This document shows, piece by piece, positions 1-44,315 of a DNA stretch of 44,315 nt (positions are counted from its first letter, which is position 1; every line of letters begins with the position of its first letter). A program made the translations under genes and the position numbers. The notes under the pieces were generated by a model. That model saw only the letters and a list, made by a program, of their open reading frames with translations, did no database searches and had not been told where the DNA came from. The DNA comes from Planctomycetota bacterium (GTDB lineage: Bacteria > Planctomycetota > PLA2 > JAEUHO01), in NCBI GenBank assembly GCA_965223505.1, contig CBDCWP010000032.1, positions 1-44,315 on the forward strand, written 5' to 3'.

Positions 1-13
1 TCGGTTCCTTGAG
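1..13. repeat. Terminal overlap (TCGGTTCCTTGAG) identical to 44303-44315; circular assembly junction
   Basis: First 13 nt equal last 13 nt; tape-measure frame continues across the join (...ALTQGTE|SVVDEGTTQ...). Confidence 0.9.
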
Positions 14-1271
14 TGAGCGCGTTCTTGCGGGCCCCGCCCGCGGCTTGGCCAACAGCCTGGAGCGCCGAGAGTCGATCCAACGGGACCTTGCCCACACGTG
101 CCATTCGCTCGATCTCGAGCGCGGCCTCCCTCGCAGCCTTCTTCCACTGACGGAACGTGCGCTCGACCTCCTTTGCCCCTTTCCCGGCGAACGCATCCTC
201 GAGCGACTTCATAGCCTTGCCGGCGCGCTCGTCCAGATCACTCTGGATCTTGTTGATCTCGTCATTGACCGTGCTCAGCGCGCCCTTGATCCCGAGACGC
301 TCGCCGACCATGTGAAGCGACGGATTCATGAACTCGTTCACGTCATGCGCGAGACCTGCGAGCTTCACCAGGCCCTCGGCGATATTCGCCAGCACCTTGA
401 CGATGCCCGCCCCCATGAGCGTGAACCCGGCCCCGAGACCATCGACAACGTCCTTCGCGGTCGCGACCGCCTTCGCAACCTCCTCGACGGCGTCCACGAC
501 CATCTCACCCATGTTGCCGCCTTCAGTCGCGGTCTCGATGAAGCTGTCCGCGATCCCCTTGATGAACGGCGCGAGCTCGACCGACACCTTCTGAATGAGC
601 GCCTCGAGGACGATCCCGGTCTCGGTCAGAGAGTTGTTAGCAGCCTCGACTTGAGCCGCGTCGAGGCGAGACAGACTCAGGCCGAGCCTCTTCATTCGCT
701 CCTCGACGCGCTCGATTTGCTCGGCACCGCCGCGTAGTGTGTTGACGAGCGCGACGCCCTCTGAATCGAAGAGCTTGAACGCGAGCCGGACACGGTCACC
801 CTGGCTCGTCACGTTCTCCATTGCGTCCGCGATGGTCTTGAACTGCTCGTCGACAGAGAGTCGGGAGAGCTTCTCCGCGTCGAGACCGAGTTCCTTGATC
901 GCACCCCGCGCCTCGCCCGTTCCCTTCGCGGCCTCCGCAACACGACGCGTCATGCGCTGCAGGCCGAGTCGCATCTGGTTGACCTGCACTCCCGTCAGCT
1001 TGCCGGCGGCCTCGAGCGCCTGCATCTTCTCGGTCGCGATACCAAGACGATCAGACCACTTCGCAGTGGCGTCGATCGACTCCATCGTGCGCTTGATCCA
1101 GATCGTCAGACCGGCCGCGCCTAGAGCCGCGGTGAACCGGTTCAGAACGAGACTGGCGCCAGGAATCGACTTCACGAACCTGTTGAGATCGCGACGCGCG
1201 CTCTTGATCTTGCCCGTGAACTTGCGCGTTCGCGCCCGCAGAGCAACGTCAAGGGTCCCGATGTTCGCCAT
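1..1271 (-). CDS. Tail tape measure protein, N-terminal part (continues at 44302)
   Basis: ATG at 1271 directly after GT stop; MANIGTLDVALRARTRKFTGKIK... Ala/Gly-rich helical protein; open to window edge; position after tail chaperones. Not in ORF track because it runs off the edge. Confidence 0.92.
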   Translation of the reverse strand, partial: MANIGTLDVALRARTRKFTGKIKSARRDLNRFVKSIPGASLVLNRFTAALGAAGLTIWIKRTMESIDATAKWSDRLGIATEKMQALEAAGKLTGVQVNQMRLGLQRMTRRVAEAAKGTGEARGAIKELGLDAEKLSRLSVDEQFKTIADAMENVTSQGDRVRLAFKLFDSEGVALVNTLRGGAEQIERVEERMKRLGLSLSRLDAAQVEAANNSLTETGIVLEALIQKVSVELAPFIKGIADSFIETATEGGNMGEMVVDAVEEVAKAVATAKDVVDGLGAGFTLMGAGIVKVLANIAEGLVKLAGLAHDVNEFMNPSLHMVGERLGIKGALSTVNDEINKIQSDLDERAGKAMKSLEDAFAGKGAKEVERTFRQWKKAAREAALEIERMARVGKVPLDRLSALQAVGQAAGGARKNALTQGT

Positions 1272-1646
1272 CTACTTGACTTCCTTCGCAACGCCCGCCT
1301 TCATCATCGTCTTGACCCACAGATTGAACTTCTCGCCAACACTCATCGGCTTCTCTTCCTTGCGTAGGCGGGCTCGCTCCGGGTCCAGCTCCGGGAAGAA
1401 GTCAGACGGCTTGAATCTCCTCGCGCTCTGTTTCAAGTACGGGTTCGAGTTGAGCATCAGGGACGCGATCAGCCCGAACCGCGTGTCCTCGCGAAGAGAA
1501 CCGGACGGCTCGAGCCTCTCGAAGCCCATCATCAACTTGAGTTCTTCGGGACTGCATCGTTTGCGCGCCTCCCGCGGAGTCGCCTTGAGCCAGTCGCGCG
1601 CAATGCGCAGAAAGGCCCTTAGTCGGGGGCGCCTTCGGATTTTTCC
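1272..1646 (-). CDS. Tail assembly chaperone GT, frameshift extension
   Basis: -1 frame relative to G, entered at GGAAAAA (1646-1640); ...LEPSGSLREDTRFGLIASLM...FKPSDFFP typical of gpT-like proteins. Confidence 0.75.
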   Translation of the reverse strand, partial: GKIRRRPRLRAFLRIARDWLKATPREARKRCSPEELKLMMGFERLEPSGSLREDTRFGLIASLMLNSNPYLKQSARRFKPSDFFPELDPERARLRKEEKPMSVGEKFNLWVKTMMKAGVAKEVK

Positions 1647-1999
1647 GCTTCGGCCTCGATCTCGGCGTCCGCATCGATCGCGTTGAGCTTCAGACCCTCG
1701 GTGAAGACCGGCATCAACTCTTCGGGGTCCTGGTTCCTCAGCGCGTCGATGTGCTCCTGATCCTCGTAGTCGAGGATCGGCTCGCCCTGCTCGTCGCACA
1801 TGATCAACGCGACCATCTGTGCCATGAATTCGGACGAGGTGATCTCCTCGGCGTCACGCTTCGCGACGAGGTCCTCGAACATGTCACGAAGCCGCAGCGG
1901 TAGCCGGCGAACCCAGACAGGGGCGCCCTTCACAGGGACGGACACCTTCTCCGTCTTTACTTCGCACGGCTGCAGGAACAGATCTCGGGTGTTGCTCAT
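1619..1999 (-). CDS. Tail assembly chaperone G
   Basis: 126 aa acidic protein between tail tube and TMP ending in slippery site (EAEKS). Confidence 0.8.
   Translation of the reverse strand: MSNTRDLFLQPCEVKTEKVSVPVKGAPVWVRRLPLRLRDMFEDLVAKRDAEEITSSEFMAQMVALIMCDEQGEPILDYEDQEHIDALRNQDPEELMPVFTEGLKLNAIDADAEIEAEAEKSEGAPD
1640..1646 (-). promoter_or_regulatory. Programmed -1 frameshift slippery sequence GGAAAAA
   Basis: GCG GAA AAA TCC near end of G; -1 frame GGA AAA ATC open to 1272; conserved lambda G/GT arrangement. Confidence 0.7.
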
Positions 2000-2029
2000 T
2001 TCTGACCCTTCTCAGGAAAGAGGCGCGGC

Positions 2030-2455
2030 CTACGAGCCGGCCGTAAACGTGAGGATGCCGGACCACTGCACCTGGAACGAACCGGTCTTCTTGCCCTTGT
2101 GAGGGACGTTCTGCGACTGCGTGTGACAGATGCCAGTCCCCGTCACCGACGCGGGGTTCGTGTCGTTCGGGTGCGTCTTGTACGTGACCGTCACAGCCTG
2201 CTTCGTCCCGAGCGGGGGCAGCACGCTCGGGTTCAGGTTGTGCTCGAACGTCATGTTGCCGCCGTTCTCGATCACGTCGGCAATGAACTCGATTCCACCG
2301 CGTTCGTTCGAGGCGTTCGGAAGCGTCGAGCCGTGATGCGACGACTCGTGCAGGTCGACGGTCGGGCCGTCCCACGAGAAGTCCGTGATCTCGAAAGTCT
2401 CACCGCTCGCGAAGACGAGCGTCAGGCCAGTGCCTACGTCAGTTCCACCAGGCAT
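2030..2455 (-). CDS. Major tail (tube) protein
   Basis: 141 aa, beta-rich, G-x-G-x-T-L N-terminus, EFI..ENGGNMTF and terminal GSFQVQWSG; RBS AAGGAGG; synteny. Confidence 0.75.
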   Translation of the reverse strand: MPGGTDVGTGLTLVFASGETFEITDFSWDGPTVDLHESSHHGSTLPNASNERGGIEFIADVIENGGNMTFEHNLNPSVLPPLGTKQAVTVTYKTHPNDTNPASVTGTGICHTQSQNVPHKGKKTGSFQVQWSGILTFTAGS

Positions 2456-2470
2456 GTTGCCTCCTTCTCG

Positions 2471-2887
2471 CTACGGCCTCTGATGCCAGACCGTGAACGA
2501 CCAAATGAACTTGAATTCCTTCTTGTCCGTGCCGTCGTCCGGTTCATCCGGAGGCGCCGGCAGCGGTTCGATGTCGGTGATGGCGCACTTCTTCAGCGTG
2601 CCGATGTCGCCCTGGTGCCCGTGAAGTCGAACGCGAAGCGCGTTCTTCAGGGCGCGACGTCGCGCGTTCGTGGGAGACCAGCCCGTGATCTGGAATTGCG
2701 TGTGCGCAAGTGCCGACGCGCCTCCGTGGTGCGTGTCGAACGGATCCGTGATGATCTCGTACTTGCAGTAGTCGCCGGATGCGGAGCTCGGGACCTGGTC
2801 GGGGTAGAGACTCGTCCCCAGGATCCCGGCGACCGTCGCGTCCGCGAGGATGAACGTGCGCAGCTCGCCTTCGATGTCGTAGCTCAT
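2471..2887 (-). CDS. Tail completion/terminator protein (DUF3168-like)
   Basis: IEGELRTFILADATVAGILGTSLYPDQVP...FQITGWS pattern; synteny. Confidence 0.75.
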   Translation of the reverse strand: MSYDIEGELRTFILADATVAGILGTSLYPDQVPSSASGDYCKYEIITDPFDTHHGGASALAHTQFQITGWSPTNARRRALKNALRVRLHGHQGDIGTLKKCAITDIEPLPAPPDEPDDGTDKKEFKFIWSFTVWHQRP

Positions 2888-3339
2888 GCCGCCCGCACCT
2901 CCGACAAGATGAGGCGCCACGTGCGGACGCGCATGATCCGAATGACGCGCCCCTTCATCGACTCGAGTGGGTTGCGGAGGTACGGCCGCGCCTTCACCTT
3001 CTTCGTCCCGAGCTCGATGTGCGCCGGCGAGTACCAGCGGCTCTTCGGCGGGATTCCCATCTCGGCACGCGTCGGCGTGACAACCCGGACGCCGAAGGAC
3101 CCACGGCGAGCCTTCGCAGCTCGAAGCTTCAGCCCGCGCGAGATCTTCAGCGCCGTCTCGGTGGCGTTCGCCGGATTCGTGATCGAAGCCGCGTAGCGCT
3201 TCGCCGCCTGGTGCACGGGCTTGAACGCTGCCCGCATCGCTTTCCTGACGATCTTGCGCTGCACCTTGGTCTCGAGACGCTTCAGCTTCTTCTGGAGCGC
3301 CTGGTCTCCCAGAACGGAGATGTCGATGAAGTTCGCCAC
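2884..3339 (-). CDS. HK97 gp10-like tail/neck component
   Basis: LQKKLKRL..KVQRKIVRKAMRAA and HIELGTKKVKARPYLR motif. Confidence 0.85.
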   Translation of the reverse strand: MANFIDISVLGDQALQKKLKRLETKVQRKIVRKAMRAAFKPVHQAAKRYAASITNPANATETALKISRGLKLRAAKARRGSFGVRVVTPTRAEMGIPPKSRWYSPAHIELGTKKVKARPYLRNPLESMKGRVIRIMRVRTWRLILSEVRAA

Positions 3340-3674
3340 TACGTGAGGACCTCCACCGCCATGACGACCATCTCGTGGTTGCGCTCCATCACGTCGACGG
3401 CGCTCACGATGTCGAAGATCCTCGTACCGAACTTGATGCGCTTGTCGGGCGTCAGGCCGTCGCGAGAACGCAGCCGGATCTTGTGCGTCATGCGCGCTTC
3501 AATTTTGCCGGCGTCCATCGCCTCCTTGCCGACGAACGGCTCGATCGCGGCCCAGACCGTCGCCTCCGTCGACCACGTCTTCGAGGGCTCACCACTCGAG
3601 TCCTGCGACTCGGTGAAGCTCTGAATCTCGACGCGGTGACGAAGTCGACCAGCCCTGACGCGCGACGTTGCCAC
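3339..3674 (-). CDS. Head closure / head-tail adaptor (SPP1 gp16-like)
   Basis: RAGRLRHRVEIQ...DSSGEP..TW...ATVWAAIEP..GKE motif; GTG start overlapping upstream TAG. Confidence 0.88.
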   Translation of the reverse strand: MATSRVRAGRLRHRVEIQSFTESQDSSGEPSKTWSTEATVWAAIEPFVGKEAMDAGKIEARMTHKIRLRSRDGLTPDKRIKFGTRIFDIVSAVDVMERNHEMVVMAVEVLT

Positions 3675-4090
3675 TACGGAACCTGGACCCCGGAAACGTG
3701 GATGTTCAGGTCCAGGACGCTCGCCGTCTTCCCGACGCCGAGGACCGTGACGTAGTCGCTCGATGCGAGATCGCCCTCCGGCGCGATCTTGCCGGGCGTG
3801 CCAGACTGCACGTAGATCTCGCCCACTGTCAGTGCCGCGCCTGCCCCGACCGTGCAGGGACCATCCGTTTGGCCCTCGACGGCCTGGCCGGCGGCCCCGG
3901 TGTTCAGTGCGATCGCCTTCACCGCAGCCTTCGCCTCGGTGTCGTCGGCGTCGCCCAAGTACCACTTGTCGTCCGTGGCGTTCAGGTACATCGTCTCGCC
4001 GGCGTCGATGTCCTCGCCCGCAATGCGGGTCATGGTCGGCTGGCCGTCAGTCGGCTGCACCTGCGCCGGGGTCACTGCAATGTCCACCAT
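3674..4090 (-). CDS. Putative head decoration/cement-like structural protein
   Basis: AGEDIDAGETMYL...WYLGDAD...AIALN pattern; within neck cluster. Confidence 0.55.
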   Translation of the reverse strand: MVDIAVTPAQVQPTDGQPTMTRIAGEDIDAGETMYLNATDDKWYLGDADDTEAKAAVKAIALNTGAAGQAVEGQTDGPCTVGAGAALTVGEIYVQSGTPGKIAPEGDLASSDYVTVLGVGKTASVLDLNIHVSGVQVP

Positions 4091-4102
4091 GGTTCTTGCC
4101 TC

Positions 4103-4681
4103 CTATGCGGCCTCGGGGACCTTCTCGCCCGAGAGCAGTGACTCCACCGCCATGGGCAACACAACGGCGGACGCGTCCAATGCGACCGCCTCGCGGTTCT
4201 CGTACAGGTGGCCGACCAACAGCTTGATCGCCGCCTTGATCGTGTGAGGAACGGCGGATGCACCCCCGTATCCCGCAATAAACTTCACCGTCACAGCGTG
4301 CGGCTGCGAGCGGATGGTGGGCCACGACTGGTCGTAGGCCAGGTAGACACGCCCGGGCGTCGAGTCCGTGTCGACTGTGTACACGCTCGAGGAGAGCGTC
4401 TGCTCGACGCCATCCGTGTCGATATAGCGGATCTCCACGACGGAACTCAGCGGCGGGTAGGGAAGGAAGATCTCGTCCGGGAAACAGTCGAGCTTCACTT
4501 CCCACGTCTGCGTCACGAACCGACGCTCGGTGAACGTCTCCGCGTGCTCGGTGGCAGCCTTGACCAGAGACGAAAGCAGCGCGTCATCGTGCACACCGGT
4601 CACCCGGCAGTGCGTGCGCGCGTCGAGAACCGAAACCGGATCCTCGGTCGGCGCAGTGATGAGCGTGCGTGCGGTCGTCAT
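4103..4681 (-). CDS. Head-tail connector (gp6-like, long form)
   Basis: APTEDPVSVLDARTHCRV...DDALL...VPHTIKAAIKLLVGHLYENREAV. Confidence 0.9.
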   Translation of the reverse strand: MTTARTLITAPTEDPVSVLDARTHCRVTGVHDDALLSSLVKAATEHAETFTERRFVTQTWEVKLDCFPDEIFLPYPPLSSVVEIRYIDTDGVEQTLSSSVYTVDTDSTPGRVYLAYDQSWPTIRSQPHAVTVKFIAGYGGASAVPHTIKAAIKLLVGHLYENREAVALDASAVVLPMAVESLLSGEKVPEAA

Positions 4682-4698
4682 GCTGATTCCAGGAGAAC

Positions 4699-4726
4699 GG
4701 GGGCGCGATCGAACGACCGCGCCCCC
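4699..4726. terminator. GC-rich hairpin after capsid gene block, putative terminator/attenuator
   Basis: GGGGGCGCG-N10-CGCGCCCCC in intergenic gap; no clear U-tract. Confidence 0.4.
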
Positions 4727-4735
4727 GGTGATTGG

Positions 4736-5206
4736 CTACGCGATCGTGGAAGCCGGCGTGAGCGAGTCGTACTGGTGCGTCGGCTCCTGACCGATGTACG
4801 CCACCACGGCCTCGTCGGTCGCGGTGCCCATCGTGATGCGCAGCGCGACGTAGCGCAGCGCGAAGCCGGCGTCCTCGGCCTCCTGGCGGAGTTCCTCCGC
4901 GGTGACCTCCAGAACGCCCCAGTCGCCGACCGCGTCGGCCGCGAGCGCACCACTGTCCTTGAGGACGGTCAGGTTGCTCCCGGCCTGGTCCGTCGCGCCG
5001 ACGATCTCGAGCTTCGTGATGCCGCTCGTGGCGATGGTCGCCATGGCCGCGCCGACAAAGCGGCCGAAGTCGCGCATGTCGAACCAGCGCTCGGTGGTGC
5101 CTCCGTCCGGCGTCGTGACGGCCGCGGCCGTACCACCCGGATCGTGGTCCCACATCTCCATCTTGTTGCGGGACCGGAAGTGCTGACTTGCCTGGGGGGA
5201 TGCCAT
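4736..5206 (-). CDS. Hypothetical virion protein (capsid-associated)
   Basis: 156 aa, RBS AAGGAG, directly downstream of capsid genes. Confidence 0.6.
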   Translation of the reverse strand: MASPQASQHFRSRNKMEMWDHDPGGTAAAVTTPDGGTTERWFDMRDFGRFVGAAMATIATSGITKLEIVGATDQAGSNLTVLKDSGALAADAVGDWGVLEVTAEELRQEAEDAGFALRYVALRITMGTATDEAVVAYIGQEPTHQYDSLTPASTIA

Positions 5207-5235
5207 CTAGTGGTTCTCCTTCTGGGGACGCCCGG

Positions 5236-5523
5236 CTACTCGCCGTCGTCCTCTCGATGCGCCTGGATGGCCTCGGTCAAGGTCGCAACCGTGACCTTGC
5301 CCAGGTCGTCCTTCGTGGGCTCCTTGCCGAGTTCCTCGGTGTAGAGCGCGACCAGCTCGGCCTTCTTCGTGGGAAGGCTGTCGCCGGCGTCATCGCTCTT
5401 GTCCTCGAGCTCCCCGACCCAATGTTCCTTGAGCCAACGAGCTGCGCGCTCGTCGCTCACTTCGATGACCTCGCCCTCCGGCGCACCGCACCGGGAGGCG
5501 TTGAGGACTCGTACCTTCTTCAT
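5236..5523 (-). CDS. Small head-associated protein
   Basis: 95 aa; GEVIEVSDERAARWLK N-terminal motif common after HK97-type capsid genes. Confidence 0.6.
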   Translation of the reverse strand: MKKVRVLNASRCGAPEGEVIEVSDERAARWLKEHWVGELEDKSDDAGDSLPTKKAELVALYTEELGKEPTKDDLGKVTVATLTEAIQAHREDDGE

Positions 5524-5553
5524 GGGTTCACCCTTCGTTTCGGACTGCGTCCG

Positions 5554-6861
5554 CTAGGCGCGGGCGTCGAGCGTGACGAACGGGCTCAGCGTGTTCGCGC
5601 CGTTCTTGGGCGTGAGCGCCGTGCGCCACCACGGAGCACCGGCGTTCTCCATCCAGAACTTGAAGGCCCGCTCGTGGTTCACGAACCGAACGTGCATGGA
5701 CTCGGCGCGCTCGACGTTCTGGAGCGTCCCCTCGAGAAACTCCGACCAGGTCCCAAGGACCAAGTCGCCCTGATCGCCGAGCGTCTTCGCGTACTCCGTG
5801 AAGAAGATCGGGCGGCCCAGGAGCGTGTCCGGAACGTCCGTCCCGTTGCCGGGGTGGAACAGGAACACGTCACCGTTCGTGCCGGCGATGTGGACGCTCG
5901 ACAGCTCGACGTAGGTGTCCGGGTTCGCGAGCCAGACGGCATCGTTGTACCGCCAGCACCGCTGACGCATCTTCAGGATGTTGAGGCCCTGAATCGTGTC
6001 CGCGGCCTGTCCGCCTTCCTTCGGAACCGAGATCAGGCACGGGGAGTTCATCACGCCGGTGAACTCGCCACCACCCACGCCGTTCAGGCGCTCGTTGATC
6101 AGGCGCCCCGCGAACTCGTCGCGGAAGCCGGCCTCGAGCAGGCCGACGATCGAGATCGGGGACCGCGCGATGATCTCCTCGGTGGCGTACGTCAGCCCCA
6201 TCAGAGCCATCGCCTTGAGCTCGATCATTTCGAACTTCATGCGGCTCGACTGGACCTCGTCCGCCTCGGCGCGGCGGTAGACGCGGAGACCGCCCGAGAC
6301 GCTGCTCGTGTGGTCCTTGTCGACCCGGGCCGGGATGTCCAGCACCTGCGTCTCCATCGGGACGTTCGTGACGCGGCCCGCGAGCGGGTCGGCCTCCGCA
6401 CGGACCTGCAGGAGATTCGGAGAGAACGCCTTCGGCGTCAGGAACCCGCCGTCGGGGTCCGAGAACGTGCTCTGCTCGTCGCTGCCGACCGCTGCGAGCG
6501 GCTTCAGCCGGTCGTCGACCAGGCCACCAGCGCCGGCGCGGTGCACGGCGATGTAGAACTGTCGGGCATCTTTGAAGCCCGCCTTCGGGTCCTCCCGAGC
6601 GCCTTCCTTGGCGACGATCGGGTCCTCGCGACCCGTCTTGCGCTTCGGAATGCTCGAGAGCGTCTCGCGATCGCCGTCGATGTCGGCGCGCATCTCGCGG
6701 ATCTGCTCCTTGCGGTCGTGCTGCGCCTGGAAGTCGTCGGCCTCGCCCCTCAGGGCCTTGACCTGCTCGAGCTGCTCGTCGGTGACGTCATCGCCTGCGT
6801 CGGCGAGGATCTTCGACGCCTCGTCGAGCTTGGCCTTCTTCTTCTCCAAAAGGGTGGGCAT
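5554..6861 (-). CDS. HK97-fold major capsid protein
   Basis: Coiled-coil delta domain then DGGFLTP, RRAEA, LNGVGGGEFTGVMNS, TLLGRPIFFTE, GDLVLG motifs. Confidence 0.95.
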   Translation of the reverse strand: MPTLLEKKKAKLDEASKILADAGDDVTDEQLEQVKALRGEADDFQAQHDRKEQIREMRADIDGDRETLSSIPKRKTGREDPIVAKEGAREDPKAGFKDARQFYIAVHRAGAGGLVDDRLKPLAAVGSDEQSTFSDPDGGFLTPKAFSPNLLQVRAEADPLAGRVTNVPMETQVLDIPARVDKDHTSSVSGGLRVYRRAEADEVQSSRMKFEMIELKAMALMGLTYATEEIIARSPISIVGLLEAGFRDEFAGRLINERLNGVGGGEFTGVMNSPCLISVPKEGGQAADTIQGLNILKMRQRCWRYNDAVWLANPDTYVELSSVHIAGTNGDVFLFHPGNGTDVPDTLLGRPIFFTEYAKTLGDQGDLVLGTWSEFLEGTLQNVERAESMHVRFVNHERAFKFWMENAGAPWWRTALTPKNGANTLSPFVTLDARA

Positions 6862-7128
6862 GGGTGCGCTCCTTCGGCGCACACGCGCATTTCCTGGGCC
6901 CGTACTGACCCGCGCGACGTGCGCAATCTGGTTGCTTGCCTTGGAGCGTCAGCACCGGGGCAGTCTCAGCACCCCGGGGCGCTCTCTACGGCGAGAGAAA
7001 ATCGGTGGGCATCACACCGCTTGAACTCAGCAATACGGGGTGCCCTATTAAGTCCCCATTCAACACCAAGGGGGGGACAGCGTCGTTTCCCAGGGAATCG
7101 CGGCTAGGTAGCATGACCGGGAGGCGCC

Positions 7129-7461
7129 ATGGATACGGGGACGATTGCCGGCTGGCTGCTGGGTGGACGAGAGTTCTGGGAGAACGCAGATACGCACGAG
7201 TTCCCGGAGTTTGGAGCCGACGACGTGCGGCTCTCTGCCGTGAAGTTCCCAGCCGGAACACTCAACATCACGGTTGTGGGCCCGTTCGGCAGGGCGGTTG
7301 AGTTCAATCGCCCGGCACCGGCGGTGACGCAGGACCGGCACGGCCGCCCTGGGATCCACGTCGCTGTTCGTTGGGGCGGGAAACTGGGTCGCCAAGCCGA
7401 CCTGCTGTTGAACGGCGAACTGGCGCAAAGTCGAGAGATTCCCCCCGAATCAGACGCTTGA
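7129..7461 (+). CDS. Antisense-oriented inserted gene, LamG/ConA-like motif
   Basis: RBS GGGAGG at 7119; fills gap between protease and capsid; IHVAVRWGG...LLLNGEL. Confidence 0.6.
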   Translation: MDTGTIAGWLLGGREFWENADTHEFPEFGADDVRLSAVKFPAGTLNITVVGPFGRAVEFNRPAPAVTQDRHGRPGIHVAVRWGGKLGRQADLLLNGELAQSREIPPESDA

Positions 7462-7510
7462 TCTCTCGATCGCTCAGGGCCCGGTCGTAGACACGTACGT
7501 CCCTCCATGA

Positions 7511-8449
7511 CTACGAGCCGAGGATATCGCGGCCGAGAGCCGCTCGCGCGCGCCCCGCACGACGCTTTCGGTCAGAGCGCGCGAGCTGCTCGCTGATGGC
7601 ATCGATCGCCTCGTCCGAGGTCTGGATGGCGTCGATCAGGCCGAGGTCCTGAGCCCGCGACGCGAGCCAGGTCTTCCCCGTCGCGATGTCCGAACGCAGG
7701 GTCTTCATCTTGATCCCGCGGCCCTTCGACACCGCCGTCAGGAAGTGGCGGTTCATGTCGTCGATGATCTCCTGGGCGGCCGCGATCTCGTCCTCGGTCA
7801 CCGGAGTGCCGGGGACGCCGCCGCCCTTGAACTTGCCCGTGCTGATCACGTGGACCTTGATCCCCATGTCCTCAGCTCGCTTCGAGTCGTCGATCAGGAT
7901 TCCGAACGTGCCGATGCTGCCGATCTCCGCCGTGTGGTTGGCCGAGATGAATCGGGTCTGGGAGGCGATCCAGTAGGCGGCAGAGGCGCCCATGTCCGAG
8001 ATGTGGGAGAAGACGGGCTTCTGGGCGTCGGCCTGCTTGATCGTGCGGGCCAGATCGTCCGTGCCGGCCACGGTCCCGCCGGGCGAGTCGATGTGCAACA
8101 TGATGGCGTCGACGTCCGGGTCCGCCAGCGCAAGCCGGATCGAGCGCTTCACGCGGATCGTGGAGGTCCCACCGAGGCTCGATTCCCCCTTCATCATCTG
8201 CCCGACGATCGGAACGATCGCGACTCCACCGACGACCGAGTACATGAGCCGGCCGCGCTCCGTGACGATCGCGTCACCCTTCGCCGCGGCGGGACCGTCG
8301 TCGTCCTCGGACTGGCTGCGCATCTGCGCGACGATGATCTCGGTGTCGCCGGCAAGCCACGCAGACGCCGCGGACCGGAACCGGTCCGGGTGCATTAGCC
8401 AGAGACCCATGTGAGCCGAGAAGCACTCAGGCGTGTGCGGGGTGTCCAT
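7511..8449 (-). CDS. Head maturation protease, S49 (SppA-like) family
   Basis: IMLHIDSPGGTVAG, MGASAAYWIASQ, IGSIG, AQDLGLIDAI. Confidence 0.93.
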   Translation of the reverse strand: MDTPHTPECFSAHMGLWLMHPDRFRSAASAWLAGDTEIIVAQMRSQSEDDDGPAAAKGDAIVTERGRLMYSVVGGVAIVPIVGQMMKGESSLGGTSTIRVKRSIRLALADPDVDAIMLHIDSPGGTVAGTDDLARTIKQADAQKPVFSHISDMGASAAYWIASQTRFISANHTAEIGSIGTFGILIDDSKRAEDMGIKVHVISTGKFKGGGVPGTPVTEDEIAAAQEIIDDMNRHFLTAVSKGRGIKMKTLRSDIATGKTWLASRAQDLGLIDAIQTSDEAIDAISEQLARSDRKRRAGRARAALGRDILGS

Positions 8450-10091
8450 TCTTCTTCTCCTTGCGCGTGAGCCGTAGGTGCGCGAACGAAGCCAGCGCCT
8501 TGGCCTGCTTCTCCTCGTCTTCCGCAAGCCCCATCTCGATGTAGTGCTCGGCCAGAGACTCAAGGTCCGGGGCGAACCCAAGCGAGCGAGCTGTTTGCGC
8601 GGACGAGCTGAAGGCGGACGTCACGTCCACGCAGAGGCGCTTCTTGAACGACGCCTCCCACTTCTCGTAGGCCGCGGCGTTCGTGCTGTGCTTCTTCATC
8701 GCGGCGCGAATCGCCCTGTACTGCTTTCGAACGACGCGCTCCGCAGCGTCCGCGAGAACGGGCTCAAGGGACGCCGCGAACCGCCGCGCCTGCTCGTCCT
8801 CGTCGCCGTCTTCTTCTTCGTCGTCGTCTTCGGGCGGGTCGTCCGGCTCGTCGTCGTCGTCTTCGTCGAGAACCTTCATGGCGCCCTGAATGTGCAGCTT
8901 GCTCGCGCCCTCCTGGTCCGAGGGATTCATGTCCTCAAGCGCTCGGACCTCGTTCGGCGTCATCCAGCCCGACACGATCGCGCTCTGGTAGCCTGCAAAG
9001 CGCGTCTGGTTGTCGCCCCGGAGAAGGCCGGCGAAGAGGTGCTTCGCGAAGTGGTCGAGCTGCTCCTCCTCCGTGAGCAGCTTCATCCAGATCTCCGACT
9101 CGATGAAGATCGCGCCGGGCATGAGGGCGTCGTTCGCGTAGTCCGTGTTCAGGGCCTCGAGCGTCGACCAGCCCTTCGCGCGCTTGTCGTGCTGCAGCTT
9201 CGCGAGAGCCATGCGGCCGAGCCGCGCGATGTCCTCGGTGCTGTACTCCATGATCTCGATGAACTGGGCATCACGGGGGCTCACGCCCATGTTGTGGAGC
9301 TCGATGTCACCTTCGAGAATCGGGATCTTCCGTGCGAGCGTGCCGCTCCGCTCTTCGTCGCCCATGATGCGCTTCCGGAGGCCCTCTCGGCCCTCCTTCT
9401 TCATCACCTGCTTCATGATCGCGACGGTTCGAAGCGGAAGGCCCTCGCCGAAGTACGACGAGCTGAACCGCTGCGCAGCCTTGCCGCGGCCGATCGCCTC
9501 GGCGCCGATGCGCGCAAGCGACCAGCCCTCGATCCCGTCCCCCAGGATGTGCATGTGGAAGATGTCGCGGGAGTCCATCTCGAGCATCTTCGTCTTGCCG
9601 TCCGGACGCCACTCGTAGATCAGCGTCTCGCCGTCCTCCTGCAGCTTCGGCTTGATGCGAGCGGGGTGGATCGGCCAGAGACGAACCGGGCGACCAGTGC
9701 CGTCGCGGATGATCTCAGCGTAGGCGTTGCCCCAGCCAAACATCCGGCAGCACATGGTTCGCCAGAACGTGTACGCGTGCATGATCGGGTTCGGACGGAA
9801 GTGGATCAGGCGGTGCGCGGGGTGATCACGGACGACCTCTCGTCCGTCGTCGCCCATGCGCCGGTACAGGTTGAGCGGGAGCTTCGCGATGTCCTCGCTC
9901 AGGTTGCGGATCATCGCGTAGTACGCCGGCAGGCCCATCGCCGACGTCTCGCTCACACGCTCGCCGGACGCCGTCTTCCGTCCGCCCCAGAGGTTCTGCA
10001 GCCAGAGCGCCGGGTTCGACAGATCCGTCACCGAGCCGGTCGGGCCGCTCGCGAACTTCTTCGGATTGAAGACCCAGCCGAAGAGGCTCAT
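8427..10091 (-). CDS. HK97-family portal protein
   Basis: ASGERVSETSAMGLPAYYA, GNAYAEI, LWPIHP, DAQFIE, GWMTPNEVRALEDMNP; acidic C-terminal extension. Confidence 0.95.
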   Translation of the reverse strand: MSLFGWVFNPKKFASGPTGSVTDLSNPALWLQNLWGGRKTASGERVSETSAMGLPAYYAMIRNLSEDIAKLPLNLYRRMGDDGREVVRDHPAHRLIHFRPNPIMHAYTFWRTMCCRMFGWGNAYAEIIRDGTGRPVRLWPIHPARIKPKLQEDGETLIYEWRPDGKTKMLEMDSRDIFHMHILGDGIEGWSLARIGAEAIGRGKAAQRFSSSYFGEGLPLRTVAIMKQVMKKEGREGLRKRIMGDEERSGTLARKIPILEGDIELHNMGVSPRDAQFIEIMEYSTEDIARLGRMALAKLQHDKRAKGWSTLEALNTDYANDALMPGAIFIESEIWMKLLTEEEQLDHFAKHLFAGLLRGDNQTRFAGYQSAIVSGWMTPNEVRALEDMNPSDQEGASKLHIQGAMKVLDEDDDDEPDDPPEDDDEEEDGDEDEQARRFAASLEPVLADAAERVVRKQYRAIRAAMKKHSTNAAAYEKWEASFKKRLCVDVTSAFSSSAQTARSLGFAPDLESLAEHYIEMGLAEDEEKQAKALASFAHLRLTRKEKKNGHPAHA

Positions 10092-10279
10092 CGGGCACTC
10101 TCAGCAGGCGCCGGCGCGCGACGAAGGCGCTCGGCCTCTAGCCACAGGAGAGCGCCGAGTGTGATCCAGCCCGCCGGCTCGTAGATCTGCCACGTGCCGT
10201 ACGAGATGAGGACCACAGGAGAGAAGGCGACAACAGCCCGCCCCAGGAACGAGAGTAGAGCGGTGGCGCGGATCTTCAT
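10088..10279 (-). CDS. Small membrane protein between terL and portal
   Basis: 63 aa, two hydrophobic segments, YGTWQIYEPAGWITLG; ATGA overlaps both sides. Confidence 0.7.
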   Translation of the reverse strand: MKIRATALLSFLGRAVVAFSPVVLISYGTWQIYEPAGWITLGALLWLEAERLRRAPAPAESAR

Positions 10280-12042
10280 GCTTCGAGGATCTCACCCGAC
10301 GAATAGAGCTCGTTCAGGTCTTGCGCCAGAGGTGCAATCATAGCACCGCCCAGCCCCATCACCAACGCGCTGATGGCGTCAATCTTGTCCGCCGACTTCT
10401 TCTTCGAGGGCTTGATCCGGCCCTCGTGCATATCGAGCATGACGTTGCGCGCGCACCACTGAAGGACCGGGTGGCCACCGTGAACGAGCTTGCGCGACTT
10501 GACGAGCCGCTCCAGCTCCTTCGACGGCGCGTTGAGCTGTGAATACTGCTGCGCCCACTTCACCATCGTGATCCCCTCGCCCTCGAGGAGCTGAGCGGTT
10601 TCCGTGGCCTCCCAGCCGTCGTATCCGATCTCGCGGATCTTGTAGCGCTTCCCAAGCACGTCCGTGATGAACCGGCGGATCTCGGAGTACCGGTACGTGT
10701 CGCCCTCGTGGAGGCTGACCAGGTGGCCGGCCTTCGCCCATCTCGTGTACGAGGGCGCCTTCTGTTTGATGTCCCGGAGGCGCGCAGACTCCTCGGTCGC
10801 CCACGCGTAGGTCAGGGCCGCGTACGATCCCTCCGTCGGGAAGTCGCGGAAGACCAGCACGAACGCGATCAGGTCGGAGACGCTCGCGAGGTCCATGCCG
10901 CCGAAGCACTCGCGGCCCTCGAGAGCTGCCTCGAGCTTCCGGAACGCGAGCTCGCCTTTGCAGGCGTCCCACTTCTTCGCGACGAACCAGGCAACCGCAG
11001 AGTCCGTGATGATGTTGCAGTGCAGCCGCGTGAAGTCGGCCAGCATGGACGCCGACTCCATCGCCTCTCGCGCCTTCTGGGCCAGGTCGTCGTAGTTCGC
11101 GGTCACGCCCAGGCCTGGGTTTGCTGCCTCCCAGGTCTTCGGGTCCTCGATGTCGTGCTCTTTCGTCGGATCTGGCTCCCAGATGCACGGCATGAAGCTC
11201 GGGTTCCAGCCCACGGCGCCGGGGGAGCTGTCGCCCGGGTTGTCGCGCACCTTGAGCGCGTAGTCGCGCATGTCGTTGCAGGGGCTCTCGCGATTCGTGT
11301 CCGCCGTCGTGGTGATGAAGTCGATCGCCTCAGGCTGCTCCGCGCTCGAGGTACGCAGCACGTTCGCCAGCTCCGGCGACTTGTGCCGGTGGTACTCGTC
11401 GATCGCGTTGAAAACTGGGTTCACGCCGTCGACGGCGTCAGCGTCGGCCGCCAGAACGCGGTAGACGGAGTTCATCTCCTCGTACTCGATCGCCTTGTTC
11501 TGCGATCCGGCCTTCGCCCCGTAGATGGTCAGGCATCCGCCCTTCTTGCTCCAGAGGCGCGGGTTCTTCTTCACCATGATCATCGCAGCCTCAAAGACGA
11601 GCCGCGCCTGCTTCACGCCGGAGGCGGCCGAGTAGAGCTCCGCGCCCAGGCCCGACTTCCCGAAGACGTACAGCATCACCCCGGACTCGAAGGCCGTCTT
11701 GCCGTTCTTCTTCCCCACGTACAGGAAGACGGTCTTGAAGCGGCGATAGCCGTCAGCGCCGATCCAGCCGAACAGATTGGCGACGACCGCGCCCTCCCAA
11801 ACCATCAGCAGGAACGGCTTGCCGGCCTTCGGCCCCTTCGGGTAGCAGAGCTGCTCCGGGAAGAACAGCAGGGCCTCGCGAGCCTTGTCGTAGTCGAAGC
11901 CGTAGCCCTCGGACTGCAGATCGGGATCGAACCCCGGGATCTGCTCGATCAGCCAGTCGATGTACTTGTCGGTGAGCTCTTCACGCGTACTGGGAACAAT
12001 CTGGGCTGAAACGAGCGGCTTACGACGAACCGCTGAGACCAA
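10276..12042 (-). CDS. terL: Terminase large subunit
   Basis: Walker A GKKNGKT, Walker B AIDEYH, ITTTA, WEAANPGLG, GGMDLASVSDL, KIDAISALVM. Confidence 0.96.
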   Translation of the reverse strand: MVSAVRRKPLVSAQIVPSTREELTDKYIDWLIEQIPGFDPDLQSEGYGFDYDKAREALLFFPEQLCYPKGPKAGKPFLLMVWEGAVVANLFGWIGADGYRRFKTVFLYVGKKNGKTAFESGVMLYVFGKSGLGAELYSAASGVKQARLVFEAAMIMVKKNPRLWSKKGGCLTIYGAKAGSQNKAIEYEEMNSVYRVLAADADAVDGVNPVFNAIDEYHRHKSPELANVLRTSSAEQPEAIDFITTTADTNRESPCNDMRDYALKVRDNPGDSSPGAVGWNPSFMPCIWEPDPTKEHDIEDPKTWEAANPGLGVTANYDDLAQKAREAMESASMLADFTRLHCNIITDSAVAWFVAKKWDACKGELAFRKLEAALEGRECFGGMDLASVSDLIAFVLVFRDFPTEGSYAALTYAWATEESARLRDIKQKAPSYTRWAKAGHLVSLHEGDTYRYSEIRRFITDVLGKRYKIREIGYDGWEATETAQLLEGEGITMVKWAQQYSQLNAPSKELERLVKSRKLVHGGHPVLQWCARNVMLDMHEGRIKPSKKKSADKIDAISALVMGLGGAMIAPLAQDLNELYSSGEILEA

Positions 12043-12514
12043 AGGCTCCGTCCCCCTTTCCCGTACTCGAGCGTGGGCCCGCGGGCTTGGCGATGCCGGC
12101 GCGATCGGCGGCGCTCATGCCCATCTTCCCCTGCATCGAAAGCAGCTTGCCAAGGAGTGTCTCGGCGAGCCGCGCCTTGGGGTGGATGCGCGGAACCTCG
12201 TTTCCCTGGGCGTCGATCATCCAGTAGATGTCGCCGTGCTTCTTGACGTAGAACTCAGCGTCTCGCCACCTTGAGTACGTGACGCAGTATTCCTCGATCA
12301 GCTTGTCGTCGATCCGATCCAGAATCCCAAGAGCGAAGAGCCGCGGGGTCAACCACTTCCAACAGGTCTTGGCCTTCGGCGGCATCCAAGCGGGAACGGC
12401 CGGCTCCTTCTGAGCAGGCGTCCGGGGCTCGGTCTTGTCGCGCTTCTTCCCGCGCCAACTGCCGCGGTCCTTCAGCGTCTTCGTCGGAGTCTTGGGGGGG
12501 CCGCGCTTTCCCAT
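12020..12514 (-). CDS. terS: Terminase small subunit (P27 family)
   Basis: MGKRGPPKTPT..L..RG N-terminus, PAWMPPKAKTCW, MGMSAADR. Confidence 0.9.
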   Translation of the reverse strand: MGKRGPPKTPTKTLKDRGSWRGKKRDKTEPRTPAQKEPAVPAWMPPKAKTCWKWLTPRLFALGILDRIDDKLIEEYCVTYSRWRDAEFYVKKHGDIYWMIDAQGNEVPRIHPKARLAETLLGKLLSMQGKMGMSAADRAGIAKPAGPRSSTGKGDGAFGLSGSS

Positions 12515-12536
12515 CTCGCCTCTCTGTCATGCCTCC

Positions 12537-12630
12537 AACAAAAAAGTCCCAAAACCCGTGAAAAAAAACGCTTGCTTACGCCCCCGGTCTACGTGTCTCC
12601 ATTCGGTGAGAAAGACGCCCCCCCCACCTC
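12537..12630 (-). other. Putative cos/packaging region
   Basis: G8 run followed by T-rich tracts just upstream of terS, as in HNH-associated cos phages; cut site not determinable. Confidence 0.5.
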
Positions 12631-13488
12631 GTCACCGAACTGCAGTCGCCCGGCTTGAGCTGCAACGCAAGCGTCGTTCATCCACAGAACCTCGGTACGT
12701 TTGCGAGCGCCGTCCGCGAGCGTCTCGCGTTTGACGCTGTGCCACCCCGAGTAGAGCTCTACTTCGTACAGCTCGCACTCGTATCCGGACAAGACGACCA
12801 TCCCAGACACGGACTGCAAGAGAGCAGCTAGTTCCCGATGATCATCGTCGGTCATCTCGTGTCGGTACGCCCGCTCGTTGTCGCTCCGGAAGCGCATCGC
12901 CGAACGCGTTGCCAGCGGGTAGGGCGGATCCACGTAGAACAACGTCTCGGGCGCGTCCTGCTGCTTGATGATCTCCACTGCGGGCCGGCAGTCGATGCAT
13001 ACCCCGCGCAACCGGTCGATGAATGATGCGATTGAACCTGGGTACGACCGCCAGTCCTGCGTTCCGTTCGACCCGCCGGAGCGCCATGGAGTCGCCCGGA
13101 AGCCGGTCCGGTTACGCTTGCCAGCTGTGGTCCCGAACGCCATCCCCGACCGCACGACGCGTCGGCGCGCTCTCTCGACCGGGTCGACCGCGTCTTCGTA
13201 CGATCGGAAGAACTCCGTTCTCGAATAGGGAGTCAGCTCGAGCTGGCGGACTAGCTGCTCCGCCGTTTCAGGCTCACGAAGGACCTCAAACAGGTTGACG
13301 ATCTCGTCGTCCAGGTCGTTGATGACCTCGGCATAGCTGCGCGTCTTGCGCATGAGCACCGAGCCGGCGCCGGCGTACGGTTCCACGTAGACTCGGTGCT
13401 CCGGGAAGTGGGAGATGATCCACGGAGCGAGGAGCCACTTGCCTCCGTGGTAGCGCAGCACGGGTCGAGAGGGCGCTCCTCTGGTCAC
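12589..13488 (-). CDS. DNA adenine methyltransferase (Dam/D12 class)
   Basis: LRYHGGKW, YVEPYAGAGSV, EVINDLD, FYVDPPY. Confidence 0.93.
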   Translation of the reverse strand: MTRGAPSRPVLRYHGGKWLLAPWIISHFPEHRVYVEPYAGAGSVLMRKTRSYAEVINDLDDEIVNLFEVLREPETAEQLVRQLELTPYSRTEFFRSYEDAVDPVERARRRVVRSGMAFGTTAGKRNRTGFRATPWRSGGSNGTQDWRSYPGSIASFIDRLRGVCIDCRPAVEIIKQQDAPETLFYVDPPYPLATRSAMRFRSDNERAYRHEMTDDDHRELAALLQSVSGMVVLSGYECELYEVELYSGWHSVKRETLADGARKRTEVLWMNDACVAAQAGRLQFGDEVGGASFSPNGDT

Positions 13489-13865
13489 TGTCGTCGCTCC
13501 TTCGCACTCTTCGCCGCGTGGCACCCGGTGCACAGGCTCATCAGGTTGCTCTCGTCGAAGGCGCCAGCAGGCGTCGCGTTCGCCACCTCTTCGACGGAGT
13601 ACCTCGATAGTAGCGTGAACAGCGACACGATGTGATCGACCTGGTCCGCGGCAACCACGTCGCCGTTCTTCTCATGCTCCTCACAGAGCGGGTTCCTCTT
13701 GAGCTTTCGATCTCGAGCCTTCTGCCAGCGGGCCGAGCTCCTGATCTGCTTGGCTCTCCGTGTGTACGGGTTCGCCATGCGGCGACGGTCGTAGCCTCGG
13801 TCCGACTGAGTTCGGCCGTGCACCTGGCGCATGCGCTGGGCGTGAGTGATCGGCTTACGGGGCAC
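13485..13865 (-). CDS. HNH endonuclease (packaging-associated)
   Basis: SARWQKARDRKLKRNPLCEE...VDHI...NLMSLCTGCHAAKS; GTG start after GGAG. Confidence 0.92.
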   Translation of the reverse strand: MPRKPITHAQRMRQVHGRTQSDRGYDRRRMANPYTRRAKQIRSSARWQKARDRKLKRNPLCEEHEKNGDVVAADQVDHIVSLFTLLSRYSVEEVANATPAGAFDESNLMSLCTGCHAAKSAKERRQ

Positions 13866-13977
13866 CCTGAATAACTCCTGTGGGATGCTCAGAGCACGCT
13901 TTGAGCAACGTCGCAAGCTTGGCGGCCTGAAACCGCGCGAAGGTCAGCTCCGCCCGCTCGTCGTTGCTAGGAGGCAT
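13855..13977 (-). CDS. Small hypothetical protein (40 aa)
   Basis: GGGAG RBS then MPPSNDERAELTFARFQAAKLATLLKACSEHPTGVIQGAP. Confidence 0.35.
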   Translation of the reverse strand: MPPSNDERAELTFARFQAAKLATLLKACSEHPTGVIQGAP

Positions 13978-14063
13978 TGCGTTTCTCCCGTTTGGCACAT
14001 GCGGACCAGTACGACGCCAGATCGCGCACTTGCCGCCATGTGAGGTGAGACAAGTCTAGCTGC

Positions 14064-14444
14064 CTAAATCACCGCCCTCACTATTTGAGGATGGGCCTTG
14101 AAACCAAAGGTACTGGCCACGTCATCGCCCCACGTTGACCTGACCCGGCCCGCTGTGGCTGGTCGCATTGGTTCAAAACTCACTGGATCCATCTCAGGGG
14201 GGCCTCTCTCCACTGCTGCCGGAGCCGTCGCCGGAGCCGTCGCCGGAGCTTGTAGCTTTTCAGTCTCCGCCGTAACGGCGTCCAGCGTGGCGCGTGTGCC
14301 TGCTTCTCGGTAGAACTCGCGGGCCAGTTCAAGGTCAACGGGATCGCCGTCAAAGTCACTCGGCGCTCCACCAGTCAGCGCAATGCAGATTTGGTCGAAA
14401 GGGCTACTGCTCGGCTTGGGCATCAATCGCCTCCTATGCCGCAC
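14064..14444 (-). CDS. Hypothetical protein
   Basis: ORF after sigma gene; probable true start MPKP after GGAGG; contains 12-bp tandem repeat encoding APATAPATAP. Confidence 0.5.
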   Translation of the reverse strand: MRHRRRLMPKPSSSPFDQICIALTGGAPSDFDGDPVDLELAREFYREAGTRATLDAVTAETEKLQAPATAPATAPAAVERGPPEMDPVSFEPMRPATAGRVRSTWGDDVASTFGFKAHPQIVRAVI

Positions 14445-14973
14445 TCGAACGGACGTGGTTCACGAAGGAGCGCTTGATCTGACACGCACGCGACTCAGTG
14501 ACCCCGAGCACTGCGCCGATGTCCTTAAGCGTGACGCCGAATCGGTAGTACAGGCGAACGAGAACGCGCTCTGAATCTGTCCGCGCAAGCGAACGCAGGT
14601 GTTTCATCTCGTCCGCGCGCTCAAGCGGCGAGCATTCTCTCGACGCGTAAACCTGACGCAGGTTGCTCCATGACGGAGCGTCGTCCATCGACACTTCGAC
14701 GAGTCGCTCTGTGGCTGCCTGCGTTCGACTCATCGGCAAACACCTCCGAACGTGATCCAGTATCTCCCCTGTCACACGTACCGACGCGTAGGCCGTGAAC
14801 GGAACACCGCAATCCGGGTCGAACGCGTCGGCGGCCTTGACGAGCCCCAACAACGCTGCGCTGACCAAGTCGTCGGTGTCGTAGTGCTTGGAACGTCGGA
14901 GCTTGCTCGCGGCGGCGTACGCCTTCATGCGGGCGAACCTGACATGGCTTGTCACCAGTTCGTCGCGATCCAC
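14434..14973 (-). CDS. Sigma-70 family sigma factor, FliA/WhiG-like
   Basis: Region 2 DDLVSAALLGLVKAADAFDP..GVPFTAYASVRVTGEILDHVR; region 4 VLVRLYYRFGVTLKDIGAVLGVTESRACQI. Confidence 0.9.
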   Translation of the reverse strand: MDRDELVTSHVRFARMKAYAAASKLRRSKHYDTDDLVSAALLGLVKAADAFDPDCGVPFTAYASVRVTGEILDHVRRCLPMSRTQAATERLVEVSMDDAPSWSNLRQVYASRECSPLERADEMKHLRSLARTDSERVLVRLYYRFGVTLKDIGAVLGVTESRACQIKRSFVNHVRSSAA

Positions 14974-14976
14974 GGC

Positions 14977-16167
14977 CTACCTCCTCCCCGCCTTCGCTCG
15001 GACCGACTTGTCGGAGAGCTCGCCCAGGTACTCATTCAGGTGCTGTGCGATCGCCGTACGCATCAGCGCCTCAGGTGGGTTACGGCGCCACTCGGATCGC
15101 TGTTTCCACACCGACTTGACCGCCCGCTCTGCCCGGGCTTCGTCGCACCGGAGAAGCACGGCCATGGGGTACTCGAGCCGCGGGATCGAGAGCTTGAGCT
15201 TCGACGCAAGCGGTCGGTCGTGAGCGTCGACCCGCTTCAGGTAGTACGCTCCGTGACGAAGCCAACGGTCCTCGCCGTTCGGTCCGGGTCCGGGGTCTTT
15301 CCGATTCGGCCGGCAGGACGCGAACGCCGTTGCGAGCTGACTGATCGTCCTGACCGGATCCCCAGATCCCCGAGCGGCAGCTTCGGGAGGATCCCCGTTC
15401 CGCCCCCAAGCCGCACGGCCCTCGTTCGAAGTAGGTAGATCTTCCCTATCAGGGGGATCCCCAGATCCCCTAAAGGACTGGGGACTGGGGACTCTCGTGC
15501 CTTGGCTACGTGTTTCGCTACACGTTTCGCTACTACTTTGGCTTCCGTTGACGTGATTCCGTTTCGCTTGGGATTCAGGTGTCACCCCAGACACCACAGA
15601 TTCGGGCGTTCGTTTCTCCACATTCTGTCCACACTCAGCCCGACCGCGGTCGTCACCTGCGTCGCCGCATTGCGTCTCGCTATGCGTCTGGCTACTGCCT
15701 TCGCTACACGTTTCGCTACCGCGTTGGCTCACCCGTTGACTCTCGGGGAGACGGTAGCGACTCGGACTCACTGTCGGTTTGGTCGGCTTGCCGGACTTGT
15801 CCGCCTTGCCGTTCCAGTAGCTCGTGATGGCCTTCGCGTTGAACGCCTTGTAGTCGTGCCACGCAAGCACGCCAGGCTCGTACTCGTCGATGAACCCGCA
15901 CTCGACAAGCGCCTCCCAGAACAGACCAGGCTTGCCTTTCCAGACCGCCTTGCGCTCAAGCGTGCGCGGAGTCATGTTTCCCGGGAAGCGCCCCCACGGG
16001 TCTTTGCGGCTATCGAGCCACACCCAGAGACGAATGACGCAGTCGAGCGCGGAGAACGGCTCTCGCTCTCTCAGCTCCCACACGTGGCCGGCGTCCTGCA
16101 GGTAGAACTCGAGATCGAACCGGCGTTCGCCCAGCACTCCTCCGTCGTGTACGCGCGCAACGCTCAC
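14977..16167 (-). CDS. Putative replication initiator protein
   Basis: N-terminal LWVW...LERKAVWKG...ALVECGFID...HDY; low-complexity linker containing iteron-like repeats; position in early operon. Confidence 0.7.
   Translation of the reverse strand: MSVARVHDGGVLGERRFDLEFYLQDAGHVWELREREPFSALDCVIRLWVWLDSRKDPWGRFPGNMTPRTLERKAVWKGKPGLFWEALVECGFIDEYEPGVLAWHDYKAFNAKAITSYWNGKADKSGKPTKPTVSPSRYRLPESQRVSQRGSETCSEGSSQTHSETQCGDAGDDRGRAECGQNVEKRTPESVVSGVTPESQAKRNHVNGSQSSSETCSETRSQGTRVPSPQSFRGSGDPPDREDLPTSNEGRAAWGRNGDPPEAAARGSGDPVRTISQLATAFASCRPNRKDPGPGPNGEDRWLRHGAYYLKRVDAHDRPLASKLKLSIPRLEYPMAVLLRCDEARAERAVKSVWKQRSEWRRNPPEALMRTAIAQHLNEYLGELSDKSVRAKAGRR
15503..15730. repeat. 12-bp iteron-like repeats (consensus ~ACGTTTCGCTAC), putative origin
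   Basis: Two clusters (15503-15540, 15672-15730) of near-tandem 12-mers inside the initiator gene, as in lambda O. Confidence 0.6.
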
Positions 16168-16352
16168 AGCATGCTCTCCGGGACGATCGAGCCATGGGTG
16201 ATTCGGTGGCGGCGCTCACCGCTTCCCGCGCTCTGACGACGACTGAGCCGCTCCAGCATCGCGCTGAGCTCACGGTCGTCGTCGGCGCGCTCGCCGCATC
16301 GGCACGGACGGCAAGAGCATCGAGAGCAGAGGTCGAACGCGGGCGCAACCAT
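16164..16352 (-). CDS. Small Cys-rich hypothetical protein
   Basis: MVAPAFDLCSRCSCRPCRC; GTGA overlap with initiator. Confidence 0.45.
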   Translation of the reverse strand: MVAPAFDLCSRCSCRPCRCGERADDDRELSAMLERLSRRQSAGSGERRHRITHGSIVPESML

Positions 16353-16454
16353 CAGGCCGCCCCCAGGAGAGACGGACCGGCACCCGAGTCCAGGGCTTCT
16401 TGTCTGCACGGAGAGAGTCCACCGCCCCGAGCCACCGGTCCGCCTGAGAAATGA

Positions 16455-16694
16455 CTACGCACGATGAAGGATGTCCTCGTACTTCGACTTGAGATCCGGG
16501 TGACGACGTGCGTTGGCGATCGCGTTGCGAAGGTCACCTAGGGCCGTGTAGCGCATCCGCGACTCGTACGAGCACCCGGAGTACGAACGCGACGAGTCGT
16601 CGCACACGCGCACGTAGATCAGCGCCTTCTCGATGATCTCTCGCTCCAGTTCTTCAGCGGAGGGAGCGAGAGCCTTGGTTTTCGTCGCCTGCAT
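16455..16694 (-). CDS. Hypothetical protein
   Basis: 79 aa, GGAG RBS, operon-packed. Confidence 0.55.
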   Translation of the reverse strand: MQATKTKALAPSAEELEREIIEKALIYVRVCDDSSRSYSGCSYESRMRYTALGDLRNAIANARRHPDLKSKYEDILHRA

Positions 16695-16696
16695 GT

Positions 16697-17797
16697 TCAG
16701 CTCCGTCCCATCGACGCTAGGAAGTACGTGAAGCCCGCGCCGTCGAGCATGAGGATCTGCTTGTCCATGCAGCGCAGCTCAACCTCGGCGTCGGACGGCA
16801 GTGCGCGCAAGGCGGCGCCAAACATGGCGGCGCTCAGGCCGGTCGGCTTCACGCTGCCTTCGACAGACGCCTCAACGCGTACGGTCGAGTCGCCGTTCTC
16901 AGAACTGCCCTCGAGGACGACCTCGTGCGCAGACCCGTTGGCAATCGTGAAGGAGAGCTCGTCCTTGGACAGGAGCATCGACGCCCTGCGAACGCCTTCG
17001 GAGAGGTCTCCGGCCGGCGCTCGAATCGTCGCGATCGGCTTTGCCTTCGTGTACGTCGAAATCAGATCCTCCCAGCCAGTCTGGAAGGTTCCTTCGATCA
17101 GCCTGGTATTCACCAGCAGCCCCGGTGCCTCAAAGCGACCTAGGCGCCCGCTGAGGTCAATGGAGACTGTCTCGTGCTCCTCGAACGTGCTCTTGATGAT
17201 CTTCAGCGACTTCGGTGAGAGAAGGACGCCAGGCGCAACGGCATGAACGGGGACCCGAAAGTGCGCGAGCTGGTTGCAGTTCGTCGCAACGCACTCAAGG
17301 CTCCCCTCCTCGGCCTGCGTGAAGAACACGCCGTGATTCGCATACTTCCCGTAATGGCCGACCGCGAACGTCGTGCGACGGATGATCGAAACGAGTGCCG
17401 CGTAGTCGATCGACCAGCGGTACTCCTTGCCGGGACGCTCAGGCGCCGCAGGGAACCGCTCGATGTCCAGCGTGCGTAGGTCGTAGCTACCTGCGGGGCA
17501 ATCGACGTGCACCTTGCCGTCCGACTCTGAAAGCGTGGCGTCGTCGCCGTCAAGCTCTTTCGAGACGCTCAGCAGATGTCGCGCATTGAGAACCATGGCG
17601 CCGTCTTCTGTCGCGGAGGCGCCTTCGACCTCCATCTGAACAGACTCGTCGAGGTTGGACGCACGGATCGTCACAAGGCCGTCCTTCGACTCGATGAGCG
17701 CGCCGGCAATCGAAAGATGCGGCGAGTTCTGGGACGAGAACGCGGATGCGACCTGAGCCGCCTTGCGTAGAGATCCTGTCGGTGCCGTGATCTTCAT
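16697..17797 (-). CDS. dnaN: DNA polymerase III beta sliding clamp homolog
   Basis: ~366 aa three-domain pattern: IRASNLDESV, ERFPA, IIRRTTFAV, HGVFF, VATNCNQLA, TRLIEGTF. Confidence 0.88.
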   Translation of the reverse strand: MKITAPTGSLRKAAQVASAFSSQNSPHLSIAGALIESKDGLVTIRASNLDESVQMEVEGASATEDGAMVLNARHLLSVSKELDGDDATLSESDGKVHVDCPAGSYDLRTLDIERFPAAPERPGKEYRWSIDYAALVSIIRRTTFAVGHYGKYANHGVFFTQAEEGSLECVATNCNQLAHFRVPVHAVAPGVLLSPKSLKIIKSTFEEHETVSIDLSGRLGRFEAPGLLVNTRLIEGTFQTGWEDLISTYTKAKPIATIRAPAGDLSEGVRRASMLLSKDELSFTIANGSAHEVVLEGSSENGDSTVRVEASVEGSVKPTGLSAAMFGAALRALPSDAEVELRCMDKQILMLDGAGFTYFLASMGRS

Positions 17798-18447
17798 GCT
17801 TCCTCCGCGTAGACCTTCATCCACTTGCCCTGGCCCGTGCGACGAACGCCTCTGATCACGCCCTTGCGGATGAAGCCGGCAAGCGCCTTCACGGCGACCT
17901 CGTCGCTGAAGTAGTGGTGGTCGATCCCGCTCACGATCTCCTGGACCGTCACGGGCTCCTCCGCTTCACGTACGAACTGGACGACCTTGCGCGCGGTCAC
18001 CTGGAACTTCGTCATGTGGCCGTTCGAGGAGCCGGCGTCGGCGCCCCACTGCTGGTGAACACCTGTCAGAAGGCTGGGAAGCGTTGCGCCGTGAGGGATC
18101 TTCCTCGTCGGGCGCCAGATGACCTGATCGGCTCCGCCCTCGTCGACGTAGATCATGCCCAAGTCGAGTCTCTCGACGAGCGTTCGACGATGCGGAGCCG
18201 CGGGCCGCGGAACTGCGATACTGACCCGACTGCACTGAGGGCGCCAGTAGAGCGCCTGCTCGAGCACCCCGACGCCGTACTTCAACTTCGTCTCGATCAC
18301 CCAGATCACGGGGCCGCGCACCGCGACGATGTCCGCAACCGGACCACCCTCTTCAATCTGCACCTCAGGTGAGATCTCGAAGCCCTGGCCCTCGAGCCAT
18401 TCCGTCACGACCCTCGCGAGGTCGACCTCTGTGGCGAAGGCAACCAT
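17794..18447 (-). CDS. PD-(D/E)XK restriction-endonuclease-like protein
   Basis: FEISPEVQ...VADIVAVRGPVIWVIETK....LEQA. Confidence 0.7.
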   Translation of the reverse strand: MVAFATEVDLARVVTEWLEGQGFEISPEVQIEEGGPVADIVAVRGPVIWVIETKLKYGVGVLEQALYWRPQCSRVSIAVPRPAAPHRRTLVERLDLGMIYVDEGGADQVIWRPTRKIPHGATLPSLLTGVHQQWGADAGSSNGHMTKFQVTARKVVQFVREAEEPVTVQEIVSGIDHHYFSDEVAVKALAGFIRKGVIRGVRRTGQGKWMKVYAEEA

Positions 18448-18851
18448 CAGGCGGGCACCTCCGCGGGATACGCACCGCGCCAAGCTGACAGCGCATCCTC
18501 GATCGAGGGATGTCGGTTGCTGAAGCTGTCACCATCCCGAGTCCTGGGGTGAAGGCGAATCGTGAAGTAGCGGTTCGCGCGGGGAGAGATCTCGACGCGG
18601 ATGCAGTAGTCGTGAGCGAGGAACACCAGCCGCGTCAAGTCATTGAAATCGAAGGTAGACAGCGAGCCGCCGAATCGGATCTCGACCATCCAGTCACTCC
18701 ACTTCCCTTTCTCGACTTCGTCGGAGATGTGATAGATCCCGCGTGCCAGCTCGCCCAGCAGGTCGGCGACGCGCTTCTCGAAGTCGCTGAGCTCATCGCG
18801 CCCCACGTATTCAGGCTTCAGCCAGTCCGACCCTGCGTAGTGACGGTTCAC
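18447..18851 (-). CDS. Conserved phage hypothetical protein
   Basis: LSTFDFNDLTRLVFLAHDYCIRVEI...RHPSIEDA; overlaps both neighbours. Confidence 0.7.
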   Translation of the reverse strand: MNRHYAGSDWLKPEYVGRDELSDFEKRVADLLGELARGIYHISDEVEKGKWSDWMVEIRFGGSLSTFDFNDLTRLVFLAHDYCIRVEISPRANRYFTIRLHPRTRDGDSFSNRHPSIEDALSAWRGAYPAEVPA

Positions 18852-19129
18852 GACACTGCCTCCCCGGGAAGCTTCTCCCCCCGCTCATAGACAGGGATCC
18901 GCGCTCCGTTGCGGCCCTTGAACCTGCTCGCCTCACGATCGTTCGTGAAACGATCTGCGTTCTCGACGAACTGCTTCTCTCGCTTCATCCAGTCCCGCAG
19001 GTTGTTCGCACTGACTCGGTCGTACGCCTGCATCCACTTGATCAGCCACTCGTCCGCCGCTTCGGCCCAACGTCGGCGGACGTGAGAGTCGAAAAGACCC
19101 AGCTGCTTGAGCTCCGTGCGCGCGACCAT
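18848..19129 (-). CDS. Hypothetical protein
   Basis: Operon-packed, start/stop overlaps. Confidence 0.55.
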   Translation of the reverse strand: MVARTELKQLGLFDSHVRRRWAEAADEWLIKWMQAYDRVSANNLRDWMKREKQFVENADRFTNDREASRFKGRNGARIPVYERGEKLPGEAVS

Positions 19130-19464
19130 CACACCCCCGCAATCCACTTGACGAGGGACCAGCCGGCGAACCCCAGTGCGCCGATGAGCGCAAAGGCACC
19201 GAGCGCGATTGACAGGGCCATCCCGTTGAACTCGATCGATTCACTGGATCGACCCTGCCCACCCTTGAAGAGATCCCCGGCCCGGTCGCGTCTATCGGAG
19301 GGATCGTTGCCAGTGCTGGAGGCTTCTCCTTTCGCAGGAGTCCGGAGTTTGTGCGACCGGGCCGAGGGAAGAGATGAACCGGACCGACGACGACCGTGAC
19401 GGATCTCAGAAGAGCCCGCTTCCTCCACCATCGGCCGACCCGGTTCGAACTGGTCGTGACTCAT
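19129..19464 (-). CDS. Hypothetical protein with C-terminal TM helix
   Basis: ATGA overlap; hydrophobic C-terminus. Confidence 0.5.
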   Translation of the reverse strand: MSHDQFEPGRPMVEEAGSSEIRHGRRRSGSSLPSARSHKLRTPAKGEASSTGNDPSDRRDRAGDLFKGGQGRSSESIEFNGMALSIALGAFALIGALGFAGWSLVKWIAGV

Positions 19465-19706
19465 CGCGCGCTCCGAATCTGCTCGACCATCACGTCACCG
19501 TGCGAGTGGCGAAGCGCGTTGATCGTGCGAAGTACGAAGCCGATGTCTCCGTCGACATGGATCCAGCGATCCGTGTCCACCAGATCGACAACGGCCCACG
19601 TGAACTCAGAGCCCGGAAGTAGCGAGAAGACGAACTCGCCGTACTGGTACGCGCCGTCGGCGAGCTCCTGAAGGCGCGGCGGGACGAGGAACTTCTGGTC
19701 GCTCAT
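19461..19706 (-). CDS. Hypothetical protein
   Basis: ATGA overlaps both sides. Confidence 0.55.
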   Translation of the reverse strand: MSDQKFLVPPRLQELADGAYQYGEFVFSLLPGSEFTWAVVDLVDTDRWIHVDGDIGFVLRTINALRHSHGDVMVEQIRSAR

Positions 19707-19933
19707 GCCGCGCGCTCCAGATCGCGGATCGCCGTCCAGCCGCTCCACGACCGAGACGGAACCGGCATGGCCTTCGAGCTATGAAGCCGGTACGACAGCC
19801 ACCACAGGAAGCGACGGAGGCGGGTGTGGCCGGGATTTCGGATCACCTCGAAGTAGGCGAGATCGCTGTTTTCCTTGATCGCCAGATTGCCGTGGCGAAG
19901 GCTGCTTCGGAGTTTCACGCGGTACCACATCAC
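19703..19933 (-). CDS. Hypothetical protein
   Basis: GTGA/ATGA overlaps, ends ERAA like neighbours. Confidence 0.5.
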   Translation of the reverse strand: MMWYRVKLRSSLRHGNLAIKENSDLAYFEVIRNPGHTRLRRFLWWLSYRLHSSKAMPVPSRSWSGWTAIRDLERAA

Positions 19934-20561
19934 GCCGCACGCTCCTTCTCGTGCTTGGCGAACTCAATCGACTCGTCGAGGAACTGAAGGACCTTCTCGT
20001 GATCCGTTGCCGGGGAGTCGTTGAAGTGGTGAAGGCTTCCGCAGCGGTGATCCAGAACGTTGGCGGCTCCGTAGAGCAGCTCGTCGACGCCTCCGGCGGC
20101 GATGCGAAGCGCAGCCTCCATGCTCCAGCTGCATGCTGCGGGGGAGCGAATCGCAACGAGGTCCCCGACGCGATCGCGAGCCATCGCGCCCTTGCACCAC
20201 GATTCCGGGTCCTCTAGCCGGTCACGCATGCGGAGCAGGACCTCGACGATCGACTTCGGAGGAAGCTCCGCAATGGGTCGAAGCTGCGTAGAGATCTGAC
20301 ACCGACAGGACGGACAGATGAGCTTCGGCTGATACACCGGATCCATCACGACGATGCGCCGCGACGTCGCCTTGCTGAACTCGATCGCGCCTTTCCGAAG
20401 CAGCGCTAGAACGTGCTGGTGCGCGGGTCGACTCCCGGACGCGCAGCACCTCGGCGATCTCTCTGATCGTAGGAGAGACGCCTTCCTTGGTGACGCCGGT
20501 CACGGACGTACGCCATGACCTGACGTTGGCGCGGCGTGTACGTGAACGAGGGCGTGCTCAT
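19930..20561 (-). CDS. LexA-type DNA-binding domain fused to CxxC and DUF6197-like domain (indel-disrupted)
   Basis: TPRQRQVMAYV...GVSPTIREIAEVL...HQHVLALLRKGAI...SRRIVV continues in frame into MDPVY...CPSC...WCKGAMARD...FNDSPATDHEKVLQFLD. Confidence 0.65.
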
Positions 20562-20740
20562 GCGGCCCTCCGCTCACGCGCCTTGCGGGCCTCGCGCACG
20601 ACGCAGTACGGGAGAAGCACCCGCGGGACCACGGGGCCGAAGTAGCCTGTCGACATTGCGTGGTCGACAGCGCTGTTCGTCTTCATCTGCTCACCCAGGG
20701 CGAAGCCGATCGAACCGGGCCTGTACGGACGAGCCGTCAC
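20558..20740 (-). CDS. Hypothetical protein
   Basis: GTGA/ATGA overlaps. Confidence 0.4.
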   Translation of the reverse strand: MTARPYRPGSIGFALGEQMKTNSAVDHAMSTGYFGPVVPRVLLPYCVVREARKARERRAA

Positions 20741-21165
20741 GCCGCACCCCCGGAGATCTCTCGAGCAAGCGCTCGCACGTCGGGAATCTGCGGATTGCGC
20801 AGGAGCTTCAGCGCGTACTCGCCTTCCTCGCGGAGTTCGTCGGGGATCTCGATCTCGCCGGCCATCACGCGGTTGACGAACTCGAGCAGGCTGCTGATGC
20901 GAGTCGCGAGAACGGAGCGTCGACCTTCGAGCGCGAAGGCCTCGACCTCCGTGCACACGAATCGGAACTCACCCGATCCGGTCCAGTGTGGTTTGGCCGC
21001 GGCGAGGAGCTCGCCGGCGTTCGTCCAGTTGCGCGAGAACTCGTCCGGATTGGAGCCGAGGATCGCCGCTGCTTCGGAACGACGCAGCATGCGGAACGGA
21101 GTGGCGCCGCAGTGCGGACACGACTTCAGCTTCTTCTTGACCCGGCTCTTCTTCACGGAGGTCAT
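20737..21165 (-). CDS. Zn-finger/HTH (excisionase-like) protein
   Basis: CPHCG then MLRRSEAAAILG...WTNAGEL...GEFRF; RBS GGAGG. Confidence 0.6.
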   Translation of the reverse strand: MTSVKKSRVKKKLKSCPHCGATPFRMLRRSEAAAILGSNPDEFSRNWTNAGELLAAAKPHWTGSGEFRFVCTEVEAFALEGRRSVLATRISSLLEFVNRVMAGEIEIPDELREEGEYALKLLRNPQIPDVRALAREISGGAA

Positions 21166-21514
21166 GCCGCCCTCCGTGTGTCGCCCACATCGGCTACATT
21201 TGTCGGCCTAGCGCACGTTTCAAACGAGACAGACTGGACCGCGCCGTGGTGACACCCACGACGCGGCCCCAAGAACGGAGCCCCGTGCGCAGAAACCCCG
21301 CCCCTGAGTTCCAGTCTGGAAAGATCTCCCCGCAGTTCTTCGAGCGCCGCCTCGCCCACCACATGCGGATGGTGATCAAGCTGCTTCGTCGCGCAGATCG
21401 AGAAGGCTGGAATCTGCATCTCGACAGGGGGAGATGAGAGGTCGCAGCGGCGCCCGTTCGTCGCCCGGTTGGGTAGGCCGCGGACGTTCCGCGGTACCCG
21501 ACGGCAAACAGGTT

Positions 21515-21586
21515 CCAAGCCGGCGGGATTCGAACCCGCAACAGCAGGGGTTCCAGCCCTGCATGCCGCCGTTGCATCTCGGCCTG
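21515..21586 (-). tRNA. Atypical tRNA-like gene, anticodon GGA, short variable loop
   Basis: CAGGCCG-AG-ATGC/GCAT D arm-CAGGG CTGGAAC CCCTG-CTGTT-GCGGG TTCGAAT CCCGC-CGGCTTG-G. Confidence 0.75.
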
Positions 21587-21973
21587 GAGCACGCTGAGCG
21601 CTCAAGCGCCCTGGCTTTCGCCGCGCCGCGTGTCCGTCCACGCCGCGCCGCTGCGTATCGAAGGAAGCCGCCCGCGATCAACTGACCTGTGCGGGCTCTC
21701 CGCGGATTGCGGAGCACGGGGCGGCTCGACGTGGGCTCGGGGAATGTTCCCCAGAATTCCCGAGAAACGATGTCAGGTCGAATCGGCCTAGTTCGTACTC
21801 ACGGTGGGAATACGAAGTGTGTGGACGAGAAGGTGCAACCGCTGAGGGAGCGGGCGCAGGGACCGAACGGGTAGCTTCCCGGGCATCTCCGTCTCTGTGC
21901 TCGTCCCCAGCCTTCATGGGGAGGTGACCGTGGAAGGTCTCGACACTGACGTCTCGCTGGTCGACTGAGGGAC

Positions 21974-22270
21974 TCATGAGGTGGTCCCCTGCGCACGCGC
22001 CTTGGCGCGGACCAGCGCCGTAACCTCAGCCCGGCGCACGTATGTGCCGGCGAACGGGCCCGACGGAATCGCCCAACTCTCGGTGAGCCGTCCGGCCTTC
22101 AACTCGCGCCATACGGCCTGTTTGCGGGAACGGAGCTTGATCCCCTCGCGATCGGCCGTGAGTCGGCGGGCCGCGCTATCGATCCTCTCCCAAACCTGGG
22201 GATTGGGTTGGTCCAGCGCCTGTCGCTGTCGCGTAGCGGTCGTGTCGCTGTCGTGTCGCGGCTTGCCCAT
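21974..22270 (-). CDS. Cro/Xis-like first gene of early operon
   Basis: Divergent from repressor; basic ~98 aa; promoter immediately upstream. Confidence 0.55.
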   Translation of the reverse strand: MGKPRHDSDTTATRQRQALDQPNPQVWERIDSAARRLTADREGIKLRSRKQAVWRELKAGRLTESWAIPSGPFAGTYVRRAEVTALVRAKARAQGTTS

Positions 22271-22278
22271 CGGGGTCG

Positions 22279-22306
22279 AATATAGTTTTACCTCTATGCG
22301 ATTCAA
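22279..22306 (-). promoter_or_regulatory. Sigma70-type early promoter TTGAAT-N16-TATATT in divergent switch region
   Basis: AT-rich island between divergent regulators; imperfect inverted repeats ACCTCTATG/CATGAGAGGT and GTTTTAC/GTAAAAAC as candidate operators. Confidence 0.6.
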
Positions 22307-22382
22307 GTAAAAACTTCATGAGAGGTCTCGAGTTGGGATGGGGGTTGACGGGGCGATGCGTGTAGTGCGACAAGTGCGCCGA

Positions 22383-22793
22383 ATGGCCTCCAAACAGCAC
22401 GACGACGCGCCGGGCGTAGGGCTCAAGTTCCACGAACGCCTCGCGGATTGGATCTCAGGGGACCCGACAAGCAGGACGGTCGCGTCGATAGCGCGGGTCG
22501 CGGGCGTCACATGGCCGAGCGCGAATGCGTGGGTGAGCGGAGACGCCCTCCCGAAGGGGCGAAGCGCGGTGCTTCTCGCCGCCTACATCGGATGCGGCGT
22601 GGACGACCTGCTCGACGCAGGTCGTCCCTGGCCCCCTCGCGAGGATGATCCCATCGGCCTGATCCGGAGACTCGTTCCGGGTCTCTCGTCAGACGAGGTT
22701 GCAGAACTAGCCCGCCTGGCGGGCAAGCCCGACGAGCTCCGAGACTTCCTTCGCTATTCCCGCAGTCGCCGGAAGAAGGATGGCCAGTCATGA
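22383..22793 (+). CDS. XRE-family HTH repressor
   Basis: FHERLADW...TVASIARVAGVTWPSANAWVSGDALP...LLAAYIGCGVDDLL. Confidence 0.85.
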   Translation: MASKQHDDAPGVGLKFHERLADWISGDPTSRTVASIARVAGVTWPSANAWVSGDALPKGRSAVLLAAYIGCGVDDLLDAGRPWPPREDDPIGLIRRLVPGLSSDEVAELARLAGKPDELRDFLRYSRSRRKKDGQS

Positions 22794-23476
22794 CCCCGAG
22801 AGAGCGCGCGGAACTGGTTGCTGCTCTGCTTGAGATCAAGGATGACGGGCTGTCACTGACTCGTCCGTTGATCGAGCGGCGAACCAAGTCTGTTCCGCAT
22901 GGGGCGCTCAGTGCTCAGGTGCGCGTTGATTCTCGCGCTACTGTCGCTAGCGCTCTGCTCCGCCGCAGGATACGAGTGCTACCGGGCGGCGACCGGAGCG
23001 CGGCAGGACGCACGCCTGAACACGTCAGAGGAGCGCGACTGGGTCAAGTCCCTAGAGAAAGACCGGTCGCACTTCAGGCGCATTCTCCTCTCAGATGGGT
23101 ACATTCCTCCGGAGCGACTCCGGGTCTTCTTGGTTGAGCAGCGCGCAGGCCTACCGCGCACCCTCCAGATTGCGGAACCGCCTACGGCGGAGTCCATGGA
23201 GCTAGAGCTTGAGCGGGGCGGAAACGGTCGGTGCCGCGCTCGCCAACGTCATCAAGGCAGGCGCGTATGAGCCTGCCAAACGTGGGCGCAGAAGAGCTGG
23301 TGCCGTTTCTCCGGCACTGGAGCCCACGAGTCCGGTCGACGGTCCTCCAGGCGCTAGTTGCGATGCAGTGGTATCGCTTGTCCCCCGATACAATCGACTT
23401 CCTCGACGGCGACCCGGACGAGACCGTTCAGCAGGTCTGGCGCGTACTGAAGCGCAAGATGCGGGCGCCCAAATAG
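22790..23476 (+). CDS. Membrane-anchored hypothetical protein (split by indels)
   Basis: Coding-like segments in successive frames: TM LILALLSLALCSAAG; C-terminal SPRVRSTVLQAL...DPDETVQQ HEAT-like. Confidence 0.45.
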
Positions 23477-23492
23477 GAGAGGAGAGTCAACA

Positions 23493-23762
23493 TTGCCCGC
23501 CTTCAACGCAACCGCAAACCCCCCGAACCCGCACAGCCCTGGAGCCTCGACAATCACGCTCACGGGGGGCAGTGAGCATGGGTACCAGTGCGCCCAGATT
23601 CCTCCGCCGACGCCCGGAGTCACAGTCACGCGGCAGCAGCCTCCGAACGAGAACAAGTTCGATGTGGTGATCCCAGAGGGACTCGATCCGGACACGGTTC
23701 TCAGCTTCTACTGCAACGATAGCGAGCAGAACAACGAGACCGTGCCGCTGACAATCCAGTAG
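23493..23762 (+). CDS. Hypothetical beta-rich protein
   Basis: Strong RBS GGAGAGGAG, TTG start, 89 aa. Confidence 0.55.
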   Translation: MPAFNATANPPNPHSPGASTITLTGGSEHGYQCAQIPPPTPGVTVTRQQPPNENKFDVVIPEGLDPDTVLSFYCNDSEQNNETVPLTIQ

Positions 23763-23846
23763 ATGAAGGAGTGCCCCGCGTGCCTCGTTTCTGCAAGTGC
23801 TGCTGGGGCGCCGGCATGACGGGGGTGGCCAGGAAGGGGTCCGGGA

Positions 23847-24472
23847 ATGAGAGTCTGTGGGGGCGTGTGGGGAGATTCTCGAGGCCGCGAGCGCCTTCTG
23901 CCCGAGCTGCGGCGCGCCCACGGGCGCCGCGGCGCCGACACCGCAACAGCCACCGCCCCAGCCTCAGCAGCCCACCCAGGTCATCGTCGAGAAGGCCAAG
24001 CCGCCTGGATTTGGGAGCGGGTTCGGAATGGGGTGCGGATGCCTCACCGCGATCGTGGTTGGGCTCGTCGTGGCGCCGATGCTGATCATGGGCCAGTGCA
24101 CCGCGAGCGTATTCGAGTCCTCAATGAAGCGATCTGACCGGAGGCAGCGAGAGCAGGAGCGGTACGTCGACGCTCCCGTCATCTCCGCAGCCCGCCTTGG
24201 CCGCGAGTACCGCGAAGACGAGATGAAGGCCGACGCGGCCTACCGGAAAAGACGTCTGGTCATCACCGGCAAGGTGATCGAAGCCGACGTCCCTGTCAGA
24301 CCCTGCCTACGTCACGCTTGAAGCGGGCCCGTCGACGGTCAAGTGCGTGTTCATTCGCGACCTCGAGCCCACCACCATCAAAGGCGAGGCGGTACGCGTG
24401 GGAGGTATCTGCGGAGGCCTGAGGTCCGACAGCGAGGTTCGCGTGAGCGTATGCGTGCTGTTGCCAGACTAG
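23847..24472 (+). CDS. Zinc-ribbon/TM/OB-fold (tRNA_anti-like) membrane protein (indels)
   Basis: CGEILEAASAFCPSCG, GFGMGCGC TM, ISAARLGREYREDEMKADAAYRKRRLVITGKV...VKCVF...VRVGGICGG. Confidence 0.7.
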
Positions 24473-24473
24473 T

Positions 24474-24921
24474 GTGAGAGTACGAACGGTACAGCGCGGA
24501 GAAAAGCCGAGGCCCGGCGAGGACTGGCGCCGACCGAATGACAAGAAGGGCGTGGTTCGGGTCTGCGATCCAATGCCCTGGGCTACAAGGCCGTCCTTTG
24601 AGGACGTAGACGTGGGCCGGCGTGACGATGGACGGCCGCGAGCGAGTTTGTTTCCCGATTCGTTCGGGGCTCGAAGCGCAAGCTCCATCTCGTTCGAGAT
24701 CCCACCAACAAGCACGACAAGAACGCGGTTGCCGTGTACGGGTCGTGGGCTGGGTGGATGTTCCGCAACAAGACCATGCTCGGCTACGTTCCGCGAGATG
24801 TGGCGAGGAAGCTAGCGAAGATACCGAAGCGAACGAAGCTGTGCTACACGCTCAGGACGTTGTTCTTGCCTAGTAGGTCGATGAGCCCTGGATCCGGTTC
24901 GATGTCGGCGCGGACCGATGA
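24474..24921 (+). CDS. HIRAN-domain protein (indels)
   Basis: LHLVRDPTNKHDKNAVAVY...LGYVPRDVARKLA. Confidence 0.7.
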
Positions 24922-24937
24922 TGCGTCCTCTGTAGAA

Positions 24938-25177
24938 GTGCATGCACGCCGTGCATGCACGCCTCGCAAAGCCCCATTTGTTCAGTGCTGTTTTGCGCTC
25001 TAACCGCGCCGTCAATCGTAAGTAGAGCCCAGATAGTTGCGTGTTTGCGGGCGATCTTGCATGCGGATTATGAGTCCCTGCTCTAACCAGCTGAGCTACA
25101 GGCCCAAGGCTATTAATAGGCGTTTGCGGGCGATTTCGGGGGTGCGGAATTTTCACTGCATGCACATTTGCATGCAC
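24938..25177. other. attP with arm-type repeats
   Basis: TGCATGCAC pairs at 24938-24960 and 25157-25177; GTTTGCGGGCGAT at 25043 and 25122; flank a tRNA fragment directly upstream of the integrase. Confidence 0.8.
25065..25105 (-). tRNA. 5' half of tRNA(CAU), Ile2/Met type; att core fragment
   Basis: GGGCCTGTAGCTCAGCTGGTTAGAGCAGGGACTCATAATCC then similarity ends; no T arm or 3' acceptor strand. Confidence 0.85.
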
Positions 25178-25196
25178 GGTGCTATCGTCGGCCCCC

Positions 25197-26220
25197 ATGT
25201 CCGCATGGATTCTCCCCCGCGGTAAGCGTGGTGTTTGGCATCTGTTCTGGCGTGAGGGCGGCCGAGGAAGCCGAGCCACGTCGCGATCGCTCAAGACCAC
25301 CAACGAGCGCGTCGCCAAGCAGCTCCTGCACGAGTTCAAGGTCGCCCGCGGCGAAGCAGATCTCCAACGGTCGTCCGCCCTCCGAGGCCCGGGAGCGCTT
25401 CTTCAGGCACCTGGCCTTCCTCAAGCGTAGCCCGGACACGATCAGATTCTACGAGCAGAAGCTCGGGCCGCTGTTCGACGCCTGGGGCGAGATCCCGCTC
25501 CATCGCTGGTCTCGGTCGATGCTCGAGGCGCACCTCGCAGAGCGCACGTGGGCGCCCCGTACGACGCAGATGTTCCTGGGCGCCTGCCGGCGCTTCCAGC
25601 GCTGGTGCGACGACAGCGGGATCGAGTGCGCGGACTTCGTCGGCAAGCTGCGCGGGCCGGCCGTCAGGGCGAAGGAGCGCGCGACGCCTCACCGCGGACC
25701 AGGTCGCCGCGCTCCTGGAGCATCGCCACGGGCACTACCTAGAGTTGGCGATCGCGCTCGGCGTGTTCGCCGGGCTCTCGCTCGGGGACCATCCGGGCGC
25801 TCGAGTGGGACGACGTCGATCTCGACGTCCGCCTGATCAACAAGAGCCGGTCCAAGACCGGCATCCCGATCAGAGTTCCGATCATCCCGCAGCTCGATGA
25901 GATCCTCCGCCGACATCGGGCCGTTTCGGGGCCGGTGTGCCGCGGACTGCCCGGTGTCCGACTCGTCGCTCTCCAAGGCCCTGCAGCGCGCCCAGGAGGC
26001 CGTCGGGATCGAACGAGCGCCCCGCGGCCAGAACGGCTTCCACCGCCTGCGACACACGTTCGCGACGCGGCTGGGAAGCCTCGGGGTCCCCCACGGAGCG
26101 ATCCGCCGCCTGCTTGCGCACGCACCCGGGAGCTCGATGACAGATCAGTACGTGCAGAGGGACGATTCGCAGGATCGAGCGGCCATGGCAGCGCTTGCCG
26201 AGGCTATGAGGGCGCCCTAG
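25197..26220 (+). CDS. int: Tyrosine recombinase/integrase (split by about four indels)
   Basis: N-terminal arm-binding domain (RSLKTT), SAM-like domain, ALEWDDVD, RSKTG, FHRLRHTFAT, LLAH...MTDQY. Confidence 0.9.
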
Positions 26221-26231
26221 GCCTTGGGTCC

Positions 26232-26270
26232 GGTCCCCGGCGCCGATGGATGCGCCGACGCCCGGGGACC
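26232..26270 (+). terminator. Hairpin after integrase
   Basis: GGTCCCCGG...CCGGGGACC just after the stop; no U-tract. Confidence 0.4.
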
Positions 26271-26589
26271 ACCAGAAACGTCGTGTGCCTGACCGGGGTA
26301 GGCCCGTGCTACAAGACTTGTCGGCCGAGAAGGGCCTGAGCCGGGCCCAACTCGGAAACCGATCTGCAGAACCAGATCGAAACGCGACCTACTGATCTTA
26401 CGGACAGGAACGACAGTCGCGGGACGGGGCAGGGAGAGCAGAACGGATTGCTCTCTGACACCCCTGATCAGACGTGGACCGAAGAGAGGTCCCGGCACCC
26501 CCGCTTCCTTCGAAGCACCCAGCGCCGTGGGTACACGGCTGCCTGCGTGAACGCAGGAGTGAGGAGGTGATGTGCATGCCGAAACCCGG

Positions 26590-27486
26590 TGCTGGGTCAG
26601 TTTGAAATCGCCTGTTATCTTGGGCTCTTTGTCCCTATTCCATGCGGGTAGGAGGCCGATCAGGTCCTTTGTGGTCCAGACGCGACTGGTAAGCCCGTTG
26701 GCCATCGCGGGTGTCGCGCCGTTCAGACTCTCGTGCTTGCTGCACCAGTTGTAGTGCGTGTAGTGCAGGTTGAGGGCGTAGCCGAAGTTCTCGACCTTGC
26801 GGCTGTGGCCGTTGGTGAGGCGAGTCATGCGGCGCATGCCCATCCTGAGCCCCAGGTTGAAGCGCTCGACGTAGGACGTGCTGGCCTCGGCCACCTTGGG
26901 ATTGCCGCAGACGCGCTCGCGCTTGACGTTGGTGACGATCGGCGGCGAGTAACGGTTGTCGACACCACTCCAACGTCTGTTGGGCGTGCTGAAGTTCTTG
27001 ACGACGCGGGGCGTAGTCCACGTCCCCACCGAAGGCCACGACGACGCCTGTGTGGTACGCCCTTAGCCCGTCCGTGTTCAATGTGATGCGGTGGGCCCAG
27101 CCGCTTTTGTAGGTCGCACAGCAGCGCCATGGGCTGCCTCTTGGTCGCGGTTGCCGAGCACCCAGGACGGGACGATCTTCGTGTCCATGCACAGGGCCGT
27201 CCAGACCCACACGTTGCCATAGCCGAACACGCCCTGCTTGTCCCGAGGCACGTTGCGCTCCTTCATGCCGCAGAACGCCCACGCCTCGTCGGCTTGAATG
27301 TGTGTGCAAGGGCAGATTGCGCAGCCGCTCATGCTGAAAGAGGCCGCAGGCGATCCCCACGTCCCGGCTCAGCTTCTGAATCGTGTTCTTGGCTGCGCCC
27401 GCAATCCGCGACGTGGCACGAATGCTCATGCCTTCCACGAGACACGACAGAATCTGCGCGCGTCGCCTATCGCTTAGTCGATTCAT
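26590..27486 (-). CDS. IS1-family DDE transposase (indels)
   Basis: LVEGMSIRATSRIAG HTH; IQADEAWAF; WVWTAL; NTDGLRAY; STSYVERFNLGLRMGMRRMTRLTNGHSRK. Confidence 0.9.
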
Positions 27487-27492
27487 AATGAC

Positions 27493-27521
27493 ATTATGCT
27501 TGAGCGATCAAGCAATGTCAA
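27493..27521 (-). promoter_or_regulatory. Transposase promoter TTGACA-N17-CATAAT with palindromic operator in spacer
   Basis: Near-consensus hexamers; TGCTTGA-N4-TCAAGCA overlaps spacer; ATG 6 nt after the -10 (leaderless). Confidence 0.8.
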
Positions 27522-27525
27522 GCGG

Positions 27526-27891
27526 CTACGGGGGCTTGTGGTTCATGTGCTGGCGAATCATCTTGCGTAGATCAACCCAGAAGTCCATTGGCACAAGTCC
27601 ACGGAACTTCCGTCTTGGGTCGTCTGGGATTCCCCCGGTTGGAATTGTCTCAAGATAGAGAAACGTGTCCTTCGACAACCTGAACTGGGGGATATCGTTT
27701 TTGCGAAGATGCAAAAGCAGGTGCCACTTCTCGGCCCACTGTCGGCCCGCCCAAGGCGGAGCACCAGTTCCGTAAATGACTGGATGCGCGCCGCCCGGCT
27801 TCTTGGGCGCAAGAACGATCACCAAGCGCTTCTTGGCACCTGCTAACGCCCAGAAGGCTCGCATGGGGAAGAACGGAGCCTCTTCAAGCAT
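27526..27891 (-). CDS. IS passenger, hypothetical protein
   Basis: 121 aa, lower GC, packed in IS operon. Confidence 0.55.
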   Translation of the reverse strand: MLEEAPFFPMRAFWALAGAKKRLVIVLAPKKPGGAHPVIYGTGAPPWAGRQWAEKWHLLLHLRKNDIPQFRLSKDTFLYLETIPTGGIPDDPRRKFRGLVPMDFWVDLRKMIRQHMNHKPP

Positions 27892-27900
27892 AGTGGCCGC

Positions 27901-28170
27901 TTAAAAATCCGGGTCAGCCTCAGCACGGGCGCGGGTTTCGTCGAACCTCGACGTCAGTTCCCAGAGTTCGTCAATCTCCGTATCCGAGAGCGCCGGATAC
28001 TCGCGGGCCATCTCAATCAGCTCTTCGTGTGTCGGCCCTTGGTTGTCCGCACTATCCACGTCGCCCGCCCCGGTTGAGATCAAGAAGGTGGAAGCTGCAA
28101 TCGGCGCGAGGTCGATCCTTAGGGACGAGTCGGCCTCTATGATGGACTTCGGATCTGCGACAATGTTCAC
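27901..28170 (-). CDS. IS passenger, acidic hypothetical protein
   Basis: 89 aa, GGGG RBS, adjacent to upstream stop. Confidence 0.55.
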   Translation of the reverse strand: MNIVADPKSIIEADSSLRIDLAPIAASTFLISTGAGDVDSADNQGPTHEELIEMAREYPALSDTEIDELWELTSRFDETRARAEADPDF

Positions 28171-28172
28171 TT

Positions 28173-28487
28173 CTAGTCCCCCTGCTTTTGCTTTGCGTTC
28201 CAGCGGCCAAGATTCGTGGTGAGCGCGTCAATGAACTTCTGAATGCGCTCAGGCGCCAGAACGTACTGCCCAACGCAGCGAGCCTCGACATGCTTGATCT
28301 CTTTGGCCTGCTCCTCTTTCTCCTCGTCGGTTCCGAGTAAGAGAGGTGGGTAAACCTGGAAAAAGCGGACGAGGAATTCGTGGTCCGTATGCTGCACAAG
28401 CATGTTTGAGATGTGGACCGGCCCCTCGTCATCGGGGATGTCCCACTTAATCGGGACTTGCTTCTCTGCCTTCTGTTCGTCAGGCAC
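28173..28487 (-). CDS. IS passenger, DUF3467-like protein
   Basis: HISNMLVQHTDHEFLVRFFQVYPP...ARCVGQYVLAPERIQKFIDALTTN; GGAG RBS. Confidence 0.7.
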   Translation of the reverse strand: MPDEQKAEKQVPIKWDIPDDEGPVHISNMLVQHTDHEFLVRFFQVYPPLLLGTDEEKEEQAKEIKHVEARCVGQYVLAPERIQKFIDALTTNLGRWNAKQKQGD

Positions 28488-28550
28488 GCTCTATCTCCAA
28501 GGTGGGCCCGGAAGTATATCCACCCTGTCGGCAAATCGTGGCCCGTGGGA

Positions 28551-28808
28551 TCACTTTGACTTGCGCTTCCCCCATCGAGCCTGCGCAGCCTTCTTAGCAA
28601 TGGCCTTACGGCGAGCCGCAGACAGGCTCTTGGCGCGGGCTGGTCCGCCCTTCTGCCCGCCCAGACGGCCAAGCGCGACCGCAGCGGGGTTCTTCCCCTC
28701 GTCTGCGGGCTTCTGCTGGCCAGTGGTCTGGCGGACGATCCGCGCAGCGGCTTGGTTGGTATCCTCGCGCTTGCGGGCGGCCTGTTTCTTGCTTGACCGT
28801 TTAGGCAT
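28551..28808 (-). CDS. Small basic 'histone H1-like' IS-associated protein
   Basis: MPKRSS...DTNQAAARIV...KNPAAVALGRLGGQKGGPARAKSLSAARRKAIAKKAAQARW. Confidence 0.85.
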   Translation of the reverse strand: MPKRSSKKQAARKREDTNQAAARIVRQTTGQQKPADEGKNPAAVALGRLGGQKGGPARAKSLSAARRKAIAKKAAQARWGKRKSK

Positions 28809-29177
28809 GCCGCCATTGAACCATGGCGACCACGGAGATGCGTAGTCTTGCTCATCGCGGCCCTTCAAACGGGCCGCGCAGGTCGGTCGAACGGCCCAAT
28901 TCAAAGTAACCCAGCACCCGAAACCCTGCAGGACGAAAACCGTCAAGCGGAAGATTCGAAAGCCGAAGCCGCGCTCTCAACCGGGCGCAGTCAAGGTTCC
29001 CGCTCACACACGCCGAAAGCCGAAGTGCTAGCGCACGTCGGTTGATGGCTACGCAAGTCGTCGAGCGGCGGTGACCCTGAACAAGCTCCGCCACCCGGCG
29101 CACGCCGGGGCCTCTCTTCGTTTCACGTCAAAGAGCCAATCGACGGTCTCAGGCAGGGCCCGGTCCTGCGCACGCTT

Positions 29178-29250
29178 GGCGGCGTGGCCGAATGGAAAGG
29201 TGCCTAGACTTGCAATCTTGGATTCGGGGGTTCGATTCCCCCCGCCGCCT
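29178..29250 (+). tRNA. Atypical tRNA: Cys-like body, anticodon loop CTTGCAA (UGC)
   Basis: GGCGGCG/CGCCGCC acceptor, U73, GCCGAATGGAAAGGT D arm, CCTAGA/TCTTGG stem, GGGGG TTCGATT CCCCC T arm; no encoded CCA. Confidence 0.85.
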
Positions 29251-29489
29251 GTCACACAGCCATGGGCCGGGCCTTGCCTGAGAACGTCGGTTGATTCGAA
29301 AGAGCAGATCGCGAAAGCCCTGTCGACTGAAACGCAGCGGAAGCCCAAGCTCTTCCGCCAACCCCACTCCCACGGCTCGCGGGCTCACTCCCGCGCAGCC
29401 CTGCCGGACCCTCGTTGCGCTCCTGAGACTAGTATCGCTCACCCACAATAGCTAGGTCATCAGGCCAGCGATCGCGGTGAATTCGGACG

Positions 29490-29511
29490 AAAAGCCCCAT
29501 GTAGGGTTTTT
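29490..29511. terminator. Bidirectional intrinsic terminator
   Basis: AAAAGCCC-CATGTA-GGGTTTTT between convergent units. Confidence 0.65.
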
Positions 29512-29524
29512 GCGCACGAAACGG

Positions 29525-31269
29525 TCAGGAGACTCCAACGCCCTTCGCCAGCACCCTGCGGTTCTTCAGGTAGGCGCTCGCGAGCTTCTTGACGTGGTCC
29601 GGGTCGACCTCCCGGATCACCTTCTCGCGCTTCGTCGGATCGTTGACCCCCTCCAACTGCGCCTTCTTCAGGCCCAGGACGTCGACCATGATCGGGTCGG
29701 AGCCGAACTTCGAGATGAGGTAGTAGGCGAAGACCGCCCTCTCCTGGCCGTCGCGAGCGACCCGACCGACGCACTGCTCGATGACAGCCGGCGACCAGTC
29801 CAGCTCGCCGATGACAGCCGTCGCGCAGCGCCTCTGGAGCCCGTCAAGCCCCTGGCCGCTTCGAAGCGAGATGATCAGGACGTCGGTGTCGCCGTCCATG
29901 AAGCGGGCCATCTCCGCGCCCTTCTTCGCGGGGGACTCCGAGCCCGTGTACATCGCCGGGTTGAGGTCCTCGAGCATCTCCAGCCAGATCCCGTAGACCT
30001 CTCGGTGCCAGCCGAACAGGACCACGGGCTCGCCGTGCTCCTCGACCAGCATCCGGACGAACGCTGCTACGTACGGAGCCTTGTCGACGCCCGTCGCCTG
30101 GCGCAGGGTGTTCGAGAGCTCCGAGCTGGCCGTCATCACGTCCCAACCGGACGCGTTCTGACTCAGGATCTTCTGGGCGAGCTCGACCGCGGTCCCTTCG
30201 ACCGCCTTCAGAGCCTTCGACTCCTCCTTGCTGTCGATCTCCTCGATGATGTGCTGCGGCTCCGTGATCTCCCGCCCACGTCCTTCCGCGTTCGGCGAAT
30301 GAAGATCCCCAGCTCCCGAAGGTACGAGCCGAAGGCCTCCGGGTCCTTCAGCTTGGCCTTCCCCTGGTAGCCCCACTCCTGGCACCACTCGATGTGGAAC
30401 TCCCCACGGGTGCCCAGCACGTTTGGTGCGAGCACGTCGTAGAGGTTGTAGAACTCGCCGCCGAGATTGAAGATCGGCGTTGCGCTCAGGCCCATGCGGT
30501 AGCGGGTCTGCTCGGCGACGCGAGATGCCGCCCAACCCTTCGTGCTCGATCTGCCTGTCCGGAGCTCCTGTACCTCGTCGAAAACGACGGTCTTCAGCTT
30601 GCCGGCCAGGTAGTCAGCCCAGCCTCCGAGCTTGTGGTAGCTCGCGATCAGGACGTCCGGATCCCGTCCGAACAACTTCGGGAGCTCGTAGGGATCGCCC
30701 TTCTTCAACGTGTGGACGTGGAGGCCGGGAAGGAATCTCTCGACCTCGCGTTCCCACTGGCACTGGCTCCTGCGTGTCGTCGGGTGCGCGAGGTGAGCCT
30801 GCGCAACAATCAGCGCCGGGCGTGCCTTCGGGTCCGCGATTAGCGTCAGCGCCGTGACAGTCTTCCCAAGGCCGACAACGTCGCCTACGAGAAGCCCGCC
30901 GTTGTTGCGGCAGAGGTCGGCCGCCTGCACCTGGTAGTGGCGCGGTGGGAGCGCCATCTCGACGTCTCTCCCCTCGTAGCTGTCGTCCATGATCCGGAGA
31001 GAACGCTCGACGCGTTCGTCAAAGGCCCGCGCGCCGCGCTTGAGCAGTTCGATGGCGTGGGTGTGACCGTCGTCGCCGAACAGCTGCAAGTCGTATCGGG
31101 TCAGGAGCCACTCGAGGTCCCGGCAGTTTTCCTCCGTGGCAGAGATCACGAGCTCGCCGCGCCGGCGGCGCTCGACCTTGCCGAAGATCCGCTTCACACG
31201 GATCGCGACGTGGGGCTCCACCTTCAGGTGCCAGCGCCCGGATCGGTACTCGACGGTTCCAAGGCTCAT
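29525..31269 (-). CDS. SNF2-family helicase/ATPase (one indel near 30270)
   Basis: HYQ, GDVVGLGKT, VVFDEVQ, LSATPIFN, FIRRT, GQGLDGLQ, ELDWSP..IEQCVGRVARDGQ. Confidence 0.92.
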
Positions 31270-31625
31270 AGAGGGCTCAGGTAGATCACCCACACGGGCT
31301 TGCCGTGGAGCGTTCTTGCGATGCCGCGGTGCATGGACTTGGTCGTCACCAGGACTGCGCCCTCGATCTCGTCGTGACCGAGGTAGCGGTGCAGCTGCCG
31401 TGTCACGTGGGTCAGTCCCATGTCGACCTTCACCTCGACCGCAAGGCCCTCGACGAAGAAGTCGACGATGTCCGTCGAACTCAGGCGCTCCTCTCGGGCG
31501 AACTGGATGTCAGCGAGCAGCAGCGCGTCGTCGATCTCGTCCTGGAGCTCAAGCTCGTCCTGCCAAGAGCGGCCGGAAAGGCACTGCAGCGCGTCACGGA
31601 CGCGGATGGCGGTCTTCTCGATCAC
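31266..31625 (-). CDS. Small PD-(D/E)XK nuclease-like protein
   Basis: REERLSSTDIVDFFVEGLAVEVKV...QLHRY; coupled to helicase. Confidence 0.75.
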   Translation of the reverse strand: MIEKTAIRVRDALQCLSGRSWQDELELQDEIDDALLLADIQFAREERLSSTDIVDFFVEGLAVEVKVDMGLTHVTRQLHRYLGHDEIEGAVLVTTKSMHRGIARTLHGKPVWVIYLSPL

Positions 31626-31933
31626 CCAAGCAGCTTCATCAAGCCCGCGGTCACTGCCGCGCCGAATAGGCCCCAGACGAGCCCCATCTTCACGGACATC
31701 CCCTCCTTGAACTTCAGCAGGGACGCGACGTCGATCGCGAGCTTGTCTACCCGGCTCGTGAGTTCGAGGCGGAACGCCCGGAAGCTGTCCTTCACCTGCT
31801 GCACGACGAGCTCGCCGACGCGAGTCTCCTCCTGCACCTGGTGCTCGACGTCCGTCACGCGTCGCTCCAGCTTCGTGACGCGGCCGTGCACGGTCTGAAC
31901 GCCTTCCTCGAGCCTCGTGATGCGCTCTTCCAT
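31622..31933 (-). CDS. Coiled-coil + C-terminal TM protein (XhlA-like, lysis-associated?)
   Basis: MEERITRLEEG...coiled coil...MGLVWGLFGAAVTAGLMKLLG. Confidence 0.6.
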   Translation of the reverse strand: MEERITRLEEGVQTVHGRVTKLERRVTDVEHQVQEETRVGELVVQQVKDSFRAFRLELTSRVDKLAIDVASLLKFKEGMSVKMGLVWGLFGAAVTAGLMKLLG

Positions 31934-31944
31934 CCCCAAGCCTC

Positions 31945-32184
31945 CTACCAGAAGAAGTGCCCAGCCAGCAAGCCGGTCAGGAACGCGCACACGACGCGCC
32001 ACCATTTCGAACGGGCTCCCCACGCCTGCCAAGCGACCAGGACGACGAACGCCGGCACCCACACGCGCCAGTGCCGGCGTACGCCGTGCGTCCAAGGGAC
32101 CGGCCGGCCCGTGTACTCGTCTCGAGCGAGCACCAGGTGCTCCGACCAGAGAGCCTTGTACGGCCCCCATTCCTCGGACGGCAT
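31945..32184 (-). CDS. Small membrane protein, holin-like
   Basis: Two TM segments ending GLLAGHFFW. Confidence 0.55.
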   Translation of the reverse strand: MPSEEWGPYKALWSEHLVLARDEYTGRPVPWTHGVRRHWRVWVPAFVVLVAWQAWGARSKWWRVVCAFLTGLLAGHFFW

Positions 32185-32189
32185 GAAGC

Positions 32190-32357
32190 TCACTCGACGC
32201 GCCTCGACGGATTGAGGAGCACGGAGAGCGACGTCACGGCAAGACCAGCCAGAGCAATCCCCCACCACGGCGCACCAGCAGCAGCCAAGGCGCTCAAGAG
32301 CACCGTCGCGTGCGTGCTGCTGCGCTGCAGCGGGTTCTTGTTCCGGTGGTCCGTCAC
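32190..32357 (-). CDS. Small membrane protein, holin-like
   Basis: GTGA overlap; hydrophobic hairpin. Confidence 0.5.
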   Translation of the reverse strand: MTDHRNKNPLQRSSTHATVLLSALAAAGAPWWGIALAGLAVTSLSVLLNPSRRVE

Positions 32358-32758
32358 AGTCGGGCGAGCTCCCGGAGCTTGATGCGCAGATCCGCGAGCT
32401 GCCGATCGAGATCGGCCACCTTCGCGAAGACCTGTTCGAACGCCGTGTCGCGCTCGTCGGGGGGCCAATGCCACCTCGCGAGTTGCGCGTAGTCGACGCA
32501 CTTGAGGTCGTCGACGGAGATCTCTTCCGCGGGAAGACTCTTGACTTTCCAGAACGCGAAAGGCGCAACGCGACGATGGTACGTCTCGCCGTCGTACTCG
32601 AGCTGCACGTAGCCGTCGAGCGCGCCGGCCTTCTTGTCGGCAGGCACGGGCCCCTCTTCCTTGACGCCGAGCCACTCGTTCGGAGTGCGGTTCGGCGCCA
32701 GGATGTAGAAGAGCGTCCGGCACGTGGACCAGACGATCTTGACCTTCGCGTCACTCAT
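32354..32758 (-). CDS. Hypothetical protein
   Basis: 134 aa, C-terminal coiled coil, operon-packed. Confidence 0.55.
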   Translation of the reverse strand: MSDAKVKIVWSTCRTLFYILAPNRTPNEWLGVKEEGPVPADKKAGALDGYVQLEYDGETYHRRVAPFAFWKVKSLPAEEISVDDLKCVDYAQLARWHWPPDERDTAFEQVFAKVADLDRQLADLRIKLRELARL

Positions 32759-32957
32759 CGGACGCTTCCGGTTGCTCCGCCGGCCATGCCTGCCACTGCG
32801 GATCTCCGAACTCGAAGATCCCGTCGCGCAGGTCGGCGTGACCACGGATGCCGCTACCGCAGCGACACCCGACGGCGAAGAAGGCAAGCGCTCCGAGAAG
32901 CACCGCCGTCCAGAAGATCTGAGCCCACGCGGGGCCGTTCAGGCGGGCCTTGACCAT
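32751..32957 (-). CDS. Small putative lipoprotein
   Basis: Hydrophobic signal then AVGC lipobox-like; TGATG overlap. Confidence 0.5.
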   Translation of the reverse strand: MVKARLNGPAWAQIFWTAVLLGALAFFAVGCRCGSGIRGHADLRDGIFEFGDPQWQAWPAEQPEASDE

Positions 32958-33685
32958 CAGTCGCCCCCGTTCTCATTCACCGGCGCCGCCGGCGGGTTCG
33001 GGAGGTTGTCAGGTGCCGTGGAGGCACCGTCCGAGGAGCCGGTCGAGGAGTCGGCCGCATTCGCCTTCAGCGTCTCGAGGCCCTTGTCGAGCAGCTCCTT
33101 CGTCGGCCCTGCGGCCGCCGCCGCGTTCGCCGGGTCGACCGCGTCCTGTGCGCCGGCCGAGCTTCCGGACAGATCCAGGTTGAGCATCAGGCAATTCGTG
33201 AACTTGGGTGCCAGCGCTGCGATCGCGCCCACCCACTCGACCTGCGTAGCGCCGATCTTGTCGACGAGGTCCGCCATCGCGGCTCGCAGCTTCTCCTTCT
33301 CGTCGTCCGTTCGCATCGGATCCATGTAGGCGACCGCGTACGCCTCGAGCAAACCCGCCGCGCACTTCGCGGCCATCGGCGCGGAACTGATTGCGTTCGT
33401 GTCCGCGGTCCATGCTTTTGGGTTGGCGATCGTCCCTGCGGTTCGCGATTCCGGTTTGAAGCTGTGCGTGATGCCGCTGACTGGCCCACGCCCGTAGATC
33501 GCCAACGGGTTGGGAACGCCGCGGCTGTCACCGGTGGTTGCCTTGGCTTCGGGACGCTGCCCTCCGCTGGCTACCGGGTTCTGCGCGGCCGCGTTGACAC
33601 CGGGCGTGCACGACTCCGGAAGATCCGGTGTGGAACACGCTGCGAGAAGCAACCCCAGAAGGATTGCAAGGCTGAGACTCTTCAT
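32957..33685 (-). CDS. Putative lipoprotein
   Basis: MKSLSLAILLGLLLAAC lipobox; GGGAG RBS. Confidence 0.7.
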   Translation of the reverse strand: MKSLSLAILLGLLLAACSTPDLPESCTPGVNAAAQNPVASGGQRPEAKATTGDSRGVPNPLAIYGRGPVSGITHSFKPESRTAGTIANPKAWTADTNAISSAPMAAKCAAGLLEAYAVAYMDPMRTDDEKEKLRAAMADLVDKIGATQVEWVGAIAALAPKFTNCLMLNLDLSGSSAGAQDAVDPANAAAAAGPTKELLDKGLETLKANAADSSTGSSDGASTAPDNLPNPPAAPVNENGGD

Positions 33686-34007
33686 CTTCGACTCCCTGTC
33701 TTCGAGCTCGTGAGTCGCCGGGCCCGCTCAGCGCAGGAAGGGTCTTTCCACGCAGAAACGGCAGGGAGTCGAATCCCGACCCGGCCTCTCGAACTCTGGT
33801 TGCGAAAAAACGGTCCGAGTCCCGTCGGGAGTGAGGTTCGATCTGTCCATAGCGCAAGACTCGAACAAGCCCCGAGACTGAGGCCCGAACGATGATCTAG
33901 CCCAAGCCCTCGAGGACTCGGGCCGATCCGCGCCGTGAAGGAAGAGGTAGCGTGGGTCGGCCAGCTAACGCGTCAATTCTACCGACAGGGGGGACGCTCC
34001 AAAGGAA

Positions 34008-34331
34008 TCAGGCCTTCACGCGGTACATCGCAATGCCCTTCTCCGTGAGCGCCTGCCAGCTCGCACCCGACCGAATGTGCAGCTGGTACTCGTGGTCGAC
34101 CGGAGCGGTGAGGCCCGTCTGATCCGTCGTCTTCTCGTGGACCAGCAGATTCGCGCCGCCGTTCTGCACTTCGGCCTCGGCCGCGCTCGCGGTCGTCTTG
34201 GAAAGCGACGTTCCGTCGATCGAAAAGCGGACCTCGTCGTAGCTACCCAGGTCCAGTGACGCCACGCCGGGACCCGTCAGCAGGAGCTCGTTGTCCATGC
34301 CTACGTAGATGATCAGATCAGGGAGTGCCAT
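34008..34331 (-). CDS. Putative tail/baseplate protein (BppU N-terminal-like)
   Basis: 107 aa, LDLGSYDEVRFSI...HEYQLHI; GAGG RBS. Confidence 0.5.
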   Translation of the reverse strand: MALPDLIIYVGMDNELLLTGPGVASLDLGSYDEVRFSIDGTSLSKTTASAAEAEVQNGGANLLVHEKTTDQTGLTAPVDHEYQLHIRSGASWQALTEKGIAMYRVKA

Positions 34332-34335
34332 AGGC

Positions 34336-35827
34336 CTACCTCGGTGTGAATGGGTTCGTTCCGACGTCGAAGGACTTGGTCGGCGGAAGACAGAAGCCCC
34401 GGCCCGCTCGAGCATCGGCTTCCGTGAACGGCTTCGTGAGCGGGTGCGTGGGACCGCCGGCGAGCAGCGCGGCGCCGGCCAGGGACAGGGACCCGGACGC
34501 GGCGAGCGTCCCCAGTCCCTTCAGAATCGCAGCCCCCGTCACGACGATCTGCCCCGAGGCGGCCAGCGCGCCCGACCCCTTCAGGTCGGCGGCGCCCGTG
34601 AGCGCAACCGCGCCGGACGCATCGAGCTTGCCCCGCCCCTTCAGAATCGCCGCGCCGGCAAGCGAGAAAGTCCCTGTCGCTGCGAGATCGCCCGTCCCCC
34701 TCAGGTCGGCCGCGCCCGTCAATGCCAACGTTCCGGACGCTGAGATCGGCGAGGGACTGCTCCCAGCGTCGGTCAAGCTCGCGGCGCCCGTAAGCGCCAG
34801 CGTGCCCGCGCCAGCGAGGTCCCCTGTGCCATTGAGATCGGCCGCCCCCGTCAGAGCAAGCGCCCCTGACGCACTCAGGGAGCCCGTGCCCCTCAAATCC
34901 GCGGCGCCGGTCAGTGCAAGCGAGCCCCGATGCAGCGAGCGTGCCTCGTCCGTTCAGGTCGGCCGCGCCGGTGAGCGCGAGTGTTCCAGCCGCGGCGAGG
35001 TCCCCCGTCCCCTTCAGCACTGCGGCACCGGTCAACGCCAGAGAGCCTGATGCGGCAAGGTCGCCCGTGCCCTTCAGCGAGGCGGCGCCGGTGAACACGA
35101 TCGAGCCCGACGCGCTGATGGCTCCACCGCCACCGGCGGGGGCGGGCACGGGGAAGATCAGGCGCGGCGGGAACATCACCGGCGGGTGCTCCGCCTTGGC
35201 AATCGTCCCGGATTCGGTCATGGCCGCGCCTTCGACCGACTCCCAGGAGTCCTCGAGTCCCTCGACGTGGAAGGCGGGCTCGCCGATCATTCGCGGCCAA
35301 TAGCCCGCGCAGAACGCCGCGGCCTGGTCCGCCGTGAACGCGAAGTCGAACATGGCCGCCCGGGCGATCGGCCCGTCCCATGGCTGGTTCGGGGTTGAGT
35401 CCCGCCGATAACCGATCGCCACGCGATCATGGGTGTTCTGCTGCGACCCAACCGATTGGGTGTTGGAGGCAGTTTCGTCCGAGCTCTTGCCGGTCAGGTA
35501 GTCGACGTAGATGTCTCGACTCGTCGTTGAGGTGAACACCGCGACGGCGGCGTACCATGTGCCCGTTCCGACCAGCGACGTGGACGTTTGGGCGTAGCGC
35601 GAAGGCCCGCTGCCGTAGTTGTGGCAGATCGCGAGCACACGACCGGTGCTCAGCACCTCGAGCGCGGACCACTTCGACCCGTGGTCCTTGTCGCCGATCC
35701 AGAGCACAGTTCGGTCCACTGACTGATCATCCAGCTTGAACCACGCCACCATGGTGATCGGGAACGCGGTGAGCCCGAACGCCGAGTCCCGCGAGACGTA
35801 CGCGGTGGGCGTGAGGTCGAGAGCCAC
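34336..35827 (-). CDS. LamG-domain tail protein with 20-aa repeats (indel near 34920)
   Basis: PITMVAWFK...TWYAAVAVF...IYVD...AIGY...WDGPIA; repeats of ASGxLALTGAAxLKGxGxLA. Confidence 0.75.
34460..35120 (-). repeat. ~60-bp coding repeats (about 10 units)
   Basis: Recurring CCCGT..CCCTTCAG / GCGGCGCCGGT units encoding the 20-aa repeat. Confidence 0.8.
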
Positions 35828-35831
35828 CGGA

Positions 35832-36345
35832 CTACGTCTCCTTGATAGTCACGGTCGGCAGCCAGAGCTCGGCGTCGCCGCTCATGTCGTCATTGGCATG
35901 CGTGGCGTTGCGGCGGATGCGCAGGATCCCCGCCTCGCCGTCTGCGATGGAGTCCATGTCCGCGCCGTCGGTGAACGTGATCGACGCACGGGACCGCTCT
36001 CCCCGACGCCGAGGGCGCGGTGTCGTCGACGTCGTTGAAGTCGTAGGTGTGCGATGTGTCCACATCCTCGGCGTCGTCCTGGATGCGCCGGATCGCCGCG
36101 CCCCATCGGGTCTCGTTCGTCGTGGCTGTATCCGCCGACCAATCGAAAGTGATCGTCAGTCCGCCGCCGGCGTAGTTCTCCAGCCGGAAGTAGAAGTCCC
36201 AATACTCGATCGCCGCATCGTCGAACTTGAGCGTCGGCACGAGCTCGCCCGGTGTCGAGCCTCCGGCGCGTGAAGACGGCGCAGCCTGGCTCGCGTCCGG
36301 GGGCGCGGGATACACCGCGTAGCCAACGATCTCGCCACTAGCCAT
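35832..36345 (-). CDS. Putative tail protein (indel near 36000)
   Basis: LKFDDAAIEYWDF...NYAGGGLT...SITFTDGADMDSI...LRIRRNATHANDDMSGDAEL. Confidence 0.65.
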
Positions 36346-36776
36346 CCGGAATCTCCTCGAGGCGCTGGCGGATGCGGTGTCGCCATTCGCCCGGGGGCCG
36401 TGCCGGCGTCGATCTGCCCAAGCGGCGTAGGCGCGCTCTGGCCCGCCTGGTAGCGAACGATGGACGCGAGCAGATCGACCTGGGCGCGCAGCGCGTTGAT
36501 CTCACGCCGCGATTGGCGGGCGAGGGCGTGCAGAAAGCGCCGGCCCTCCTCCATCTCCGCATCGTCGGCAGCGAGGAGCTCAAGCGCGTCCACTGCGTCC
36601 TGCTCCGCCTGCGTCATCGGGACCAGCGCGCCACCGGACTCCTTCCAATACTTCTGGTCGAAGCCGACGACGTTGGTCAGGTCAGGATTTAGGATCGCAT
36701 TCGGGTCGCCCTCGTAATCGCCCTCCGCTTGCGACGTTTTGTACTCAGCCTCGGCGATGAGCCACACAGTCGACAT
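36338..36776 (-). CDS. Putative tail fibre chaperone-like protein (indel near 36390)
   Basis: KYWKESGGALVPMTQAEQDAVD followed by coiled coil. Confidence 0.55.
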
Positions 36777-36788
36777 GCTGCCCCATTC

Positions 36789-37228
36789 CTACGCTGCGAT
36801 CACGTCCAACGCGCGCGGCCGCAAACTCGGGTGTGACGCCGTCCGAAATCAGAAGGCTCGCAGTGAGCGCAATGCGCATCAGCAGGTTGCCCGCGCCCGA
36901 GGCGTCCGTGCCGATACCGACGTAGGTCGCCGTCTCGTCGCCGCCGGCCGTCTTCTCACCGAAGGTGATCGCGTTGTCGTTGTCCACCGTGTCACTGGCG
37001 ACGGTCCATCCCGTGCCGCTTCGCGACACCGCCACGCGCGCGTAGCCGGTGTAGGCGCACTCGCTCGTCGTCTGGGACCCCCGCTTCTCCGGGATCGCCG
37101 GTGTGCAGCGAAATGTGGAGCTGCGTGTAAGGGCCCGTCACCTTATCTTCCGCAAGGCTGAGCCACGTCGTCGCGAGGAAAATCAGCTCGAGAAGGTCAG
37201 TCTCGGCCTGGTCCGTGAGAATCGACAT
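36789..37228 (-). CDS. Minor tail protein (indels)
   Basis: LHISLHTGDPGEAG..TSECAYTGYARVAVSR...NAITF...VGIGT...GVTPEF widespread phage tail motif. Confidence 0.75.
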
Positions 37229-37231
37229 CGA

Positions 37232-37519
37232 CTACTCCTTCGCCTGAATCAGGTCTTCCTCGGGACGCGTGCGGAACGGATGCGGCATCTCGTCCGGCGT
37301 CACCTCCCATGAACCGTTCGGGCGCCAGCGACGGTTGTTCGCCGGGCCAAACCAGTCATTCGAGCCGCGCTCGGGCTCGGGGCGCACGTCAGCAGCGCAG
37401 TGCTGCAGCTCGTTCGTGTCCGGATCGCGGCGATAGAACCGCTTCCTCGCCTCGTCCAAGAAGCCTGCGGGCGTGTAGCACCCACCCGTGAAGTAGTTGC
37501 GCGCGTTGCGTTTGTCCAT
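37232..37519 (-). CDS. Hypothetical protein
   Basis: 95 aa, GAGG RBS. Confidence 0.5.
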   Translation of the reverse strand: MDKRNARNYFTGGCYTPAGFLDEARKRFYRRDPDTNELQHCAADVRPEPERGSNDWFGPANNRRWRPNGSWEVTPDEMPHPFRTRPEEDLIQAKE

Positions 37520-37615
37520 GGACAGAACCTCTGTGAGATTCGCGCCCGCAACGCGCTATAAGAAGCAGGCGACTTGATTTCGAGCCTTCATTCTACGGGC
37601 TCTCGCCCACAGTCC

Positions 37616-38281
37616 CTACATCTCCTCGTACGCCTCGATCACCCAGGCCTCGTACGAGAACGACGCCGTTCCGCCACCGACGGTCACACTGAACTCCATC
37701 ACCTCGGACGTGTTCAGAGGAACGACGATCTCCGCCTCGAGGTAGCGATCGACGACCGCGGCGTAGACGCGATGCTCGGGCGCCGTCGTGCCCTTCTTCC
37801 GGAACGAGATGTAGGCATTGTCCTGACCCAGCGTCTCGCTGGCACCCGTCTTGATGCGAACTCGAAGACGAACCGCAGCCACCAGAGCGTCCTTCTGGCT
37901 CGCGTCCTGGATGTCCTGCAGGAGCGTTGCCAGGTTGACGTCCTCCCACACCACGTTGGCCGCCGCCGGCGATGTCGTCGTGAACGTCACGGCATGCGCA
38001 ACCACAGCCCGCAGGACCTTCTGCCGGCGAACGGTCCGCCACCCGTACGTCCCTCCGCCGAGGTCCTGCCACTCTTTCTTGACCGGGTTCTCGGCGTCGG
38101 TCTCGTCGATCCAGACCTTCCCGCTGTCGGCCGCCCCCCACGCGACCGTCGACGGATCAGCCGTTCCGGAATACCTCGTGAGCGCCGTGTCGATTCCGCG
38201 ATCTGCGGCGCCCATGACAGCATTCCCGTCGTCGTCCAGGTCGATCTCTGCGTTGCCAGTGGTCTTGTAGGTCTGAACCAT
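37616..38281 (-). CDS. Putative tail protein
   Basis: 221 aa, RBS GAGGAG; YSGTADP...GKVWIDET. Confidence 0.6.
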   Translation of the reverse strand: MVQTYKTTGNAEIDLDDDGNAVMGAADRGIDTALTRYSGTADPSTVAWGAADSGKVWIDETDAENPVKKEWQDLGGGTYGWRTVRRQKVLRAVVAHAVTFTTTSPAAANVVWEDVNLATLLQDIQDASQKDALVAAVRLRVRIKTGASETLGQDNAYISFRKKGTTAPEHRVYAAVVDRYLEAEIVVPLNTSEVMEFSVTVGGGTASFSYEAWVIEAYEEM

Positions 38282-38292
38282 CTTCTCTCTCC

Positions 38293-39864
38293 TCAGTAGC
38301 CGAACGCGGCCCACTCGATCGTGTCGGCCGTCGTCGCTTGCGCGTTCGCTGAATCGCGCACCATGATCTTGAAAGTCGTCGCGCCGGCCCCGTGGCCGGA
38401 CGGAAGCGCGATGTGAGCAACGGTCCCGCCATTGCCCTGGCAGCTCGCGACGACGTACATCGCGTTGGGGAACATGCTCCCGCCCGTGATCGGGTGAACG
38501 GGAAGCGTGACCGTCACACCGGGCGCCGCGACGCCGTTCGTCGGCCATGCGACCGAGCCCGATACGATGCGTCGCGGGAAGAGAGCCCGGACCAGGACCT
38601 CGCCGGAGCGCACGCGGAAGTAGCCCGTCTCCTCTTCGATGATCAGGCGCGCTTGGAAGTACCGACCCTTGAGCCACATGCCCGGCATGTACGGCTCCCA
38701 CGGGACGCTGTTTCCCTCCATATCGGCCGTATCAGAGACCCGGACCTCCCACCGGATGAAGCGAAGCGGGTTCTTCGGTTTCCCCGTTCCCGTCACTTCG
38801 TCCATCAGGTACTTCGGACCGTAGTTCGTCGGTGCGTCTCGAGTCTCGTCGTCATGCAGATGCGGGAACATCGGCATGTTGAGGTTGCTCGACTTCGTGT
38901 TCAGGTACGCGTTGTCGGCCGCGACGTCGGAACGATGGCAGTTGTCCCAACACTCAGGCATGAAGTGAACCGACGCGCCGAAATCGTGCTCGTTCGTCGG
39001 AATCGTGGCGTTCTGAAAGAACGGCGTCAGGTGGATCCAGTTCTCCGTCAGGAACGTCCCGTTGATGGCGCCCAGCGCCGCCCATCCCGCCGCGTCGCTC
39101 GCAGCTGGCAGCTTCACCGTCTGCCAGCCCTCGGACGTGTCGAACTCGTACGTGTCGGGCGCTGCGGGGCCGGACCAGCCACTCCCTCCGTTCTTCGTAC
39201 CGCCGACCAGGTCGACCTCTGCGATCAGCACCGCGGCCAAGGTCCGGATCGCCTCCGGAACGTGAAGCGTCTGCTCCGACGGCATCGCCCGGCCGTCCGT
39301 CCCTCCCGAGGCCACGGACGGAGAACCGGCGCGTCACCTGCCGCGCTGCGGACGACCCGCCGAAGATCGCATGCCCGCCGGCCGGCACGCCGGGAATCGA
39401 GACGCGACCGTTCTGGTTCATCACCCCCTTGGGATCCGGCTTGACGACGCTCACCAGCTTCCCGTACTCGACGTCGACGTGCCGGCCGGGTGCTCGATCA
39501 CCTGGAGGACGTGGGGCTCGTCGTCAACGGACGGAGGGTCCGCCAGAAGCGCGATATGGCTCTTCGGTGTTGCCTGGCCCACCGCCGCGTTCGAAGGCGT
39601 CGCCGGCTTGACCCGCCGCCCTGTGACGTTGAGCTCCGCGTACGCCACCTCGGGCCAGGACTCGATCCCGCAGCCCGAGAGCTTCATCAGCGCCCGCACG
39701 ATCCAGCGCCCCTTGGGCAGGTTGAACTGCGCGAAACGGTTGCCGAGCGGGGCCGTCGCGACCTGGTCGCCGCGGAAGTTCTCGTCCTTCGACGCGAACA
39801 CGCACCAGCCGCAAGCCCCGCGCTGCAGCGACACGTCGTACCAGCTGAGGTTGACGATCGGCAT
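38293..39864 (-). CDS. Putative tail protein (several indels 39300-39480)
   Basis: ATG abuts upstream TAG; C-terminal WEPYMPG...GRYFQARL...IEWAAFGY. Confidence 0.6.
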
Positions 39865-42158
39865 CTACCAGTCCCCCGGGTCGTACGTCGCCGTGTACGT
39901 GCGGGAACTTCGTCTTCGCCTTCCTGCGGACCTGAGAGGTCTTGGTCGTAGGCGGGGGCGCCGAAGGACGCTTCGTCTTCTTGCTTCGGTGGCGGCAGGC
40001 CCGTTGTGGCGTCCTCGTCCTCCTCGTCCTTCGAGTCCGAACCGGACGGCTTGAGCGTTGCGCTCAGCGTCTCCTGGGGCGTCGTGGTCTCCACCGCAAG
40101 CAGCGGCGGGATCGGGTCGAAGTTGTCCACGAACACGTCGGCGTGGTACTCGAACGCGTTGAGCGTGCCCGTTCCGTCCTGCTCGTAGGCCATGTCGAGG
40201 ATCGTGAGCTCCTTCGGCGCCCAGCCGATCCGTGACGAGTGCGCGCTGACCCGGTCGTTCAAGATGAGGTCCTGCTCGCCGAAGAAGAACCCGAGCCCAG
40301 CACGCACCGGCGCGAACTGGGCCCGGTTCAAGCAGGTATCGAGCGTGGTGAAGCGCCTCCTGCACACGCGTCACCCCGAAGAGGTTCATCTCGAGCACGC
40401 GCTCCGGGGAGACGAACGCCGGCGCCTCGCCGTGAGAAGGCTGAACGCGCCGCTGTCGTCCCCCTTCACGATGCCGTTGATCGGCCAGGTCTTCTGCGTT
40501 GGGTCAGCCTCGGAGATCAGGATTCCGTCGCTCAAGACCTTGGACACCCAGCCCTCGGAGCCCCCCTCCCACGGTGACCCTCTCGCCGACTTGGTACGTG
40601 CCGCTTCCGCCCGAGAGAACCATCTTTCGGTCGCGCAGCTCGATCGTTCGCTTCGCGTAGTCGTGCGCCCGATCCGTGTAGATCACGCGCACCGAGTTGA
40701 TTCGCTCAGAATCGGGGATGACCGAGTCGATCAGGGACGAGAACTGGTTGCCCTGGTTCGACTCGAGGCGGATTCCCTTCCGGTTCCCGTCGCCCTCGTC
40801 CTCGCTGAACGTGCGCGAAGACGCCTTCACCTCGTCCCGGACAAGCTCGATCTTCCCGTCGATCATCAGCACGTTCAGACGCGACGGCGAGCATGATCCG
40901 ATTCGCGTGCTCGCGCGCCTGAGCACGCACGTCCATGACGATGTCGAGCTCGTTGCGCTTGTGGCCTGTCTCGTAGTTGCGGCCCGTGATCACGTCGTCA
41001 CAGGTGTCCGCCTGCGTCCGCCACGACTCCCCAACGCCGTCCGCAATCCTCGAAGCGGAGATCTCCTCCCCGAGCCCGTAGCGTGTGTTGAGAAGAAAGT
41101 CGCGAAGGCACAGAACCGGGTTGCGGCTCCATGCGGTGAGACCGGTCCGCGGGTCGTAGACCTTGATCCCCTTCACCAAACACGTGACGTTCGGGATTCC
41201 CCCGTCGAGCTGAGCTTGGGCCGGGATCTTCAGACCCAGCAGCGCCGTGTGCGGATACGCGCGCTCGAGCGCCTGCACCTCGACGATCGACGTGACCGTC
41301 GGCGCGTGGATCGACTTCGTCGTCTCCGCCAGGCCTCCAGTGATCCGGATCGTATAGCGGTCCGTGTCCTCGAAGTCGATTCGCAGCTGCTTGCGAATCG
41401 CCTGCTGCGAGAGCGCCGTGAAGTAGAACGTCCCATTGCCGACTGAGATCCAGTCGACCATGTCCTTCGTCGCCGGCGCGTACTTCGTGTCCGGGTCCGT
41501 CGCCTTCTTGTACTCCACCTTCACGTAGGAGGTGTTCGCCTGGATCTTGCCCTGGGAGTTCTGGCTGTAGAGACCGCCGAGCCACGACAACTGGACGATC
41601 ATCGAGTCCGTGTCGCCCCTGCCCTCGTGCACGTGCGTGTCAGTGGAGTCCGAGAGCTTCGTGTTCGAGTTGAACGCCGTCCCGATCTCCTCGAAGCCCT
41701 TGATCACCGTCTGGCTCGCGGTGCCCATCCGTGTGAAGGACTCGACGTCTTCGAACGCGTCGATCGGAGTGTCGTTCAGCCGAATGTCGCTGATGCTGTC
41801 GATCTCACCCTCGCCCACCGCCATCAGGACGTGCAGGTACTGCGTGAGGTCCGTTGGGTCCTGCGAGAGCGTCGTGCTGATCACGGTGGGCGCGACGCGC
41901 TCCTTCCCGTAGATCACCCGGACCGGTGCGCCGTCGTGCGCCTGGTTCGACAGGTTGTCGAAGCCGTACCGGGGGCTGGACTTGTCCCCATCACGGCCGC
42001 TTGGGGTGAGGAGCGTCGAGACGATCGTGACCAGGCCGAGCTGGATGAGACGACCGCCGAAGGCCGCGCCCGACGCCCGTCAGCGTTGCGAAGACGCCCG
42101 CGATCAGCGAGAGCCCGCCGAGCAGGATGCCGCCGAACTTGCCGTCGAAGATTCCCAT
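39865..42158 (-). CDS. Central tail tip / host-specificity J-like protein (multiple indels)
   Basis: SPRYGF...GAPVRVIYG...MAVGEGEIDSI..IRLNDTPI...YPHTALLGL...WSRNPVLCLRDFLLNTRYGLG. Confidence 0.85.
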
Positions 42159-42674
42159 CAGATCACCGCGTTCACATCGGGGATGCCGGGGAAGTGCCTG
42201 CGTGTGATGGTTCGACGCGGGACCTCGAGGTCCAGGATCGAAAGGAACGACTTCAGGTCCAGCCGAATGCCGTGCTCAACCCTCTCCCAGTGCTCGAGCT
42301 TTGTAGTCCTCGCGGAACGCGTCAGTCAGCGCTGAGCTCGGATCCAAGCAGCGTGGCGTCCGTCAGGAAGAACGTCACCTCCTGGCCGATGAAGTCCGCG
42401 CCGGCGTCGAGGAGTGTCTTCCAGTTCCCGTCGTGGTCGCTCCAGGATGAATCGACAACGTGCCGGACTGGTCGCTCCCCTGGTGGGAGACCTCTGGCGC
42501 GGTTGAACGGCCTGCACGATCCATGTGAGCCCGCCGAACTCGACCTCGGCGTCGTAGTTCGTGTAGTAGACCGTTGGCCGGCGTGCCGCCCGTGACGAGC
42601 TGCATCATGTACACCGGCTCGAAGCTCGCCGAGCGGAAGACGTTCAAGAGGGATGCGGGAGTGGACCTAGGCAC
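42158..42674 (-). CDS. Tail tip/hub minor protein (multiple indels)
   Basis: FEPVYMMQL...YYTNYDAEVEFGGLTW...LEVPRRTIT...FPGIP; TGATG coupling to J-like gene. Confidence 0.6.
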
Positions 42675-42840
42675 GCTTCCACCAGTCCGCCGGATCCGGG
42701 TCCTTGTCGCCCTCCGGGCATCGAAGAACGGTTCGCCCGAGCTTCTTGCTCTCCCACTCGATGATGGCCCAGCAGCGCCCTTTGCTGTCCCACGTCGGGA
42801 TCACGGTGCCGCTGATCTTGCCCGCCTTGTCGCTAGGCAT
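42667..42840 (-). CDS. Small hypothetical protein
   Basis: 57 aa, GGAGG RBS, overlaps neighbours. Confidence 0.5.
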   Translation of the reverse strand: MPSDKAGKISGTVIPTWDSKGRCWAIIEWESKKLGRTVLRCPEGDKDPDPADWWKRA

Positions 42841-43399
42841 CCGGCACCTCCTCGAGGTCGAACTGCGCACCGAACGGAGCCCAGATCCGGGAGCGCTCGT
42901 AGCTGTCCATCACGACACGGCGGTAGTAGTGGTAGTTCGCCGTTGCCGCGCCGGCCGGCGCCGACGAGAACGTGATCGTGCGTGCGTCCGTGTCCACCGA
43001 GGCGTGGTTCACTGGCGCCCCCGCGTCGAACACCTGCAGGTTCGCGTCGTCGATCGGGTAGTCGCCTCCGTACTTGCCCGTCTTCGGCAGCTCGTACACC
43101 GCGCCGGCAACCTGCGTCAGCGTGACCAGCCCTCCGGACGCGAAGCGTTCGAAGTCGTGGATGTCCTTCCACAGGAACGAGTCCACGCCTTCGATCGTGT
43201 CTTCGAAGAAGCCCTCCAGCGAAAGCCTGTCTGCGTCCGTCTCCAGGAGCGCTTGGAGCCCCGGGTAGCGTCGAAGAAGTCGAGAGAACGTGGCTGCGCG
43301 CTGGTGACCGCCGCCCGAGAAGCGCTGCACGACCTTCGGGCGCATCAAGATCACCCGGTAGCCGCGGCGGATCGGGACGTCGAGCACCGCAAGCGCCAT
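42833..43399 (-). CDS. Distal tail protein (DUF2460-like)
   Basis: Follows TMP; GGGHQR...LEGFF...SFLWKD...ITFSSAPAGA...YYRRV. Confidence 0.7.
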   Translation of the reverse strand: MALAVLDVPIRRGYRVILMRPKVVQRFSGGGHQRAATFSRLLRRYPGLQALLETDADRLSLEGFFEDTIEGVDSFLWKDIHDFERFASGGLVTLTQVAGAVYELPKTGKYGGDYPIDDANLQVFDAGAPVNHASVDTDARTITFSSAPAGAATANYHYYRRVVMDSYERSRIWAPFGAQFDLEEVPDA

Positions 43400-44302
43400 C
43401 AAAGGCCCTTCTGGTTGCGGATCATGCGACCGACCGTCGGATCCGTTGCAACCGTGCGACGAACCATCTCGGCGAAGTCAGACTGGCTGGTGAGCGCGTC
43501 GGATTGGCGCGCGTCAACCGAGAGCGTGAGCTGAACGGGCGACGTACCGCCGCCCGGCTTCGCCGGTCACCCGCCCGGACCGCACGCGCCGAACGAGGGA
43601 ATGTCGAGCGGGGGCAGGTCCGGGCTGCCCGTAGCGAAGTCGTTCGGCCCGAAGATCGGGCCGCTGAACCCGCCCCCGCCTCCGCCACCCCCAAAGGCGC
43701 TGATCGCAGTACCCACGATTCCGCCGACACCGCCTCCGCCACGGCCACCGCCGAAGATCGACGCCATCAGGTTCGTGATCCCGCTCGACACGATCTGGTT
43801 GATCAGGGAACGGAGAAGCGCGTCCATCGCCTGCTTCGCGATATCCGACGCGTTCTCGAATCCACTCGAGATTCCGTCGACGATGATGTCGCTCAGGCCG
43901 CCCCCGAGCGGAACCTCGATGTTCGAGACGAACTGCTTGGCCGTCTCTGGAGCCGTTTCTGCGATCGCGCGGCCCGTTACGGACTGAAGCCGGCCGATCA
44001 ACGCGTTCGCTCTCGCCGAGTCGATGCCCAGGTCAGCCGCACGCCTCCGAAGGTCCTCCATCTCGTGCTGAATCGCCAGCTGCCGGCGCATCTCGTCCGA
44101 CGTCGCGGTCTCAAGCGCAATGCGCCGCTCGATACTGCGGATGAAGTCCTCCTGCGCACGTGCCTGATCGGCGAGCTGTCGTGCGATGTCCTCGAGCTCT
44201 TGTCGCCGGCGCTTGTCGAGCGCAAGCTGCCTCTCTGTGACCTCGACGCCCTGCCTGAGGCCCGTAAGGACTCGCTGGGTGGTCCCCTCATCCACCACGG
44301 AC
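43399..44302 (-). CDS. Tape measure protein, C-terminal part, with in-frame TGA at 43567-43569
   Basis: In frame with 1271..1; after the TGA the same frame stays open 55 codons to a TGATG overlap with the next gene. Confidence 0.85.
43536..43566 (-). promoter_or_regulatory. Candidate bacterial SECIS hairpin
   Basis: UGA-CCGGCGAAGC-CGGGCGGCG-GUA-CGUCGCCCG; GGU at +19..+21. Confidence 0.55.
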
Positions 44303-44315
44303 TCGGTTCCTTGAG

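What the first reader, a model, noticed from the sequence alone, without database searches (positions are those of the whole stretch)
26289..29511. IS-masked ornate RNA unit: hairpin array + basic peptide + clamped tRNA
Seen: removing the IS and one TSD joins 26320-26587 to 28927-29511 into a ~850-nt + strand unit bounded by a weak promoter and a terminator. It has eight back-to-back stems (CCGAG..CTCGG, CGATCTG/CAGATCG, CGCGAC/GTCGCG, GAGAGCA/TGCTCTC, GGACC/GGTCC, GCTTC/GAAGC, GCCGTG/CACGGC, CCTGCG/CGCAGG), one 38-aa ORF, more stems, a tRNA in a 30-bp helix, then further stems. G-U pairs favour the + strand. Established: phages encode large ornate RNAs near tRNAs (GOLLD, ROOL), but I do not recognise those motifs here. 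Inference: an undescribed large ncRNA/RNP system.
Basis: partly seen in the sequence, partly recalled or inferred. Interest (0 to 1): 0.8.

Follow-up and report, generated by a model that had tools for sequence, protein, structure and literature searches.

The report
IS-split structured phage tRNA unit
A temperate phage carries a roughly 960-base non-coding stretch, now split by a jumping gene, in which two unusually long stems enclose a small RNA region and a tRNA-like gene; it is probably a structured RNA precursor, but no relatives were found to prove it.

Summary
The window is a circular ~44.3-kb temperate phage. A 2331-bp IS1-like element (26588-28918, 8-bp duplication) splits the 965-nt non-coding gap between integrase and SNF2 helicase.

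With the IS removed in silico, the gap folds far better than shuffles: z -6.3 on the + strand, -4.15 on the - strand.

Two features are not chance. One is a 32-bp stem enclosing the tRNA-like gene. The rest of the genome holds 38 such repeats in 5.11 Mb; this gap holds two in 965 nt. All six wobble positions are G-U on the + strand.

The eight small hairpins are only modestly enriched (top ~1.5% of genome windows). The promoter and terminator are not supported.

The gap is not attP. The real attP core lies at 25065-25105 and matches the host tRNA-Met 5' half. No Rfam family other than tRNA matches.

My best reading (0.45) is a + strand precursor RNA whose long duplexes act as RNase III-type processing stems. 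No homologue was found in any collection searched, so covariation and expression remain untested.

The parts
26232..26270 (+). 9-bp G+C hairpin just after the integrase stop (26220); no T-run follows
   Evidence: pair probability 0.91; sequence
26325..26456 (+). Four local stems: 26325-29/26351-55, 26360-66/26373-79, 26383-88/26416-21 and 26433-40/26449-56, with GAAAC linkers after the first two
   Evidence: hairpin density in the top ~1.5% of genome windows
26471..26496 (+).
   Evidence: probability 0.99; score 17; 25 pairs: 23 WC, 2 G-U
26503..26557 (+). Three small hairpins with 4-nt loops: 26503-07/26512-16, 26524-29/26534-39 and 26542-47/26552-57, inside the loop of stem A
26561..26587 (+). 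GAGGAGG word and the first six codons of the 38-codon basic ORF; the ORF is cut by the IS after codon 6
26580..26587 (.). Left copy of the 8-bp target-site duplication
26588..28918 (-). IS1-like insertion sequence (2331 bp) with transposase and small passenger ORFs on the - strand. This copy has 5 extra single letters and 1 substitution compared with the C20 copy
28919..28926 (.). Right copy of the 8-bp target-site duplication
28927..29028 (+). Remaining 32 codons and stop of the 38-codon Lys/Arg/Pro-rich ORF; holds a 12-nt exact direct repeat (28957 and 29014)
   Evidence: no relative
29104..29129 (+). Right arm of long stem A
29133..29166 (+). 5' arm of long stem B (the tRNA clamp)
29178..29250 (+). 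tRNA-like gene: anticodon UGC, C3:G70, U73, no encoded CCA, Cys-type D arm, and a T arm plus 3' acceptor identical over 22 nt to the host tmRNA 3' end
29264..29297 (+). 3' arm of long stem B
29298..29511 (+). Trailer with hairpins 29337-43/29352-58, 29374-83/29390-29400 and 29439-43/29476-80, and a weak A/T-flanked hairpin 29490-29511 next to the helicase stop (29525)

Best explanation
Before the IS landed, the 965-nt gap between the integrase stop (26220) and the helicase stop (29525) was one non-coding transcription unit read on the + strand. It consisted of two adjacent long-stem domains. In domain A, a 25-bp duplex (26471-26496 with 29104-29129) closes about 270 nt that carry small hairpins and a ribosome-binding-site-preceded 38-codon basic ORF. 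Domain B begins 3 nt after domain A; in it a 32-bp duplex (29133-29166 with 29264-29297) closes a 73-nt tRNA-like gene.

I infer that the two duplexes, each longer than two helical turns, work as RNase III-type processing or stability stems, as do the stems that bracket 16S and 23S rRNA in rRNA operons. They would release a pre-tRNA, then trimmed by RNase P and 3' nucleases, and a ~300-nt small RNA or mRNA.

The IS now holds the arms of stem A 2.3 kb apart and truncates the ORF. In this copy domain A is probably dead, while the clamped tRNA is intact.

Shown: the anatomy, its rarity and its strand bias. Inferred: transcription, cleavage and any function of the products.
For: Joined fold: MFE -455.7 kcal/mol against a shuffle mean of -390.2, z -6.30 on the + strand and -4.15 on the - strand. 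The tRNA with its clamp alone scores z -6.05 versus -3.55.

Both long stems have pair probability of at least 0.98 in the ensemble of the joined sequence.

Rarity: there are 2 inverted repeats of score 17 or more (gap 20-400) in 965 nt, against 38 in the other 5.11 Mb, or 0.0074 per kb.

The clamp is the strongest leader-trailer duplex of the 66 tRNA genes, and 0.5% of random controls reach it.

Strand bias: of 57 pairs in the two stems, 51 are Watson-Crick, 6 are G-U and none is A-C. Duplex energies are -48.6 and -60.7 kcal/mol on the + strand against -41.5 and -49.3 on the - strand. The tRNA is on the + strand. GAAA occurs 13 times and TTTC once, an asymmetry reached by 0.01% of 10,672 genome windows, and the GAAA words are largely unpaired, between helices, in the fold.

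None of the 20 open frames of 35 codons or more in the joined gap has the phage's coding signature of GC3 at or above 0.78 with low GC2 (compared).

The host encodes an RNase III-family protein.

The right part, which holds both arms of stem B and one arm of stem A, is confirmed letter for letter by an independent run contig.
Against: There are no homologues, so no covariation.

The scan found no + strand promoter and no pattern-grade terminator.

The stems are also real inverted repeats in duplex DNA, and the - strand still folds at z -4.15.

Counting only the gapless repeats as defined on DNA, the wobble tally is 4 G-U, 0 A-C and 2 other, which is about p 0.06 and therefore weak.

Seven of the 13 GAAA words sit as in-frame Lys codons of two basic ORFs, so the asymmetry may be a coding relic (and my reading of the frames).

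The tRNA lacks G3:U70 although its anticodon is alanine, so it may not be chargeable.

Host tRNA genes show no such stems: their mean duplex energy is -52.8 against -54.9 for controls. The second phage tRNA has only an 11-bp flanking repeat that is not significant, reached by 11% of controls.

The IS insertion shows that at least this copy tolerates loss of domain A.
Confidence: 0.45

Rival explanations
1. One integrated, ornate large non-coding RNA of a new class, about 0.9 kb with an embedded tRNA. It would act as a whole, like GOLLD or ROOL, rather than being cut into parts.
For: Size, phage location and an embedded tRNA parallel GOLLD. [quoted passage not shown] The joined fold also predicts outer long-range pairings, 26281-88/29512-19 and 26384-26413/29412-38, at probability 0.92-0.99, which would close the whole unit. 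The many A-rich GAAA linkers also fit.
Against: No Rfam large-RNA model matches either half at E up to 5. The outer pairings are short and gapped, and I did not test them against shuffles. There are no relatives, pseudoknots or covariation to examine. The IS insertion is tolerated.
Confidence: 0.15
2. Largely relic DNA: an ordinary phage cargo tRNA together with decayed remains of small Lys/Arg/Pro-rich genes and old duplications. The stems would be leftovers without a present function.
For: Two basic ORFs (38 codons across the joint; 54 codons from a TTG at 29291-29452) share repeated words: 12-mers at 28957 and 29014 with an imperfect third copy at 29338, and 15-mers at 28948 and 29288. The small-hairpin array is only in the top ~1.5% of windows. 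The IS sits in the gap without obvious cost. No relatives retain it.
Against: Two 25-32-bp near-perfect repeats, one centred on a tRNA within 2 nt, are very unlikely leftovers. No ORF has a coding signature or a relative. All wobble positions fall on the tRNA's strand.
Confidence: 0.22
3. A DNA-level element. The two inverted repeats could be recombination or protein-binding sites: short invertible segments, regulator operators, or a strand-specific initiation signal for replication next to the helicase module.
For: Inverted repeats of 18-34 bp flanking 100-300 bp are typical of invertible switches and operator pairs. The paralogous element on C39 has an 18-bp perfect repeat pair downstream of its integrase, each arm holding a palindrome, around a promoter-like word. 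Exact 12-mer direct repeats are present. The - strand fold is also non-random.
Against: The arms of stems A and B share only a short apical word, so one binding protein is unlikely. The enclosed 97-nt segment is a complete tRNA gene in register with the arms. No strand-switch joint was reported in the run contigs, but those are contigs and cannot show rare forms. The wobble and GAAA strand bias is not expected for duplex DNA sites.
Confidence: 0.12
4. The gap is the phage attachment site (attP), with the tRNA-like gene as the core and the repeats as integrase arm sites. This was my own first reading.
For: The gap lies next to the integrase. The T arm plus 3' acceptor of the tRNA-like gene is identical over 22 nt (24 of 25) to the 3' end of the host tmRNA gene, a classic target. 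All 14 related loci that hold the core read the same tmRNA 3' end.
Against: The real core lies elsewhere. Window 25065-25105 is the reverse complement of the first 42 nt of host tRNA-Met (C8:150836-150877), at 98% identity and E 2.8e-12, 92 nt upstream of the integrase start. Host attB contigs pile up exactly there in the runs. Paralogous integrases in the host also sit directly beside tRNA genes. The two differences from tmRNA fall on positions 70 and 73, so a crossover there would destroy the alanine identity of tmRNA.
Confidence: 0.03

Closest known systems
GOLLD and ROOL large ornate RNAs of phages and prophages
   Same: Both are large (several hundred to over 800 nt), non-coding and phage-borne, and lie next to or around tRNA genes. 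GOLLD sometimes carries tRNAs in its linker (passages read in bioRxiv 10.1101/2024.12.08.627333).
   Different: There is no match to any Rfam model other than tRNA. The conserved GOLLD 3' domain was not recognised. Here the tRNA is enclosed by its own 32-bp stem, and there are no relatives, so no family.
rRNA-operon processing stems cut by RNase III (16S and 23S each bracketed by a long leader-trailer duplex; recalled textbook knowledge, not from a call)
   Same: Long duplexes are formed by sequences flanking a stable RNA, side by side in one transcript, each longer than two helical turns. The host has an RNase III gene.
   Different: The enclosed units are a single tRNA-like gene and a ~270-nt hairpin and ORF region, not rRNAs. 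Cleavage is untested. Host tRNA genes do not use such stems.
Phage lambda sib retroregulation and phage T7 RNase III sites (recalled)
   Same: A double-stranded RNA element downstream of a phage int gene or between phage genes could set transcript ends and stability.
   Different: In lambda, attP lies between int and sib. Here attP is upstream of int, so integration would not uncouple the stems from int.
Phage T4 tRNA cluster with co-transcribed small stable RNAs (recalled)
   Same: Phage tRNA is made from a longer precursor together with structured non-coding RNA of unknown role.
   Different: I know of no long clamping stems in T4, there is no sequence relation, and here there is a single tRNA.
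IS1-family insertion sequences
   Same: Terminal inverted repeats, an 8-bp target duplication, two copies in the genome, and a 294-aa DDE transposase with a weak IS1 match.
   Different: It carries three to four extra small ORFs, and the NCBIfam score of 56 bits is far below the 100-bit cut-off. It interrupts the feature and is not part of it.

Membership tests
GOLLD RNA (Rfam) | Match to the family covariance model, including the conserved 3' domain | tested here: not met
   cmscan of the whole window at gathering score gave only 2 tRNA matches. Both halves at E up to 5 gave no large-RNA family. The IS-free joined sequence could not be given to the tool.
GOLLD RNA (Rfam) | Phage or prophage location near or around tRNA genes; length around 800 nt | tested here: met
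   Phage modules by Pfam, embedded tRNA, 965-nt gap. The family description comes from passages read.
ROOL RNA (Rfam) | Match to the family covariance model | tested here: not met
tRNA (RF00005) | Cloverleaf and conserved core scored by the covariance model | tested here: met
   55 bits against a gathering score of 29; ARAGORN call
tRNA-Ala (functional identity) | G3:U70 wobble pair and A73, the AlaRS identity elements (recalled) | tested here: not met
   The acceptor reads C3:G70 and the discriminator is U (sequence printed). The D arm resembles phage tRNA-Cys/His/Gly genes.
attP of a tyrosine integrase | Core identical to the host attB, next to int | tested here: not met
   The significant core match is at 25065-25105 to host tRNA-Met (E 2.8e-12), outside the finding. 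Inside the finding there is only a 22-nt match to the tmRNA 3' end, with mismatches at positions 70 and 73.
RNase III processing stem | Duplex of about 20 bp or more formed by sequences flanking the released RNA | tested here: met
   25 and 32 pairs, probability at least 0.98
RNase III processing stem | Cleavage by RNase III in vivo or in vitro | not testable with these tools
   Only the presence of a host RNase III-family gene is shown. No RNA run was listed.
MITE or other repeated mobile element bounded by the inverted repeats | Several copies in the genome; target duplication directly outside the repeats | tested here: not met
   Neither half of the gap has another copy in the 5.15-Mb genome. 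The 7-nt direct word near stem B is offset by 5 nt.
CRISPR-repeat mimic (RNA anti-CRISPR; recalled concept) | Hairpin and handle resembling the host's CRISPR repeat; host carries CRISPR-Cas | tested here: not met
   Only a chance-level CRISPR-DR56 match (16.6 bits, E 1.8). No Cas1 was found in the assembly, which is 92% complete. My repeat scan found no CRISPR-like array.
Type I toxin mRNA with 5'-3' fold-back (hok-like; recalled) | Small hydrophobic membrane peptide | tested here: not met
   By my count from the frame, the 38-codon ORF has 15 Lys/Arg and 7 Pro, so it is strongly basic and not hydrophobic.

The most novel reading that the evidence does not exclude
A previously unseen class of large phage non-coding RNA in which a tRNA-like module, whose T arm and acceptor copy the host tmRNA end, is held in a 32-bp clamp beside a second clamped domain. 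The whole ~0.9-kb molecule would act as one particle, a functional analogue of GOLLD with its linker tRNAs, for example presenting or hiding a tRNA/tmRNA mimic during infection.
Probability: 0.15. Interest if true: 0.8.

Novelty: new variant of a known kind. Interest (0 to 1): 0.5.

Why it matters
If the two long stems are real RNA processing or stability elements, this would be a phage tRNA matured through an rRNA-operon-like route. It would also be a second example, unrelated in sequence, of a large structured phage RNA built around a tRNA, a class whose function is still unknown for GOLLD and ROOL. The case further shows that an IS can hide a long-range helix from any scan that reads contiguous sequence. 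The practical limit is that the unit is a singleton, so it cannot be validated by comparison until IS-free relatives are found.

Tried and rejected
HOMOLOGUE HUNTS, ALL EMPTY FOR THE GAP
- blastn of both halves against 50,697 phage records found nothing.
- The right half against 61 related genomes gave only matches of 41 nt or less, nearly all the tmRNA 3' end, in 26 of 61 genomes.
- Helicase-anchored loci: 9 in viral contigs (0 of 9 with a tRNA, an Rfam hit or blastn similarity); 3 of 400 other genomes of the phylum (0 of 3); 20 in metagenome contigs. Of those 20 I scanned 18 for tRNAs. One, L070, has a tRNA-Met but no integrase homologue and ordinary genes in between. None of the 20 had blastn similarity.
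- Integrase-anchored loci: 4 in viral contigs, 0 with a tRNA.
- The terminase query found no close relative in viral contigs.
- tRNA-based DNA patterns found nothing relevant: 0 hits in viral contigs with a 27-mer; 5 hits with a looser pattern, all ordinary phage tRNA genes; 0 in metagenome contigs; 0 in genome contigs.
- A covariance model of the clamp plus tRNA run over 121 genomes scored 219.6 bits on itself. The best other match was 49.3 bits and covered the tRNA part only; full-length matches reached at most 46.9 bits.
- The 126-aa frame over the tRNA had no protein relatives. The 33-residue ORF part had no Atlas hit of 0.9 or more.
- The gap downstream of the paralogous integrase on C39 has no similarity. 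Its 18-bp repeat looks like an operator pair.

EXPRESSION
No RNA holder was listed: 3 runs from one study, all kept as contigs.

READS
No IS-free joint and no strand-switch joint were reported. These are contigs only, so rare forms cannot be excluded.

OTHER IDEAS DROPPED
- attP in the gap, rejected.
- Both phage tRNAs being clamped: the second has only an 11-bp repeat, which is not significant.
- CRISPR-repeat mimicry.
- A tandem-repeat array.

LITERATURE
Four full-text searches turned up no paper describing a phage tRNA enclosed by a long processing stem. That covers only the held library and those search terms.

TECHNICAL
One search timed out and was replaced by smaller runs. The 200-nt sliding scan never contained the whole clamp, so its near-zero values around the tRNA are uninformative.


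Full report
CONTEXT

The window is the whole of contig C32 of a 5.15-Mb, 44-contig genome. An earlier scan note calls the organism an uncultured planctomycete; I did not check that. The contig's two ends overlap by 13 nt, and a long - strand frame stays open and in frame across the join. The contig is therefore a circular element of about 44.3 kb.

Pfam on 68 candidate ORFs shows a tailed-phage layout. It includes small and large terminase, portal, S49 protease, major capsid, head-tail connector and completion proteins, tail proteins, a sigma factor, a beta-clamp-like protein, a D12 methylase, an SNF2 helicase (29525-31293, - strand) and a tyrosine integrase ending at 26220 on the + strand. 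The finding occupies the gap between the convergent integrase and helicase genes.

THE IS

The IS runs from 26588 to 28918 (2331 bp). It has terminal inverted repeats and an 8-bp duplication at 26580-26587 and 28919-28926. A second copy on contig C20 is flanked by a different 8-bp duplication. It differs from the phage copy by five single-letter gaps and one substitution. That copy has an intact 294-aa transposase with a weak IS1-family match, NF033558 at E 4e-15 and 56 bits against a 100-bit cut-off.

ASSEMBLY QUALITY

Three runs from one study hold the phage; none is recorded as RNA. Their contigs lack one letter at each of 25375, 25687, 25789 and 25950, which are the places where the integrase frame breaks in the window. 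They also lack the same five letters by which the C20 IS copy is shorter. Leaving the four integrase letters out opens a 371-codon frame, the same length as a paralogous integrase on C39. The integrase is therefore probably intact, and this stretch of the window carries insertion errors.

A 2622-nt run contig covers 27311-29933 with no difference after 27632. The right half of the finding is therefore confirmed. The left half (26221-26587) is only thinly covered.

WHERE attP REALLY IS

My first reading was that the gap is attP. The T arm and 3' acceptor of the tRNA-like gene match the host tmRNA 3' end over 22 exact letters, 24 of 25 in all. That tmRNA end is identical in all 14 related loci that hold it.

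The reading failed. Pieces of the integrase find a 55-65% identical paralogue directly after tRNA-Phe on C39, and a 40% one beside tRNA-Thr on C30. That pointed me to the other side of int. Window 25065-25105, 92 nt upstream of the integrase start, is the reverse complement of the first 42 nt of host tRNA-Met (98% identity, E 2.8e-12). In the runs, deep contigs pile up on exactly this stretch, and one runs on into the sequence that lies upstream of that host tRNA gene.

The gap in question is therefore not attP. The tmRNA-like end of the phage tRNA stays unexplained. Its two differences from tmRNA fall on positions 70 and 73.

THE SMALL HAIRPINS

All eight stems are present. Counting perfect stems with 3-8-nt loops, 26320-26560 holds 8 of at least 5 bp, 4 of at least 6 bp and 2 of at least 7 bp. 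Of 85,759 genome windows, 1.4%, 1.6% and 3.4% respectively do as well.

As a 300-nt piece the left part folds at z -4.47 on the + strand and -2.52 on the - strand. In 200-nt windows it scores only -1.8 to -2.75, against a phage background of mean -0.39, sd 1.33 and minimum -6.09 over 152 strand-windows.

THE LONG STEMS

The tRNA clamp is 29133-29166 with 29264-29297. It has 32 pairs in blocks of 3, 9 and 20 with two 1-nt internal loops, and it leaves 11 and 13 unpaired nt beside the tRNA. Folded with its clamp, the tRNA scores z -6.05 on the + strand and -3.55 on the - strand. Its leader-trailer duplex of -83.5 kcal/mol is the strongest of the 66 tRNA genes, and 0.5% of 1500 random controls reach it. 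Host tRNAs as a group do not differ from controls.

It pairs 26471-26496 with 29104-29129: 25 pairs in blocks of 8 and 17, at pair probability 0.99. Its right arm ends 3 nt before the clamp's left arm begins.

On a gapless score (+1 for a match, -2 for a mismatch) the two repeats score 17 and 18. The remaining 5.11 Mb of the genome holds 38 repeats of score 17 or more with a 20-400-nt gap, or 0.0074 per kb, whereas this gap holds two in 965 nt. The joined gap folds at z -6.30 on the + strand and -4.15 on the - strand, with 40 shuffles each.

WHICH STRAND

Several lines point to the + strand.
- The tRNA is on the + strand.
- In the two long stems, 51 of 57 pairs are Watson-Crick, 6 are G-U and none is A-C. 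On the - strand all six would therefore be mismatches. The duplex energies drop from -48.6 and -60.7 to -41.5 and -49.3 kcal/mol.
- That tally leans on helix ends chosen by + strand folding. Within the DNA-defined gapless repeats it is 4 G-U, 0 A-C and 2 other.
- The + strand holds 13 GAAA against 1 TTTC, and 9 CGAAA against 0 TTTCG. Only 0.01% of 10,672 genome windows of the same size are as lopsided. The GAAA words are largely unpaired, between helices, in the fold.

Against an RNA reading of the GAAA signal: 7 of the 13 words are in-frame Lys codons of two basic ORFs (38 codons across the joint; 54 codons from a TTG at 29291). The exact 12-mer repeat at 28957 and 29014 lies inside the first of them. 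Neither ORF, nor any other of the 20 frames of 35 codons or more in the joined gap, shows the phage's coding signature. Neither has relatives.

BOUNDARIES

The scan found one promoter-like site in 26100-29700, and it belongs to the IS transposase on the - strand. There was none on the + strand ahead of the unit. The 29490-29511 hairpin (3 G-C, 1 G-U and 4 A-U pairs) did not meet the terminator pattern. The claimed promoter and terminator are therefore not supported. Planctomycete and phage-sigma promoters would not be seen by this scan.

KNOWN FAMILIES

At gathering score, Rfam finds only the two tRNAs in the window. At E up to 5, the two halves give only the tRNA and chance-level matches. The tRNA-like gene scores 55 bits. 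It reads anticodon UGC but has C3:G70 and U73 and no encoded CCA. Its D arm resembles phage tRNA-Cys/His/Gly genes, and no host tRNA is close to it (at best 54 identical letters).

I found no CRISPR-like array and no Cas1 in the host assembly, and no tandem repeats in the gap.

RELATIVES

Every route I tried came back empty; the searches are listed under Tried and rejected. The phage has no close relative in the collections I could reach. The best helicase identity is 58% and shows no synteny. No terminase relative was found at the tool's sensitivity. Covariation, the test that would settle the question, could not be run. No RNA data were available either.

INTERPRETATION

The anatomy is two adjacent domains, each closed by a duplex longer than two helical turns. 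One holds a tRNA-like gene. The other holds about 270 nt with small hairpins and a ribosome-binding-site-preceded mini-ORF. This most resembles the way rRNA operons bracket each mature RNA with an RNase III stem (recalled knowledge), and the host has an RNase III-family gene.

I therefore put 0.45 on a + strand precursor with processing or stability stems, and 0.15 on a single integrated ornate RNA. The second would parallel GOLLD, whose linker can carry tRNAs according to passages read. I put 0.22 on relic DNA around an ordinary cargo tRNA, 0.12 on a DNA-level role for the repeats, and 0.03 on attP.

In every reading the IS has separated the arms of stem A and cut the mini-ORF, so domain A is probably inactive in this copy while the clamped tRNA remains whole.

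VERDICT

The core observation (IS-masked, + strand-biased, highly structured non-coding unit with a clamped tRNA) is largely confirmed. It is strengthened by a long-range stem that only the excision reveals. The claims about the promoter, the terminator and the weight of the small hairpins are not supported. The interpretation as a new RNA/RNP system remains possible but unproven. I rate it a new variant of a known kind, with interest 0.5.

Noticed in passing
window 25065-25105 (with repeats around 25040-25145): The attP core is the reverse complement of the first 42 nt of host tRNA-Met(CAT) (C8:150836-150877), 92 nt upstream of the integrase start. The phage therefore supplies the 5' half of the tRNA on integration, which is the less common arrangement. 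Repeated words flank the core. The window lacks one letter of the tRNA here compared with the run contigs.
   Followed up: partly
window 25375, 25687, 25789, 25950; 26617, 27008, 27096, 27131, 27310; 27632: The window has single extra letters relative to run contigs and to the C20 IS copy. They break the integrase into four frames and the IS transposase into several. Leaving out the four integrase letters gives a 371-codon open frame, so these look like assembly errors in a low-coverage contig.
   Followed up: yes
window 1-13 and 44303-44315; ORFs 3-1271(-) and 43567-44313(-): The contig ends overlap by 13 nt, and a long tail-gene-like frame continues in frame across the join. The contig is a complete circular phage genome.
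   Followed up: partly
window 29525-31293 (- strand): The SNF2 helicase is split into two ORFs of 361 and 336 aa that overlap by 328 nt. Relatives have one ORF of 553-752 aa. The run contigs show no indel here, so the shift may be real or programmed.
   Followed up: no
window 21443-21655 (- strand): A second phage tRNA-like gene (21514-21587) has anticodon GGA but only 74 nt, so it lacks the long extra arm of serine tRNAs. It is flanked about 58-60 nt away on each side by an 11-bp perfect inverted repeat. The flank duplex is not significant (11% of controls reach it).
   Followed up: partly
window 29224-29249 versus G000:C42:12241-12265: The T arm and 3' acceptor of the phage tRNA-like gene are identical over 22 letters to the 3' end of the host tmRNA gene. 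That end is invariant in 14 related genomes. The differences fall on positions 70 and 73, and no explanation was found.
   Followed up: partly
G000:C39:305577-307402: A paralogous 371-aa integrase (55-65% identical) starts 13 nt after tRNA-Phe. About 500 nt downstream of it, an 18-bp perfect inverted repeat pair, each arm holding a palindrome, flanks a promoter-like word. It is probably an operator pair of another integrated element.
   Followed up: partly
G000:C40:191174-192297: There is a tight array of 11 tRNA genes on one strand, some unusually short (69-71 nt). It may be a tRNA island or part of another mobile element.
   Followed up: no
window 5201-5400: This was the most strongly folding 200-nt window of the background scan: z -6.09 on the + strand, and -3.4 to -3.5 on the gene (-) strand. 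It lies within the 3' end of the small ORF (5236-5523) that follows the capsid gene.
   Followed up: partly
window 27526-28811 (- strand, inside the IS): The IS carries three to four small passenger ORFs besides the transposase. One has a weak DUF3467 match and one is a very basic ~86-aa protein. This is unusual cargo for an IS1-like element.
   Followed up: no

Follow-up and report, generated by a model that had tools for sequence, protein, structure and literature searches.

The tape measure protein (TMP) gene of the phage analysed here is interrupted by an in-frame UGA at positions 43567-43569 that is real and conserved, and in its family a cysteine is strictly coupled to the stop. Judging from sequence comparisons, the likely explanation is that this UGA is a site of selenocysteine (Sec) insertion driven by SelB and a SECIS element, which would yield a virion protein with a Cys-x4-Sec pair. 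The stretch of DNA that we analysed, called the window below, is a whole contig (G000:C32) of 44,315 nucleotides, and the TMP gene crosses its circular junction, with a 13-nt terminal overlap joining the two parts of the gene in frame to position 44313. The features that matter for the argument are as follows.

1 to 1271, minus strand: N-terminal part of the TMP gene, ATG at 1271 (ORF 3 to 1271, 423 aa; phrog_9483 "tail length tape measure protein", E 8e-74)
43570 to 44315, minus strand: C-terminal part of the TMP gene up to the UGA, consisting of a helical region and a Gly-rich stretch and then ...SFGACGPGG, with weak TMP PHROG matches
43582 to 43584, minus strand: partner Cys codon TGC, five residues before the UGA
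43567 to 43569, minus strand: in-frame UGA, the proposed selenocysteine codon, in the same column as the TGA of homologs L016 and L023
43554 to 43566, minus strand: competing small hairpin CCGGC-GAA-GCCGG, at positions 3-15 with the U of the UGA as 0, present in the MFE structure of a 70-nt fold
43536 to 43556, minus strand: SECIS-like hairpin with a 9-bp stem and triloop GUA, the loop at 43545-43547
43402 to 43566, minus strand: in-frame extension of 55 codons, with homology to the end portion of canonical TMP C-termini
43399 to 43401, minus strand: TGA that terminates the long form and shares its A with the start codon of the following gene (TGATG)
42833 to 43399, minus strand: next tail gene, distal-tail-like (DUF2460 at 22.8 bits, under the 30.4 cut-off; phrog_2913, E 1.3e-9)

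On the minus strand the gene reads ...SFGA-C-G-P-G-G-TGA-P-A-K-P-G-G-G-T-S-P-V-Q-L-T-L-S-V-D..., and the UGA is followed by 55 sense codons (43566 to 43402) and a TGA at 43401 to 43399, the A of which also starts the ATG of the next gene. The product would be 668 aa long if terminated at the UGA and 724 aa long with read-through, and no ATG, GTG or TTG occurs in frame before codon 33 of the extension. The first-pass annotation of this DNA had described the same reading, with its 55 further codons, its lack of a start, its TGATG overlap and its two lengths, and all of this holds when the sequence is re-read. The Cys before the UGA is the sole Cys in the 304 C-terminal TMP residues read and is invariant in an alignment of the closest homologs. 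The N-terminal part is matched as TMP by 115 phage records, overlapping chaperone-like ORFs lie upstream of the gene, and the distal-tail-like gene downstream also follows the TMP in L020 and L023, so that sequence family and tail gene order together point to a phage tail tape measure protein.

The TGA is present without any difference in Logan contigs of runs X1 and X2, and contigs of run X3 also carry it; these public contigs come from four runs of one study, possibly including the source sample, and their depth is low (2-5). Contigs of a variant strain retain the TGA while the adjacent Cys and Pro codons are changed synonymously (Cys TGC>TGT). Upstream of the TGA, all 15 codons changed in this strain are changed synonymously; downstream, 6 changed codons are synonymous and 5 conservative (T>S, L>I, S>A, Q>K and S>P), and second codon positions of the extension are without change. 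No indels were reported in the UGA region in the contigs of the public runs. The triplet is thus TGA, and not TGC, TGT or TGG, in contigs of public runs that include a diverged strain, as a proposed check of the reads had asked, and the substitutions suggest that purifying selection acts across the TGA and that the extension is translated.

The same column holds TGA in 3/3 TMP lineages with DNA, always as Cys-x4-TGA with the extension in frame; this DNA covers 3 of roughly 40 lineages, all of them in the x4 class. The two lineages other than that of the window are about 30-34% identical to its TMP and run in frame into a canonical TMP C-terminus. One of them, L016 (G019:C35; 34% identity), is the same locus as JAJDEN010000005.1 from a Planctomycetota MAG and reads GCGPGG-TGA-GVPAFAKGGVVTRPTLALVGEAGPEAIIPL... 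The other comprises the metagenome contigs L023 and L024, counted as one lineage because they are near-identical, which read GGGCAGGT-TGA-GMAEGGVALRPTRRLMGEAGPEAVIPL... and end at a TAG before the next tail gene. In alignments, the extension matches the ends of P0004 and P0013, among others.

The coupling between Cys and stop extends well beyond these three lineages. Among 112 database homologs, taken as clusters at 50% identity, there are 39 in which the last residue lies 0 (8 homologs), 2 (12) or 4 (19) positions beyond a Cys, and distances of 1, 3 or 5 do not occur. In every one of the 39 that Cys is the only Cys of the protein, and of the 74,576 residues that make up the 112 homologs, 48 are Cys. 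Provided that the stops are TGA, these ends would correspond to CU, CxxU and CxxxxU motifs. The three spacing classes are interleaved in a tree that is quick and weakly supported, and an internal C-G-V-C was seen only in L021, a distant IMG/VR TMP.

The first-pass annotation had looked to homologs for either TGA or Cys at the UGA column, and only the first was found. Cys is absent from the 60 residues before the GE.GPE motif in all 118 full-length relatives of the extension (0/118) and is likewise absent there from all 73 remaining homologs of the 112. Searches elsewhere added few relatives. Viral-contig scans with P0001 and A2 gave no relative, the A4 scan gave two TMPs only, both without the Cys-stop, and neither the first metagenome scan nor a tblastn search of the C-terminal part of the TMP against 50,697 phage records gave a match. 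The scan of genome contigs returned the G019 locus only, and phylum samples gave any match in 3/401 genomes, none of them a Cys-stop TMP, a result from a sample that is not evidence of absence.

The host would be able to decode such a codon. Its genome encodes selB (335.7 bits), selA (507.2), selD (338.1) and tRNA-Sec(tca), which are all the components that the first-pass annotation had proposed to look for, and selD carries an in-frame TGA of its own. In 40 genomes of the host class (Planctomycetota), the same as those of the order and including G019, selB scores over the cut-off in 39 and selA in 37. The link between phage and host rests on binning (phage GC 64.5% against about 68%) and on the integrated relative in G019. 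We found at least 11 host selenoprotein candidates with an in-frame TGA within AhpC-TSA/Redoxin, Thioredoxin_7, deiodinase-like or CMD domains; the 11 genes were hand-picked from 116 candidates, and the Thioredoxin_7 match is just under the Pfam cut-off in 2 of them. Of these host UGAs, 7/11 are followed by a hairpin whose stem reaches 7 bp or more and whose 3-5 nt loop starts with GU/GGU at +18 to +34, as against 699/106,400 (0.66%) of all TGAs, and such host loops start only with GG, GU or, once, CG. The hairpins of the host selenoprotein genes have stems of about 7 bp and loops GUC, GGU, GUU or GGUC at +21 to +30, and the TMP hairpin resembles these SECIS elements of the host.

With the U of the UGA numbered 0, the stem of the TMP hairpin occupies positions 13-21 and 25-33 and the triloop is G22 U23 A24. 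Numbered with that U as 1, the loop has its G at 23 and its U at 24, the positions that the apical-loop G and U occupy in the E. coli fdhF SECIS according to PMC8659212, in line with the likeness to the fdhF loop claimed earlier. The competing hairpin, which was likewise found just as the first-pass annotation had given it beside the 9-bp hairpin, has 3 nt in common with the 5' arm of the larger stem; with the UGA in the A site it would sit inside the mRNA channel of the ribosome. The window has 9 bp with GUA at +22, L023 has 7 bp with GUG at +21, and L016 has 6 bp (8 with a bulge) with GGUC/GUCA at +32/33.

A pattern with a stem of at least 9 bp and a loop of 3-5 nt starting with GU/GGU at +18 to +34, the pattern and thresholds having been set after the host and TMP hairpins had been seen, follows 1 of the 1,235 TGA triplets in the window, namely the TMP site, and 122 of 106,400 in the genome. 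When synonymous codons were resampled for an unchanged protein sequence, an equal or better hairpin arose in 158/20,000 trials for the window (p 0.008), in 1,087/20,000 for L023 (0.054) and in 2,263/20,000 for L016 (0.11). In the variant strain, the substitution at 43552 replaces a C-G pair of the stem by U-G. By folding energy the region does not stand out (z -0.24 against dinucleotide shuffles), and this measure was dropped as evidence for a SECIS; Rfam at E <= 10 returned chance miRNA and riboswitch rows only. The Gly/Pro-rich protein motif itself favours G/C stems, which counts against the hairpin as SECIS evidence, as do the resampling values of only 5-11% for L016 and L023. Neither of the non-Sec relatives L017 and L020 (0/2) forms a hairpin at this place that has a GU loop and 5 bp or more in its stem, but L017 has a 7-bp G/C stem there with a 9-nt loop, so the idea that the hairpin is a pure by-product of the GG-V-x-x-RP motif is only weakened.

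We propose that the hairpin, 10 nt downstream of the UGA, would recruit host SelB with Sec-tRNA(Sec). Insertion would produce the 724-aa TMP, with Cys-Gly-Pro-Gly-Gly-Sec just before the conserved C-terminal part, and ribosomes that terminate at the UGA would produce the 668-aa form without that part. We infer that the inserted residue is Sec and that, within the virion, it is joined to the Cys as a selenenylsulfide (redox) pair. With such a pair made via host machinery, tail assembly or infectivity would therefore depend on the selenium supply of the host and on SelB. One possible role of the selenenylsulfide is that of a redox latch, to be opened in an envelope where Sec-redoxins abound. The reading of the TMP as a CxxxxU selenoprotein, first put forward in the earlier annotation, is supported by the conserved TGA, the host machinery and the host-like hairpin, with Sec itself predicted; each of the three refuting conditions named there was checked, and none of them applies.

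The main rival to this account is a programmed read-through independent of Sec, in which a near-cognate tRNA (Trp, Cys or Arg) would decode the UGA, perhaps stimulated by the hairpin, and the 668- and 724-aa forms would be made in a fixed ratio, much like the A1 read-through protein of Qbeta. An in-frame UGA with a conserved in-frame extension in all three lineages is what such a mechanism would also leave behind, and it is further favoured by the nucleotide after the UGA, which is C or G, by the failure to find a Cys-for-Sec homolog among the 118 and 73 relatives, and by the moderate, post hoc significance of the hairpin. However, it offers no explanation for the position of the sole Cys 0, 2 or 4 residues before the stop in 39/39 proteins, which argues against it short of excluding it, nor for the absence of that Cys from TMPs without the stop, for a loop G-U at the place used by the SECIS elements of the host, or for the finding of the family only in a class with near-universal selB. 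We regard this rival as unlikely.

Far less probable is genuine termination, with the TMP ending at ...CGPGG and the 55 codons being an untranslated relic or made by reinitiation or hopping. Gene callers do end 39 database proteins there, L023 has an ATG two codons after the TGA, and 55 open codons should not be rare in DNA of 65% GC. Nevertheless, the extension is homologous to canonical TMP ends and in frame in 3/3 lineages that are about 30-34% identical, and the substitutions of the variant strain are synonymous or conservative in that very frame. Termination followed by reinitiation was rejected for the window, where no in-frame start precedes codon 33, and in G019 none precedes a GTG at codon 10. 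Hopping of the T4 gene 60 kind was also rejected: the codon before the UGA differs between the lineages (GGG, GGG and ACU), and consequently there is no common pair of take-off codon and landing site. Frameshifting by +1 or -1 was discarded as well, the extension being in frame 0.

A reassignment of TGA to a standard amino acid throughout, as in code 4 or 25 or by late-gene recoding with a suppressor tRNA, is highly improbable. Recoded phages are known. In this phage, however, TGA also serves as a stop, since the TGA at 43399 to 43401 terminates the long TMP form, 56 codons after the first and at the next ATG; a suppressor tRNA is absent from the window, the phage tRNAs there being Ser-GGA and Ala-UGC only; translated with table 11, the host genes selB and selA give uninterrupted frames, and one TGA only occurs in selD; and GC content is 64-68%. 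An artefact or recent nonsense mutation, be it a mistake of sequencing or assembly or a defunct prophage gene, could appeal to the low depth (2-5) of the public contigs and to the earlier judgement that the assembly is error-prone, but is scarcely credible given that several runs and a diverged strain show the same TGA in their contigs, that two other lineages have TGA at the same column, and that no indels were reported in the region.

Sec insertion at the TMP UGA, the reading that we prefer, can be set beside several known systems. In the read-through protein A1 of Qbeta and in the G/GT tail-chaperone frameshift, recoding gives a virion or assembly protein a minor form with a C-terminal extension. 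There, either the nature of the inserted residue does not matter or the frame is shifted; in contrast, the TMP keeps its frame and has a partner Cys coupled to the UGA. CxxU and GCUG redox motifs are known from SelW-type proteins and thioredoxin reductase, and the TMP ends likewise imply Cys and Sec 1, 3 or 5 positions apart, although the TMP has no thioredoxin fold or known catalytic role and its Cx4U spacing is unusual; its relatives would have CxxU or CU if their stops are TGA. The thioredoxin-fold selenoprotein candidates of the host (UxxC redoxins, deiodinase-like and AhpD-like proteins) share with the TMP the same kind of hairpin and a Sec near a Cys. In those proteins Sec lies N-terminal of Cys (UxxC) in a folded domain, whereas in the TMP the Cys comes first, where a Gly-rich linker ends. 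As in E. coli fdhF, the UGA of the TMP is in frame and followed after about 10-11 nt by a hairpin inside the coding sequence; unlike that of fdhF, this hairpin has a GUA triloop and no bulged U17. The TMP gene also differs from bacterial selenoprotein genes in being a phage structural gene rather than one for an oxidoreductase, in that no Cys-homolog was found, and in that its Sec is predicted.

A full-text literature search found no phage selenoprotein, in agreement with the earlier remark that no phage structural selenoprotein has been described. The known viral selenoproteins, according to PMC8310308, are captured cellular peroxidases of poxviruses, the glutathione peroxidases of molluscum contagiosum and fowlpox viruses, in which a virus gene relies on the Sec machinery of the host. 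In contrast to these captured cellular enzymes with a eukaryotic SECIS, the TMP is a structural protein with a putative SECIS of bacterial type and no cellular selenoprotein homolog, and on this evidence the TMPs are probably the first phage structural selenoprotein family. On balance we favour extending the reading to the large and diverse family as a whole (39 of the 112 clusters), whose members would carry a CU, CxxU or Cx4U pair before the conserved tail-tip C-terminal part, would be the first structural virion selenoproteins, and would make tail assembly or DNA delivery dependent on SelB, tRNA-Sec and selenium. If so, about a third of the TMPs in this family are cut short by standard gene calling, and the Cys-Sec pair is a chemical feature in the least understood part of the TMP. 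If confirmed, the TMP site would also offer a ready system in which to test how a non-model SelB recognises a SECIS. Confirmation would extend the use of selenocysteine to the virions of bacteriophages, and phage infectivity would be tied to a trace element and to the recoding machinery of the host.

The 44,315-bp window is an entire phage contig, C32, one of 44 in the 5.15-Mb, 92% complete Planctomycetota genome G000, which binning indicates as the host, and its first 13 bases are the same as its last 13. The tape measure protein (TMP) gene spans the junction of the contig ends on the minus strand and is laid out as follows:

3..1271, minus strand: N-terminal part of the TMP, 423 aa, matching phrog_9483 'tail length tape measure protein' (E 8e-74)
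from 44313 downward, minus strand: C-terminal part of the TMP, translated up to a TGA
43569..43567, minus strand: the in-frame TGA
43401..43399, minus strand: second TGA, at the end of the extension, overlapping the start codon (ATG) of the tail gene that follows

The C-terminal part reads ...PDLPPLDIPSFGA-C-G-P-G-G before the first TGA and continues in frame for 55 codons (PAKPGGGTSPVQLTLSVDARQSDALTSQSDFAEMVRRTVATDPTVGRMIRNQKGL), the first 32 of which include no ATG, GTG or TTG. The first-pass annotation had proposed selenocysteine (Sec) at this UGA from the sequence alone, and our analysis agrees with it on the TMP lengths of 668 and 724 aa, the TGATG overlap, the hairpin of 9 bp, the GGU located +19..+21 downstream of the UGA, and a competing CCGGC-GAA-GCCGG hairpin. 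Directly upstream of the TMP start, ORFs 1272..1799 and 1619..1999 (both minus strand) overlap in different frames and look like a G/GT tail assembly chaperone pair made via a -1 frameshift. The contig also encodes tRNA-Ser(GGA) at 21514-21587 (minus strand) and tRNA-Ala(UGC) at 29178-29250 (plus strand).

We compared Logan contigs from four public runs of one study, the source sample possibly among them, over 43000-44300, and no indels were reported. Contigs of runs X1 and X2 cross the TGA site with zero differences from the window, and the TGA that the proposal requires is also retained in two contigs of a diverged variant strain (X2 record 7 and X3 record 10), in which the Cys codon has changed from TGC to TGT and the Pro codon from CCG to CCC. 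Upstream of the TGA all 15 codons changed in the variant strain are synonymous, and in the extension the 11 changed codons comprise six synonymous changes and five conservative replacements, none at a second codon position; one change, at 43552, turns a C-G pair of the hairpin into U-G. Purifying selection thus acts on the same reading frame on both sides of the TGA. Since the TGA recurs in the contigs of several runs and the variant strain shows this codon pattern, a sequencing error or fresh nonsense mutation is excluded for practical purposes. In one contig of the variant strain, 134 other letters stand in place of 155 nt in the Gly-rich stretch (43587-43741), between flanks with only point changes, and this linker seems hypervariable.

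The read-through C-terminal part, used as the query of an exhaustive HMMER search, retrieved 112 homologs, the four closest of which (P0002, at 53% identity, P0003, P0010 and P0012) all end in C-G-P-G-G at the column preceding the TGA. TGA itself, which the first-pass annotation had expected at this column in homologs, was found in two further lineages. The TMP of G019:C35 (JAJDEN010000005.1, a Planctomycetota MAG of the same family) reads ...GGDLG-C-G-P-G-G-TGA-GVPAFAKGGVVTRPTLALVGEAGPEAIIPL..., giving 607 aa if read through and 34% identity to the query, and the near-identical metagenome contigs L023 and L024 read ...GGG-C-A-G-G-T-TGA-GMAEGGVALRPTRRLMGEAGPEAVIPL... and end at a TAG just before a distal-tail-like gene. 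Both extensions carry the canonical TMP C-terminal motif, as in the uninterrupted P0004, P0013, L017 and L020, so all three lineages with DNA share the TGA, the in-frame extension and a Cys five residues upstream; all are of the x4 class. At the G019:C35 locus (L016/L019), an unknown ORF and one resembling a tyrosine integrase come after the read-through TMP in place of distal-tail genes, and this prophage may be truncated or rearranged.

Cys is rare in the family (48 in 74,576 residues across the 112 homologs), and 39 of the proteins, 349-732 aa long, have their sole Cys near the end: 0 residues before it in 8, two in 12 and four in 19, with none of the 112 ending 1, 3 or 5 residues after a Cys. 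Such termini were absent from 119 more distant TMPs. Of 118 full-length relatives of the extension, 116 lack Cys altogether and the other two have none in the 60 residues leading up to the GE.GPE motif; hence Cys and stop are either both present or both absent. In a quick tree with weak support, the C+0, C+2 and C+4 classes are interleaved with Cys-less relatives (P0041, C+0, and P0065, C+2, are sisters with support 100; P0035, C+4, lies within P0004/P0016 with support 95), so the even spacing may reflect constraint rather than shared descent. The Cys that the first-pass annotation allowed for at the UGA column did not appear in any homolog, the 118 extension relatives included. The only Cys-Cys counterpart seen was in L021, a distant IMG/VR TMP (IMGVR_UViG_3300020577_002220, ORF 200..3160), whose C-G-V-C lies within the protein, immediately ahead of the Gly-rich stretch, with no stop.

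The host machinery, on which the proposal also hinged, is complete in G000:

selB: 335.7 bits (cut-off 242.25)
selA: 507.2 bits (cut-off 267.9)
selD, C8:38315-39232: 338.1 bits (cut-off 125), with its own in-frame TGA
tRNA-Sec(tca), contig C43: found by ARAGORN

Across 40 genomes of the class, G019 among them, selB exceeds its cut-off in 39 and selA in 37, and the TMP family is present in four; it occurs in three of 401 sampled phylum genomes, all three from the same order. A GC3-based scan of G000 gave 116 in-frame TGAs, and for the 11 hand-picked for redox-like context a Pfam match spans the TGA in every case (U read as C): AhpC-TSA/Redoxin in four, Thioredoxin_7 in five (two slightly below cut-off), and T4_deiodinase-like and CMD/AhpD-like in one each. 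These at least 11 candidate selenoprotein genes (loci L042-L052 on contigs C5, C7, C10, C11, C24, C30 (two), C33, C34, C39 and C44) mostly have a UxxC motif, and their Pfam matches point to wide use of Sec by the host, whose predicted Sec-redoxin set is unusually rich.

Folding the 65 nt after each of the 11 host UGAs revealed a recurrent element with a stem of about 7 bp and a loop of GUC, GGU, GUU, GGUC or GUCG starting 21-30 nt from the U of the UGA; at stems of at least 6 bp, GG (6), GU (6) and CG (1) are the only loop-opening dinucleotides of the 16 possible. A pattern set after data inspection (stem of at least 7 bp with G-U pairs allowed, 3-5 nt loop starting GU or GGU, loop start +18..+34) follows seven of the 11 UGAs of this hand-picked host set versus 699 of all 106,400 genome TGA triplets (0.66%). 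At stems of at least 9 bp it follows 122 of the 106,400, and one of 1,235 in the window, the TMP site. The TMP hairpins conform to this post hoc host pattern:

window: 9-bp stem, loop GUA, loop start +22
L023: 7-bp stem, loop GUG, loop start +21
L016: 6-bp stem (8 bp with one bulged G), loop GUCA / GGUC, start +33 / +32

When synonymous codons were redrawn from TMP codon usage with amino acids fixed (20,000 trials), an equal or better hairpin arose in 0.8% of trials for the window, 11% for L016 and 5.4% for L023. L017 and L020, two non-Sec relatives that share the GG-V-x-x-RP motif, have no hairpin that combines a GU loop with a stem of 5 bp or more; in L017 a 7-bp G/C stem closes a 9-nt loop. 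Folding energy after the TMP UGA is by itself ordinary (z -0.24), and Rfam gave no matching family for the hairpin region. A review (PMC8659212) gives as conserved SECIS features G23 U24 and a bulged U17 within a 17-nt upper stem-loop 11 nt from the UGA; G23 U24 are likewise present in the window loop when it is numbered as in E. coli fdhF.

Among routes past the stop, global TGA reassignment is ruled out, since the gene itself ends at a TGA and the window has no suppressor tRNA. Also ruled out are hopping as a general route, by differing take-off codons, reinitiation as a general route, by the lack of common start codons, and frameshifting, by the conserved in-frame UGA and the selected in-frame extension. 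This leaves Sec insertion or its main rival, Sec-independent read-through by a standard tRNA. Counting against Sec are the lack of a Cys-for-Sec homolog, with C-G-V-C only in a distant IMG/VR TMP, and DNA that covers only the x4 class. Nevertheless, we favor decoding of the TMP UGA as selenocysteine as the probable reading, because the only Cys is tied to the stop with offsets of 1, 3 and 5, the arrangement seen in CU, CxxU and Cx4U redox motifs, because in stem, loop letters and distance the hairpin agrees with the SECIS type of the host itself, and because the family's lineage has near-universal Sec machinery and a rich predicted selenoproteome.

Termination competing with Sec insertion would yield a 668-aa TMP form without the tail-tip end, and a Cys-Sec selenenylsulfide might conceivably serve as a redox latch. 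Our full-text literature search, with subscription journals mostly outside its coverage, found no described phage selenoprotein and 'viral selenoprotein' for animal viruses only, and the available text of a 2021 recoding review (PMC8310308) names poxvirus glutathione peroxidases alone. The proposed mechanism is the known bacterial one; what is new is its use by a phage and in a structural protein, and the family proposed to use Sec accounts for roughly one in three of the sampled TMP clusters.
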